A stretch of 64,000 nt of DNA from the NCBI RefSeq assembly GCF_046119375.1, contig NW_027362765.1:118792001-118856000 (forward strand). Direction: 5' to 3'. Every line of letters starts with the position of its first letter. The first letter of the stretch is position 1. The stretch is from Phyllobates terribilis (Eukaryota). The translations under genes and the position numbers were made by a program. The notes under the pieces were generated by a model. It searched no databases. It worked only from the letters and a program-made list of their open reading frames with translations, and was not told where the DNA came from. Shown here piece by piece: positions 1 through 64,000 of this stretch.

Positions 1-470
1 CTGTGCTGCCATCTTCCAAAATGTGGGTGCTGCTCGGCACATGGGGGGAGGGGGATAAAGATATTTCTGTGCCATGGATTAAAGACCGGCTGCTGCCAGG
101 GCAGTGAGGACAAGAAGGCCCTGGCAGTCTACCGGCTATGCCGGTGCATGTAGTAACTTCTCACGTCTTCCAAGCTGGACTCCAAATACCTCTCCTAGTT
201 CGCAAGTAGTAGCTTGTACCAAAAAGCTGACAATCTAATTGTATCCACATAGACTGACACAGGATGAGACGTTTCGACCTTTCTTAGTTCCCAGAGGTCA
301 GAAGCATGCTCAACACAGGTGCCAACTGGCCGTGCCAGGGCGATCCACACAGCGCCACTCTATGGCCGTACCTCATAGGACATGACCCTCATTCCACAGT
401 ACAGGGGGGCACGAGAGGGTTGGGTGCCTATAAGGGTGCATATGTTGACGTATGATAATTTCCATTACAG

Positions 471-567
471 ATGTTGTCGCTTCTGGCACAGAGGTCGCCA
501 CTTTTGGCTAAAATGAGGATACTAGGAGCTGTCAGCGTGAGGGCAGCCCACGGCCATGGGGACAGTG
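471..567 (+). CDS. COX4I2: Cytochrome c oxidase subunit 4 isoform 2, coding exon 1 (mitochondrial targeting peptide)
   Basis: cag|ATG at 471; MLSLLAQRSPLLAKMRILGAVSVRAAHGHGDS; donor G|GTAAGT. Join 471-567,1575-1733,2450-2581,2659-2795 = 525 nt, 174 aa, phases consistent. Isoform 2 assigned by adjacency to BCL2L1/TPX2 (known synteny). Confidence 0.9.
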
Positions 568-1329
568 GTAAGTAAAATCATACGAAACTGGGTGAAGATG
601 ACCTGAGAGGCAAATTAACAGGAGTGGGAGCCCGAAATGAGCCACATATAACTCCAGAATGGCTCTTGAACAAGGAATGTTTGGGAATGAGGCATGAGGG
701 ATCATAAATAATATTCGGAATGTAAGAGCTTCCTGAAATAAGAAGTGGCGTGCCTGTACCTAGCATTGCGGTGCAGAATGAGGCGGGAGGCTCCTGTGGA
801 TATCCCATAGAATCAGGCACCTTTAATAAAATCAGTTAATGAGACAGCTGTAAATAACAAGGACACAAACGTGAGGCGTCTGTAGGAACAGCTTATCATA
901 CAGAATGAGGCATGAGGTACATCCAATATAATGCATGAATTGAGACTGAGGAGAGGAATTGTGACGGGCCCAGAATGAGCCATAAGACGCCTGTAATGAG
1001 TGTCCGAAGTGAGAAGAGCACAGAACGAGGCGCGAGGCTCCTGCACCTAGAGTCACTAACAAACGACATGTACAAGTGTGTGAACCTCAGATCCCAAACC
1101 AAAAAGGGTTGTCAGGAGTTTCTCTAATTCTAGGTTACTACCAATGACAACAGTTCCTCCATCAAAACCCCCTAAAAACACCGGACATAAAGCATCATGG
1201 GTTGACAATAGCCGGATGGGAAAATCCTAGATCAAAAAGCCTCACAAGCCTATCTTTATAGGTAATGATAAACCAAGCCACAGCCTCTCAGATAGAAAGC
1301 AGAAAGGGCATGACATTTACAAGAAACAA

Positions 1330-1532
1330 ACTACTACTATAAAACTATATACAAGAATATAAATACTATAATACTGCCCCCTATGTACAAGGATATAACT
1401 ACTATAATACTGCTTCTAATGTACAAGAATATAACTACTATAATACTGCCCCCTATGTACAAGAATATAACTACTATAATACTGCCCCCTATGTACAAGA
1501 ATATAACTACTATAATACTGCCTCCTATGTAA
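1330..1532. repeat. 36-bp minisatellite (TATAACTACTATAATACTGCCCCCTATGTACAAGAA)n in COX4I2 intron
   Basis: About 5 degenerate tandem units; same family as 17698-18716. Confidence 0.9.
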
Positions 1533-1574
1533 AAACATTTTTACAATATTGTGACATATTTTTTTGATCATTAG

Positions 1575-1733
1575 ATGCGGTACCATATTACACAAAGCCG
1601 GCATATTTTGACCACCGAACTTTACCATTACCTGATATTCCCTTCCAAGATGGTCTTGGCTCTCAGGACAAGGCTCTTAAGGAAAAGGAAAAAGGACCTT
1701 GGAAGCAGCTGAGTCCAGAAGACAAGATATCAC
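1575..1733 (+). CDS. COX4I2: COX4I2 coding exon 2
   Basis: ttag| ... |gtaatg; AVPYYTKPAYFDHRTLPLPDIPFQDGLGSQDKALKEKEKGPWKQLSPEDKIS is a typical COX4 matrix domain (ALKEKEK motif). Confidence 0.93.
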
Positions 1734-2449
1734 GTAATGTACAGTGTGATCAGGATCTGTTCTCTACTGGTTCCCATTACTGGGACTCTTGATGTGACTG
1801 GAATTGGACCAGTGATGGAAATCTGTGGTTGTTGTGGACATGGTTTACATGATCTGTAGCTTTAAAAATAGATACAGGTCCAAGCTCAAAGACCACAGTT
1901 CTGATCTGCTGATATGCTTCTATGGTATATGAGGCGATAATTGTGGTTGAATTTGCCCTTCATGCACTTGCCTTGCCATACCTGACAGTCACCATTAGGG
2001 TGCTCCAGTTTGGTTTAAAAAAATAAATCTATATTGCTAAAGCTAAAAATGGCACAAGTGTTGAATTTAAAGGGAGTCTATCAGCACAAAATGACTGTTC
2101 AAACCAAGCACAGGTGCTCAGTGCACCCTCGGTGTGGCTGAGAAGGTCAATGCATCTTCCCACCTACTTGTTTTGCATCTATCTCTTCTTGATTGACAGC
2201 TCTGACTTTACAGGAGTTAGAGAAGGATGTAAAGCATGTAGGTGGGACAATGCACACAACTGTCTGGCTGCACCAAGGGTGCACCGAGCGCCTGTGCTTG
2301 GTTTGAAGAGTCTTCTTGTTGTGATAAACCTAAGGTAACAGACAGTCAAGGACTGTTTTGACCCTTGCTATGGTGCGTACCTCATTGGGGTAAAGTTGAT
2401 CCTTTTTTGGTGCTGCTCTAACCCTTTTTTTTCTCATTTTCCCCTATAG

Positions 2450-2581
2450 TTTACCGCATCAAGTTTAACCTCACGTACGCGGAGTTGAATAAACCATCCA
2501 ACGAGTGGAAAACTGTATTTGGTGCCCTATTCTTCTTCTTTGGTATAACAGGACTGATAGTGTGGTGGCAGAGAGTACATG
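2450..2581 (+). CDS. COX4I2: COX4I2 coding exon 3 (transmembrane helix)
   Basis: Polypyrimidine-tag| ... |gtgaga; [44 protein letters not shown]. Confidence 0.95.
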
Positions 2582-2658
2582 GTGAGAATAATATGGGAGA
2601 CTGGGCTTTGTAGGAACTGTTTATAGTGGGACTGATACCATGTTTTCTGTCCATGTAG

Positions 2659-2795
2659 TGTTCCCCCCTCTCCCACACACCCTGCAGGAAGACTGGATAG
2701 CAATGCAGATTCGCAGAATGCTGGACATGCGTGTGGGGCCCATTGAAGGCTTCTCCTCCAAATGGGACTACGAAAAGAATGACTGGAAGAAATAA
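2659..2795 (+). CDS. COX4I2: COX4I2 last coding exon
   Basis: gtag|; VFPPLPHTLQEDWIAMQIRRMLDMRVGPIEGFSSKWDYEKNDWKK*, a hallmark COX4 C-terminus; TAA at 2793-2795. Confidence 0.95.
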
Positions 2796-2868
2796 GAAAA
2801 GATAGGAGCCACAACAAACCCTCTGTAAACAGCTAACAGTCCATGTACTATTTCACCAACAGTCTGCA

Positions 2869-2874
2869 AATAAA
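2869..2874 (+). terminator. COX4I2 polyadenylation signal AATAAA
   Basis: AATAAA 73 nt after the stop codon. Confidence 0.7.
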
Positions 2875-3019
2875 CTCTGTCAGTAATCCACAAGATCAGG
2901 TGTGCACGTGTCTTCTGTCACTGACAGTCCTATTGGGGTCAATTTCTATTCCATGCTGGTAGCCCCACAGCTAATGATAAACTACAAGCAACTCATGGCT
3001 GCTTGCAAGTGTTTGACTC

Positions 3020-3481
3020 CACCAGCAGAATTAGGAGTGCAGCTCTAGAGTATAGTGTTCATGCATTACATTACTTGCCCTGTACTGATCCTGAGTTACA
3101 TCCTGTATTATACTCTAGAGCTGCACTCACTATTCTGCTGCTGCAGTCACTGTGTACATACATTACAGTACTGATCCTGAGTTACATCCTGTATTATACT
3201 CCAGAGCTGCACTCACTATTCTACTGGTTAGAGTCACTGTGTACATACATTACATTACTTATCCTGTACTGATCCTGAGTTACATCCTGTATTATACTCC
3301 AGAGCTGCACTCACTATTCTGCTGGTGCAGTCACTGTGTACATACATTACATTACTTATCCTGTACTGATCCTGAGTTACATCCTGTATTATACTCCAGA
3401 GCTGCACTCACTATTCTGCTGGTGCAGTCACTGTGTACACACATTACATTACTTATCCTGTACTGATCCTGAGTTACAGCC
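3020..3481. repeat. ~90-bp dispersed satellite (CTGTACTGATCCTGAGTTACATCCTGTATTATACTCCAGAGCTGCACTCACTATTCTGCTGG...)
   Basis: About 5 tandem units; further arrays at 5500-5690 and 45620-46098. Confidence 0.9.
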
Positions 3482-3594
3482 TGCAGATCTTTTATTACAA
3501 AAATTAAAAAATATAACAATAATAAAATATCAATCATGAAAATGATAATCAATATTATGAAAACTGGTCCAGCCGCTCATTCTATCAGCACATA

Positions 3595-3815
3595 CAGTAC
3601 AGACCAAAAGTTTGGACACACCTCATTTAATGATTTTTCTGTATTTTCATGACTATGAAAATTGTACATTCACACTGAAGGCATCAAAACTATGAATTAA
3701 CACATGTGGAATTATATACTTAACAAAAAAGTGTGAAACAACTGAAAATGTCTTATATTCTAGGTTCTTCAAAGTAGCCACCTTTTGCTTTGATGACTGC
3801 TTTGCACACTCTTGG
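3595..3815. mobile_element. Solo terminal fragment (TIR) of the DD38E Tc1-like family
   Basis: TA|CAGTACAGACCAAAAGTTTGGACAC..., near-identical to the 9175 end of the full element; truncated at CACACTCTTGG. Confidence 0.9.
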
Positions 3816-3899
3816 TTTTTTCACTTTTCACTCTTTGTATTGAAGAACTGAAATAAATTAACTTTTTGATGATATTCTAGTTTAGTGAGATGCACCTGT

Positions 3900-5490
3900 A
3901 TACTGGACTCTGGCAAGCAGTCATTGCCAGAATTGGCTTCATTGTTTGTCGATTTATCTAAGACTGTTGCTTGGTTTTTGGTTGTGTGCAAATTCTCTCC
4001 TTCTCCTACTTTTGGTTTTGCCCATCCTTCACTCCCCGATGTTCCCATTTGTTTTATGAGAGCATAGTGGTATGATTGGTATTTTCCTTTATCCCTGTTC
4101 GTATTACCTTCTTAGTCTGGTTGCCATATACTACTACTCCCCTCTTCTCTGGGTTGGGGGAGGGAACAGACTGAGGGTGGATTCAGGAGTTCAGCAAGGT
4201 ACGTGGCCCCGGCGTCTTCACCATTAGAAGTAATCTGGGTAGCATGGATAGCTAGGGCACCCATAGTGTTAGGGACTGGGAAGCAGCACTTGGCCCTGGA
4301 ATATCTGACAACAGAGTCATGACATTACCATTCCCAACTCTTGCACCAACCTGAGGGCTGGTCCAACCTCCATAGTTTTTCACCCATACACCCCAGTGTC
4401 CCACAAGAGGAACCAAACTCTGCCCCTTTTCCCACCACCCAACCTAACATCTGCACCCATATCTATATCCCTATATACAGAAACACAACACAAAAACCAC
4501 AACCAGCAAACCCCAAGTTTGGTACCTGCAGCCCTATCTCACTGTGTACTAACCAAAACAAAACATTACAGTGTCAGCAGCAGCACCCACCAGGAAATGA
4601 GGTGACTAGATTAGGGGACACTAAAAGAAAAGCCCCTCCAGAGGAGAGTGGCCCTACGTGTGCCCATCTCTCTGATACTCCAGAAAGTGCATCTTTACCC
4701 GGTCACCAAGTATGGTACTAAACACATCGTCTACTGGGAGGATTTTCCAATAGTAAGCAATGTAGGTTCCACGTGTGCTACCTAACCACTATGCTAACTA
4801 GAATTAAGGTGCAGCGATCCCGACCACCCAGGTCCCCGAATGATCCATAGACCCATTCTGCATAAGGGAGACTGGCCAGCCAATGGAGACGCCCACCCTG
4901 TTGTACACATCTGTGTTAAGTGAACAATGAAGCAGGAAACCACACTCCACTTCAGGTGGTCTCTCACAGTTTCACATGGAAGCAGCGCCAAGTCCAAAAA
5001 CTTCAAGAAGATCCTGATAGAATTCAAAGGATGTAAACCCACCCCAAGATCCTGAGTTGGGCAATCCCTGAGCGCCAGAGGCTTCTGAAAATCCATCAAC
5101 AGAACCCTTTTGTCAAGGAGCTTCCTCGGCAGAGTCTTGATCTCCCACATTCCCAGACCCCACCGGCGAATTACCTGTAGAACCAGAGTGTTGTATGTCG
5201 GAAGATGTTCATGCGGTATTTCTTCACTAGCCCTCAGTTCTCCCATTCCTGGAAGAAAGGCTGAAACAATCATCTACAGGAGAATACACACGGAGGAGCC
5301 CTCTCTTTCCAGAGGTTTGTAATATTGATTTTAATGAAGATATTCACAAGGAATACCATAGGGTTGACCATACCCAACCCTCCTAGTCTCCTCGTATGGT
5401 AAGTAACCTCTCTCGACCAGGTTCAGTCTATTCCCCCATAACAGTTGGAAGAAAAAAAAACTATAGACCCTAGTCCAGAGAAGCTCTGGC
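3900..5490. mobile_element. Degenerate LTR-retrotransposon-like relic (LTR-like segment ending GTCATGACA at 4324 plus adjacent sequence)
   Basis: Segment ends in a TGACA terminus and resembles frog Gypsy LTRs from memory; no diagnostic protein motif recognised; boundaries approximate. Confidence 0.35.
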
Positions 5491-5499
5491 AAGATGTAC

Positions 5500-5690
5500 T
5501 TACTTATCCATTATTATACTTCAGAACTGCAACACTATTCTGCTGGTGTATTCACTGTTTACGTATATTACCACCTATTATGCAGCAGCGTACTGCACAC
5601 ATTACTATTCCTGTAATGATTCTGAGTTATATCCTGTATTATACTCCAGAGCTGCACTCACTATTCTGCTGGTGGAATCACTAAATGTGT
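5500..5690. repeat. ~90-bp satellite, degenerate array
   Basis: Same unit as 3020-3481. Confidence 0.8.
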
Positions 5691-6817
5691 AAATTACATT
5701 AGCACTTAATAAAGGACAGCATTTAAATGGGTTTTCTAGGGAATATAAATGCTGTAATGCCACAGTCGGCAAAAAATAAGAAAATATAGTAGGTGAAACA
5801 AGTATTAAACACGTCACCAATTTCCTAATTAGATATATTTCTAAAGGTGCTCTTCACATGAAATTCTCAGCAGATGTCAGCACAACGCATCCAATCCACA
5901 AGGCAAAGAAATCAAACTATAGATGTCCATAAAATTAAGTTATGTATAATAATGAGATTTATTTAATACTTCGTACAAAAGCTTTGTTGGTGATGACAGC
6001 TTCAAGACGCCTCCTGTATGGAGAAACCAGTCGCAGGCATTGCTCAGGTGTGATATTGGTCCATTCTTCCACACAAACACTCTTCAAATCCTGAAGATTC
6101 AATGGGCTCCTTCTATGAAGTCTGAGCTGTAGTTCCTTCCATACATTTTCTATTGGATTCAGTTCGGGTGATTGGTTGGGCCATTCTAGCAGTTTTATTT
6201 TCTTTCTCTGAAACCAATTGAGAGTTTCCTTGACTGTGTGTTTAGGATCATTGTCTTGCTGAAATTCCACCCTTGTTTCATTTTCATCATCCTGGTAGAT
6301 GGCAGCAGATTTTTATCAAGAATGTCTTTGTACGTTTGTCCATTCATCCTTCCTTCAATTACATGAAGTTTGTTAGTGCCCAGGGCTGGACATATCGCCG
6401 GTGCAACTGCATAGAGGCCCGGAGGTGGAGGAGGACACCCCACAGTACCAGTGACTATTTCAGTTGGATGTGCGTCAAAAGACGCACATTCAGATGAAAT
6501 GTATTGCAATGCTAGAACCCGCTGGCTCCCTGCACTGCAATACACACCAACAGCCAATCAGACACCAGCAGCTGACTTCATCAGTGACATCATGCGCTAT
6601 GATGGGGACGCCAAAGTCAGCTGCTGGCTCCCGCAACGGTTATGGAAGAGAACACCGCACGGCGTGGGAGAAAGTGAGTAGCATTGATTGTTTATAATGT
6701 AAACCAGGGCACATTATAGCAGGATGGGGCAGATTATGCCAGGATGAGGCACATATATACGTTGCTGGGACACATATATATTTGGATGGAGCACATTATA
6801 CCAGGATGGGGCATATA

Positions 6818-7686
6818 CACTGCTCAAAAAAATAAAGGGAACACTTAAACAACACAATATAACTCCAAGCAAACCAAACTTCTGTGAAATCAAACTGTCC
6901 ACTTAGGAAGCAACACTGATTGATAATCAATTTCACATGCTGTTGTGTAAATGGAATAGACAATAGAAGGAAATTATTGGCAATTATCAAGACACCCTCA
7001 ATAAAGGAGTGGTTCTGCAGGTGGGGACCACAGACCACATCAGAGGTAGCCTGACAGCCACTAGGTACCGAGATGAGATCCTCAGACCCCTTGTGAGACC
7101 ATATGTTCGCCCTGGGTTCCTCCTAATGCAGGACAATGCCAGACCTCATGTGGCTGGAGAATGTCAGCAGTTCCTGCAAGATGAAGGCATTGAAGCTATG
7201 GACTGGCCACCGTTCCCCAGAACTGAATCCGATTGAGCACATCTGGGACATCATGATTCGCTCCATCCACCAACGTCACGTTGCAACACAGACTGTCCAG
7301 GAGTTGGCGGATGCTTTAGTCCAGGTCTGGGAGGAGATCCCACAGGAGACCATCCGCAACCTCATCAGGAGCATGCCCAGGCATTGTAGGGAGGTCATAC
7401 AGACACGTGGAGACCACACACAATACTGAGCCTCATTTTAACTTGTTTTAAGGACATTACATCAAAGTTGGATCAGCCTGTAGTGTGTTTTTCCACTTTA
7501 ATTTTGGGGGTGACTCCAAATCCAGGCCTCCATTGGTTAATAAATTTGATTTCCATTGATGATTTTTGTGTGATTTTGTTGTCAGCACATTCAGCTTTGT
7601 ACAGAACAAAGTATTCAATGAGAATATTTCATTCATTCAGATCTAGGATGTGTTATTTGAGTGTTCCTTTTATTTTTTGAGCAGTG
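6818..7686 (+). mobile_element. Internally deleted DD34E Tc1 element (nested)
   Basis: TA|CACTGCTCAAAAAAATAAAGGGAACAC ... GTGTTCCTTTTATTTTTTGAGCAGTG|TA; MQDNARPH and LNPIEHIW remnants; same family as 23115 and 43312. Confidence 0.9.
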
Positions 7687-7725
7687 TATATATATATATA
7701 TATATACGAGGATGGGGCACATATA

Positions 7726-8638
7726 CAGTGATGAGAAAAGGGTAACAATGTTTTGAACTTTTGACTTTCAGGCTCCATATCTCACCATCCACTAGAGCTT
7801 TTAACATGAGACTACCATCATTTTATAGACCTTCATCTTGGCTATCTCATACATAAATTTGACTTGCAGCTATTTAGCATATGATTAGTTATGCAGATTC
7901 TTGTCATGTCACTGCATTGTTACGGTTTTGCTCTTAAAAATCTAAATTTAAATTTTTAACATGTTATAAATCCACCTTAGGCTTTCAACACTACTGAATC
8001 CTTGTGGGAATGCCCTCGAACAGATTCAAGCATGTCTCGAGCTAAATCTGATCCCAGGTCTCTTCTACACGTTCCCAAAGATGGAGCATACTGGTCGACT
8101 CACTTGAGTATGTATGCAGCTTTTTCTTTAACTCTATCCACAAGTGTTCGATTGGGTTGAGGTTTTTGGACTGTGGGGGCCAATCCAGCACCTCTACTTC
8201 ATTGTCATTGAACTATTTCTACACCAATCTCAACTGCTGCAACACAATGTCATCTTTTTCATACCCATAATACACGAGTGTACGAAGCAACTCACCTTGT
8301 AGGATACTCACATAGAGTTCAGCATTGAGACCGACTTCGATTCTGGTCAAGTATCCAACGCCTTTGGCTGTGAAACAACCCTATAGCATCAGACTTCCTT
8401 CACAGTTCCAATAATTTCTCGATCCATAAGCCCCTTTTTTTCCCTTGTTTCTTCCAGATCCATTTGCACCCATCAGAGCCCAGTCTATTGACTTTGGTCT
8501 CATCGCTCCAAATCACCCGTTTCCAATCTTCTACTGTCCACTTTTCATACTTTTTTGCAAACTCGAGCTGAGTGGATGGTGATATATAGAGCCTGAAGTC
8601 ATAAGTTCAAAACATTGTTACCCTTTTGCCAGTTAGTG
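7726..8638 (-). mobile_element. Degenerate Tc1-like element (nested)
   Basis: TA-flanked; TIR core AAAAGGGTAACAATGTTTTGAACTT at both ends; degraded transposase-like sequence on the minus strand. Confidence 0.75.
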
Positions 8639-9174
8639 TATACAAGGATGGGGCATATTATATCTGGACGGGACAAATATATACAAGAATGGGGCATATT
8701 ATACAAGGATGTAGTAGTTTAGAAATTCTTCTGTAACCAATATCATCAGTATGTTTTGCAACAATAAGGTTGTGAAGGTCTTGAGACTACTCACTGGTTT
8801 TATCCATCATGAGATGTTTCTTGTGTGTTGCCTTGGTAATGAGACACCTTTTTATAGGCCATCCGTTGAACCAGCTGATATTATTTTTCACTAAGTGGCA
8901 GAATTGCTTTCTAATTATTGACAGATTTCAGCTGGTGTCATCATGACTTCCCTTGGCTTTTAGCACCTCTTTCTTCATGTGTTCAATACTTTTATCCTGT
9001 CATTTCTCATTATACATATCTTAATTTTTGGACATCTACGGTTTGATTTCTTTGCCTGTGTGGATTGGATGGGTTGTTACCAACATCTGGTGAAAATTTC
9101 ATGTCAATAGCACCTTTAGAAATATATTTCCTTAGAAAATTGGTGACTTGTTCAATACTTATTTCACCCATGTA

Positions 9175-10804
9175 CAGTACAGACCAAAAGTTTGGACACA
9201 CCTTCTCATTTAGAGATTTTTCTGTATTTTCATGACTATGAAAATTGTACATTCACACTGAAGGCATCAAAACTATGAATTAACACATGTGGAATTATAT
9301 ACCTAACAAAAAAGTGTGAAACAACTGAAAATATGTCTTATATTCTAGGTTCTTCAAAGTAGCCACCTTTTGCTTTGATGACTGCTTTGCACACTCTTGG
9401 CATTCTCTTGATGAGCTTCAAGAGGTAGTCACCGGAAATAGTCTTCCAACAATCTTGAAGGAGTTCCCAGAGATGCTCAGCACTTGTTGGCCCTTTTGCC
9501 TTCACTCTGCGGTCCAGCTCACCCCAAACCATCTCAACTGGGTTCAGGTCTGGTGACTGTGGAGGCCAGGTCATCTGGCGTAGCACACCATCACTCTCCT
9601 TCTTAGTCAAATAGCCCTTACACAGCCAGGAGGTGTGTTTGGGGTCATTGTCCTGTTGAAAAATAAATGATGGGCCAACTAAATGCAAACTGGATGGAAT
9701 AGCATGCAGCTGCAAGATGCTGTGGTAGCCATGCTGGTTCAGTATGCCTTCAATTTTGAATAAATCCCCAACAGTGTCACCAGCAAAGCACCCCCACACC
9801 ATCACACCTCCTTCTCCATGCTTCACGTTGGGAACCAGGCATGTAGAGTCCATCCGTTCACCTTTTCTGCGTCGCACAAAGACACGGTGGTTGGAACCAA
9901 AGATCTCAAATTTGGACTCATCAGACCAAAGCACAGATTTCCACTGGTCTAATGTCCATTCCTTGTGTTCTTTAGCCCAAACAAGTCTCTTCTGCTTGTT
10001 GCCTGTCCTTAGCAGTGGTTTCCTAGCAGCTATTTTACCATGAAGGCCTGCTGCACAAAGTCTCCTCTTAACAGTTGTTGATGAGATGTGTCTGCTGCTA
10101 GAACTCTGTGTGGCATTGACCTGGTCTCTAATCTGAGCTGCTGTTAACCTGCGATTTCTGAGGCTGGTGACTCGGATAAACTTATCCTCAGAAGCAGAGG
10201 TGACTCTTGGTCTTCCTTTCCTCGGGCGGTCCTCATGTGAGCCAGTTTCTTTGTAGCGCTTGATGGTTTTTGCAACTGCACTTGGGGACACTTTCAAAGT
10301 TTTCCCAATTTTTCGGACTGACTGACCTTCATTTCTTAAAGTAATGATGGCCACTCGTTTTTCTTTACTTAGAATTTGTATTATGGCAAGAAAAAAGCAG
10401 CTAACAGTCTATTCAGTAAGACCATCAGCTGTGTATCCACCAGACGTCTGCACAACACAACTGATGGTCCCAACCCCATTTATAAGGCAAGAAATCCCAC
10501 TTATTAAACCTGACAGGGCACACCTGTGAAGTGAAAACCATTTCCGGTGACTACCTCTTGAAGCTCATCAAGAGAATGCCAAGAGTGTGCAAAGCAGTCA
10601 TCAAAGCAAAAGGTGGCTACTTTGAAGAACCTAGAATATAAGACATATTTTCAGTTGTTTCACACTTTTTTGTTAAGTATATAATTCCACATGTGTTAAT
10701 TCATAGTTTTGATGCCTTCAGTGTGAATGTACAATTTTCATAGTCATAAAAATACAGAAAAATCTTTAAATGAGAAGGTGTGTCCAAACTTTTGGTCTGT
10801 ACTG
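9175..10804 (-). mobile_element. Full-length Tc1-like DNA transposon, DD38E (Intruder-type), 1630 bp
   Basis: TA TSDs at 9173-9174 and 10805-10806; 265-bp TIRs at 9175-9439 and 10540-10804; transposase ORF inside. Confidence 0.95.
9338..10354 (-). pseudogene. DD38E transposase, open for 338 codons but lacking its native ATG
   Basis: Paired-like HTH, GRPR motif, [24 protein letters not shown] with 38 residues between D2 and E. The ORF begins at GTG; the native start MARKKQL lies inverted at 10383-10403. Confidence 0.88.
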
Positions 10805-11418
10805 TAGAAGAATCAATTCTCAACTCTCACCAGTTTCTGCAGACCCTGTTCTGGCTCTCACCCAGTACACACTGGACTGTTCCTCCTGCTTTTGTCATTT
10901 ACACATCGGTAATGGCCACTTAGCCAAAAAACTGGTTGAGGCCAAATTGCCAGGGTAAGTTTTCTGCAGACAAATAACAAGCAGGGGCTGTTGGCAGCTT
11001 CGGCTTCAGAGGAAGCAGCTGATCGATCATCATCCCCATGAATTAGGAATTTCACGGATCCCAATGAAACATCTAGGCCACTAGAGCTATAGACCCCCCC
11101 CCTAAGACCACCATATGCTCTACTCTCATTCTAGAGAATCTCTTTAATTCCCCTACTGAAGTACCCCAAAACTTAGTGCCATACCCACGGCTTGTGAAAT
11201 ATTCAGGAAACAAGAAATTGTATAATGCCATTTTATTGCAACATGTTATTTGCGAAAAAAAAAAGAAAAATATCTAATAAATAAAGAGAAAATCTGACAA
11301 ATATGACAGTAAGGACCTGGACAATAACTTTATAATAAAATCATCAAAATAATAAGAAAGCAAAAAAAAAAAAAATAAAAAAACAGCCAAACAGGAGTAA
11401 TCCATTACAGAAAATGTG

Positions 11419-11424
11419 TTTATT
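11419..11424 (-). terminator. Candidate BCL2L1 polyadenylation signal
   Basis: AATAAA on the minus strand followed by a U-rich tract; implies a ~2.4-kb 3'UTR. Closer AATAAA hexamers also exist (e.g. 13548-13553). Confidence 0.5.
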
Positions 11425-11477
11425 AATTTTCACAATTGAATTGTGTTTATGTGAAGAGATTCTTACTCAGATCTTAA

Positions 11478-11867
11478 AGGTGAAATCGATCAATAAAATC
11501 CACAGAGTTGGACGGAGTAGTTTTATTTCACTAGTGACGTGTAAGCTGAATCGATGTCAGTAATAGAGGTGGTCATTATGTGTACACAAGTCTCCAACCA
11601 TCCATCCCCTATATAAATGTAGTTACGTGACCTACAGCCACCACTAGAGGGAGCCTCCTGCTCACTGGTCATACACAGTACTTACTAATAAGGCACAGTA
11701 TACAGTAGGCTCCCCCAGGTGGTGGCTGCAGGAAGGCAGAATCATTTACCTCTATGCTGGAGATATGGAGCTCTGTACTAGAAAAATAGCGCTTCGATGC
11801 CTATAAAAATATATCAAGAAATTAATCAGCAGAAATTATTACACCTTATGATAGGTGGACATTCACT
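11478..11867. mobile_element. TTAA-flanked MITE (Kolobok/T2-like) with internal inverted CTCF-like motifs
   Basis: TTAA at 11474-11477 and 11868-11871; imperfect TIR AGGTGAA/ATTCACT; inverted arms at 11631-11656 and 11707-11732. Confidence 0.55.
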
Positions 11868-13782
11868 TTAAGCATGACTTTAGGGCTTTGATCATTAAAG
11901 GAGTTATCCAGGATTTTGATTATTTTTATATTATGGAGCTAAGATTTTACAGAGATGTAGTTGTTCGCCATCTGCCTTGTCCCTCTTTGCCGGCCATTCT
12001 GTAGCTTCCAGTGATGACACGTCAACAGAGAAGCTCTTTCTCTTCCACTCTGCTCTGTCGATGGGGCGTCACGGCCGATGTCATGCTGCTTCCCGCAGTT
12101 AGGCAGCAAGGAGCTGGCTGTCAATCAGCAGTGATGCCCCTTCAACGGAGAAGAATGTGAAAAGAAGCCGCACTGTCAATGTGTCATCACCGGACGCTGC
12201 AGGAGCGGTGTGTGACCCCTCTGAGCCAGCACCAAGCATAACAGATAGGTAGTTAGTTATCTGTAAGATCTTAGCCGTATACCAAAAAATAAGTAAAGCC
12301 CCAGCAAACATTATTAGATGCTGGGATTACGACTGAATATATTATATATTATTTTTGGCATACTATAGTCACACTAATATATAGTTATACAATTTATAGT
12401 CTCCTGCAGTCATGGTCAATATCTTTCACCTCCAATACTTCAAATGTTTCCAACCTACTGCAAAACTACAACTCCCAGCATTCTCTGACAGCCGCAGGTT
12501 GGAGGATACAGTTCTATTTACATCTTCTTTACTCTGTACTCACATATCAGGCTGTACATAGGGGTAACAAATCTACTTATAGATCCCCCTAGAAGGTAGC
12601 AAGTAGTACTGCTGCTTTAAAGTGTAAAATCCAAAGTTATGATCCAGTTCCTTAATATACTGGTAAGAGATCAAATATGGTGCTCTGAAGGCTAATGGCC
12701 ACCTCTTCTAGTGCACTCCATCCCACCAACACCCCTCACTATCCCTGGATATAAAGACTTGACTTATGTTGAGCTTTTCAGTCCCAAGGAAGGACAAGAT
12801 CCTCTGGACAGTTCTGCCCTCCCAGTTATAAAAATGCAGAGCCACGGGAGATGAGAGCACCGCCTTACGAGAAAGGATGCCGGGGCCGGCGTGAGATGAA
12901 CCCCAAAATCCTATGACTGATAAGGGTCCCCCCCCCCTACAGTATGCATGTCCTTAAAAGTTGTAAGAATATACTACCAGTCTGTCATTTGACTCAGTAT
13001 AGCCTGAGGATGATCCACCCACGTGCCCGGTCTCTAAGAAATGAAAAGGGGCTGCCCACTCAGGAAATCCCCGGTCCTGTATATACATCAGAGTGGGATA
13101 GTCCCTCTGCCTGGGATCCCCTTTGTCGTAGAGGACAATAAAGACCATTTATGATATGGCCACCCAATTTATTGAATTGAAATGGTAAACTATCAGCTGA
13201 TCACTAGGGACTTCCAACAGTCCAAAACTCTTGCCATCAACTGGAGTAGCTGCCACATAAAGCAACAGGCATCCCCTGTACTGGAACAAGACAGTCCTCC
13301 AGGGTGGAGCAGATCTCCACTTTGGCTAACAGAGACCCCCCAATCTGTCAGCTCCACATTCACAGGTTCATGTGGATAAGACAGAAGCCCCCTTTAATTC
13401 ACAGTAAGGGCCTTGTTATTACTTAGAGGGGTACGTGACCCCCCCCCAGGGACTTGCACTGCAATGTGGCTCTCACAGTGATGTAACAAACATCCAGGAC
13501 AAGGACACGATGGGACATCCAGCACAAATGGGTAAAGGAAAAACCTATTTATTCAGATACAGATTACGGATCTGATCCACAGAACAAAGACTTAAAACAA
13601 GCCAACAAAGGGTTTAAAAAAAAAAAAGGTTTGGAGTTGGCCCGTAAGTATTTTTATTAGATTTTTTTTTTTGCATCCTGTACGATGAAGAAGATAAAAC
13701 ATTCTTTGTCTGGGTCAACAGTGAAAACTTCTCCTCCCTTGCCTCCACCTTTCCGATTTATCTGGGTCCGGTGGGCGGAGGT

Positions 13783-13920
13783 CTATCTGCGGATCATGTA
13801 GGAGGCCAACAGGACGACTCCGGCCAGCGTCACTCCAGTGAGCAGCCACTTCCCGAAGCGTTCCTGACTCTCTCTGGATTTGGCTGCGGCATCGCTCCCA
13901 TAAAGGCTGACAAAAGCTTC
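13783..13920 (-). CDS. BCL2L1: Bcl-xL last coding exon (BH2 end plus TM anchor)
   Basis: cag|GAA; EAFVSLYGSDAAAKSRESQERFGKWLLTGVTLAGVVLLASYMIRR*; TAG at 13783-13785. Confidence 0.95.
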   Translation of the reverse strand, partial: EAFVSLYGSDAAAKSRESQERFGKWLLTGVTLAGVVLLASYMIRR

Positions 13921-14980
13921 CTGTGGGGAAGGAAAAGGAGGTTAATAAAACAAAAATGACCGGCACTGACATCAGAGGGACACAGGAGCCCCTCCAGAGG
14001 AATCCATCAGCAGACCACTTCTGGATTATCCTGGATTGCTGCTACACGTGTGAGAGGATGCAATGTGGCACCAATGCCATTAAAGAGTGCACTGAGTGTC
14101 AACAACCTGCCTCCACAGACCCCAAGTCAGCACATATACCCACATCGCTCTCTATTTTTCTGCCCAGGCAAGAGTGCCCATATTACTTGCAGGCCGCTCT
14201 CAGCTCTGCCCACAAGACTGGTGTGACTGTGACCACCTTTACAGAACAAGAGGACAGGAGATGATTTCCTCACAAGCCACATATCTTCTGGCCAGCTCTC
14301 CCTGTGCAGGAATGTCTCAGGCATCAGCGACATGTTTACATGCGGCTACAGAAGAATGAACTGTGATCTGTGGAGCGGCCGGCTAAGTCCAGGCATGAAT
14401 CCCAGTTCTGTTCTCAGGAGTGTACCCGGTAGGAGGTGAGGAGAAGACAATAACATTCTTCACATTGCTCACCAACTATTCATCATCATCAGTGAACTCA
14501 CCCATAGTAACCAGCCTGTAGCAAAGGTGAACACAACCCTGATGAGCTCACAGACGGGTGCACCTTTATGACTTTTAACATTATTTTACCTATTAAGCAA
14601 CTCTGCAAACACTTCACTTGTCTTGTTACAATATGTCTTCATAGAGATGAGCAATGTGAGTCACACTGCCCTGATCTGACGTCAGTCTGGTCCTTCATGG
14701 CAGCTGGTCTTTCCTTCTGCACCCGGCATCCTGGGTGCCTTTTGCACTTACAATGACGACGTGAGCCTATTAAGTACCAGTAGGGTCCAGGATATCAGGC
14801 GCAGATTTGCAGACTGGCTGCCATGGAGGACCAAACCGGACTCTGGACAGCAAGAACCTAATTGATCATCTCTAGGTCTTATCCCATAGTCACATACAGA
14901 GCTGTGCTGATTTTCTGTTAGCTCTCAGGCTGCACGTCAACCAATTTAAATTTTGCTCCTATTACTTTTCAGTGTCTTAA

Positions 14981-15245
14981 AAGGGGTTGGCCATTACTTT
15001 TTTTTTTTATTCATGGCCTATCCTTAGGATAAGCCATCAATATCTGATCGGTGGGGGAGCAATATCAGCACCTTCAATACCCGGCCACAGTCACTACATA
15101 AATGACAGAGCTGCTGTGTTCTGGGAGCATCCGAGAACTTATGGCTGCCACTGGTAACAGCTGATCGACAGGAGTGCCAGGTATCGCACCCCCACTCATC
15201 AGATATTGAGGACAGGCCGTCAATAAAAAGTAGTGGCCAACCTCT
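14981..15245. mobile_element. Kolobok/T2-like MITE in BCL2L1 intron
   Basis: TTAA-flanked; TIR AGGGGTTGGCCATTACTTTT / AAAAGTAGTGGCCAACCTCT. Confidence 0.85.
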
Positions 15246-16737
15246 TTAAGTAGGCCATCTAAAGTGCTTGGGGGCCTCCTGACATGTCTCTTGGCTAAGC
15301 ATGCGTGTGTATAGGGGGGAAATCGAGACTGGCAGCCATCAGTCAGACGAGCTGACAGACATCCAATATGTGCGGCCTTATGATCTGTTGAGGTGAATTG
15401 TGGGTGAACAATACGTCACAGTTCTCGATTCACAAATAATTCAAGATTCTGGGTTCCGTCTTGACTTCTGGATGCATTCAACATCCCTCCGGGGACAGTC
15501 TTGTGACAAACAGCTTGTCTATATCACTAATGTCCCAGCTCCCACAAAGCACTGCTCTTGCATGCATTTCCCATAACACACTGCACCTCAATGCATTGCA
15601 TTATGGGACCTGGGCTAAGTTCTCAGAAATTCACATTTCAATCTGCACCTAGCAAAATCCAACAGAACATGCCCTGATGTGCAGCACTGAGGGAGATATA
15701 GTGTTCACGCCACAACAGTGCAGTGGTCTCCAAACTACAGGAACCAGGAGGTCACACAAGGTCAGGAGTCTCCAATGACATCACTACACTTGGGGTGGAG
15801 CTACACGGTGACATTAGCCTCCAGCACCATCGCCTGTACCGGAAGCTCCTGCACTGGTGGTTCAATTATAAAGTCTCTTGCCCTAGATTCTCCCAGTAAC
15901 AGATGCTGGGTAATATTGGGTTGGCACACTGTTGCATATATATGCACGTCCCCAATAAATTTGGTTTTAGCTGCTGAGGAAAGTTGGCGGATGGGCCGGA
16001 GAGTTGTACTTTGAGGGAGAAGATGGGTTTCAATGCTAAGCTACATGACATACAGGAACAGTAGGCTGCGGAGGGTGCGCTGTTCAGAGCAATAACTACA
16101 GTAATATATTTAGTGAATGGGACGTCTGGAATTCCCCTCTTCCACCAAAACATCCCCACAGGTATGAGGAACATGAATAAATGAAGTCGCTGGCACTGTT
16201 GCCAGTAAGTAGGGACTCTCTGCATTATGCCACCCACAGGCGGACTCTCTCAGTCAATACTCAGCTAGGTAAATAGCTGTGCAAGCAGAAGTCCCCTCGT
16301 CAGGTGATGTTCCCTGAGCAGAAAGCGCAGGACTGACAAAGAGACCTGGTGATTAAAAAAGGCCCTATAACCATCAATACTAAAACACATAGGGGTTCTG
16401 ATTCTGGAGTCTAAGGTGGATGACATTCAACATGTCCTATGGCAAGTAACTGGGGGTCAACAATCAGCAAATCATTAAGCACCCACGAGGTGCGAGGGGG
16501 GTGAGGACTTGCATCAGACTAGAGAGAGGAATGATGAAGATGTGAGCAAATGACTAAATCATTTTCTTTGCCCCCATCTATGACCAACAGTTCATCCCCA
16601 CTTATTGCCAATTCTCCACAGTATAAAGTCACTGATCCTAAACTGCTCAAACACTAGCCATGCCCTCACTGACCCTCTATTCACCCACCTTCAAAGTCTT
16701 GTGACCCACAGCCCATCCACCCAAGCCCACTGCTCAC

Positions 16738-17226
16738 CCAGCCTCCATTTGTTTGTATCCATGGTCCTAGGGCCGTGTCCAGAAAGGTGGCCATCCACTC
16801 AATAATCCTAGGTATCAGATCTTCCATTTCCTTGTCTGCACTTTCAAAGCACAACGCCCCCCCAAAAGAGAAAAAAGCTACAATGCGTCCCCAGTTTATG
16901 CCGTCTCTGAACAGCTCGTGCACCACCTGCTCGAAGCTCTGATACGCAGTGTCCTGGGTGATGTGCAGCTGGCAGGTGAGGTCGCTGAATGCCCTGCGAT
17001 ACCTCAACTCAAACTCAACCGAGGCGTCCAGCAGCGTCTGCAGCACATCTTCAGCCACGCTGTCTGGCAGGGGTGCAGCAGCTTGGGCACCGGCCTGGGC
17101 AGTGGGTGAGGATCCATTCAGCAGTACTGCAGGCTCGGCATCACTGCAGCAGCTCAGGTTAAAGCCTTTCTGCGAAAGTTTCTTGCATATAAAGTTATGT
17201 ACAAGATTCTTATTGCCTCCGTCCAT
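16738..17226 (-). CDS. BCL2L1: Bcl-xL first coding exon (BH4, loop, BH3, BH1, BH2)
   Basis: Strong-Kozak ATG at 17226; MDGGNKNLVHNFICKKLSQKG...EFELRYRRAFSDL...ELFRDGINWGRIVAFFSFGG...WIQTNGGW|GTGAGC. Acceptor at 17252. With 13783-13920 gives 208 aa. Confidence 0.96.
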
Positions 17227-17697
17227 CTTCAGGAGTGAGAACATATCATGTCCTGGAATAGAGAGGCCGCAGCTGACCACAGCACCACATGGAAGCAGAG
17301 AGATGGACGTCAGGTGGTAGGAGACGTGGATCTAGAGTTCCCAGTGAAAGGACATAATGGGAATCACTCAGGCCTGATGGAAATAAACCCAAATGGACTG
17401 GTGACTGAGGGGAAAATGGTGATCATCTGCAAAAGAAGGAAGAGCATCAAAAAGAGGAATCTAGGAACATAATGACAAACAGCTCATACAGAAAGCAAGG
17501 AACGATCGGCATCTCCTGTCTATAGCAAAACTGATGTTATGTGACATGTTCCTCCTATAAGACCGGAGGATACAGCACAAATGTCAAATTCTCTTCCCTG
17601 GGCGGAGTATCCTCCTGTAACTCCACAACGTATGAGCTGTAAGACAACTGAGGAAAGAAGTGACACCTGATCTACGCTTCTATAGAAGCTGTCATTT

Positions 17698-18716
17698 ATC
17701 AAGAACACAACTGCTATAATACTGCCCCCCATGGACAAGAACACAACTGCTATAATACTGCCCCCCATGGACAAGAACACAACTGCTATAATACTGCCCC
17801 CCATGCACAAGAACACAACTGCTATAATACAGCCCCCCCATGTACAAGAACACAACTGCTATAATACAGCCCCCCATGTACAAGAACACAACTGCTATAA
17901 TACAGCCCCCCATGTACAAGAACACAACTGCTATAATACAGCCCCCCATGTACAAGAACACAACTGCTATAATACAGCCCCCCATGTACAAGAACACAAC
18001 TGCTATAATACAGCCCCCCATGTACAAGAACACAACTGCTATAATACTGCCCCCCATGTACAAGAACACAACTGCTATAATACTGCCCCCCATGTACAAG
18101 AACACAACTGCTATAATACTGCCCCCCATGTACAAGAACACAACTGCTATAACACTGCCCCCTATGTACAACAATATAACTACTATAATACTGCCCCCCT
18201 ATGTACAACAATATAACTACTATAATACTGCCCCCCTATGTACAACAATATAACTACTATAATACTGCCCCCTATGTACAACAATATAACTACTATAATA
18301 CTGCCCCCTATGTACAAGAATATAACTACTATAATACTGCCCCCTATATACAAGAATATAACTACTATAATACAGCTCCCATGTACACGAATATAATTAC
18401 TCTAATACTGTCCCCTATGTACAAGAATATAACTACTCTAATACTGCCCCCTATGTACAAGAATATAACTACTATAATACTGCCCTATGTACAAGAATAT
18501 AGCTACTATAATACTGCCCCATATGTACAAGAATATAACTACTCTAATACTGCCCCCTATGTACAAGAATATAACTACTATAATACTGCCCCCTATGTAC
18601 AAGAATATAACTACTATAATACTGCCTCCTATGTACAAGAATATAACTACTCTAATACTGCCTCCTATGTACAAGAATATAACTACTCTAATACTGCCCC
18701 CTATGTACAAGAACAC
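17698..18716. repeat. 36-bp minisatellite, ~1 kb, in BCL2L1 5' intron
   Basis: About 28 units (ACAAGAACACAACTGCTATAATACAGCCCCCCATGT and TATAACTAC variants). Confidence 0.95.
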
Positions 18717-19649
18717 AATGATGCACGTGAGTAGCGCTGGACATTCAGACAGTGGAGGAGTGCTTCGGACTACATCTGCAGTGAGCTTTGCTTCCTGTGG
18801 TCTGAGAAATGCTCAGACAATCCACCGATTGTCAGCGGCACACAGGAGGGTGCGGAGTACATTTGCTATGTTGTTTTAGGTCATGTTCCAGGAAAGTGAT
18901 TCAGAGAGTGGACATCCTGTGATGATGGAATATAGCAGCACTAAAAGGAAATATGGCAATATAGTGAGCTGCAGTGTAATAACAGTATTACACACCGGCC
19001 AGAGAGCACATGATCAGGGGCTCCTGACAGACATCAATGGAGGTCAGGAGCTGCAGATTGAACAAACTCTACAACAACCGCCCATGAGTCAGAGCAGAAG
19101 TATAGTGTGCAGGAGGGATCAGCAGGCATGCTGGGACTTGTAGCTCCACACCTGCCATCATCTGTTCTCAAGAAAGACCCCAAAAGCATTAAATGGGACT
19201 CCTGAAATCATTGTGGCCACTGGATGCTTGGCATGGGGTAATGAAATATGATCCAGAGACATGGCTCAGGGAACACTACCTGATCCCATAGGCCACTATG
19301 GGGAATTTAAAGGGGAACATCCAGTTGAATAAGAGGCAGCATCCCCTTAGATGAATGGCAGAGCGATAGATTGCAAAGCTTTATGGGAATTTACAATGAG
19401 GAGCCCCTGAGATAAATGCAGATTAAGGGGGGCCATCACAAATGGGGCCCCCCACAATATGGACTAGTCCACATTGGACAATACCTTACACTCCACAGGT
19501 AGGAAGATGGGTACATACCGCACACAGCACAGCCTGGTGTGAGGCAGAGAGCTGGAATAAACAGCTATAAATCTCTGACAGGACACACACCCATTCTAAA
19601 TATGTCCACACCCCGGACACAGGGAAGGAGGCGGGTCCGGGATACTCAC

Positions 19650-19880
19650 ACAGCAGGGGCCCCGCCGGGCTCTCCGTCTGTCCCTCCGGGGACACCTACA
19701 CCTCTCTGTCCCCCTCACAACCCCGAGAGACGCTCTGTCCACCGAAGCTCCACCCCTTCCCTTAGTGACCGAGCACAGCCAATCAGGGGGTGCGGCAGTG
19801 AGAGGACCGTTGTCCTGGCAGCGCCCGCAAGCTCTGAGCATGCGCAGCGACAGTGAACTACATTTCCCGAGATGCAATGC
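19650..19880 (-). promoter_or_regulatory. Probable BCL2L1 non-coding first exon and promoter
   Basis: CpG-rich; minus-strand donor GTGAGT at 19649-19644; CCAAT 19779-19783; NRF1-like GCATGCGCA ~19838; ZNF143/Staf-type AACTACATTTCCCGAGATGC 19856-19875. TSS not determinable from sequence. Confidence 0.65.
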
Positions 19881-19914
19881 TTCTAGGGAGGCTGAGAAAA
19901 GGACTGCGTCATGC

Positions 19915-20645
19915 TCGGCGACGGCCATATCGTATTTGTCCAATTTTTTTTTGTCATTTGGGGCTGAAGTTGGCTTCTTATTACGCAATTTTTTTAAAAC
20001 ATTTTTTTACAGGTTTAATAACAAAAACAAAGAATCACAATGATCAAATACAAATGACCTTGGACCACTGATATCACGCAGCATGCACACAGCTAGTGAT
20101 GGCCCTCAACAACTTCAGGTGACTCCAGCCAGGCCAAAATGGGTTCTGGGTATCAGAGCTGGCGTCAAAGTGGGTAGGCTGTCAATTGTGACCATTTGAA
20201 TAAGTGACTGGTGATTTTAAAGGGTTAAATGACTTTGGGCCACTGATCTCACACTGACCTGGCCCAAAGAAAAATTGCTATTGCCCACTGTGATGCCAGT
20301 TCTGATGCCCAGAACCCATTTGGGCCAGGCTGGAGTGACCTGAATATGATGACGGCCATCACTATCTGTGTGCCTGCAGTGTGAGATCAGTGGTCCATCT
20401 CATTTAACCCTTTCAAGAACACCCTTTGGTGCCTACGTTGATGCCCATTTTTGTGCCAGTTTCACATGTTTTGCAGCTGTATTCACATCAGGGCACCTCA
20501 CTGCATTGTAATTTATTATTGTGATTTTTTTTATTTTTGTTATTATACCTGTAAAAAAAATTGAAAAAATTTGCTGAATAAGAAACCAACTTCAGCACCA
20601 TTTGAAAATAGTGGTGACAAATCACAGATATACCGAGGCAATGCT
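19915..20645. mobile_element. ~730-bp foldback/palindromic MITE
   Basis: Arms match as reverse complements (e.g. 19960-19994 vs 20566-20600; 20061-20107 vs 20350-20397). Confidence 0.8.
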
Positions 20646-20709
20646 GGCGATTTAGAATAAATTTTTTATTCTGAGGGCATGTGTAGCGGTGCGCGAAAAG
20701 TTGTACCTG

Positions 20710-21155
20710 CCCCAGAACCAGACCCCTAAATAAATCCAGACCAGACTCCTAAATAAATATAGACCCCAGACCAGACCTCTAAATCCAGACACCTAAATAA
20801 TTCCAGACCCTAGACCAGATCCCTAAATCCAGACTCCAGACCAGATCACTAAATAAATCCAGACCCCAGACCATACCGTTAAATATAGACCCTAGACTAT
20901 ACCCCTAAATCCTGACCCTAGACCTGAACCCTAAATCCAGATTCTAGACCAGAACCCTAAATCAAGACCCTACATGGGAACCCTGAATCCAGACCCCAGA
21001 CCAGATCCATACATCCAGAACAGATATCTAAATACAGACCCCAGATAAGACCTCTAAATACAGACCCCTATACAAATACAGATTCAGACCCCTAAATAAA
21101 TATAGACCTCAGAGCAGAACCCTAAACAAATATAGACCCCTAGGCCAGACTCCTT
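20710..21155. repeat. Low-complexity AGACCC/TAAAT tandem array
   Basis: Irregular CCAGACCCCTAAATAAAT-like units. Confidence 0.85.
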
Positions 21156-21749
21156 AAATGGGCATTCCCATCTCCAAGATCCTATTTCAATATGTAGTAT
21201 GTATAATAATAATAATAATAATACTCCAGTTAGAAATGTAGTATAGTTCTTCTGATTCGCTATGTAGCTTACCCCATGTGCAGGGCATTGCAGTAACTTA
21301 GGTAACCATGGTTACAACCAGGGCCGTAATGACCATTGTCGCAGCTGTAGCCGCTCGGCAGGTGAGAGGACAGCTGATGCCAGCAAATACTTCAGCTAGA
21401 TGTGCATCCTCGGACCCACATTCAGCTGAAGTGTATTGCTGTGCACAGACCCATCGGGTCCGTTCGGCAATACACGCTGGCGGGAAATCAGAGGCCAGCA
21501 GCTGACGTCGGCGTGCACGTGACCGGGGGCGCGTGGCAGTGACATCATGCACTCCCAGCACTTGCACGCTGCAGTCAGCTGCCGGCTTCAGCAGAGTACG
21601 CTGCGCGGCAGGGGAGCGCAGGGAAGGTGAGTATAATCTTTTTTTTAAATCAGTGAGTGCACGGTGCCTGTGGCCATACTACTGAATGGATGACTATAGG
21701 CTGTGTATTATACTACATGAATGACTATGGGCTGTGCATTATACTACTA

Positions 21750-22274
21750 CCCCTGGTCAATGTCATGGCCTGAAAATAGTCCGGATCTCAATCCAATTGA
21801 AAATCTTGGTGGAAGTTGAAGAAAATGGTCCATGACAAGGCTCCAACCTGCAAAGCTTTTCTAGCAACAGCAATCAGAGAAAGTTGGAGCCAGATTGATG
21901 AAGAGTACTGTTTGTCACTCATTAAGTCCATGCCTCAGAGACTGCAAGCTGTTATTAAAGCCAGAGGTGGTGCAACAAAATACTAGTGATGTATTGGAGT
22001 GTTCTTTTGTGGGTTTGTTTTTCATGATTCCATAATTTTTTCCTCAGAATTGAGTGATTCCATAATTTTTTTCCTCTGCTTGGTCTGAAAAAAATTACCC
22101 TTACTGAGTACCACATTTTCTATCTTGATTACTTCTGTGTTTTTTAAAGCCCTAAAGTTGCCATTTGAAATGACTTTGGTTTTGTGCCATCACAGGATCT
22201 GCTTTTTTTCAACATTAAACAACTGAATGAACATCCTCCGAGCCCGGTGATTCCATAATTTTTGCCAGGGGTTG
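21750..22274 (+). mobile_element. Deleted Tc1 element (transposase C-terminus plus right TIR)
   Basis: [10 protein letters not shown]-coding remnant; ends GATTCCATAATTTTTGCCAGGGGTTG|TA. Confidence 0.8.
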
Positions 22275-22317
22275 TATATGGATTACTATGGGCTGTGCAT
22301 TACACTATATATATATA

Positions 22318-23108
<791 letters not shown>

Positions 23109-23114
23109 TATATA

Positions 23115-24683
23115 CACTGCTCAAAAAAATAAAAGGAACACTTAAACAACACAATGTAACTCCAAGTCAATAACACTTCTGTGAAATCTACCTGTCCAGT
23201 TATGAAGCAACACTGATTGTGAATCAATTTATCCTGCTGTTGTGCAAGTGGAACAGACAACTGGTAGAAATGATAGGCAATTAGCAAGATACCCCCTATA
23301 AAGGTGTGGTTCTGCAGGTGGTGACCACAGACCAATTCTCTGTTCTCATCCTTTTTGGCTGTTGTTTTGGTCACTTCTTCATTTTGCCATTGCTCTCACC
23401 CCTAGAGGTACAGTAGCATAAGGCGGTGTCTACAGTACATCACACAGAAGTTGCTCAGGTAGTGCAGTTCATCCAGGATGGCACATCAATGCGAGCTGTG
23501 GCAAGAAGAGTAGCTGTGTCTGTCAGCACAGTGTCCAGAGCATGGAGCACATACCAGGACATGTGGAGGGAGCCATAGGAGAGCAACAACCCAGCAGCAG
23601 GACCGTTACCTCCTCCTTTGTGAAGGAGGAACAGGAGGAGCACTGCCAGAGCCCTGCAAAATGACCTCCAGCAGGCCACAAATGTGCATGCGTATGCACA
23701 AACGGTTAGAAACCGACTCCATGAGGGTGGTATGAGGGCCCGACGTCCACAGATGGGGGTTGTGCTCACAGCCCAACACCGTGCAGGACGCTTAGCATTT
23801 GCCACAGAACACCAGGATTGGCAAAGTTGCGACTGGCGCCCTGTGCTCTTCACAGATGAAAGCAGGTTCACACTGAGCACATGAGACAGACGTGACAGAG
23901 TCTGGAGACGCCGTGGAGAGTGATGTGCTGCCTTCAACATCCTTCAGCATGACCGGTTTGGCAGTGGGTCAGTAATGGTGTGGGGTGGCATTTCTTTGGA
24001 GGGCCGCACAGCCCTCCATGTGCTCGACAGAGGTTGCCTGACTGCCCTTAGGTACGAGATGAGATCCTCAGACCCCTTAGGAGACCATATGCTGGTGCGG
24101 TTGGCCCTGGGTTCCTCCTAATGCAGGACAATGCCAGATCTCATGTGGCTGGAGTGTGTCAGCAGTTCCTGCAAGATGAAGGCATTGAAGCTATGGACTG
24201 GCCTCCCATTCCCCAGACCTGAATCCGATTGAGCACATCTGGGACATCATGTCTCGCTCCATCCACCAACGTCATGTTTCACTACAGACTGTCCAGGAGT
24301 TGGCAGATGCTTTAGTCCAGGTCTGGGAGGAGATCCCACAGGAGACCATCCGCAACTTCATCAGGAGCATGCCCAGGCGTTGTAGGGAGGTCATACAGGC
24401 ACATGGAGGCCACACACAATACTGAGCCTCATTTTGACTTGTTTTAAGGACATTACATCAAAGTTGGATCAGTCTGTAGTGTGTTTTTCCACTTTAATTT
24501 TGGGGGTGACTCCAAATCCAGGCCTCCATTGGTTAATAAATTTGATTTCCATTGATGATTTTTGTGTGATTTTGTTGTCAGCACATTCAACTTTGTACAG
24601 AACAAAGTATTCAATGAGAATATTTCATTCATTCAGATCTAGGATGTGCTATTTGAGTGTTCCCTTTATTTTTTTGAGCAGTG
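23115..24683 (+). mobile_element. Near full-length DD34E Tc1 element, transposase disrupted
   Basis: TA|CACTGCTCAAAAAAATAAA ... TTTATTTTTTTGAGCAGTG|TA; VLFTDESRF motif; stops and frameshifts. Confidence 0.9.
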
Positions 24684-24691
24684 TATATATA

Positions 24692-24922
24692 CAGTACAGA
24701 CCAAAAGTTTGGACACACCTTCTCATTTAAAGATTTTTCTGTATTTTCATGACTATGAAAATTGTACATTCACACTGAAGGCATCAAAACTATGAATTAA
24801 CACATGTGGAATTATATACTTAACAAAAAAGTGTGAAACAACTGAAAATATGTCTTATATTCTAGGTTCTTCAAAGTAGCCACCTTTTGCTTTGATGACT
24901 GCTTTGCACACTCTTGGCATTC
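24692..24922. mobile_element. Second solo terminal fragment of the DD38E family
   Basis: TA|CAGTACAGACCAAAAGTTTGG...CACACTCTTGGCATTC, matches the 9175 TIR. Confidence 0.9.
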
Positions 24923-25762
24923 GTGTGCCCACGATGTGTTTTTTAAGCGTTGCCGCAGTGGCAAAAACGCTACAGAAACGCTTAAAAAACGCATGGTAGA
25001 AGGCCTGTCATGTTCCCCAATGATAATTCGCATGTGCTGTGCACATGCTGCGGAAATTTCCGCTGCGGATTATCATTGCGGAAAAAAAGCAGCACTACCA
25101 ATTATTTTGCTGAAGTGCAGCGTTTTCGCCACCATTGACTTGCATTAGAACGCATGGATTCCGCTTCACTATATAAGGACATGCGGAATGCACGCGTTCT
25201 AATGTGCGGATGGTACCCAGTTTAATAAAAAATAAATATGATACTTACCTTCTGGCGGCCCCCGCTGCACTCGTCCTTTCATGCCGGCAGCTAGCGATGG
25301 ACTGAAGGACCTGCGCAGACGTCAGAGTCATGTGACGGGTCACGCAACGCTGACGTCGGCAGGTCTTTCAGTGTACCGCTGCCAGCAAGGGAGAACGGAG
25401 GGAAGCAAGACACCGGGGGCCATCAGAGGGTAAGTATATATTTATTTTTTACCATTCTTTTACAGTCACACTATATAAATCCATGTCGTTTGCATGGATT
25501 TATATAGTGTGACCAAGTTGACAAGCACTTTCCAAGTGATGCTAAAATCGCTTGGAAAGCGCTTGTCAATCCGCATGCGGAAATGCATGTGAAGAACGCT
25601 TCACATCCGCATGTCCCTGGCAGGAAAACGCATGTACAATCCGCATGTACAATCTGCATGTACAATTCGCATGTACAATCCACATGCGTTTTTTCTGCCA
25701 GGGAGATGCAGAAACGCTCAGGAAAAAATCCTGAGCATTTCTGCATCGTGGGCACATAGCCT
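24923..25762. mobile_element. PIF/Harbinger-like MITE
   Basis: Inverted ends GTGCCCACGATG / CATCGTGGGCACATAGCC; same TIR family as 38374-38761. Confidence 0.7.
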
Positions 25763-26378
25763 CAAAAAGATTAATGTAAATAATAATCGTATTGTTGAAA
25801 ACGCTCCATCAGCCAAAAAATAAAAAAGTTATAGCTCTCAGAATAAAGCGATGCAAAAAAATTATTTTTTATACAAAAGAGTTTTTATTGTGTAAAAGCG
25901 CCAAAACATAAAAAAACTATATAAATGTGGTATCGCTGTAATCGTACTGACCCAAAGAATAAAGCTGCCTTATCAATTTTACCACAGGCGGAATTGCATA
26001 AAAAAAAAAAAAATCAATTTCTGAATTGTTGGTTTTCGCTTACCTCCCAAAAATCGGAATAAAAAGTGACGAAAAAATGTCATGTGCCCGAAAATGATAC
26101 CAATAAAAATGTCAACTCGTCATGCAAAAAACAAGCCATCACATGACTCTGTCGGCAGAAATATGGAAAAATTATAGCTCTAAAAATATGGCAATACTTT
26201 TTGCACAAAAAAGGGTCTTTTAGTGTGTGACAGCAGCCATACATAAAAACCCACTATAGATCTGGTATCGCTGTAATCGCACAGACCCGAAGAAAAAGGT
26301 CATCTAATCACTTACACGAGGAACGGCGTAAAAAATAAATAAAACCTATTCTTCACCTGCTGTTGATTTGTTCATGCT

Positions 26379-27451
26379 TGTAACGGGTCCGGGAGGCGGA
26401 ACCTCTGAGCTACTATACAAGGGGGCGGCCCTTGTAAGGGAGCGGGTGGCAGTCTCTGGGTGAACGGACAGGGAGTTACGGCAAGTGATCAGGGCAGTCT
26501 CTGGGTAAGGGGTAGGTACGACCTGTGATGGCAGAGCCTCCGGGTAGGCTAGCAGGCAGATGGTAGATGTGTGCTCCCAGGTGAGCAAGCGAGAGTCTCT
26601 GGAATAGCAGGTGGTCACGGCACGTGACGGCGGAACCTCCGGGCTGGCAGGCAGGTAGGTAACGGAGAAGCGCTCCCAGGTGAGCGGGCAAGAGTCTCTG
26701 GAATAGCTGGTGGTCACCGCACGTGACAACGGGACCTCCGGGCTGGCAAGCAGGCAGGTAACGGAGATGCGCTCCCAGGTGAGCGGGCAAGAGTCTCTGA
26801 GATAGCTGGTGGTCACAGCACGTGACAACGGAGCCTCCGGGCTGGCAAGCAGGCAGATAACGGAGAAGCGCTCCCAGGTGAGCGGGCAAGCTGGTCCATA
26901 GACAGACTGACCGGAGTAGTAAGGCAGACCGTCGGACCTCAGGCAAGCAGGCAGGTAGCTGATGTGCGCTCCCAGGTGAGCGGGCAGGCTGGTCCTTTAG
27001 ACAGACTGACAGGAGTAGTAAGGCAGACCGTCGGACCTCAGGCAAGCAGGCAGGTAGCTGGCAGGTAACTAGCAGGAAACTGGCATGAAACTGGCAGGTA
27101 ACTGGCAACGGGACCTGAGGGCTGAAGCACAGGTGAGACACAGGTGCAAACAACATTGCTCGGGCACCTCCATTTTGGAGGAGGTGCCTTATATATGATG
27201 AAGTCCTCCGTCCATTGGCCGGGGACTCCTTAGGACGGCGCGCGCGGCCCCTTTAAGAGGAGGGGAGCGCGCGCGCGCGCGCCCTAAGCACAGGAGCCGG
27301 GAAGGAGCGCGCGCTGAGAGCAGAGCGGGAGGAGGACGCCGGGAAGGAGCGCGCGCTGACAGCAGAGCGGGGAGAGGACGCCGGGCACGGAGCAGAGCGG
27401 TGAGGGGAGCAGCGTCCCTGCCTAGCAGAGGGCAGGGACGCCAGCGCTACA
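26379..27451 (-). repeat. 3' LTR (1073 bp)
   Basis: TGTAAC...GCTACA; differs from the 5' LTR by about 3 substitutions and one 11-bp indel (by eye). Confidence 0.96.
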
Positions 27452-30400
27452 GTACCCCCCCCTTTAGGCCCCCCCTTTTTTAGGCCAGACAGAAATTTAG
27501 CTAGGATGAGAGGGGCATGGATGTTCTCCCGGGGCTCCCACGTTCTCTCCTCAGGACCAAACCCCTTCCAATCTACCAGAAAAAAGGTCTTTCCTCTTAC
27601 CCTTTTGGTGGCAAGAATGTTCTCTACCTCAAACTCGTCCTCAGCAGAAACCGGAGCAGGAGGCGTACCTGTAGACTTGGAAAAAGAGTTAAGCACCACA
27701 GGTTTGAGGAGAGACACATGGAAGGAGTTAGGGATCCGTAAGTTGGCCGGGAGTTTCAATTTATAGGCCACCGGGTTGATCTGACTGATGACCTCCAGTG
27801 GGCCGATGAACCGAGGCCCTAACTTATAGGAAGGGATCTTGAGCCGGACATATTTGGACGAGAGCCAGACTTTATCCCCAGGGCGGAATTGAGGAGGGTC
27901 CAGACGTTTTTTGTCAGCGTGTCTTTTCATACGCTCGGATGACAGAAGGAGTGCGGACCGGGTACTCTCCCATATGGAGGAAAATTTGTTAACAAGAGAT
28001 TCCGCAGCCGGATTGTCCGCCGAGGTGGAGACGGGAAACGGGATCCGAGGATGCTGACCGTAGACTACAAAAAACGGGGATTTGGAGGAAGACTCGCTCT
28101 CGTGATTGTTGTACGAGAATTCGGCCCATGGCAGGAGATCCACCCAGTCAGAATGGTGGGCATTAACGAAGTGCCGAAGGTAACTGGTCAGGTTCTGATT
28201 GATCCGCTCCACTTGACCATTAGACTGTGGGTGGTAAGCGGAGGAGAAGTCCAGGGTGACGTCCAGCAATTTACAAGTGGCTCTCCAGAAACGGGAAGTG
28301 AACTGTACCCCACGATCCGACACGATGTGACGGGGCAGGCCATGAAGACGGAAGATGTGGCGGATAAAGTCTTTAGCCAGCTCGGGTGCAGACGGAAGAC
28401 CTGGCAGTGGAATGAAGTGAGCCATCTTGGAGAAGCGGTCAGCGACCACCCAAATGACCGTACAACCGGCAGAGACGGGTAGATCAGTAATGAAGTCCAT
28501 CGCTATATGCTGCCAGGGGGCAGCAGGTACTGGCAGAGGTAGGAGGCGGCCGGCCGGCAGGTGTCTCGGAACTTTGTTGCGGGCGCAGGACACACAGGCA
28601 GAAACAAAGTCTATTACATCCTTGTGCAGGTTAGGCCACCAGTAGTGCCGGGTAATAAGCTGGAGGGTCTTTTTCTGACCGGCGTGGCCAGCTAGTTTAG
28701 ACGAATGACCCCAGTGTAGGATCTTCTCCCGATCAGGTACTGGTACGAACGTCTTACCAGGAGGAAGACGATTTAGACTCACGGGAGCCACCTGCATTAC
28801 TCTGGCGGGATCGATGATATGTTTCGGATCCTCCTCGAGATCAGACACCAGAAAGGACCGAGACAAGGCGTCCGCCTTGACGTTTTTGTCAGCCGGGCGA
28901 AAATGAAGGACAAAATCAAAACGAGCAAAAAACAAGGACCACCGGGCTTGGCGCGGGTTAAGTCTCTGGGCATGCTGGAGGTAAGCCAAGTTCTTGTGGT
29001 CAGTGTAAATTATTACCGGGTGAAGAGCCCCCTCGAGCAGGTAACGCCACTCCTCCAATGCCAGTTTGATGGCCAATAACTCTCGGTCTCCTATGGAATA
29101 GTTGCGCTCAGAGGAGGAGAAGAGTTTAGAGAAGAAGCCACAAGTTACCATCCTCCCGGAAGATGATTTTTGAGTAAGTACCGCTCCGGCTCCAGAGGAG
29201 GAGGCGTCAACTTCCAGGAAGAACTGCTTGTTGCCATCTGGGCGATGCAGCACCGGGGCGGAAGAGAAGGCCTGTTTAAGGGAAAGAAAGGCCTCCTCTG
29301 CTTCGGGTGGCCACTCTTTGGGATTAGTACCTTTACGGGTGAGCGCAGAAATTGGGGCCGTCCGGGAAGAGAAGTGTGGTATGAAGAGGCGGTAGTAGTT
29401 GGCGAAGCCCAGGAATCGCTGAATGGCCTTCAACCCCTCCGGTCGGGGCCATTTCTCGATGGCAGACAGTTTCTCAGGATCCATTTGTAGGCCGGTCTGA
29501 GAGATAATGTAGCCCAGAAACGGAAGCGAGGTCTGCTCAAAGAGGCACTTCTCAAATTTAGCGTAGAGATGGTTCTGCCTTAGCCTGAGCAGGACCTGAC
29601 GAACGTCCCTCCGGTGAGTCTGGAGATCCGGAGAGAAGACCAAGATGTCGTCCAGGTACACCACTACGCAGGAGTAGAGAAGGTCCCGGAAGATGTCATT
29701 GACCAACTCTTGAAAGACGGCAGGAGCGTTACAGAGACCAAAGGGCATTACCAGGTATTCATAGTGGCCGTCCCGGGTGTTGAATGCCGTCTTCCATTCA
29801 TCCCCCTGACGAATACGAACCAGGTTGTACGCCCCACGAAGGTCCAGTTTGGTGAAGATCCTAGCCCCCCTCAGGCGATCAAATAATTCTGGAATGAGCG
29901 GAAGGGGGTACTTATTCTTCACCGTGATCAGGTTTAGGCCTCTATAGTCTATACAGGGACGGAGAGAGCCGTCCTTCTTTTTGACGAAAAAGAAGCCTGC
30001 TCCCGCCGGGGAGGTAGATTTCCGGATGAATCCTCTGGCCAGATTCTCCTCAATATATTCGGACATTGACCGGGTCTCAGCAGCGGATAAAGGATAGATA
30101 CGCCCACGGGGAGGAGTAGTACCGGGTAGCAGATCGATGGGACAGTCGTATGGTCTATGTGGTGGTAATGTCTCTGCCTCCTTTTTATTAAAGACATCTG
30201 CATAAGACCAATAAGGAATCGGAAGTCCAGGTAGATTAGCTGGGGTAGGAGAGGGACGGACGGGATGGACGGGAACCAGGCAGGTTTTATGACAGTCTTG
30301 TCCCCAGCGAAGGACCTCTCCGGTTTGCCAGTCTAGCACGGGTGCATGTCTCTGGAGCCAGGGCAGACCTAGCAAGAGGGCGTGAGAGAGTCCAGGCAGA

Positions 30401-30648
30401 ACATGAAAGGAGATACTTTCAGAATGCAGCATTCCCACCTGCAGGGTAATGGATTCGGTGATGAGTTGAATGGGGCGAGGTAAGAGGCCCCCATCCACGG
30501 CAGCGACAGACAAGGGTACAGCCAGAGGTTTGGTGGGGATGCGGTATTTCTCAACCAGGGACTGTGAAATAAGGTTCCCGGCTGCTCCAGAGTCAAGTTG
30601 GGCTAGTTCGAAATAACGGTTCTCCCCGTAGATGATCGAAACTGACAA
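27253..30648 (-). CDS. pol: Pol polyprotein (protease, RT, RNase H, integrase, chromodomain), expressed by -1 frameshift from gag
   Basis: LDSGA protease; YLDD RT; EVDAS RNase H; HHCC and MDF/SDRG/NGQVE integrase; GPY/F-like GPL; chromodomain FEVENILATKRVRGKTFFLVDWKGFGPEERTWEP. No stops over 1131 codons; the frame stays open upstream to the slip site at 30720. Confidence 0.96.
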   Translation of the reverse strand: MSVSIIYGENRYFELAQLDSGAAGNLISQSLVEKYRIPTKPLAVPLSVAAVDGGLLPRPIQLITESITLQVGMLHSESISFHVLPGLSHALLLGLPWLQRHAPVLDWQTGEVLRWGQDCHKTCLVPVHPVRPSPTPANLPGLPIPYWSYADVFNKKEAETLPPHRPYDCPIDLLPGTTPPRGRIYPLSAAETRSMSEYIEENLARGFIRKSTSPAGAGFFFVKKKDGSLRPCIDYRGLNLITVKNKYPLPLIPELFDRLRGARIFTKLDLRGAYNLVRIRQGDEWKTAFNTRDGHYEYLVMPFGLCNAPAVFQELVNDIFRDLLYSCVVVYLDDILVFSPDLQTHRRDVRQVLLRLRQNHLYAKFEKCLFEQTSLPFLGYIISQTGLQMDPEKLSAIEKWPRPEGLKAIQRFLGFANYYRLFIPHFSSRTAPISALTRKGTNPKEWPPEAEEAFLSLKQAFSSAPVLHRPDGNKQFFLEVDASSSGAGAVLTQKSSSGRMVTCGFFSKLFSSSERNYSIGDRELLAIKLALEEWRYLLEGALHPVIIYTDHKNLAYLQHAQRLNPRQARWSLFFARFDFVLHFRPADKNVKADALSRSFLVSDLEEDPKHIIDPARVMQVAPVSLNRLPPGKTFVPVPDREKILHWGHSSKLAGHAGQKKTLQLITRHYWWPNLHKDVIDFVSACVSCARNKVPRHLPAGRLLPLPVPAAPWQHIAMDFITDLPVSAGCTVIWVVADRFSKMAHFIPLPGLPSAPELAKDFIRHIFRLHGLPRHIVSDRGVQFTSRFWRATCKLLDVTLDFSSAYHPQSNGQVERINQNLTSYLRHFVNAHHSDWVDLLPWAEFSYNNHESESSSKSPFFVVYGQHPRIPFPVSTSADNPAAESLVNKFSSIWESTRSALLLSSERMKRHADKKRLDPPQFRPGDKVWLSSKYVRLKIPSYKLGPRFIGPLEVISQINPVAYKLKLPANLRIPNSFHVSLLKPVVLNSFSKSTGTPPAPVSAEDEFEVENILATKRVRGKTFFLVDWKGFGPEERTWEPRENIHAPLILAKFLSGLKKGGPKGGGTVALASLPSARQGRCSPHRSAPCPASSPRSAVSARSFPASSSRSALSARSFPAPVLRARARALPSS
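27455..27465 (-). other. Polypurine tract
   Basis: AAAGGGGGGGG on the minus strand, 3 nt before the 3' LTR. Confidence 0.85.
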
Positions 30649-30659
30649 CAGCAGGGATG

Positions 30660-30720
30660 GAGAAGATTTATTCTTGTCTAGGTGGACCTCTCTGAGCGAA
30701 CCTAGACACAGGCGTTTCCC
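30660..30720 (-). promoter_or_regulatory. -1 ribosomal frameshift cassette
   Basis: G GGA AAC at 30720-30714; 9-bp stem TGTCTAGGT/ACCTAGACA starting 5 nt downstream; -1 frame is continuous with pol. Confidence 0.88.
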
Positions 30721-31652
30721 GACCTCTCCGGGCAGGCACGGATCCGGTGCTCCTTACTGCCACAGTAGAAGCAGCTCCCCTCGGCACGGCGTGAGTCCTG
30801 ACGGGTTTTGACCATCTTGGTCTGGTCGACCTGCATAGGCTCAGGAGAGTGTACCTGGGGAGAGATGGAGGAAATGACGGGTTTCTGGAAAGTAGGAGCT
30901 AAACGTGGAATCCTTCTCTCACGGGTGACCTCTTTGGCACGCTCCTGGAACCGTAGGTCAATCCGGGTGGCAAGGGTTATTAGATCATCGAGAGAGGTAG
31001 GAATGTCCCGACCAGCAAGTTCATCTTTAATACGACCGGACAGACCCTCCCAGAAGACGGATACCAGAGCGTCGTTATCCCAGGCCAGCTCCGAGGCAAG
31101 GGTGCGGAACCGTATGGCATATTGGCCCACGGTGAGACCCTCCTGACGGAGGCGTAGCAGAGAGGATGCGGATGAGGTCTTCCGTCCGGGTTCGTCGAAG
31201 ACTTTCCGGAAAGCCGAGAGAAAAGCAGGCAAGTTGGACACCAGGGGGTCTCCTCTCTCCCATAGAGGATTTAGCCAGGCCAGGGCCTCCCCGGTGAGAT
31301 GGGACATGATAAAGGCAATTTTGGCCCGGTCGGAATTAAACTGATGGGACAAAAGTTCAAAGTGCAGGGTGCACTGATTTATGAAGCCCCGAGCCTGGAC
31401 GGAGTCGCCTCCGAAGCGAGGAGGTGCAGACAGCCGGGGACCGGGATAGGTTACCATGGTATTAGTGGGTAGCGGAGCTGCCGGGTTGCGAGTCATGGTA
31501 CTGGCAGTGGCTGCAGGTGGTGCAGTCAGAGTGTCCAGGCGAGTATTGACATTCCGCAGGTGACCCAGGATGGACTCCTGTTGGGACCTTTGACGGGACA
31601 GTTCATGACACAGGTCCGTGAGCGAGGGAGCTTGGGTGCCACCGGGTTCCAT
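30702..31652 (-). CDS. gag: Gag (capsid-like domain plus CCHC zinc knuckle), 316 aa
   Basis: ATG at 31652; PPRFGGD...ARGFINQC...KIAFIMSHLTGEALAW; LRQEG; CFYCGSKEHRIRAC (CX2CX4HX4C). Confidence 0.95.
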   Translation of the reverse strand: MEPGGTQAPSLTDLCHELSRQRSQQESILGHLRNVNTRLDTLTAPPAATASTMTRNPAAPLPTNTMVTYPGPRLSAPPRFGGDSVQARGFINQCTLHFELLSHQFNSDRAKIAFIMSHLTGEALAWLNPLWERGDPLVSNLPAFLSAFRKVFDEPGRKTSSASSLLRLRQEGLTVGQYAIRFRTLASELAWDNDALVSVFWEGLSGRIKDELAGRDIPTSLDDLITLATRIDLRFQERAKEVTRERRIPRLAPTFQKPVISSISPQVHSPEPMQVDQTKMVKTRQDSRRAEGSCFYCGSKEHRIRACPERSGNACV

Positions 31653-31665
31653 GGCCCGAACAAAC

Positions 31666-32727
31666 TGTAACGGGTCCGGGAGGCGGAACCTCTGAGCTAC
31701 TATACAAGGGGGCGGCCCTTGTAAGGGAGCGGGTGGCAGTCTCTGGGTGAACGGACAGGGAGTTACGGCAAGTGATCAGGGCAGTCTCTGGGTAAGGGGT
31801 AGGTACGACCTGTGATGGCAGAGCCTCCGGGTAGGCTAGCAGGCAGATGGTAGATGTGTGCTCCCAGGTGAGCAAGCGAGAGTCTCTGGAATAGCAGGTG
31901 GTCACGGCACGTGACGGCGGAACCTCCGGGCTGGCAGGCAGGTAGGTAACGGAGAAGCGCTCCCAGGTGAGCGGGCAAGAGTCTCTGGAATAGCTGGTGG
32001 TCACCGCACGTGACAACGGGACCTCCGGGCTGGCAAGCAGGCAGGTAACGGAGATGCGCTCCCAGGTGAGCGGGCAAGAGTCTCTGAGATAGCTGGTGGT
32101 CACAGCACGTGACAACGGAGCCTCCGGGCTGGCAAGCAGGCAGATAACGGAGAAGCGCTCCCAGGTGAGCGTGCAAGCTGGTCCATAGACAGACTGACTG
32201 GAGTAGTAAGGCAGACCGTCGGACCTCAGGCAAGCAGGCAGGTAGCTGATGTGCGCTCCCAGGTGAGCGGGCAGGCTGGTCCTTTAGACAGACTGACAGG
32301 AGTAGTAAGGCAGACCGTCGGACCTCAGGCAAGCAGGCAGGTAGCTGGCAGGTAACTAGCAGGAAACTGGCAGGTAACTGGCAACGGGACCTGAGGGCTG
32401 AAGCACAGGTGAGACACAGGTGCAAACAACATTGCTCGGGCACCTCCATTTTGGAGGAGGTGCCTTATATATGATGAAGTCCTCCGGCCATTGGCCGGGG
32501 ACTCCTTAGGACGGCGCGCGCGGCCCCTTTAAGAGGAGGGGAGCGCGCGCGCGCGCGCCCTAAGCACAGGAGCCGGGAAGGAGCGCGCGCTGAGAGCAGA
32601 GCGGGAGGAGGACGCCGGGAAGGAGCGCGCGCTGACAGCAGAGCGGGGAGAGGACGCCGGGCACGGAGCAGAGCGGTGAGGGGAGCAGCGTCCCTGCCTA
32701 GCAGAGGGCAGGGACGCCAGCGCTACA
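31666..32727 (-). repeat. 5' LTR (1062 bp) with CCAAT and TATA
   Basis: TATATAA at 32471-32465 and CCAAT ~32490 on the minus strand; GC-rich U3; tandem-repeat-rich R/U5. Confidence 0.96.
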
Positions 32728-35700
32728 ATGCTGCCTCCCAAAGATCGCAGTATGGCTCGGCTCACATTTATCCTGCGCTCTACACTGGGGTTTCCGTGTA
32801 AATCTCTGAAATAAGTGATTCAGAAGGAGCCTCCGGCAGATGATTCCATATAATGAGGCAGATGGAGGCACTGTAGACGCCATCTGGCCTGTGATCCCAC
32901 GGTGTCCGTCTTTTTATTAGGCGTGCATAAAAGTGCCGTTGGCCTCAGTTTTGTGCACCTCTGAAAACAAAGGTCTCCAGAGTAACTCTGCTGCCTCACT
33001 ATAGTGAATTGCTCCCTCGGGGGTTTCATCTGAATTACGTCACTCAGAGATTTAAATGGAAACCCCAATATCAGTGCTCAGCGTAGAGCACAGGATAAAT
33101 GGGAATATTTTACATAACATTTTAGATCACAATAAAAGCTTCGACTCAATCCACAAAAATGCAAGTCCCCACTCAGGTCTGTCATCTGTTAACGGAAATA
33201 TAGGGGACTTCCACGTTACTGATAGCACAAAGGCTCTGGAAAAGCAAAATGGCTCTTGCTCCCCAAAAAGAAATTTAGAAAATTCTGTGCTCCCAAATCC
33301 AAATGCCCACCTCCCTTCTGAGCCCCAGTGTGCCTAAACTGCAGTTAGTGTCCACTTTTTGGCATTTGTGTAGCGATGAGAGCCCGCCTAATTTACAGGT
33401 GCATGTCTCCAGAAGCATGAGCTGAGCATAACGTACTGGTCACTACAATGTACTGGTCACTACAACGGCAGTTTGCAATTTTTACTCAGCAACATCCACT
33501 GCTGCTTGTTTCTGGAAAAGACCCATGGAGTTAAAATCCTCACCACATCTGTAGATAAATTCCCAAAGAGGTATAATTTTCTAAGTGGGGTCACTTGAGG
33601 GGGGATTTTGCTCTTCTTGCACTTAGAGGCTCTGTGTATGGAGTCCACAAACTATTCTAGGAAAATCTGCGCTCCAGGAGGCAAATAGCACTCCCGAGCC
33701 TTGCCGTGTGGCAAAGTAGTACTGAACAGCCAGATTTGGGATATTTCTACATTCAGCAGAAATTGTGGGACAAATTTTGGTGCCATTTTTATCCATTTCC
33801 TAGTGTGAAAATGTAACATCTGGGGCTAAAAACAAAACTTTGGTGGTAAAAATGTAATTATTCTTTCTTCACTGCCCATTGGTATAAAACTCTGTGAGGC
33901 ACATGTGGTGTCAACATGCTCATTGCATCCCTAGATGAATTCTAGTTTGTAAAATAGGGTCTCTTATGTGAGGTTCTGCTGTTTTGGCAGCTCAGGGGCT
34001 CTGCCAATGTGACATGGCATCGTCAAAGCAGTCCAGCAAAATATGAACTCTAATATGGCGCTCCTTCCCTTCTGAACTTTCCCCCGTGCCTCAAAAGTAT
34101 TTTTTGACCCCATATATGGGGTATCGGCGTACTCAGGAGAAATTGCATAACAAATTTTGGGGTCCATTTTCTCCTGCTGTCCTAGTGAAAATGAAAAAAA
34201 TTGGAGGCTAAAACAACATTTTTGTGGGAAAAATATTTTTTTCCCATTTTCACAGATTAACGTTGTAAAATTATGTGAAGCACCTGTGAGTTCAAGGTGA
34301 TCACCACACACTTAGATAAATTCCTTCAGGGGTCTAGTTTCCTAACTGGGATCACTTGTGGAGGTTTTCCACTGTTTATGCACATCAGGGGCTCTCCAAA
34401 TGGGACATGACACCCACAGACTATTCTATCAAAGTCTACATTCCAAACCGCCACTCCTTCTTATCTGAGCTCTGCCGTGCACCCAAACTGTAGTTTACCC
34501 CAACATATGGGGTATCTGCATACTCAGGAGAAATTGCACAATGAATTTTGGGTTTCATTTTCTTCTGTTACCGTTGGGAAAATCAAAAAAATTGGTGCTA
34601 AAAGTATATTTTTGTTGGAAAAATGTGATTTTTTTTTATTTTCACAACTCTGTTATAAACTTCTGTGAAGCATCTGGGGGTTCAAGGTGCTCACCACACA
34701 TCTAGATAAGCTCCCTGCCCTGAGGGGCCTAGTTTCCAAAATGGTGTCACTTGTGGGGGGTTTCCACTGTTTAGGCAAATCAGGGGATCTCCAAATGCGA
34801 CATGGCGTCTGCTAATTATTCTTGCAAATTTTGCATTCAAAAAGTCAAATGGCGCTCCTTCCCTTCCGAGCCCTGCCGGGCGCCTAAACAGTGGTTTTCC
34901 CACACATATGGGGTATTGGCGTGCTCAGGAGAAATTGAATAACAAATTTTGGGGTGCATTTTTTCCTGTTATTCTTGTGAAAATAAAAAAATGTGGGCCT
35001 GAAGTAAAATGTTTGTGAAAAAAAAAGTTAAATGTTAATTTTTTTCTTCCAGGTTCCAAAAATTCCTGTGAAGCACCAGAAGGGTTAATAAACTTCTTGA
35101 ATGTGGTTTTGAGCACCTTGAGAGGTGCAGTTTTAGAATAGTGTCACTTTTGGGTATGTTCTGTCATATAGTCACTTCAAATGGTTTTGTAAATTTTGTT
35201 GGAAAAATGAGAAATCGCTGGTCAATTTTTAACCCTTATAACTTCCTAACAAAAAAAAATGTTATTTTATGAACTATTTTGTGTGACATAACTCTCTGAT
35301 TTAAGGACACAAAAATTAAGTTTTTTAATTGTTTGCCAATATTCCATTTTTTTTCACATATAAACTCAAAAAATATCAATCAAATTTTACCACTATCATG
35401 AAGTACAATATGTCACGGAAAAACAATCTCAGAATCAGGGGGATCCTTTGAAGTATTCCAGAGTTATTACCTCATAAAGTGACACTGGTCAGATTTGGCC
35501 TGGTTAGGAAGGTGAAAACAGCCTTGGGGGGCGAAGGGGTTAATGGATGTGACTATGACAATATCCATCTTACTGACGCCTCATTGGGACAGTCATACTC
35601 TGGGTGCAAAAGCCAAAAACACTGTTGTTATAGTGGACTGAAATAACGCCATACACGAGATAGGATGAACGTTCAGACAGCTGACAGCTCCCATCCTCCC

Positions 35701-36974
35701 CACACAATGGGATTGGTCGAGCATTTAGATGTTTTTAATGAGGAGAAGCCCCTGCCAGAGGTTTTTCGTCCCTGAAAATAAAAGGATTGGGCCTTGAAAT
35801 TGCAATTCTCTCCCTTGACAAATGATATCAGGGGAGAGTCGGAAGACACCACCACACACATCAGATGGTCAGTCAGTCCCGAAGAAATCGGCAGGTTTGT
35901 CAAACTTCCGTGTAACATTGTCTGTGTACAAACCGTGATGTACGGACCGACCGAGGGTCTCGACAGCTTCATAGGCATATACAGTATGAGACTGTCAAGT
36001 TTGGGTCAGGAGACCTGTGGCCAGTCCATGCATCATGACCCCACTCGGGCCAATGCATATGGGGCCACTAGATTATTGCATGACCGTATTTTGGTGATCT
36101 AAGATGGGTTCGCTTAAATCGTAGGCTGTACAGGTCAGGATATTGCCATAATACAACATAATAAGGGGCAGGGTCATAGTTGACAGGTGGAGTTGCCCTG
36201 TAGGACAGTCTGGATACACCCTCCATTACCGTTCTCAGGAAGGACACATTGTGAGAAACATTACAGAGTACATACGAAAGCGAGCGAGGACGGCAGACGT
36301 AGCGGATCGGCTGAGTCACTTATCTGTCCTCCGTACACAGCACAAGAACCACACCCGGCTCTCATCGCAATTCAGTCTAAGAATAAATAAAAAGGGAAAC
36401 ATATCAGAAATACAGATCATAAGTTATGAGTCACGGATAATAATGATGAAAATTACTGGACAAGAAATAAACTGATGCCATGTAATATGCTGTTCACCAT
36501 ATGTAAGTACCTGAGTAATGTGCAGGATATATACTGATGACAGGTCTGTATATACAGCACAGAATGACAGGTGTAGCAACCAATTAGAAGTCAGTTTTTA
36601 TCTTCTAACCTACACTAGAAAGATAAAATATGAAATCTGATTGGTTACATGGTGCATACAGTGTGACAGTGAGGACACACACTCGTGGCCCCTCTGTGTA
36701 TACAGAACATTGTAATAAACCTCACCGAATAATTGTCCAAGCATCCAATGCCAGGTATTATACAGAGAGTGGCATGGACGGGCACCGCTTATCTCTTCCT
36801 GCACAAGTTGTTGGAAACAGATCACTACTGCAGAAAGTTCAATGTCTGATTGACATAAAGTGCAAAAGATTAATTATACAGTCTTGTGCCCTAGCTGCTG
36901 CAGTACCTCATATTACACATTTCAACTGCTGCAGAACCCATTACGCACATAACGGCCAAAGCTGAAAACATGCA

Positions 36975-38100
36975 GCCTGGCTGCTGCAGAACCTCATAAT
37001 GAACACGACAGCTACTGCAGAAGCTCATAACGAACACCACAGCTACTGCAGAACCTCATAACGAACACCACAGCTACTGCAGAACCTCGTAACGAACACC
37101 ACAGCTACTGCAGAACCTCATAAGGAACACCACAGCTACTGCAGAACCTCATAATGAACACCACAGCTACTGCAGAACCTCATAAGGAACACCACAGCTA
37201 CTGCAGAACCTCATAACGAGCACCACAACTACTGCAGAACCTCATAATGAACACCACAGCTACTGCAGAACCCCATAATGAACACCACAGCTACTGGTGA
37301 ACCTCATATTGCACAAAGCAGTTTCCGCAGAATCGAATAACGAACACCACAACTACTGCAGAACCTTATAAAGCACAATACGGCTGCAGAACCTCATAAT
37401 GAACACCACAGCTCCTATAAAACTTCAGAACTTGCACTTTAGCTGCTGCAGAACCTTATAACAAACACCCCAACTATTGCAGAACCTCATAACGAACACC
37501 CCAGCTGCTGCAGAACCTAAGAACTTGCACGTCAGCTGCTACAGAACCTCATAATACACACCACAGCTGTTGAAGGACTTCAGAACACGCACCGTGGCTT
37601 CTGCAGAACATCCTAACACACATCCTAGCTGCTGCAGAACCTCATAACTTGCACCTTAGCTTCTGCAGAACCAACAAACATCACAACTATTGCAGAACCT
37701 CATAACGAATACCTCAGCTGCTGCAGAACCTCATAATGAATACCACTGCTGCTGCAGAACTTCAGAACTCGCACCATGGCTGCTGCACGACCTCATAACA
37801 AACACCAGTGCTGCTGCAGAACCTGATAACGAACAGCTCAGCTGCTGCAGAACCTCAGAACTTGCACCTCAGCTGCCACGGAACCTCTAAATACACACCA
37901 CCGCTGTTGAAGGACCTCAGAAAGCACAGCTGCTGCAGAACATCATAACGAACACCACAGCCGCTGCAGAACCTCATAACGCACAGCTGCTGCAGAACCT
38001 CATAACACGTCACAGCTGTTGGAGAACCTTAGAACTTGCACTTTGGCTGCTGCAGAACATCTTAGTGCACTCGGCTGCTACAGAACCTCATAACCTCATG
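36975..38100. repeat. 31-bp minisatellite (CAGAACCTCATAACGAACACCACAGCTACTG)n
   Basis: About 35 units, increasingly degenerate; no unique spacers. Confidence 0.92.
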
Positions 38101-38373
38101 CTGAACCTTATGGTACACAATTCAGAAAAGACAGACGTTGGGACGACTCTCCTTCCTTGGTCACAAATTGCAGTTTTGCTGCGTTTTTTTTTTTTTTCAG
38201 GGCGATTTTCACTGGTAATAAACTCTGCGCTGTCCTGTACCGGCAAAGTGAATTTCTGAAATCTCCTGCATACCTGCTTTTTTTCTTGCGGCTTTGAACC
38301 AGCAAAGCATTTTTTCCATGTCACTTCTTTCACACAAGTAAAAACGCACTGCACAAAAAAAGTGTGTATTTTA

Positions 38374-38761
38374 GGCTATGTGCCCACGTTGCATTTATGA
38401 AGCAGAAAATTTCTGCTGCATAAATGCAAGTCCTCTCCCGGAAAAACGCATGCGGAATTCCGCACGCGTTTATCGCGCTTTTTTCGCGCGTTTATCATGC
38501 GTTTTCCACATGCGGAATTGCCTTGCGTTTTTTATGCATTGAACAAAGGCAATTCTGCTTGCGGAAACGCAAAATTAAATGACATGCTGCGGATTTTTTA
38601 ACGCAGCATAAACGCTGCGGAAAAATCCGCAGCATGTGCATAGAACTTGCGGAATCCCATTGGGGACCATGGGGTGCGTGTTACCAAGCGTTTTACAAGC
38701 GTTTCCGCTGCGGAAATACCGCATCAAAAACGCTTGAAAAATGCTACGTGGGCACACAGCC
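38374..38761. mobile_element. PIF/Harbinger MITE
   Basis: TTA TSD at 38371-38373 and 38762-38764; TIR GGCTATGTGCCCACG / CGTGGGCACACAGCC. Confidence 0.9.
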
Positions 38762-38998
38762 TTACGCGTTTTTCCTGCCAACATTCTGGCTTTTGATGTA
38801 GAAAGCGCTGCAGCAAATGCTCTTCACATAGAGGTTCTGCAGCAGCTGAAGTGTGGTGTGTGTGTGTCCTGTGTACATGATGCGTATTACATAACACTTG
38901 TCTACACTTTGTTTGACTAAAGCGCAACACTATCACAGTGCATTGTGGGACGTGTAGTTTCTTCCTGGGTCTCATCAGCCACTATACATGTAACCATT

Positions 38999-39193
38999 TA
39001 CTACATTTCCCAGGATTCCACGGAATCGCGACTCCCCATTTGACGATCCAATCAGAAAAGACACTGACGTAGGACGCTCTGATTGGTCAGTTTGGAATTT
39101 GCGAGTAGTTTCAAATTGATAACGTGCGGGCTGGTCACCGGCAGCGGCTGGAGCGTTGTGGAGCTCCTGAGACCGGGGAAGCGGCCGGAGCCG
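38999..39193 (+). promoter_or_regulatory. TPX2 promoter / first exon (G2/M-type)
   Basis: ZNF143-type ACTACATTTCCCAGGA 39000-39015; CCAAT 39048-39052; ATTGG 39082-39086; CHR-type TTCAAA 39110-39115; CpG-rich; candidate donor CCG|GTGGGT at 39193. Confidence 0.75.
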
Positions 39194-39511
39194 GTGGGTA
39201 ACAGGGCCTGAGGAGCGTAACGACAATGCGGGCAGTACCGGGCCTATCAGGGAGGACGCGCCTTTGCGTAGGAGGTTGAAGGGTCGCAGGGTGCGACATT
39301 ATGGGATGGCGCTGATATAAGCGGGGGGGCTTGATAAAGCTCTAACTTCTGGGAAGCAGGCATCGTAGCTCCACTCTGAGGGTCACTGAATAATTGAAGT
39401 GTATGAATGGTTGGGGTGAGGGGGTAAACTGAGGGTCTCTACAAGGCTATTGGGGTTCTTGGAGTTATCACATGGGGAGGTTGGCCCAAGGTGTAAGTAT
39501 GATGAATGAAT

Positions 39512-40327
39512 CAACAACAAGTGGGACACAATCGTGAAGAGGAGCGAAATTTATTGGATATTTTAAACTTTAATAAACTGAAAAGTGGGGCGTGCAATAT
39601 TATTCGACCCCCTTGAGTTAATACTTTGTAGCGCCAGTTTTTGCTGCGATTACAGCTGCAAGTCGCTTGGGATATGTCTCTATCAGTTTTGCACATTGAG
39701 AGGCTGAAATTCTTGCCCATTCTTCCTTGCAAAACAGCTTGAGCTCATTGAGGTTGGATGGAGGGCGTTTGTGAACAGCAGTTTTCAGCTCTTTCCACAG
39801 ATTCTCGATTGGATTCAGGTCTGCACTTTGACTTGGCCATTCTAACATCTGAATACGTTTATTTTTGAACCATTCTTTTTGTATCCAAATCCGGCTTTAA
39901 ACTTCGCCACAACAGTATCTCGGACCTGCCTGGTGTATTCCTTGGTCTTCATGATGCTCTCTGCACTTGAAACAGAACCCTGAGACTATCACAGAGCAGG
40001 TGCATTTATATGAGACCTGTGAATACACACAGGTGGATTCTATTTATCATTACCAGTCATTTAGGACAACATTGGATCCTTCAGAGATCCGCACTGAACT
40101 TCTGCGCTGAAAGTAAAGGGGCCGAATAATATTGCATGTCCCACTTTTCAGTTTTTAATTTGTTTAAAGTTTAAAATATCCAATAAACTTCATTCCCCTT
40201 CACGATTGTGTCCCACTTGTTGTTGATTCTTCCCCAAAAAATTAGAATTTAATATCTTTGTTTGAAGCCAGAAATGTGGCAAAAGGTAGAAAAGTTCAAG
40301 GGGGCCAAGTACTTTCAAAATGCACTG
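39512..40327 (-). mobile_element. Deleted Tc1 element in TPX2 5' intron
   Basis: [15 protein letters not shown] remnant; internal inverted repeats; end GCACTG|TA. Confidence 0.8.
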
Positions 40328-40789
40328 TATAGTGTGGGGCACTTTGTGGGTGAGAGAAGTTTATATTGTATTCTGTGGCAAATGGGTAACCAGTGCAATG
40401 ACTCGTACAAGGTGGGGGCATCGGTGAAGCAGCTGGATATAAATATTACCTTATCTGCCAACTCCGGCAATACATAATAAATTGGGTTCAATAGTTAAGT
40501 GCAGGATGTGCTGTAAATGTTTTCATAAGAATTTGGGAAAGTTGTGAAATGACCTATAAATGTCTGTTCTATTCCTGATCTAATGATTTAGGTGAAATGA
40601 ATCTGCTGCACTTTATGTACATGCTCAGTAGTGAGTCCGTGCTGTGGATGAGTCGGTGGTTTGGCTTATCGACTCCACAGCCCTGGTTGAACCCTCCCAA
40701 GACGAGAACAAAATTTGGTATAGTTAGTGGAGGGAGGAAACATGAGAAATTCCGGTTTGGATATATTCCGTTTCAGATAGAGTAAGGAT

Positions 40790-41420
40790 GTGGTGTCAGA
40801 CAGCAGCCAGACAATTCCTGGTATTTTGTATTAAGGTAGGGATGATGTCAGGAGATGTGTGGGGTGTCATCAGCATAGGGATGATACTGGAATCCAAATC
40901 TGCTGATGGTTTGTCCAGTGGGGTCATATATAGGGAGAAGAGGGGGCTTTGGACTGAGCTCTGAGGAATCCTGACAGGAAGAGGAGCAGTCTGAGATGTA
41001 GGAGGAGAACCAGGAGAGGATGGTGTACTCAAGGGCGATAGTGAGGAGGAGCTGGTGATCCATGGAGTATAATGCTGCAGAGAGATCCAGGAGAATCACC
41101 AGTAGTGACCATTAGATTTAGCTGTTAGTAGATCATTAGAGGCTTTAGTGAGGGCAGTTTCAGTGGAGTGTAAGGAGCGGAAACCAGATTGTAAATGATC
41201 AAGAAGAGTTATCTGAGAGATGGCGGATTAAACTGGAGTGGACCAAGCGTTCCAGGAGTTTACAGATAAAAGGAAGATTAGAGACAGGTCTGTAGTTAGC
41301 AGTGCAGTTAAGGTTGAGGCATGTGAGTTTTTTTTTTTTTTTAAATAGGGTTTGTAATGGTGTGTTTGAATGAGGAGGGAGAGATTCTGGGAGAAAGAGC
41401 GACATTAAAGGGTGATCAGG
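40790..41420 (-). mobile_element. L2/CR1-clade LINE RT fragment
   Basis: [39 protein letters not shown] remnants with frameshifts. Confidence 0.85.
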
Positions 41421-41717
41421 CCTGTGGAGTCTGTAAGCCAAACCCCTGACTCCTCAATTTCCATGACTTCGACTCCCTCATACATGGGTCATGTTTAAGT
41501 GATAAATTTACTGTAGCACAGATTCATCTCAGCTAAAAGTCTAGACCCTTAGATCAGGAATAGGACAGACATCTTTAGGACATTTCACAAATTCTTATGA
41601 AAAAAATATTCCCCACAAACTGCTGTACCCAATTTATTATATATTTTAGAAGTCGGCGTCGGCCCATTTTATACCGACTCCTATTCCACCAAAATGGGCT
41701 CTGACTCCACAGCCCTG
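41417..41717. mobile_element. MITE with CAGG(G/C)CTGTGGAGTC TIR
   Basis: 15-bp TIR CAGGCCTGTGGAGTC / GACTCCACAGCCCTG. Confidence 0.75.
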
Positions 41718-41718
41718 A

Positions 41719-42152
41719 GGAGGAGTCCACTACTAGGATGACCCCTTCTCAATCTGTATGTTTGCTCCCATTAAAATAACACCTATACTGACCTCTGGTG
41801 CCCTTCCAGCTGTGTCGGCACTCTCATTCCTGGGGCTCACCTGAGGTTGTTACATTACCTGAGATCTGCCCCCATTCAGCACCGGTGTCACTGTCTCCGC
41901 CTTCAGACAAATCAAACATGAACAGGAAGTCAGAGCAGCCGCAGTCCTGACTTCCTGTTGATGTTCAATAAGTCCGAAGGCGGAGACAGTGACACTGGTG
42001 CAGATCTTAGGTTACATAACCTCACTTGACCCCCAGGAACACGAGCGCTGACACCGCCTGGAACAGAACCGAAGGTGAGTATAAGTGTTTTTTATATTAA
42101 TGGGGGCAAACCTTCAGATTGAGAAGGGGTTGTCCTAGTAGTGGACTCCCCC
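41719..42152. mobile_element. Palindromic Kolobok/T2-like MITE
   Basis: GGAGTCCACTACTAGGATGACCCCTTCTCAATC vs GATTGAGAAGGGGTTGTCCTAGTAGTGGACTCC; TTAA at the right end. Confidence 0.8.
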
Positions 42153-43311
42153 CTTTAATGCACCCCTCAAGCATTTTATTAGTGTTTTCTTATTGCAACG
42201 CTGGAGTGGTGCTTCTTTACTAAGGTCCCTGACCCGAGTATTATACTCACCTGCTGCTGCCTTCAGCTTCTATCACCGCTTCTCTGGTCGGTCTCCAGCA
42301 GTTTGTGACTTGCTGGAACTAACTGGAGGTCACTTTTCTGTGCAGGTCTATAGGAGCCTCATTCTAGCCTTGTTCTGGTTCTTATAGACTTGCACTGAGA
42401 TCTTGTTACCATTACTTCTGACTTCCAGATAGTCAAAAGTTATGGCCTCAAGATGGCACTACCGTACCAGAGCGGTGCTGAAATAAGGTGAAGTTGGCGG
42501 CAGGTAAGTATGAGTAGGAGCAGGGACCTTAGGTTAGAAACGCCGCTAGAGTAATGCTTTAAATATTCGTCTATACCGGCAGAGCCGCTGAGTTCACTGC
42601 CATGCTTTTGGTGTGACGTTGGCGCCGCAGCCAATGCCAGTCACCTGGAGCAGTGGCTGAGAATTGCCAGTGGACCCAGGGAAGGTGAGTAAAGCGCAGT
42701 TTGTTTAACTTACTGCAGCCAGGACAAAACACTGAAGAGGTTGTTCCTTTTCAGACAATTTGCTGATCTCCAGGCACAGGTTTGGTGTTATAGGTTTACA
42801 GACATGGTGTGCCTCCAATAGGCCCACTTATTCTCTCCTCGCCCAACATGATGATGCCATTGGCAGCCTTCAGTCCTATTGCGGCTGAAGGGTGATGGCT
42901 GTAGGAAGGGACCTACCCACCCCCAATTTTCCAACCTCTTACATGCCACTACCACGATTAACTGCAGCATCTAAGCGGTTAAACTGCTTAGATTGGAGCT
43001 AGCTAGACTAGTCTGGATCCAAACTGTATGGCACATGCTCGGCTCCTAACCCCACTCCATACTTAAAGTGCACACATCTGCTGGGCATGTATGGGCTCTT
43101 GAGGTCCTCAGCACTTGCCTTGGTACGCTGGGTGCTTGCTGTGGACCTGTTCAGTCTAAATGTTGGGGGCTTATTGGGGACAGTACTGCATTGTATTATG
43201 CTCTTTCAGTCAGGGGCTACACTAGATTTTAGGGTGGGATGATGGAATTCTGCATTTGTGTAGGTGGAGGTATATTGTGGATTCCTGATGTGGCATAAAC
43301 CTTGGGATATA

Positions 43312-44766
43312 CACTGCTCAAATCATCAATGGAAATCAAATTTATTAACCAATGGATGCCTGGATTTGGAGTCATCCCCAAAATTAAAGTGGAAAAACAC
43401 ACTACAGGCTGATCCAACTTGGATTTAATGTCTTTAAAACAAGTCAAAATGAGGCCCAGTATTGTGTGTGGCCTCCACGTGCCTGTATGGACCTCCCTAC
43501 AACGCCTGGGCATGCTCCTGATGAGGTTGCGGATGGTCTCCTGTGGGATCTCCTCCCAGACCTGGACTAAAGCATCCTCCAACTCCTGGACAGTCTGTGG
43601 TGCAACGTGACGTTGGTGGATGGAGCGAGACATGATGTCCCAGATGTGCTCAATCGGATTCAGGTCTGGGGAACGGGCGGGCCAGTCCATAGCTTCAATG
43701 CCTTCATCTTGCAGGAACTGCTGACACACTCCAGCTACATGAGGTCTGGCATTGCCTTCATTAGGAGGAACCCAGGGCCAACCGCACCAGCATATGGTCT
43801 CACAAGGCGTCTGAGGATCTCATCTCGGTACCTAATGGCAGTCAGGCTACCTCTGGCAAGCACATTGAGGGCTGTGCGGCCCTCCAAAGAAAAGCCACCA
43901 CACACCATTAATGACCCACTGTCAAACCGGTCATGCTGAAGGATGTTGCAGGCAGCAGATCGCTCTCCACGGCGTCTCCAGGCTCTGTCACATGTGCTCA
44001 GTGTGACCCTGGTTTCATCTGTGAAGAGCACAGGGCGCCAGTGGCGACTTTGCCAATCCTGGTGTTCTGTGGCAAATACCAAGCTTCCTGCACGGTGTTG
44101 GGCTGTGAGCACAACACCCATCTCTGGGTGTTGGGCCCTCATACCACCCTCATGGAGTCGGTTTCTAACCGTTTGTGCAGACACATGCACATTTGTGGCC
44201 TGCTGGAGGTCATTTTGCAGGGTTCTGGCAGTGCTCCTCCTGTTCCTCCTTGCACAAAGGTGGAGGTAGCGGTCCTGCTGCTGGGTTGTTGCCCTCCTAC
44301 GGCCCCCTCCACGTCTCCTGGTGTACTGGCCTGTCTCCTGGTAGCACCTCCAGCCTCTGGACACTACGCTGACAGACATAGCAAACCTTCTTGCCACAGC
44401 TCGCATTGATGTGCCATCCTGGATGAGCTGCACTACCTGAGCAACTTCTGTGGGTTGTAGAGTCTGTCTCATGCTACCACGAGTGTGAAGGCACAACCAA
44501 CATTCAAAAGTGACCAAAACATCAGCCAGAAAGCATTGGTACTGAGATGTGGTCTGTGGTCCCCACCTGCAGAACCACTCCTTTATTGAGGGTGTCTTGA
44601 TAATTGCCAATAATTTCCATCTATTGTCTATTCCATTTGCACAACAGCATGTGAAATTGATTGTCTATCAGTGTTGCTTCCTAAGTGGACAGTTTGATTT
44701 CACAGAAGTTTGATTTACTTGGAGTTATATTGTGTTTTAGTGTTCCCTTTATTTTTTTGAGCAGTG
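43312..44766 (-). mobile_element. DD34E Tc1 element, transposase frameshifted
   Basis: TA-flanked CACTGCTC...GAGCAGTG; ORF pieces 43735-44610 (HTH, LFTDE) and 43229-43729 ([12 protein letters not shown]). Confidence 0.9.
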
Positions 44767-45188
44767 TACTTGTGGTGCTGGTATTCAGACTCGTAGTGGC
44801 GATGACTTTTGGATAAGGGGAGTCACAAAATTTCGTATTAAAAGGAATGAAATGAAGACCGTGTAGGGGGAGATGGGATACATGAGCACACCAGTAGTAC
44901 TGGATATGTGTATGAATTTGGGGGGGTTGCTTTAAAGGTAGAGTGGGGCCCATTGTGGCTTTGAGATGCACAATTCATTGGGAGTGACTGGTTGTAGGAG
45001 TTTCTCCTCTTGGAAAGGATCTGGATGCATTTGAATTGAATAAGTCTATAACATCTGTCACTCCTTTTTTCCATGGAGAGACTGTCGTATTGTATTTGAA
45101 CTTTTTTCCCCTCTTTACCATCCAGGATAATAATCTAATACAGCGCTACTGATTCCAAGAAGACGTGTTATCGGGGGAGGAGCAGGTC

Positions 45189-45288
45189 ATGTCGGGCTTA
45201 CCGGAAAGCTACTCTTATGATGCTCCTTCCACATATATCAACTTTGGTACTATCCATGATGATGATCATAATGCAGATTCCTGGTTTG
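45189..45288 (+). CDS. TPX2: TPX2 coding exon 1 (Aurora A-binding N-terminus)
   Basis: MSGLPESYSYDAPSTYINFGTIHDDDHNADSWF; YSYDAP and SWF motifs; G|GTGAGT. The 16 exons listed sum to 2148 nt = 715 aa plus stop, all phases consistent. Confidence 0.95.
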
Positions 45289-45467
45289 GTGAGTGTAGTG
45301 TTTTTTGTTTTTTTTTTAATTTAACATTTATACTCTCATACTGAAAACACTCCACTGCATTCAGCCCACTCCCCTGGTTTCGTAGGCGATTAAAACCGGG
45401 GCCATCGCCTATGAATCAAATAAGGGTGAACAAACTGTGCTAACGTCAAATTTTTATCGTTCTGCAG

Positions 45468-45557
45468 ATCAAGTGACTGATGGCGAGAACGTCCCCCCAG
45501 CATTAGATCAGAATACAGAGGGTTCTGCCTTTGGGGACACAACTTTGGCACAAGCAG
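45468..45557 (+). CDS. TPX2: TPX2 coding exon 2
   Basis: tctgcag|; DQVTDGENVPPALDQN...; |gtaata; phase 1-1. Confidence 0.88.
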
Positions 45558-45619
45558 GTAATAATGGAAAGGGTCTGCATTTTGAGCATATTACAATTAG
45601 TGTAGATATTCACCTAGAG

Positions 45620-46098
45620 AATTCAGTCACTGTGTACATACATTACTTATCCTGTATTGATCCTGAGTTACATCCTGTATTATACTCCAGAGCTGCACTC
45701 ACTATTCTGCTGGTGGAGTCATTGTGTACATACATTACATTATTTATCCTGTAGTGATCCTGAGTTACCTCCGGTATTATACTCCAGAGCTGCACTCACT
45801 ATTCTACTGGTAGAGCCACTGTGTACACACATTACATTACTTTTCCGGTACTGAGCCCAAGTGATGGACATTCAGTATTATACTCCAGAGCTGCACTCAC
45901 TATTCTGCTGGTGCAGTCACTGTGTACATACATTACATTTCTTATCCTGTACTGATCCTGAGTTACATCCTGTATTATACTCCAGAGCTGCACTCACTAT
46001 TCTGCTGGTGGAGTCACTGTGTACATACATTACTTATCCTGTACTGATCCTGAGTTACATACCGTATTATGCTCCAGAGCTGCACTCACTATTCTGCT
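45620..46098. repeat. ~90-bp satellite array in TPX2 intron
   Basis: Same unit as 3020-3481. Confidence 0.9.
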
Positions 46099-46411
46099 TT
46101 TAGTAGTCGGAGTCCGTACTAATGGAGTCGGCCAGTGCAGGACCTGCTTGTTGCAGTTTAGTGTTCTAATAGGATATACCTAATTGGTGCACTCTTCAAT
46201 AAACTCCATGGGGTTGAGGTACCCTGTATGAGAGGTTGCTTTGGAGTTTTGGCTACTGTAGATGGCCTTTCAGATCATAGGTGCAGCTAGATTGTTCCCT
46301 TCTCAGATTGCCATAGGGTGGCATACAGTTGCCCTAAAAGTACATGAAAAAAGGTTGCCAGCTAGAGTCCTAATCAAATTGTACTTCATGTATCTTTTTT
46401 TATTTTTGTAG

Positions 46412-46481
46412 AGGAGGCTGCTGTCAGCAGCAGTTATCCAGGAGATGCTAAGAAACAGCAGAAGACTCCACAGCCCAGAAG
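46412..46481 (+). CDS. TPX2: TPX2 coding exon 3
   Basis: tttgtag|; EAAVSSSYPGDAKKQQKTPQPR; |gtaatg; phase 1-2 fits neighbours. Confidence 0.82.
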
Positions 46482-46638
46482 GTAATGACTATGGAAAAAA
46501 TGCATTCTGTGTGTGCTTTGGTTGTGAGTGAACAGCTCACTGTGTATTTGCAAGGACTCCACAATGTTTTGTCATGTACAACATAATTCCACTGTAAGAG
46601 GGTTGTTGTCTCCTTCAATACTGTTAATCTGGCCTTAA

Positions 46639-47005
46639 AGGGAATCTGTCATCAGATTTTGGTCACCTAATTTGAAAGTAGCATAGTAGAGGCTGAGACC
46701 CTGATTTTAGTGATATGTCACTTACTGGGCTAATTGCTTTAGTTTTGCTAGGAATTCCATATCAGCAGGAAATTATCCCTAAAGGACTAGTAGATCTGTG
46801 CATAGGCAGAAAGCTGCTATTCTGTGGTGTGGGTTATACAGAGCTCGGCATTCAGAGAACTGGGAGCTCTGTAGCAGATAAAACGGATATTGTATCAAAA
46901 TGACAGTGAATAGCCCAGTAAGTGACACATCACTGGAATCTGGGTCTCTGTCCCTGCATTATGCTGCCCTCAGATTACATGACAACCCTGGTGACAGATT
47001 CCCTT
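46639..47005. mobile_element. Kolobok/T2 MITE
   Basis: TTAA|AGGGAATCTGTCA ... TGACAGATTCCCT(T)|TGA. Confidence 0.85.
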
Positions 47006-47242
47006 TGAGCAGTTCTAGAACTTTTTTAATCTTTCAGTCTCTGCACCTCTGCTTGCAGCCAGCATATTTAAACACTTTAGTCTATGTTCAGACCTAACAC
47101 TTCCTTTCAGTTTCAGGTTGTTACATTTGGGAAAGTTCTTGTCTGCAGGCTGCTTTGGTGTATCCGTGCAGGGAAAATGCACCAAACTAGACTCTGCTAT
47201 GAAGTTGTGTGTTTTTTGTTTTTTTTTTGTATTTTTCATAAG

Positions 47243-47359
47243 GTCATCGAAACGCCTATCTGCACAACAGAGGACCAAGCAAATGGCAAAGATCAGAGCC
47301 GAAAGAAAGAAGGTCCCTTCTAAACAGGAAGCTCACCCACCCTATAAACGACAGAGGTT
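47243..47359 (+). CDS. TPX2: TPX2 coding exon 4
   Basis: SSKRLSAQQRTKQMAKIRAERKK...HPPYKRQR; |gtaagt. Confidence 0.9.
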
Positions 47360-47452
47360 GTAAGTGTCTAGCCACCATCAGAAACCTGGAACCCAGTAAG
47401 AAAATTCTATATTCGTGTGATCCGTGCCTGTAACGTGGGATTTTTCTTCCAG

Positions 47453-47563
47453 GAATGCTGTCAAATGCAAATCCGCAGACTCCACCATTAACAAAGGGCA
47501 CTCCAAGAGTGTGTCTGACACATCCTCCAAGCGGAATTTACCATCAACCCCCACAGTACTCAA
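47453..47563 (+). CDS. TPX2: TPX2 coding exon 5
   Basis: ...NLPSTPTVLK; ttccag| and |gtatgt. Confidence 0.9.
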
Positions 47564-47775
47564 GTATGTCCATAGCAACCTCTTGATTGATGGGTATAGA
47601 TAGGTTAGCTGGTTTACATTCTGTGTGGTCGTGGGGAGACCTGCCCAAATCTTTTGAGGTATAATATTTGCCCACTCAAGGCCTGACCTTAAATTTGGGA
47701 TATCTGTTGACCACATTGGATGTTGAAGCATTTTTAAGAAGCTCTGCTTTGTAACCTGGTATCTCGTCTGTCTAG

Positions 47776-47909
47776 GAGAAGAAATATGCCCTTAAGAGTA
47801 AAGAACTCAGAGGAACAAGAACTGGAGAAGGTGCAACAGCTTCAACAGGAGCTTGCTGATAGACTTAAGAAGAATGAGGAGTCCCTGAAAGCTGCCTTGG
47901 CTGGAGCAG
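47776..47909 (+). CDS. TPX2: TPX2 coding exon 6
   Basis: [26 protein letters not shown]...LAGA. Confidence 0.93.
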
Positions 47910-48022
47910 GTGCAGGAATGAACTCGCAGTAGCTCAAAGATGGACCTGCTGTTGTCCATGTGTCACAGTCTAGGAGCACTTGAAGAAATAATTGTATTAA
48001 AGTTCTTCACTTACTCTTATAG

Positions 48023-48180
48023 GTCAGCCCTTGAAGAAGGTGCCTATTCAAGCCACTAAGCCTGTAGACATTCACTTTCACACTGATGACCGTATGAAAC
48101 GACATCAAGAGGAGACAAGTGGGGAGCAGTACAAACAAGTGGACTTTACCTCCGAGCTCCGCAAACACCCTCCTTCTCCA
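48023..48180 (+). CDS. TPX2: TPX2 coding exon 7
   Basis: [26 protein letters not shown]...ELRKHPPSP; |gtaagt. Confidence 0.95.
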
Positions 48181-48620
48181 GTAAGTATTCACAGGAAACC
48201 TTGCGGGTACAAGCTGCTTTTATGAAAGCATTTATTTCATACATAGCAGTGGACTTGGCATACATGTAAAGTCAGTAAAAGAAAATTGGCTTTATCTGAG
48301 GATTCATATTAAATGTGAAGAATACCTCCCCAAATGCCGTACGTGTAATATATATCTCGTATAGTGGCCGCTTGCAGCTCTTACCGGGTTTTAGGAAAGC
48401 AAAATTTTCCCTTTCAGGGACTTTTCTGTGAGAGGATTACCTGGGTTAAACAATCTGATTATTAGTAAATTTGTTCTTCTATGAATGCCTTTCTGTTCAA
48501 TGTCCCCATCCACAGACCTCCCCACTAATATCTTCCTACAAAATAAAAACTCAAGAACAGAAGTTCCGCATATCCACCATGACTTGAGTTAACTGGAACT
48601 ATATCTGTTCTTTCTTTCAG

Positions 48621-48798
48621 GCCCATATACCAAAAGGCGGTCGCACCGTTCCCAAACCTTTTAACCTGTCTCAGAGTAACAAAAGGAAACACGAGGAGAC
48701 AACTGGGGAATATGTCTCGACAGCTGAGCAAGTCCTGGCTTTCAGCAGAAAGACACCGGAACGCTTCCACCTGCGAAGCCGGCAGAAGGAGCTGGAAG
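48621..48798 (+). CDS. TPX2: TPX2 coding exon 8 (importin-alpha site KRKH)
   Basis: [18 protein letters not shown]...[11 protein letters not shown]. Confidence 0.95.
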
Positions 48799-48883
48799 GT
48801 TGGTGGACTATCGGGCAATCAAGTTGTTTTAAAAGGTTATTAAATGTTTTTGTGGCTTCTGTTTAATGATAATGTTGTTACAG

Positions 48884-49022
48884 GTCCGTCGCCTGTGAAA
48901 AATGTGAAATTAAAGATTACAAACCCAAGGACCCCTATATTAACGACCAAGCAGCGGCTTAGACCAGTCACCTGCAAGAGTTCTGCAGAAGTGGAAGCAG
49001 AGGAGTTGGCAAAACTGCAGCA
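48884..49022 (+). CDS. TPX2: TPX2 coding exon 9
   Basis: [20 protein letters not shown]...[12 protein letters not shown]; |gtgagt. Confidence 0.95.
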
Positions 49023-49881
49023 GTGAGTAATCTGGAGGATGTTCTGCCCCATGTTATATCCTGCCATCTCCAATATCAGTATATATTACTGAAAATAAGT
49101 TTGGGTGATGGTAAAGGGGGTTTTTGCTAGATTTGGAAATTACTCCCAATCCTATGCATGTGGGATAACTTACCAATAGCTGTGAACCCCTGGAGTGGAG
49201 GTCAAGTTTTCACTGAGCTTCGGACACAGCAATTTGGAATTTCTTTCTTATCTTTATTCTTGCATAACTTCCAAACTTAACACCATCCCTTTTAAGAAGA
49301 GGTCCATAAATGCAAAATATTACTTTTCCACAAGGACCACTAACCATTCCAAGAATGAGCCTCTGCAATGTTCTGTTTGCGCACATTTATGACCAATACT
49401 CTATTCAATTGCTCTATTGAAATGGGGCACTCCAACCCCCCCCCCCCCTCCCGATCAGCACGTTCAAATTATCACCCATCTTGTGGATAGGTCAGAACTT
49501 GCATTTATATTATGACCCATTTTAGTGTTGATGGTTCACTAAATGGATGGTAGAGGAGACTCGAAAAATTATTTGGGATCCTCCTGAACACCAGTAAATG
49601 AGATATTGCAAAATTGTCCCATTCGCTTCAATATGACAATGCTGCAATATGCTGCTCTGCTTCTAAGTAGACGGCACAATGTAACATTGCACCTTCAAAT
49701 AGCGGTTTGGCAGATGTGACAAGACTCTAGGGCCCCCTCCTTCCCCCAGTCTAATATTGATGTGTTGTCCTAGTGATAAGCCGCCTGTATTAAAAAAAAG
49801 CAGATTCCTCTAATATCAGTTTGTAGGATGCCACCAAATCTTTTATTTATTTTTTTTTCTTTTCTTTTCTTTCTTATTAAG

Positions 49882-50101
49882 ATATAAATTTAAAGCCCAA
49901 GAGCTCAATACAAAGATCTTGGAAGGTGGCCCTCTTCTTCTTCCAAAGAAGCCCCCTGTCAAAGAACCCACCAAACCTGTAGGCTTTAATCTAGAAATTG
50001 AGAAGCGAATTCTGCAGCGGGAGAAGAAAAATGGCGAGGAAGAAGAGCCGTTCACCTTCCATTCCAAACCTTGTCCCAGCAAGATCCTAGCAGACGTAGT
50101 G
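49882..50101 (+). CDS. TPX2: TPX2 coding exon 10
   Basis: [16 protein letters not shown]...[18 protein letters not shown]; AAG acceptor. Confidence 0.94.
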
Positions 50102-50185
50102 GTCAGTGGTCTTCAGCTGCCGTGCTTTGCTTGATTACCTTGTAGCTTTTAACTTCTGATACAATATTTTTGGGGGTTTTTTCAG

Positions 50186-50284
50186 GGGGTTCCTGATAAA
50201 AAGGCCCTGCCACCGACTGTGCCGCAGTCTCCCGCTTTTGCACTTAAGAACAGAGTGCGTGTACAAACCTGGGAGGAGATGAAG
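50186..50284 (+). CDS. TPX2: TPX2 coding exon 11 (GC donor)
   Basis: [33 protein letters not shown]; donor AAG|GCAAGT. Confidence 0.9.
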
Positions 50285-50548
50285 GCAAGTTCACTTATGT
50301 ATCCCATAAACATTTTACTGGTAGAAACCATGTGGACTCTTCTGTGTCATCAATTTGTATATTGTAATAACCACAGAAAATGAGGCAGCACAAGCATAGT
50401 AGTGGAGCAAGTGGTGTCAGCCCACATGTTACCAAACAACCACTATAAAAAAATTACAAAAAGAATACAGGACTTATTCAGTGCAAAAATGTATTGACCC
50501 ATGTAGAAATAGGCATTGTAATAACCAAACATATGTTGCCATTTGTAG

Positions 50549-50722
50549 GATGAACCTCCACCAATCATAAAAGCCAACCCAATGCCCCATTACGGGGTGC
50601 CCTTTAAGCCCAAGTTGGTAGAGCAGAAACAAGTAGAGGTTTGCCCTTTCTCATTCAATGAGCGTGACCGGCACAGGATGGAAGAAAAGGAGAAGAAACT
50701 AGACCAGCTCAGAAATCCAGAT
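50549..50722 (+). CDS. TPX2: TPX2 coding exon 12
   Basis: [22 protein letters not shown]...CPFSF; |gtaagt. Confidence 0.95.
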
Positions 50723-50801
50723 GTAAGTGTGGGCCCTGTGAGAGATCATTGCTCCCTGGTCTGAAACTATCCTAAGCCTTTTTGTCTTGTGATCTGCCAA
50801 G

Positions 50802-50948
50802 GTTCCGAAATTCAAGGCTCAGCCTCTGCCTCAATTTGACCACATCGCCCTTCCCGAGAAGAAGGTGAAGGAGGTGACGTCCCAAGAACCCTTTAATTTG
50901 CAGATAGATAAACGTGGGGAGCAGAAGTTGCAGCGGTGGAAGCAGCAG
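50802..50948 (+). CDS. TPX2: TPX2 coding exon 13
   Basis: [21 protein letters not shown]...[10 protein letters not shown]; |gtgagg. Confidence 0.95.
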
Positions 50949-51016
50949 GTGAGGATCTCCTCTGTATCCCGAAGAGTTTAATTTGGATTTAGCATAACGA
51001 TCTCTCCCATTTCCAG

Positions 51017-51128
51017 ATTAAAGAAGAGCAGAAGCAGCAAAAGGAAATGACCTCTTTTAAGGCTCGGCCCAACACTGTGACTAACCAGGAGCCATTTGTG
51101 CCCAAGAAAGACAGCCGGATGTTGTCAG
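51017..51128 (+). CDS. TPX2: TPX2 coding exon 14
   Basis: [31 protein letters not shown]. Confidence 0.95.
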
Positions 51129-51362
51129 GTATGGTCACTGGTAATGGCCACATGCACAACCCCTTGTCTATATGTATGTTATCGAATGGGTGGATCTAAC
51201 TATAAGCCTGCACGGGGAGCAACTCGGGGAGAATGTCATCCATTCATTTCAATGGGTGTTCCGTAATAATGCTTGCAGCCACTACTTTATTCGGCCATCA
51301 CAAAACGTCTATTCAGAGTGGGGTACGCATACTTTTTCTTGAAGACTTGTCACATCGAAGGG

Positions 51363-51410
<48 letters not shown>

Positions 51411-51597
51411 GAAGACAAAATGTCCTGAAAAGTATCTTCTCCACCGAGTTGCACCATAGCTCTTGGTCCTATCACTGGGCACCACTGGCAGGCCAAGCTT
51501 GGGACTGAATGCGTCCTGAAGCCCTTGACCCTCCAGCTATTTCTCCTTTCACCTTCCTCCTTTTTGCACCAATTCTCTCCTTTGTTTCCAAACTTAG

Positions 51598-51785
51598 AGA
51601 GCCTTTCTGGTTCCATAGTTCAAGAAAACTTTGAGCTGGCTACAGAAAGACGTGCCAGGGAAAGGCAGGAATTCGAAAAGCGCTTTGCAGATATGGAGGC
51701 TCAAAAATGCCTCGTGAAAGAGGAAGAACGTCTGCAGCAAGAAGAGCAGGAAAAGGAAGAGCTCAACAGACTAAGACATGAATTG
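51598..51785 (+). CDS. TPX2: TPX2 coding exon 15 (TPX2 C-terminal domain)
   Basis: ESLSGSIVQENFELATERRARERQEF...RLRHEL; |gtatgt. Confidence 0.96.
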
Positions 51786-51996
51786 GTATGTGGCCTCCAA
51801 AAAAGTAGCCGAGGCAGGCATATCCCTGACAATTGTTTACTTGCGGCATTGTTGATGTCACAGGGAACGTGTCTGCTGCGGGCACGTGCAAATATGATGG
51901 CTGAACACTAGGGGGAGCTTTGTGCATACAGAAACTCTGGGTTGAGTGTTCCTGATCAGGATGTAAGTTTTTTTTTTTTCTTCTTCCCCCATTTAG

Positions 51997-52107
51997 GTTC
52001 ACAAAGCTCAACCAGTCAAAAAATTCAAGCAGGTCGAAGTCAAGACGAGTGATGTTCCCCTGACTGTGCCCAAAACTCCTAAGTTCTCAGACCGGTTTAA
52101 TATTTAG
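51997..52107 (+). CDS. TPX2: TPX2 last coding exon (Eg5-binding tail)
   Basis: [36 protein letters not shown]; TAG at 52105-52107. Confidence 0.96.
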
Positions 52108-52283
52108 CCGCTGAAGTGATGTCCATGCCTGGTAGCTCACATTTTTACGTATTTTGCATTCATAAATGCCATTTTGTCCAATGGTAAAAAAAAAAAAATA
52201 TTGGGGCAGAAGGATAAAAGGAAAAAAACAAAACTATGTACTATATACGGGGAATGTGCTGGAGGGTGATGTAAATACTTTCT

Positions 52284-52322
<39 letters not shown>

Positions 52323-52378
52323 GCGCTTTTTTTGGGGGGGAAGTGAGGGGGGGGAATTAGTGTACAATGTAATTTTGT

Positions 52379-52384
52379 AATAAA
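52379..52384 (+). terminator. TPX2 polyadenylation signal AATAAA
   Basis: AATAAA 271 nt after the stop, followed by GT-rich sequence. Confidence 0.7.
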
Positions 52385-53055
52385 CGTCATCCTGTGACTG
52401 TTCATGCAGTTTTAACCACCGTTAACCGAAGCCTTGTCAACGCTGTCTTCTTTAGCTCCACTAGTCAGGGAAGGGGCTAAAATCGTGTCTGCTTCCTCTC
52501 TGGACCCCCACCACTCTTGTCTGGTATTGTAGAAATTTAATACCAGGCAGACTGACTTCTCCTATTGCAGATCTTCATTCAGGTCAGAGTGTCTGGAGTT
52601 GCACTGATTGCAATCGGGTAGCTCTCGTGTGACCTTTTTAGTGGGGAAGGAGGCATGTGGGGTCACCTGTCCCCTCTGAGGCTGCACTCTGCCACAGTCA
52701 CACGACTGCTCTGGTTTTATTTTTTTTCACCTAGTGCTATAAATAAATGGATTATTTATAAAGCAGAACTTGTCTTGGATTCAGTAATCGGGGCTGGAAA
52801 GAGCCCAGGTGAAGCAACAACTCCCAACAGAAGTGAAGCTGCAGTGCTTCATACATAACATATATTTAAAAGCTGCCGGAGACTGTGTTGCTGGGGTCTT
52901 AAGTCTAAGAGGCCAGTACCCTTTGGATTCTCCCCACCCCCTCTGTCCTTGAGTCACAGGTCTCCCTTTTGTTTGTAACTATAAGGAGCACCAGTCTTGC
53001 ATGCCAGACTGATTGACTCTGTTTGTAGTTTGGGCAGCATGAATTGGCTGTTTAA

Positions 53056-54458
53056 CCCCTTAACTACCGACATAATGCATTTTCACGGCGGCTGTTAAGA
53101 GTACTTATTCCTCAGCACTGCTTTCACGCTTCTGAGGAATAACAGTGTAGCACCCCCCAGCGTCGGAAAATCTTCAGCGTCTCCGCTACCAGGGGTAGCA
53201 GAGACCCCGGAGAACATGATCAGGGCCGGTTTTAACGGTCCCCTGTCATGTGATCGCCGTTATTAACCAAATAACGGCGATCACAAAAAAGTCAGATTTA
53301 AAATTCACTTCTTTCTCCTCTGATATGATCTAACATATCTGAGAAGAGAGAAATGGGGTCCCTGAGCCACCCCACGATACCTTTTAGGTACCGGATCCGT
53401 AAACCCCTTACCCGGCAACAATAGGGAAATTTTTCTATTCGTTTCTTTTGATCACTGTGATGGAATTGATTCTCAGTGATCAAAAGCAAAAGAAATAATG
53501 AATCAAATCCCCCCCCCCCCTTTTTTTTTTTCTCCATTCTTTGCCATTAGAGTAGAGATTTTTTTCAAAAGTAAAGAAGAAAAAAAGACTACAATATGGC
53601 GACTAATGTTAAGGGCAAATGCTCGCTACTTGAGTTTTCATCGGGTGCTCCGGTATGCATCGAGAATCGTGGGTTCTCGAGTGAGAAGTTTGAGTCCCCG
53701 ACCCATGTTTCATGGCTGTTATACAGCCAAAAAAATACATGAGGATTACCTGCCATACATGGGCAATCCCCACATGATTTTTTTTTTTTCTTTTGGGTGT
53801 CTAACAGCTGCAAAAAACATGTGCAACGGGGACTCAAGCGTGTACCTGAGCACCCGATGCAAACTCAAGTAGCGAGCACTTGTGCTCAAGATTAATGACA
53901 TTATCAAATTTTGTCATACCTCTAGGTTCAAAATGCTCACTATACCCCTTGATTATACCCCCCGAAGGATTTTGTTTCCAAAAATGGGGTCAGTTGTGGG
54001 AGTTTCTGATGTTTAGGCATCTTGGGGGGGGCTCTGCAAATGTGACATGGCGTTCGCTGTCTTTCAGCCAAATTGGTGTTCCAAAATTCAAATGTTGCTC
54101 CTTCCGCTCCGAGCTCTGCCGTTTGTCCAAAGAGAACTTTTTAACTACATGTGGGGTATGGCCGTGCCTGTAAGAATGTGGGTAACAAATTGTGGGGTCC
54201 ATTCTTTTGTGTTACCTTTTGGAAAAAGTGAGACATTAGGGGCTAATGCAAGATTTTTGTGGGGGGGGGGGGGGGGGGGAAGTGAAATGTTAGGGGTTTT
54301 TTTGTTTTCTTCCCTTCCACATTGTTTTAATTCCCGTTATGCATGTAAAGGGTTAATAAACTTCTTGAATGCGGTTTTGAGCATCTTGAGGCGTGCAGTT
54401 AGAGTTGTCACTGAGTATTTTCTGTCATATAGACCCCTCAAAGTGACTTCAAATTTCT
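53056..54458. mobile_element. Truncated Kolobok-like element with an internal hAT-MITE fragment (~53620-53885)
   Basis: TTAA|CCCCTTAAC start; GGGTTAATAAACTTCTTGAATG block shared with 35082; inverted GCTCGCTACTTGAG / CTCAAGTAGCGAGC inside. Confidence 0.7.
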
Positions 54459-54794
54459 CCTAACACCTATGGGACTTCTCATCTTCCCTTCCGCGCCCCT
54501 CTCCATGTCTCGATTTTCTCTCATTCAAGCTAAAGATGTGGGTGAAAAGAAAAACTCTTCTCTGCTCATAGCAGTCACAAACGGGTTATATGAAATGAAT
54601 CTTTACCTTTTTTATTACCGCAAAAAAAGTTGCTTTGATGTGAAGAAATCCAATTTACAAATGATGAAAATAAGGCTAGAGCACAGCCACTGCTCCATTC
54701 TCAGCCTACCTCCAGTGAGTGACCAACGTGCTGCTGTAGTTCTAAGCAGACAGTTAGTACTGTTGCTGAGACTCAGCCGTATATATCATATATA

Positions 54795-56624
54795 CAGTGT
54801 GGGAAAGTAAGTACTTGACACTTTGCCAATTTTGCAAGGTTTTCCCACCTACAAAGAATGGCGAGTTCTGTAATTATCGTAGGTACACTTCAACTGTGAG
54901 AGACAGAATCTAAAAATAAAAAGCAGAACATCACCTTGTATGATTTTTAAATAATTACAATACTTATTTCATGTAACTTATCACCTACCAACCAGCAAGA
55001 ATTCTGTCTCCCACAGACTTCTTAGTTTATATTTAAGAAGCCCTCCTACTCTGCACTTATTACCTGTATTAATAGCACCTGTTTGACCTTGTTACCTGTA
55101 TAAAAGCCACCTGTCCACGCACAATCAATCATGCTCCAACCTCTCCACCATAGCCAAGACCAAAGAGCTGTCTAAGGACACCAGAGACAAAATTGTAGAC
55201 CTGGCAAGGCTGGGATGGCCCACACAACAGCTTGGTGGTGAGAAGGCAACTACTGTTGGCACAATTATTAGAAAATTTAAATACCAGATGACTGTCAATC
55301 GTCCTTGGTCTGGGGCTCCTTGCAGGATCCAAGGATGATTCTGAGAGAGGTCAGGAATCAGCCCAGAACTACACCGAAGGACCTGGTCAATGACCTAAAG
55401 AGAGTTGGGACTACAGACGCAAACATTACTGTTAGTAACACACTATACCGTCATTGACATCCTGCAGGGCACCCAAGGTCTTCCTGCTCACGCCCGCACA
55501 TTTCCAGGCCTGTTTGAAGTTGCCAATGGCCATCTGGATGATCCAGAGTAGGCATGGGAGAAGGTCAGATGAGACCAAAATAGAACTCTTTTGGTATCAA
55601 CTCCACTCGCTGTATTTGGAGGAGGAAGATGGTTGAGTACAACCCCAAGAACACCATCTCAACCATGAAGCATGGTGGGGAAAACATCATATTTTAGGAG
55701 TGCTTTTCTGCAAAGGCGACAGGATGACTGCACCATATTGAAGGGAGAATGGATGGGACCATGTATCGTGAGTAGTGTTGAGCGAATATGTTCTGTTAAC
55801 CCTTTCGCCGAATATGCTCGGGCCGAGCTCCGAGTATTTACATCTGCTCGGTGATTTGTTTGAATCACTCCTGTGTGCATGATTTGTGACTGTTTGACAG
55901 TTTTATTACATGTGAGGAATGTCTATTTCTTACACATTCCTCACATGTAATAAAGCTGTCAAACGGTTGCAAATCATGCACACAGGAGTGATTCAAACAT
56001 ATCACCGAGCAGCTGTAAATACTCGGACAGAACATACTTGCTCAACACTAATCGTGAAATTTTGACCAACAACCTCCTTCCCTCAGTAAGAACATTGAAG
56101 ATTTGACGTGGCTTGGTCTTCCACCATGACAATGACCTGAAACACACCTCCCTGGCAACTAGGGAGTGGCTTCGTAAGAAGCATTTCAAGGTCCTGGAGT
56201 GGCCTCGCCAGTCTCCAGACCTGAACCCAATAGAAAATCTTTGGCGGGAGCTGAAACTCAATGTTGCCCAACAACAGCCCCGAAACCTGAAAGATCTGGA
56301 GAAGATCTGTATGGAGGAGTGGGCCAAAATCCCTGCTGCAGTGTGTGCAGACTTGGTCAAGAACTACAGGAAACGTCTGACCTCTGTAATGATTAACAAA
56401 GATTTCTGAACCAAATATTAAGTTTTGTTTCTATTGTATCAAATAATTAATTTGCATTTTATTGTATGAAATATGTAAAAATCATACAATGTGATTTTTC
56501 TGGAATTTTTTTTGTGATTCTGTCACAGGTGAAGTGTACTTACGATAAAAATTGGAAACCCATTCTTTGTTGATGGGAAAACTTGAAAAATCGGCATTGT
56601 ATCAAATACTTATTTTCCCCACTG
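54795..56624 (+). mobile_element. DD34E Tc1 element, degraded, with nested hAT MITE
   Basis: TA|CAGTGTGGGAAAGTAAGTA ... TACTTATTTTCCCCACTG|TA; HHDND...PDLNPIE (D-34-E). Confidence 0.88.
55773..56050. mobile_element. Palindromic hAT MITE (278 bp)
   Basis: TIR TAGTGTTGAGC / GCTCAACACTA; 8-bp TSD ATCGTGAG / ATCGTGAA (7 of 8 match). Confidence 0.85.
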
Positions 56625-56639
56625 TACATAGAGTATGCA

Positions 56640-56900
56640 GAGACTGCTGCATATGCATCACATGGGAGACGCTGAGACTGCTATATATACATCACATGGG
56701 AGACGCTGAGGCTCTGCTGTATATACATCACATGGGAGACGCTGAGGCTCCGCTGTATATACATCACATGGGAGACGCTGAGGCTCCGCTGTATATACAT
56801 CACATGGGAGACGCTGAGGCTCCGCTGTATATACATCACATGGGAGACGCTGAGGCTCCGCTGTATATACATTGCAGGAAACCGAGACTTTGCTGGATAT
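56640..56900. repeat. 36-bp minisatellite (CTGTATATACATCACATGGGAGACGCTGAGGCTCCG)n
   Basis: About 7 tandem units. Confidence 0.92.
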
Positions 56901-57011
56901 ACATCACTTAGGATGGATACACCGAGATTCTGCTGGGTATATATCAGGGGCCAAAAGATCTATGTCATTGGCTGCCATTAGACAAGAGCATGGTGGTGAG
57001 ACTCTGGCACC

Positions 57012-57097
57012 ATGGGAAATGTAGTCTGCATTTTGAGAACCATATCTAAGGAAAAGAAGGAATCAAGATGGCAGACAATCTGGACATGGTACAACAG
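57012..57097 (+). CDS. Candidate first coding exon of the downstream gene (probable MYLK2)
   Basis: Perfect Kozak GCACCATGG; MGNVVCILRTISKEKKESRWQTIWTWYN; donor CAG|GTACTC phase 2. No homology recognised; gene identity from synteny only. Confidence 0.35.
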
Positions 57098-59031
57098 GTA
57101 CTCTATAGTCTGTTTTTTTAACTCCTGTTCATTTGTGTTCTTGGCTCTATGGCTAAGATCATAGCGGTGCTAAGAGCTGTGCTTGCTCTGGTGGCTCCTG
57201 CACACTCATGGTCTAATTAGAATACACACTGAAATGAGGTGAGGACAAGCAGTTACGTTATTTATGCACCGAGCCCCTCCACGCACCACAGTTATTGGAA
57301 CCTTCATTTCTGTCTCGGCTTATTCAGCTCATATACTGCACTGGAGTAATAATCACATCACCGTTGCGATCTCCGAATCCTTGGTAAATTCTGGAGCTCT
57401 GTTCCCACCTTCATTATTCTGCGCCCTTCTCCATGTTTAGTATCCATTGCTAATGAGAAACTGAAGTAATATCCATGATTGAACTTGCATAGCTGCCATG
57501 CTTGAAATCTTAAATTTGTGTGCCCATGAAAGAGGAGGCATCAAAAATGCTAATTTATATGTAATAAAAAAAAATATCTATAGGCGGAAAATGAAAATGT
57601 GTAGAGTTGTGCAACCCTTTTTCTGTTTATCGCTGCCTTATTCCCATCTTTACATTAATGGAGTATCTACAGGATAATATAGTAATGACTGGTGCACTGA
57701 GACAGCAGGCGGTATCACTAATGATTGGTTTAGATACACAGCACTGCAGAAAATATGTAGTACATGCATCTTAGATACACACCTCTGTGGATAGTATCAC
57801 ACATGATGGGCTGAGATACACCATCTCAATTCATCTTATGAAATTTCAGTAATAATATCCAGGCTTTATATAGTGCCAACATGTCCCATCACAGCGAGCG
57901 TTGTCAGACCCCCTTTACTGCTCATCAGCCAGGGGCAGATCAGGATGCCAGCTTCTGCCAATCTAACCCACACCTAGCCTGGAAGCTCCGGAGGTGACTG
58001 ATGGACGCTAATGACCTCACACAGCTGCTGAAGTTTGTCCCAGTAATCCAGGGGCAGGGTCGCTGGCCTGAGGAGTGGGGTTGTGGACAGGACTCGGTGT
58101 ACTGGGCCAGCGCATTAACACTTAGGATGCCACTCTATTATACAATCTGCCAGGAGGAGAATGGATGATTGCAGCAGGATGTGGGTGGACAGTAGAACAG
58201 CGTGGCATGGGAAGACGACAGGGTGGATGAGGACAGGGTTTTAGGACAACACCGTGTCTGTGTATCGTTACATTCTGGAGCTGGAAGAATGGGACGTATC
58301 CGTTGAATTGCATCCAAGTGTGACAGGTGCAATCTGTGGTAATAACGCAACACGAAGTGTAAAGGATACTCTGCCCACCCACACAGCATTGTATTCCAAG
58401 CCCAGAAATGTCCTCTCAAAATCAGATCAACAACATAGAGGACCAGGGAGATGCATCCTGCACCTCTTCCATGGAAAACCTACATGGACTGCTCTAAAGA
58501 AAGGTAACTGCATGGGAGGAGCGGATCAATAATGGAGAAGGACCTGTTTTTTAGCATCGGCAAATATGCAGTAGAGATATCTGCCTTGTATTTGTGATAC
58601 ATATATTTGTTTATACAGACACAACACACATTGTAATGCTCTATATGTATGAACAGGCACATAACTAGATCTAGGATAGATGGATAAATATGGAATAGAT
58701 AGGTGTCAACAGCATCATTCATTTAATTATAGCAGTTGTAGTATCCTGTCTATACAAGTAAGATAGGTACATATGAAATCGTAAGCTATGGAATAAACAG
58801 TGGATTGCATCCATAATGATAGGGGTTGTAATATTCCTGGCTATGAGGAGAAGGGCAGTTGTGAGATAAATAAATATAAGATTGATATTAACTATGTGGT
58901 TTTCATACAGTTCTGAAATAGAAAGATCACCTGTTAGTATGTATATGCAATGATAGGTTATGCAAAAATGAAATGCTAGAGATCAGTAGAATATTGCTAA
59001 ATGATGACAACTATACTGTTAACCTGACTAG

Positions 59032-59088
59032 TGGAGTGTCAAAGGAAACTAAAGCGCCTGAGAAATCCCAAGAAGACGAGGAGAACAT
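59032..59088 (+). CDS. Candidate 57-nt symmetric exon (probable MYLK2)
   Basis: ctag|; GVSKETKAPEKSQEDEEN; |gtataa; phase 2-2, K/E-rich composition. Confidence 0.3.
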
Positions 59089-60073
59089 GTATAAATCATG
59101 CCGAGGTTGCCTTGGTTGGACTTTAAGGACTACATTAACAAGAAAAGTGCAAATGCAGCTCTCACCATGTACAAAATGAATAGTAAAAACATGTAATTTT
59201 TTGAAACATTGTCCTTCTCTGAGTCACTTCTGCTACTAATGACAGATCTGGGGTGAAGCAAAACCCCATAGCAGACCCCTTTCTTTCGGTTACTTGTACT
59301 AAACATATGGTTCTAAATGCAGAGTAACTTCAAACCATGATTGAAATAAGGACGCTGATTAAAAGAAAATGTCATTGTTTTTGCCCTTCTCAAGTAGGAA
59401 ACCCCTCTGACATTCCTCTCATTGCCTTGGTGTCATATTTGAAGGTTCAGGGAGTCCCATCTCTCAGCTTATTGTGGAACCAATACAATTTATGCCAAGT
59501 CCAAGGAGGAATGTTTGGACTAATGCCAACATAAAGAAGGCGAAAATCCTGATGTTCTAAACTTAGACTCAGAATATGGTTATGTCTGTGTTTTTGGAAT
59601 TCCATCATGAAGATTTCAGCTTAAGTATACATTGAGTAGACAATCTGGCTGCAGAGGTATGAGATAGTTGGAGAATAGATGCAAGCTGCATAATATTGTA
59701 AGCCTGAATCTTAACGTGGTGTAACTGGAAAGTTGTATAAGACAATCAATGAGTAAACAGTGTTTGGATGATAATGGAAAAAATAACGGCGGAAATTACA
59801 TATCTTTACAACATTATTGAGTTAGGGCTCTTATTGAGACTCAGTGGATTGATATTCAATTAATTAAATTGACATTTTTTAGGCTAGGAAAGCTCTTTGC
59901 ACATCACTTTTCTTTCTTTTATTTTCTTTTTACCTCTATGATATGATGTACTGTATGTGAAGTAACTCATACCAGCCAAACTAGAGATCAACAGTAGATA
60001 GCACTGTCTCAGGATTCTCGCCCCTCATCAGTGCAGAGCAGGGTACTTGTTGGCTTAATGAGATGCCTTAGAT

Positions 60074-60235
60074 CAGTGGTTCTCAACCCCAGTTCCCAAG
60101 ACCCACCAACAGTTCATGTTTTCAGGATTTCCCTAGTATTGCAAAGGTGATGGAATTATTACCTGTGCAATACTAATGAAATGCTGAAAACATGATCTAT
60201 TGATGGGTCTTGAGGACTGAAGTTGAGAACCATTG
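60074..60235. mobile_element. hAT MITE (162 bp)
   Basis: Perfect 8-bp TSD CCTTAGAT at 60066-60073 and 60236-60243; TIR CAGTGGTTCTCAAC. Confidence 0.92.
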
Positions 60236-61435
60236 CCTTAGATAAAAAGATTTTCAAAGAGGTGTTCCATGGAAAAACAAAATATGTAATGTAGCTCATA
60301 CCAGACAAAAAAACAGAGACTCCAAGGCAGAGCTATTTACAGATGGGTTTCTAGTTTGGATGGTATGAGCTACTTTGCAGACTTTTTTCCCTATGGAGCA
60401 TTGTCTTGAAAGTAAGCCAACATACTGAGTTTGGGTCTTTAATGAGAGACAGCATCCCCCATGAACTATAATATGAAGAAATGTCATCTTACAGCCACAT
60501 CTCATTAGTTTATTAATCTAGACCAGTGCTTCTCAAACTCAGCCTAGCGTTGCCTAGTTGTTAGGCTCCATTTAGCAGGCAGTGAATGTGTTTTCCATCT
60601 TCTGGGATAATATTTTTTTCCTACATAAATGCATATATTTTTTACTGAAAATTTAGAGTGGTTCATTAAACATTTTGCACCATTTGCCTTCTATAACTTT
60701 TGCGTTGCACAGTCTATGGCCAGCTGCACAATGGATTAACTGAAAATCCTTCAGTGAGCTCATTCTGAGTTATTCAAAGGCTAGGGTCACACAACCGTTT
60801 TTCTTATGTCCAAGAAAATCGGTCCACTTTTGCTCATCACTCTCTGATCAGAGTGAGATCTGATTTTCTCAGATGTGGAGAATAAAAAAAAAAATAATTA
60901 TCCATCTTCTCCCTTCATTGTGTCCATGAAAATCGGTCCGCACATGTATGTCATCCGAGCGCGGTCCAATTTTTTTTTGCAGACCCATAGACATCAATTA
61001 TCAAGTGTCATCCAATTATCAGAGGCAAAAAAATAAAAATGTGACGTGCACAAGTCCATAGAATAATACAGGGACAAGTGCTATCCTTCAAAACAACAGA
61101 CAGCACTTGTCCAACTTTTATGGACCAGACCTAAATCTTACCTGTCTTTCTATGAGCTCTTCTCAGCTGATTTGTGACCACAGAACACAAAATTGAATGT
61201 GCCGGGAAACAAAAGGCCTGTAAAAGTCAAACGGTGCAACGCTTTTAATTAAAAAAAAAATATTTTTAGCCCTACATACATGCACCTAAATAAAAAGTAG
61301 TGTCCCCAGAGATGGAAAACCCCTTCAAACGTAAACTGTCGGCAGGTTTTTGCTATTTAAAGAGAACCTGTTATGAGAATTATACCTATTAAGCTAAAGG
61401 CATTGCCATAATGGCTCTGTTATACTGATTTAATA

Positions 61436-62995
61436 CAGTGGTGTGAAAAAGTGTTTGCCCCTTTCCTGATTTCTTATTCTTTTGCATGTTTCAGATCACT
61501 AAACAAATTTAAATATTTGACAAAGATGACACAAGTAATCACAGAATGCAGTTTTTAAATGGAGGTCTTAATTATTAAGGGAAAAATAAATCCTAACCTA
61601 CAGAGCCGTGTTAAAAGTGACCCCCCCCCCTACCCCCCTTAAAACATAAATGAACTGGTTTATCTTTGGGAAGCTGAGTTTAATTTCCCTAGCCACACAG
61701 AAGCCTGCTTAGTGCCACTCCTGTTCTCATTAATTCACTTAAATAGGACCTCCCTGACAAAGTGGAGTAGACCAAAAGATCCTCAAAAGCTAGACATCAT
61801 GCGGCTATCCAAAGAAATTCAGGAACAAATGCAAAACAAAGTAATTGAGATCTATCAGTCTGGAAAAGGTTATAAAGCCATTTCTAAAGCTTTGGGACTT
61901 CAGCTAACCACAGTGAGAGCCATTATCCACAAGTGACAAAAACACGGTACAGTGGTGAACCTTCCCAGGAGTGGCCGGCTGACCAAAATTACCCCAGAGC
62001 GTAACGATAACTCATCCAAGAGGTCACAAAAGACCCTACAACAGAATCCAAAGAACTGCAGTTCTCACTTGCCTCAGTTAAGATCAGTGTTCATGACTCC
62101 AGCATAAGAAAGAGACTGGGCAAAAATGGCATGCATGGCAGAGTTCCAAGATGAAAACCACTGTTGAGAAAAAAGAACATAAAGGCTCGTCTCAATTTTG
62201 ACAGAAAACATCTTGATGATCGCCAAGACTTTTAGGAGAATACTCTGGACTGACTAGACAAAAGTTGGAACTTTTTGGAAGGTGTATGTCTCCTTACATC
62301 TGGCGTAGAAGTAACAGCATTTCAGGAAAGGAACATCATACCAACAGTAATATATGGTGGTAGTAGTGTGATGGTCTGGGGCTATTTTGCTGCTTCTGGA
62401 CCTGGAAGACTTGCTGTGGTAAATGGAACCATGAATTCTGCTGTGTACCTAAAAATCCATAAGGAGAATGTCCAGTCATCTGTTCATGTCCTCAAGCTGA
62501 AGCGCACTTGGGTTATGCAGCAGGACAATGATCCAAAACACACCAGAAAGACCACCTCTGAATGCCTTAACAACAACAAAATTAAGACTTTGGAGTGGCC
62601 CAGTCAAAGTCCTGACCTTAATCCGATTGAGATACTGTGGCATGACCTTAAAAAGGCGGTTTATGCTCTGAAACCCTCCAATGTGGCTGAATTACAACAA
62701 TTTTGCAAAGATGAGTGGGCCAAAATTTCTCCAAAGCGTTGTAAAAGACTCATTGCCAGTAGCCCAACCAGTTATTAGGTTTAAGTGGCAATCACTTTTT
62801 CACACAGGGCCCTGTAGGTTTGGATTTCTTTTCCCTTAATAATAAAGACCTTCATTTAAAAACTGCATTTTGTGTTTATTTGTGTTATCTTTGTCTAACA
62901 TTGAAATTTGTTTTGTGGTCTGAAACATTTAAGTTTGACAAACATTCAAAAGAATAAGAAATCAGGAAGGGGGCAAATACTTTTTCACACCACTG
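61436..62995 (+). mobile_element. Full-length DD34E Tc1 element, transposase with stops
   Basis: TA|CAGTGGTGTGAAAAAGTGTTTGCCCC ... GGGGCAAATACTTTTTCACACCACTG|TA; QQDNDPKH...DLNPIE. Confidence 0.92.
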
Positions 62996-63670
62996 TACAT
63001 ACTTTCAGTGAGTAAATCCGTAGCCTAGTTTTTATGAAATCATCATGAGAAGTTTTGGTCTCTGTGAATTGGGGCGGGATTGTGGGTAGGGTCTTCGGCT
63101 CTGCCATGGCCCTTCTGCTGTCTACTTCCTTATTTAAAGTCTGCGCCGGCGCCGTCCTAGACGCAGGCGGCACTTGCACAGATTGATCTCTCGATGGGCT
63201 AAAATAAAATGGCGCCGATAACGGCACATACAAGGATTGATCTTCTGGCAGTCTTTGGGAAAATATCGCCGGTGGCGGCGCATGCGAAGATTGAGATATT
63301 GGCTACATAATCCTTTTTCTTGCTGCTACAATCTTTTTTTTATCATTAAGAATTATTCTAATGTTACAAAGAGTTTTGGATCATTAACTGAGAAACTGTT
63401 GGAGGACCATATTATTACTCTTGTCAGTTATGTTGGTGTAGAAGCTTTTGGATGCGCCCAGGAAGGATAGACAGGCTACATATGCTCCTGACTTCTCCTC
63501 ATCCTTGTCCTTTGCTTTGCATGGCATCTGACTACTACTCCTATATGTTGTAGCTGCATGTAAACTAACCATATACCTATGTATACCCTACAAACACATG
63601 GTTCTTTCAGGAGGCAGAATTAAGCTTGTGACAACTCTACACAATACTATAATCCCAAGGCTTCCACCAG

Positions 63671-63895
63671 AACAGCTGAAGATCAGAGAGGGTCTCTGGG
63701 GGTGTCCTCGGACACAGGCAAAGCAAAGAAGGAGCCAAAACCTCTGATGGATGTCAAAATTCAAGAACAGAGTCCAGAGCCTGCACCATCCAAAGATTCA
63801 CCTGGACTTTGTATGGATCCATCTTCAAGTATTCTACAGGATGAACGGGAGACGAGTAAAGAAAAGAATGTACCCCCCACCGAAGAAGAAGACAG
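63671..63895 (+). CDS. MYLK2: Probable MYLK2 N-terminal low-complexity exon ending just before the kinase-proximal region
   Basis: K/E/P-rich open frame ...SSDTGKAKKEPKP...PPTEEED; donor AG|GTAATA. The EEED end resembles the human REED-C-FQILDD junction, and MYLK2 follows TPX2 in vertebrate synteny. The 5' acceptor is uncertain. Confidence 0.55.
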
Positions 63896-64000
63896 GTAAT
63901 ATTTTAGATGGTAATACTGAGAGCGATCTGTGCCGCTGGGTAATCATGGATATGAGTCTATGCCTCCAAACTAACCAGTTTTTACAGAATTGTCCCATGA

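Follow-up and report, generated by a model that had tools for sequence, protein, structure and literature searches.

Probable self-priming by the first ten RNA bases in a Tf1/sushi-like chromovirus of Phyllobates terribilis

INTRODUCTION

How does an LTR retrotransposon start reverse transcription when the bases after its 5′ LTR offer no complement to the CCA end of a tRNA? The question is raised by an element in a 64,000-nucleotide stretch of Phyllobates terribilis DNA (RefSeq assembly GCF_046119375.1, contig NW_027362765.1, positions 118,792,001 to 118,856,000 of the forward strand), called the window below and numbered from its first base. A preliminary description, made from the letters of the window, had proposed that the primer binding site (PBS) pairs with the predicted 5′ end of the element's own RNA. 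Self-primers have been described for yeast and vertebrate members of the Tf1/Sushi group (PMC6317226), self-priming is implicated from fungi to vertebrates (PMC4600332), and it is called a common feature of the Tf1/sushi group in a preprint that also describes the "pretzel" fold (bioRxiv 10.1101/2022.12.06.519325); these and all further papers are cited from excerpts. The class of mechanism is already known, and the window element is probably a further member of the group for which it has been described. From its sequences and by analogy with Tf1, we consider it likely (probability about 0.9) that this chromovirus uses the first ten bases of its RNA as the primer for reverse transcription.

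RESULTS

The element is a chromovirus, probably of the Tf1/sushi type

The element is an LTR retrotransposon of 6.35 kb on the minus strand (32727-26379), in a genome of 10.6 Gb. Its main parts are the following.

31666..32727, minus strand: 5′ LTR, TG...CA, 1062 nt (from the LTR alignment)
30702..31652, minus strand: gag ORF, 316 aa, with a PEG10-like capsid and a CCHC knuckle
30706-30712, minus strand: heptamer G GGA AAC in the gag frame, shortly before the stop; pol lies in the -1 frame
27253..30720, minus strand: pol frame, -1 phase, with protease, RT, RNase H, integrase, SH3 and chromodomain (from Pfam and the translation)
27455..27465, minus strand: polypurine tract ahead of the 3′ LTR (from the sequence)
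26379..27451, minus strand: 3′ LTR, 1073 nt

The two LTRs are separated by 3 substitutions and one 11-nt indel, and a 5-bp target site duplication, AGCAT, is present on both flanks. The TG...CA ends, the duplication, the polypurine tract and the order PR-RT-RH-IN are those of Ty3/gypsy elements. The protease scores under the curated Pfam cut-off, and its motif is seen in the translation. A chromodomain (PF00385, at 934-980, E 3.8e-11) lies C-terminal to the integrase, as in chromoviruses. Gag matches the Ty3 capsid model, the DUF4939 model and PEG10, and the top PDB match is Ty3 Gag-Pol. The nearest named Pol proteins are from dendrobatid frogs, followed by Xenopus and teleosts, and these frog and fish relatives stand at 48-69%. 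In an RT tree built without sushi-ichi, Tf1 and the tRNA-primed plant chromoviruses, the window element groups with chromodomain elements of Xenopus and teleosts. The element is young and probably belongs to the vertebrate chromoviruses of Tf1/sushi type. The same heptamer serves as the frameshift site in PEG10. Other families in the same genome have a single ORF of about 1499 aa. An Rfam scan of 26000-33000 gave one chance match, outside the element.

The primer binding site is complementary to the predicted RNA start

The 5′ LTR ends in ...TTACA at 31666. It is followed by GT, TTGTTCGGGC (31663-31654), C and ATG (31652). Four features, counted from the LTR end (+) or from the predicted RNA start, are needed here.

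32465..32471, minus strand: predicted TATA box, TATATAA (from the sequence; a TATA-like box stands at about -30 in every lineage examined)
32432..32441, minus strand: predicted self-primer, the first 10 nt of the RNA, GCCCGAGCAA (best helix with the PBS, with which it covaries)
31654..31663, minus strand: primer binding site, +3..+12 after the LTR, with a rare T at +6 in the window copy
31653..31653, minus strand: invariant C at +13, unmatched by a genomic G at -1

The letters and coordinates given previously for the PBS, its partner segment, the TATA box and the inverted repeat discussed below all hold in the sequence, and no TGG for a tRNA CCA end lies within +1..+8 of the window copy. When the first 16 nt after the LTR are compared with the whole LTR, the 10-bp helix (9 Watson–Crick pairs and 1 G:U) is the top helix and the runner-up has 7 bp. 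TATATAA starts at 32471, 30 nt before 32441, and the proposed pairing with 32441-32432 is confirmed. In dinucleotide-shuffled LTRs, a helix of equal score occurs anywhere in 22/300 cases, whereas none of the 300 has it within 5 nt of TATA+30. The pairing by itself is therefore modest evidence, and it is the position that makes the case strong. The two paired segments are separated by 768 nt, and the predicted start is 776 nt from the LTR end.

The pairs covary within the clade

Covariation of the two decamers had been named beforehand as a check on the proposal; it is present both in the clade of the window element and across three lineages. The clade sample started from 123 loci at a Gag identity of 60% or more; 11 duplicates and 12 loci without an anchor were removed. 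The 100 unique loci left have Gag identities of 65-100%. The segments were located by flanking anchors that exclude the segments themselves. Four protein queries (P0001, P0003, P0007 and P0012) gave matches that all fall in this clade, with no new families.

Each of pairs 1-10 is Watson–Crick in 93-99 of the 100 copies. At pair 6, 79 copies have A-T, 19 have T-A and 2 are broken; at pair 4, the counts are 92 for C-G, 4 for T-A and 4 broken. At pair 11, the PBS side is constant, and the combination is a mismatch in 69 copies, G:U in 19 and A-T in 12. On a quick Gag tree (53 thinned rows and 2 outgroups), the pair-6 swap forms one clade (SH-aLRT 97), inside which a 5-row clade with the pair-4 swap is nested. 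Since each swap falls on one branch, the double-sided counts stand for two events.

The pairs covary across lineages

Loci outside the clade were found with Pfam models, and their LTR ends were confirmed against the 3′ LTR where a pair was found. Out of 53 such loci, 5 were dropped for want of a usable LTR end and 48 were tested. A locus was counted as positive when its best helix ends at +12, has at least 9 bp and has a TATA-like box 24-36 nt upstream. This is the case for 32 of the 48. The other 16 are L029 (with a misassigned LTR end), L012 (unclear), five loci without a start region, one cut at the start, one with a decayed TATA box and an intact duplex, and seven with one-sided changes.

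Eleven representatives, picked after the helices had been seen and all from one genome, carry nine distinct 10-mers and are Watson–Crick in 110/110 cells. They belong to three lineages, whose RT shares 57-73% identity with that of the window element, and Xenopus and fish sequences branch between them. Two-sided changes occur at positions 3-8 and 10; positions 1, 2 and 9 are constant. Position 11 is G:U or mismatched in all of them. By duplex energy, each PBS pairs better with the start region of its own lineage than with those of the others. The comparison points to a core primer of 10 nt, placed 2 nt from the LTR end. The layout, the complementarity, its position and the two-sided covariation are the demonstrated part of the case for self-priming. 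The covariation, within the clade and across the three lineages, supports the self-priming reading of the preliminary description.

A proposed pathway for the first strand

Transcription would start at the G at 32441, and the 5′ end of the RNA would fold back onto +3..+12 across a loop whose length varies. If Tf1 is a guide, the RNase H of the element, a domain present in pol, would cut after about nucleotide 10 and free a 3′ OH. Minus-strand synthesis would then begin at +2, leaving two bases beyond the CA. The fold-back, start, cut and extension are modelled on what the Tf1 papers report in excerpt (PMC4600332, PMC7175516, PMC5341516, PMC11042837). A retained primer would be copied in plus-strand synthesis, so that changes in the primer reach the PBS; this may keep the two segments in step.

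An invariant C follows the primer binding site

The base at +13 is C in 11/11 representatives, in 45 of 46 loci outside the clade and in 99 of 100 clade copies; from +14 onward, the sequence varies between families. A G at -1, its would-be partner, is present in 0/11 representatives and in 1 of the 100 clade copies. One idea, which we regard as speculative and rather improbable, is that vertebrate Sushi elements use a capped 10-nt self-primer in which the m7G cap is read as an eleventh base, paired with or copied to the C at +13. The C may simply be a base recognized by an enzyme, because +1 and primer positions 1, 2 and 9 are likewise invariant. Were the cap idea true, the PBS would preserve the exact capped start in the genome, re-templated from the element's 5′ end in each cycle, and the DNA sequence would suffice to read start sites in thousands of families. 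The 10-nt primer and the invariant, partnerless C are possibly new details. A literature search, with subscription journals outside its scope, found no publication on cap pairing and nothing specific on self-priming in amphibians. Butler et al. 2001 reportedly included amphibian elements.

The G:U pair is a rare variant

The G:U pair noted previously is present in the window copy but is not the state of the family. The exact 23-nt junction with T at +6 has 63 matches genome-wide versus 16,873 for the junction with C at +6, which gives ten Watson–Crick pairs. Near-identical copies have C at +6 and all ten positions paired in 9/9 cases. Forty of the 63 T-variant junctions were fetched, and primer position 7 is G in 39 and the matching A in one (L247). 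Clustering them and the window copy (41 rows) at 99% identity gives 35 groups, and the first 600 gag bases of the window copy are identical to those of a C copy. These two observations point to repeated, independent changes to T. According to the predictions, the T makes the duplex weaker and a local hairpin over the PBS stronger (estimated net binding -5.7 kcal/mol for the window T copy vs. -11.3 for a C copy).

Transposition of a G:U lineage was considered and rejected: the near-identical T copies are segmental duplicates. L225, L229 and L233 have 398-399 of 400 flank bases in common, and L230 has the same flank, shifted. Thirty loci carry the marker of these copies; ten are 5′ LTRs, with C in nine and T in one. 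The marked T copies carry no information on the re-templating of the PBS, since they are duplicates.

Apparently, one insertion has been amplified with its flanks as a segmental repeat (L225, L229, L230, L233) on chromosomes and unplaced contigs (C15, C23, C24, C68, C89, C147, C164, C204 and C301; the flanks were checked for four loci).

The leader is long, repetitive and variable

Two further features belong to the leader and its approach.

32439..32464, minus strand: 9-bp inverted repeat, arms 32464-32456 / 32447-32439, mostly upstream of the predicted start
31860..32383, minus strand: 99-nt and 11-nt tandem repeats, making up much of the leader loop (from Tandem Repeats Finder)

A loop of about 780 nt had been emphasized. 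The long loop exists here (768 nt), but its length is not fixed and varies widely between copies and families. From the predicted start to the LTR end, we count 430-1126 nt in the clade (a further value, 1293, comes from a misregistered copy) and 198-730 nt in the other families. As the length follows the tandem repeats, a 780-nt loop is not a fixed feature.

The inverted repeat, which had been taken to link the TATA box to the start, is real and conserved in the clade, but it is confined to the clade and does not covary. It beats 200/200 shuffles of the 38-nt spacer. Each of its pairs is of one type in the 100 copies, with no compensatory change. It is missing in 8/8 representatives outside the clade, where the stems have 3-5 bp, and as a general feature it is rejected on both counts. 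A YY1-like motif, CAAAATGG, spans its loop. The name YY1 is our assumption, from likeness to the L1 motif. Two sister lineages have a YY1-like ATGG at the same offset, immediately ahead of the predicted start (window 32442-32454, minus strand; L144, L148).

These motifs may bear on where the RNA starts. Self-priming might operate from a start further upstream, for example near the first arm of the inverted repeat and set by the YY1-like motif, with a primer extended at its 5′ end beyond ten bases. Covariation reveals pairing and not the position of the RNA start, and ATGG at -8..-5 is common to the clade and to its sister lineage. In human L1, the YY1 site is downstream of the start, at nt 12-22 (PMC2912911, in excerpt). 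The third lineage, however, has no YY1-like motif and yet the same distance from TATA to G, and the pairing ends exactly at the predicted first base in 12/12 cases, with a pyrimidine at -1. We hold an upstream start to be improbable, at long odds, and retain the G at 32441 as the predicted first base.

Neither a tRNA nor another role accounts well for the duplex

A host tRNA, a tRNA half or a fragment could be the primer, the match to the LTR being secondary. The first 10 nt of host tRNA-Lys(TTT), the one tRNA that the comparison covered, pair with the PBS of the window copy by 7 Watson–Crick and 3 G:U pairs. This match drops to 5 bp in two clade subtypes and to 5-7 bp in the other lineages. 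The nine different PBS 10-mers each track their own LTR, and +1..+8 lacks TGG at all 11 sites checked. A tRNA primer is very improbable on these counts.

Folding predictions were made for the leader and for the separate strands. In the minimum-energy fold of the whole 822-nt leader, from programs that cannot draw a crossed (pretzel) structure, the PBS and the start segment are not paired to each other. In two-strand folds, the PBS is bound by the first 11 nt in 6/12 cases and by the first 25 nt in 8/12; in the window copy, neither binds it. Both kinds of fold contain competing local hairpins. Opening of the PBS followed by formation of the duplex is estimated as net favorable in 12/12 cases (-5.7 to -16.1 kcal/mol). 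A stem between U5 and the leader is possible in the window copy.

31684..31690, minus strand: possible U5-leader stem, 5′ arm (predicted fold)
31645..31651, minus strand: possible U5-leader stem, 3′ arm, overlapping the gag start codon (predicted fold)

It is paired in 93-99 of the 100 clade copies, with almost no double-sided change; shuffles do as well in 62/300 cases here and in 3-9 of 300 in four other representatives. We did not observe a convincing U5-IR stem in the folds of the window copy and the representatives. For the two further duplexes that lie beside the PBS in the Tf1 pretzel, these predictions give weak support in the group of the window element.

The idea of a general switch, in which a U5 segment pairs with the PBS, was also tried and rejected; for the family form of the window clade, 245/300 shuffles are as good. 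One lineage does support such a segment, in four or five of its representatives (0-23 of 300 shuffles). In L020, L015, L029, L033 and L046, a predicted U5-leader stem of 6-9 bp encloses the PBS and takes in the region where gag starts; its letters differ from family to family.

The duplex between the 5′ end and the PBS could also be a structural signal, acting in packaging, dimerization or control of translation near the gag start, with another primer. The PBS indeed abuts the ATG within a stable local fold (z -4.15), and competing U5 hairpins are predicted in several families. Yet, in all lineages, the duplex starts 2 nt past the LTR end, where a primer is required, and no alternative primer is apparent; the excerpts report self-priming as shown for Tf1, whose layout is the same (PMC4600332, PMC7175516). 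A purely structural role is as hard to credit as a tRNA primer. Chance complementarity in a GC-rich LTR, suggested by the equally good helix in 22/300 shuffled LTRs, has a negligible probability: the covariation counts, both inside the clade and between lineages, already refute it, and the 0/300 at the position speaks against it. Priming by the element's own first ten bases remains the preferred reading.

DISCUSSION

Significance and surroundings

Two-sided covariation over three lineages is sequence-level proof of the pairing. In the literature cited, as excerpted, yeast Tf1 is the only case in which self-priming is demonstrated, and for vertebrates it is inferred. At least 16,873 copies of the family's junction are present in the genome, and in a related frog Gypsy elements are reported to be abundant and to be expressed in the ova (PMC6278860, in excerpt). 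Given both the copy number and this expression, native material for mapping starts and primers should be easy to obtain. A primer without tRNA would presumably escape silencing by 3′ tRNA fragments.

Copies of the family also occur head to tail, about 3.95 kb and 5.19 kb apart (G000:C1:187480941-187492972 and G000:C9:384840211-384861918). The spacing is as expected for tandems with one common LTR, and Tf1 forms such tandems by an integrase-independent route (PMC11042837, in excerpt).

With the SH3_Tf2-1 model, the top 34 matches are on small unplaced contigs (C3181-C7643) and outscore all chromosomal matches. These contigs are possibly foreign DNA in the assembly. Elsewhere in the window, an exon of a Bcl-2 family gene (16681-17244, minus strand; PF00452, E 3.2e-30), which we take to be Bcl-xL-like, has the element about 9 kb upstream on the same strand. 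Remnants of Tc1/mariner-like transposases, judged by eye from the translations, are at 9338-9853 and 43229-44472.

Comparison with known systems

One close likeness is to the vertebrate Tf1/sushi elements (GyDB V-clade: Sushi-ichi, Amn-ichi/ni/san), which have in common with the window element an integrase with a chromodomain, a PEG10-like Gag and a self-complementary PBS; TGG is absent here at 11/11 sites. As expected for the Tf1/sushi group, the PBS of the window element has a partner of at least 10 bp in the 5′ LTR, located where the RNA is predicted to start. The 3′ end of its LTR fits CNTNACA, but the 5′ end, TGTAGCG, fits the fish-derived TGTYANR only in part (both consensus sequences from PMC3601003, in excerpt).

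For the plant chromoviruses of the Tcn1 clade, hosted by moss and club-moss, self-priming is predicted, in the excerpt of PMC6317226, from a complement of at least 10 bp placed 0-5 bp past the LTR. The window element has such a complement as well.

In Tf1/Tf2 of S. pombe, Tj1 of S. japonicus and Tosmo1-3, the RNA 5′ end is likewise complementary to a PBS after the LTR, and a chromodomain is present (PMC7175516, PMC4600332, PMC5341516, PMC11042837, bioRxiv 10.1101/2022.12.06.519325; in excerpt). In these elements, as reported there, the choice of start site determines whether the RNA can prime. Unlike them, the window clade has a long, repetitive leader (430 to over 1100 nt), and the window element has gag and pol in different frames with the G GGA AAC heptamer. 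The Tf1 primer has 11 nt, with the cut placed between 11 and 12 by experiment in the same excerpts, whereas in the window family the covariation extends over 10 nt.
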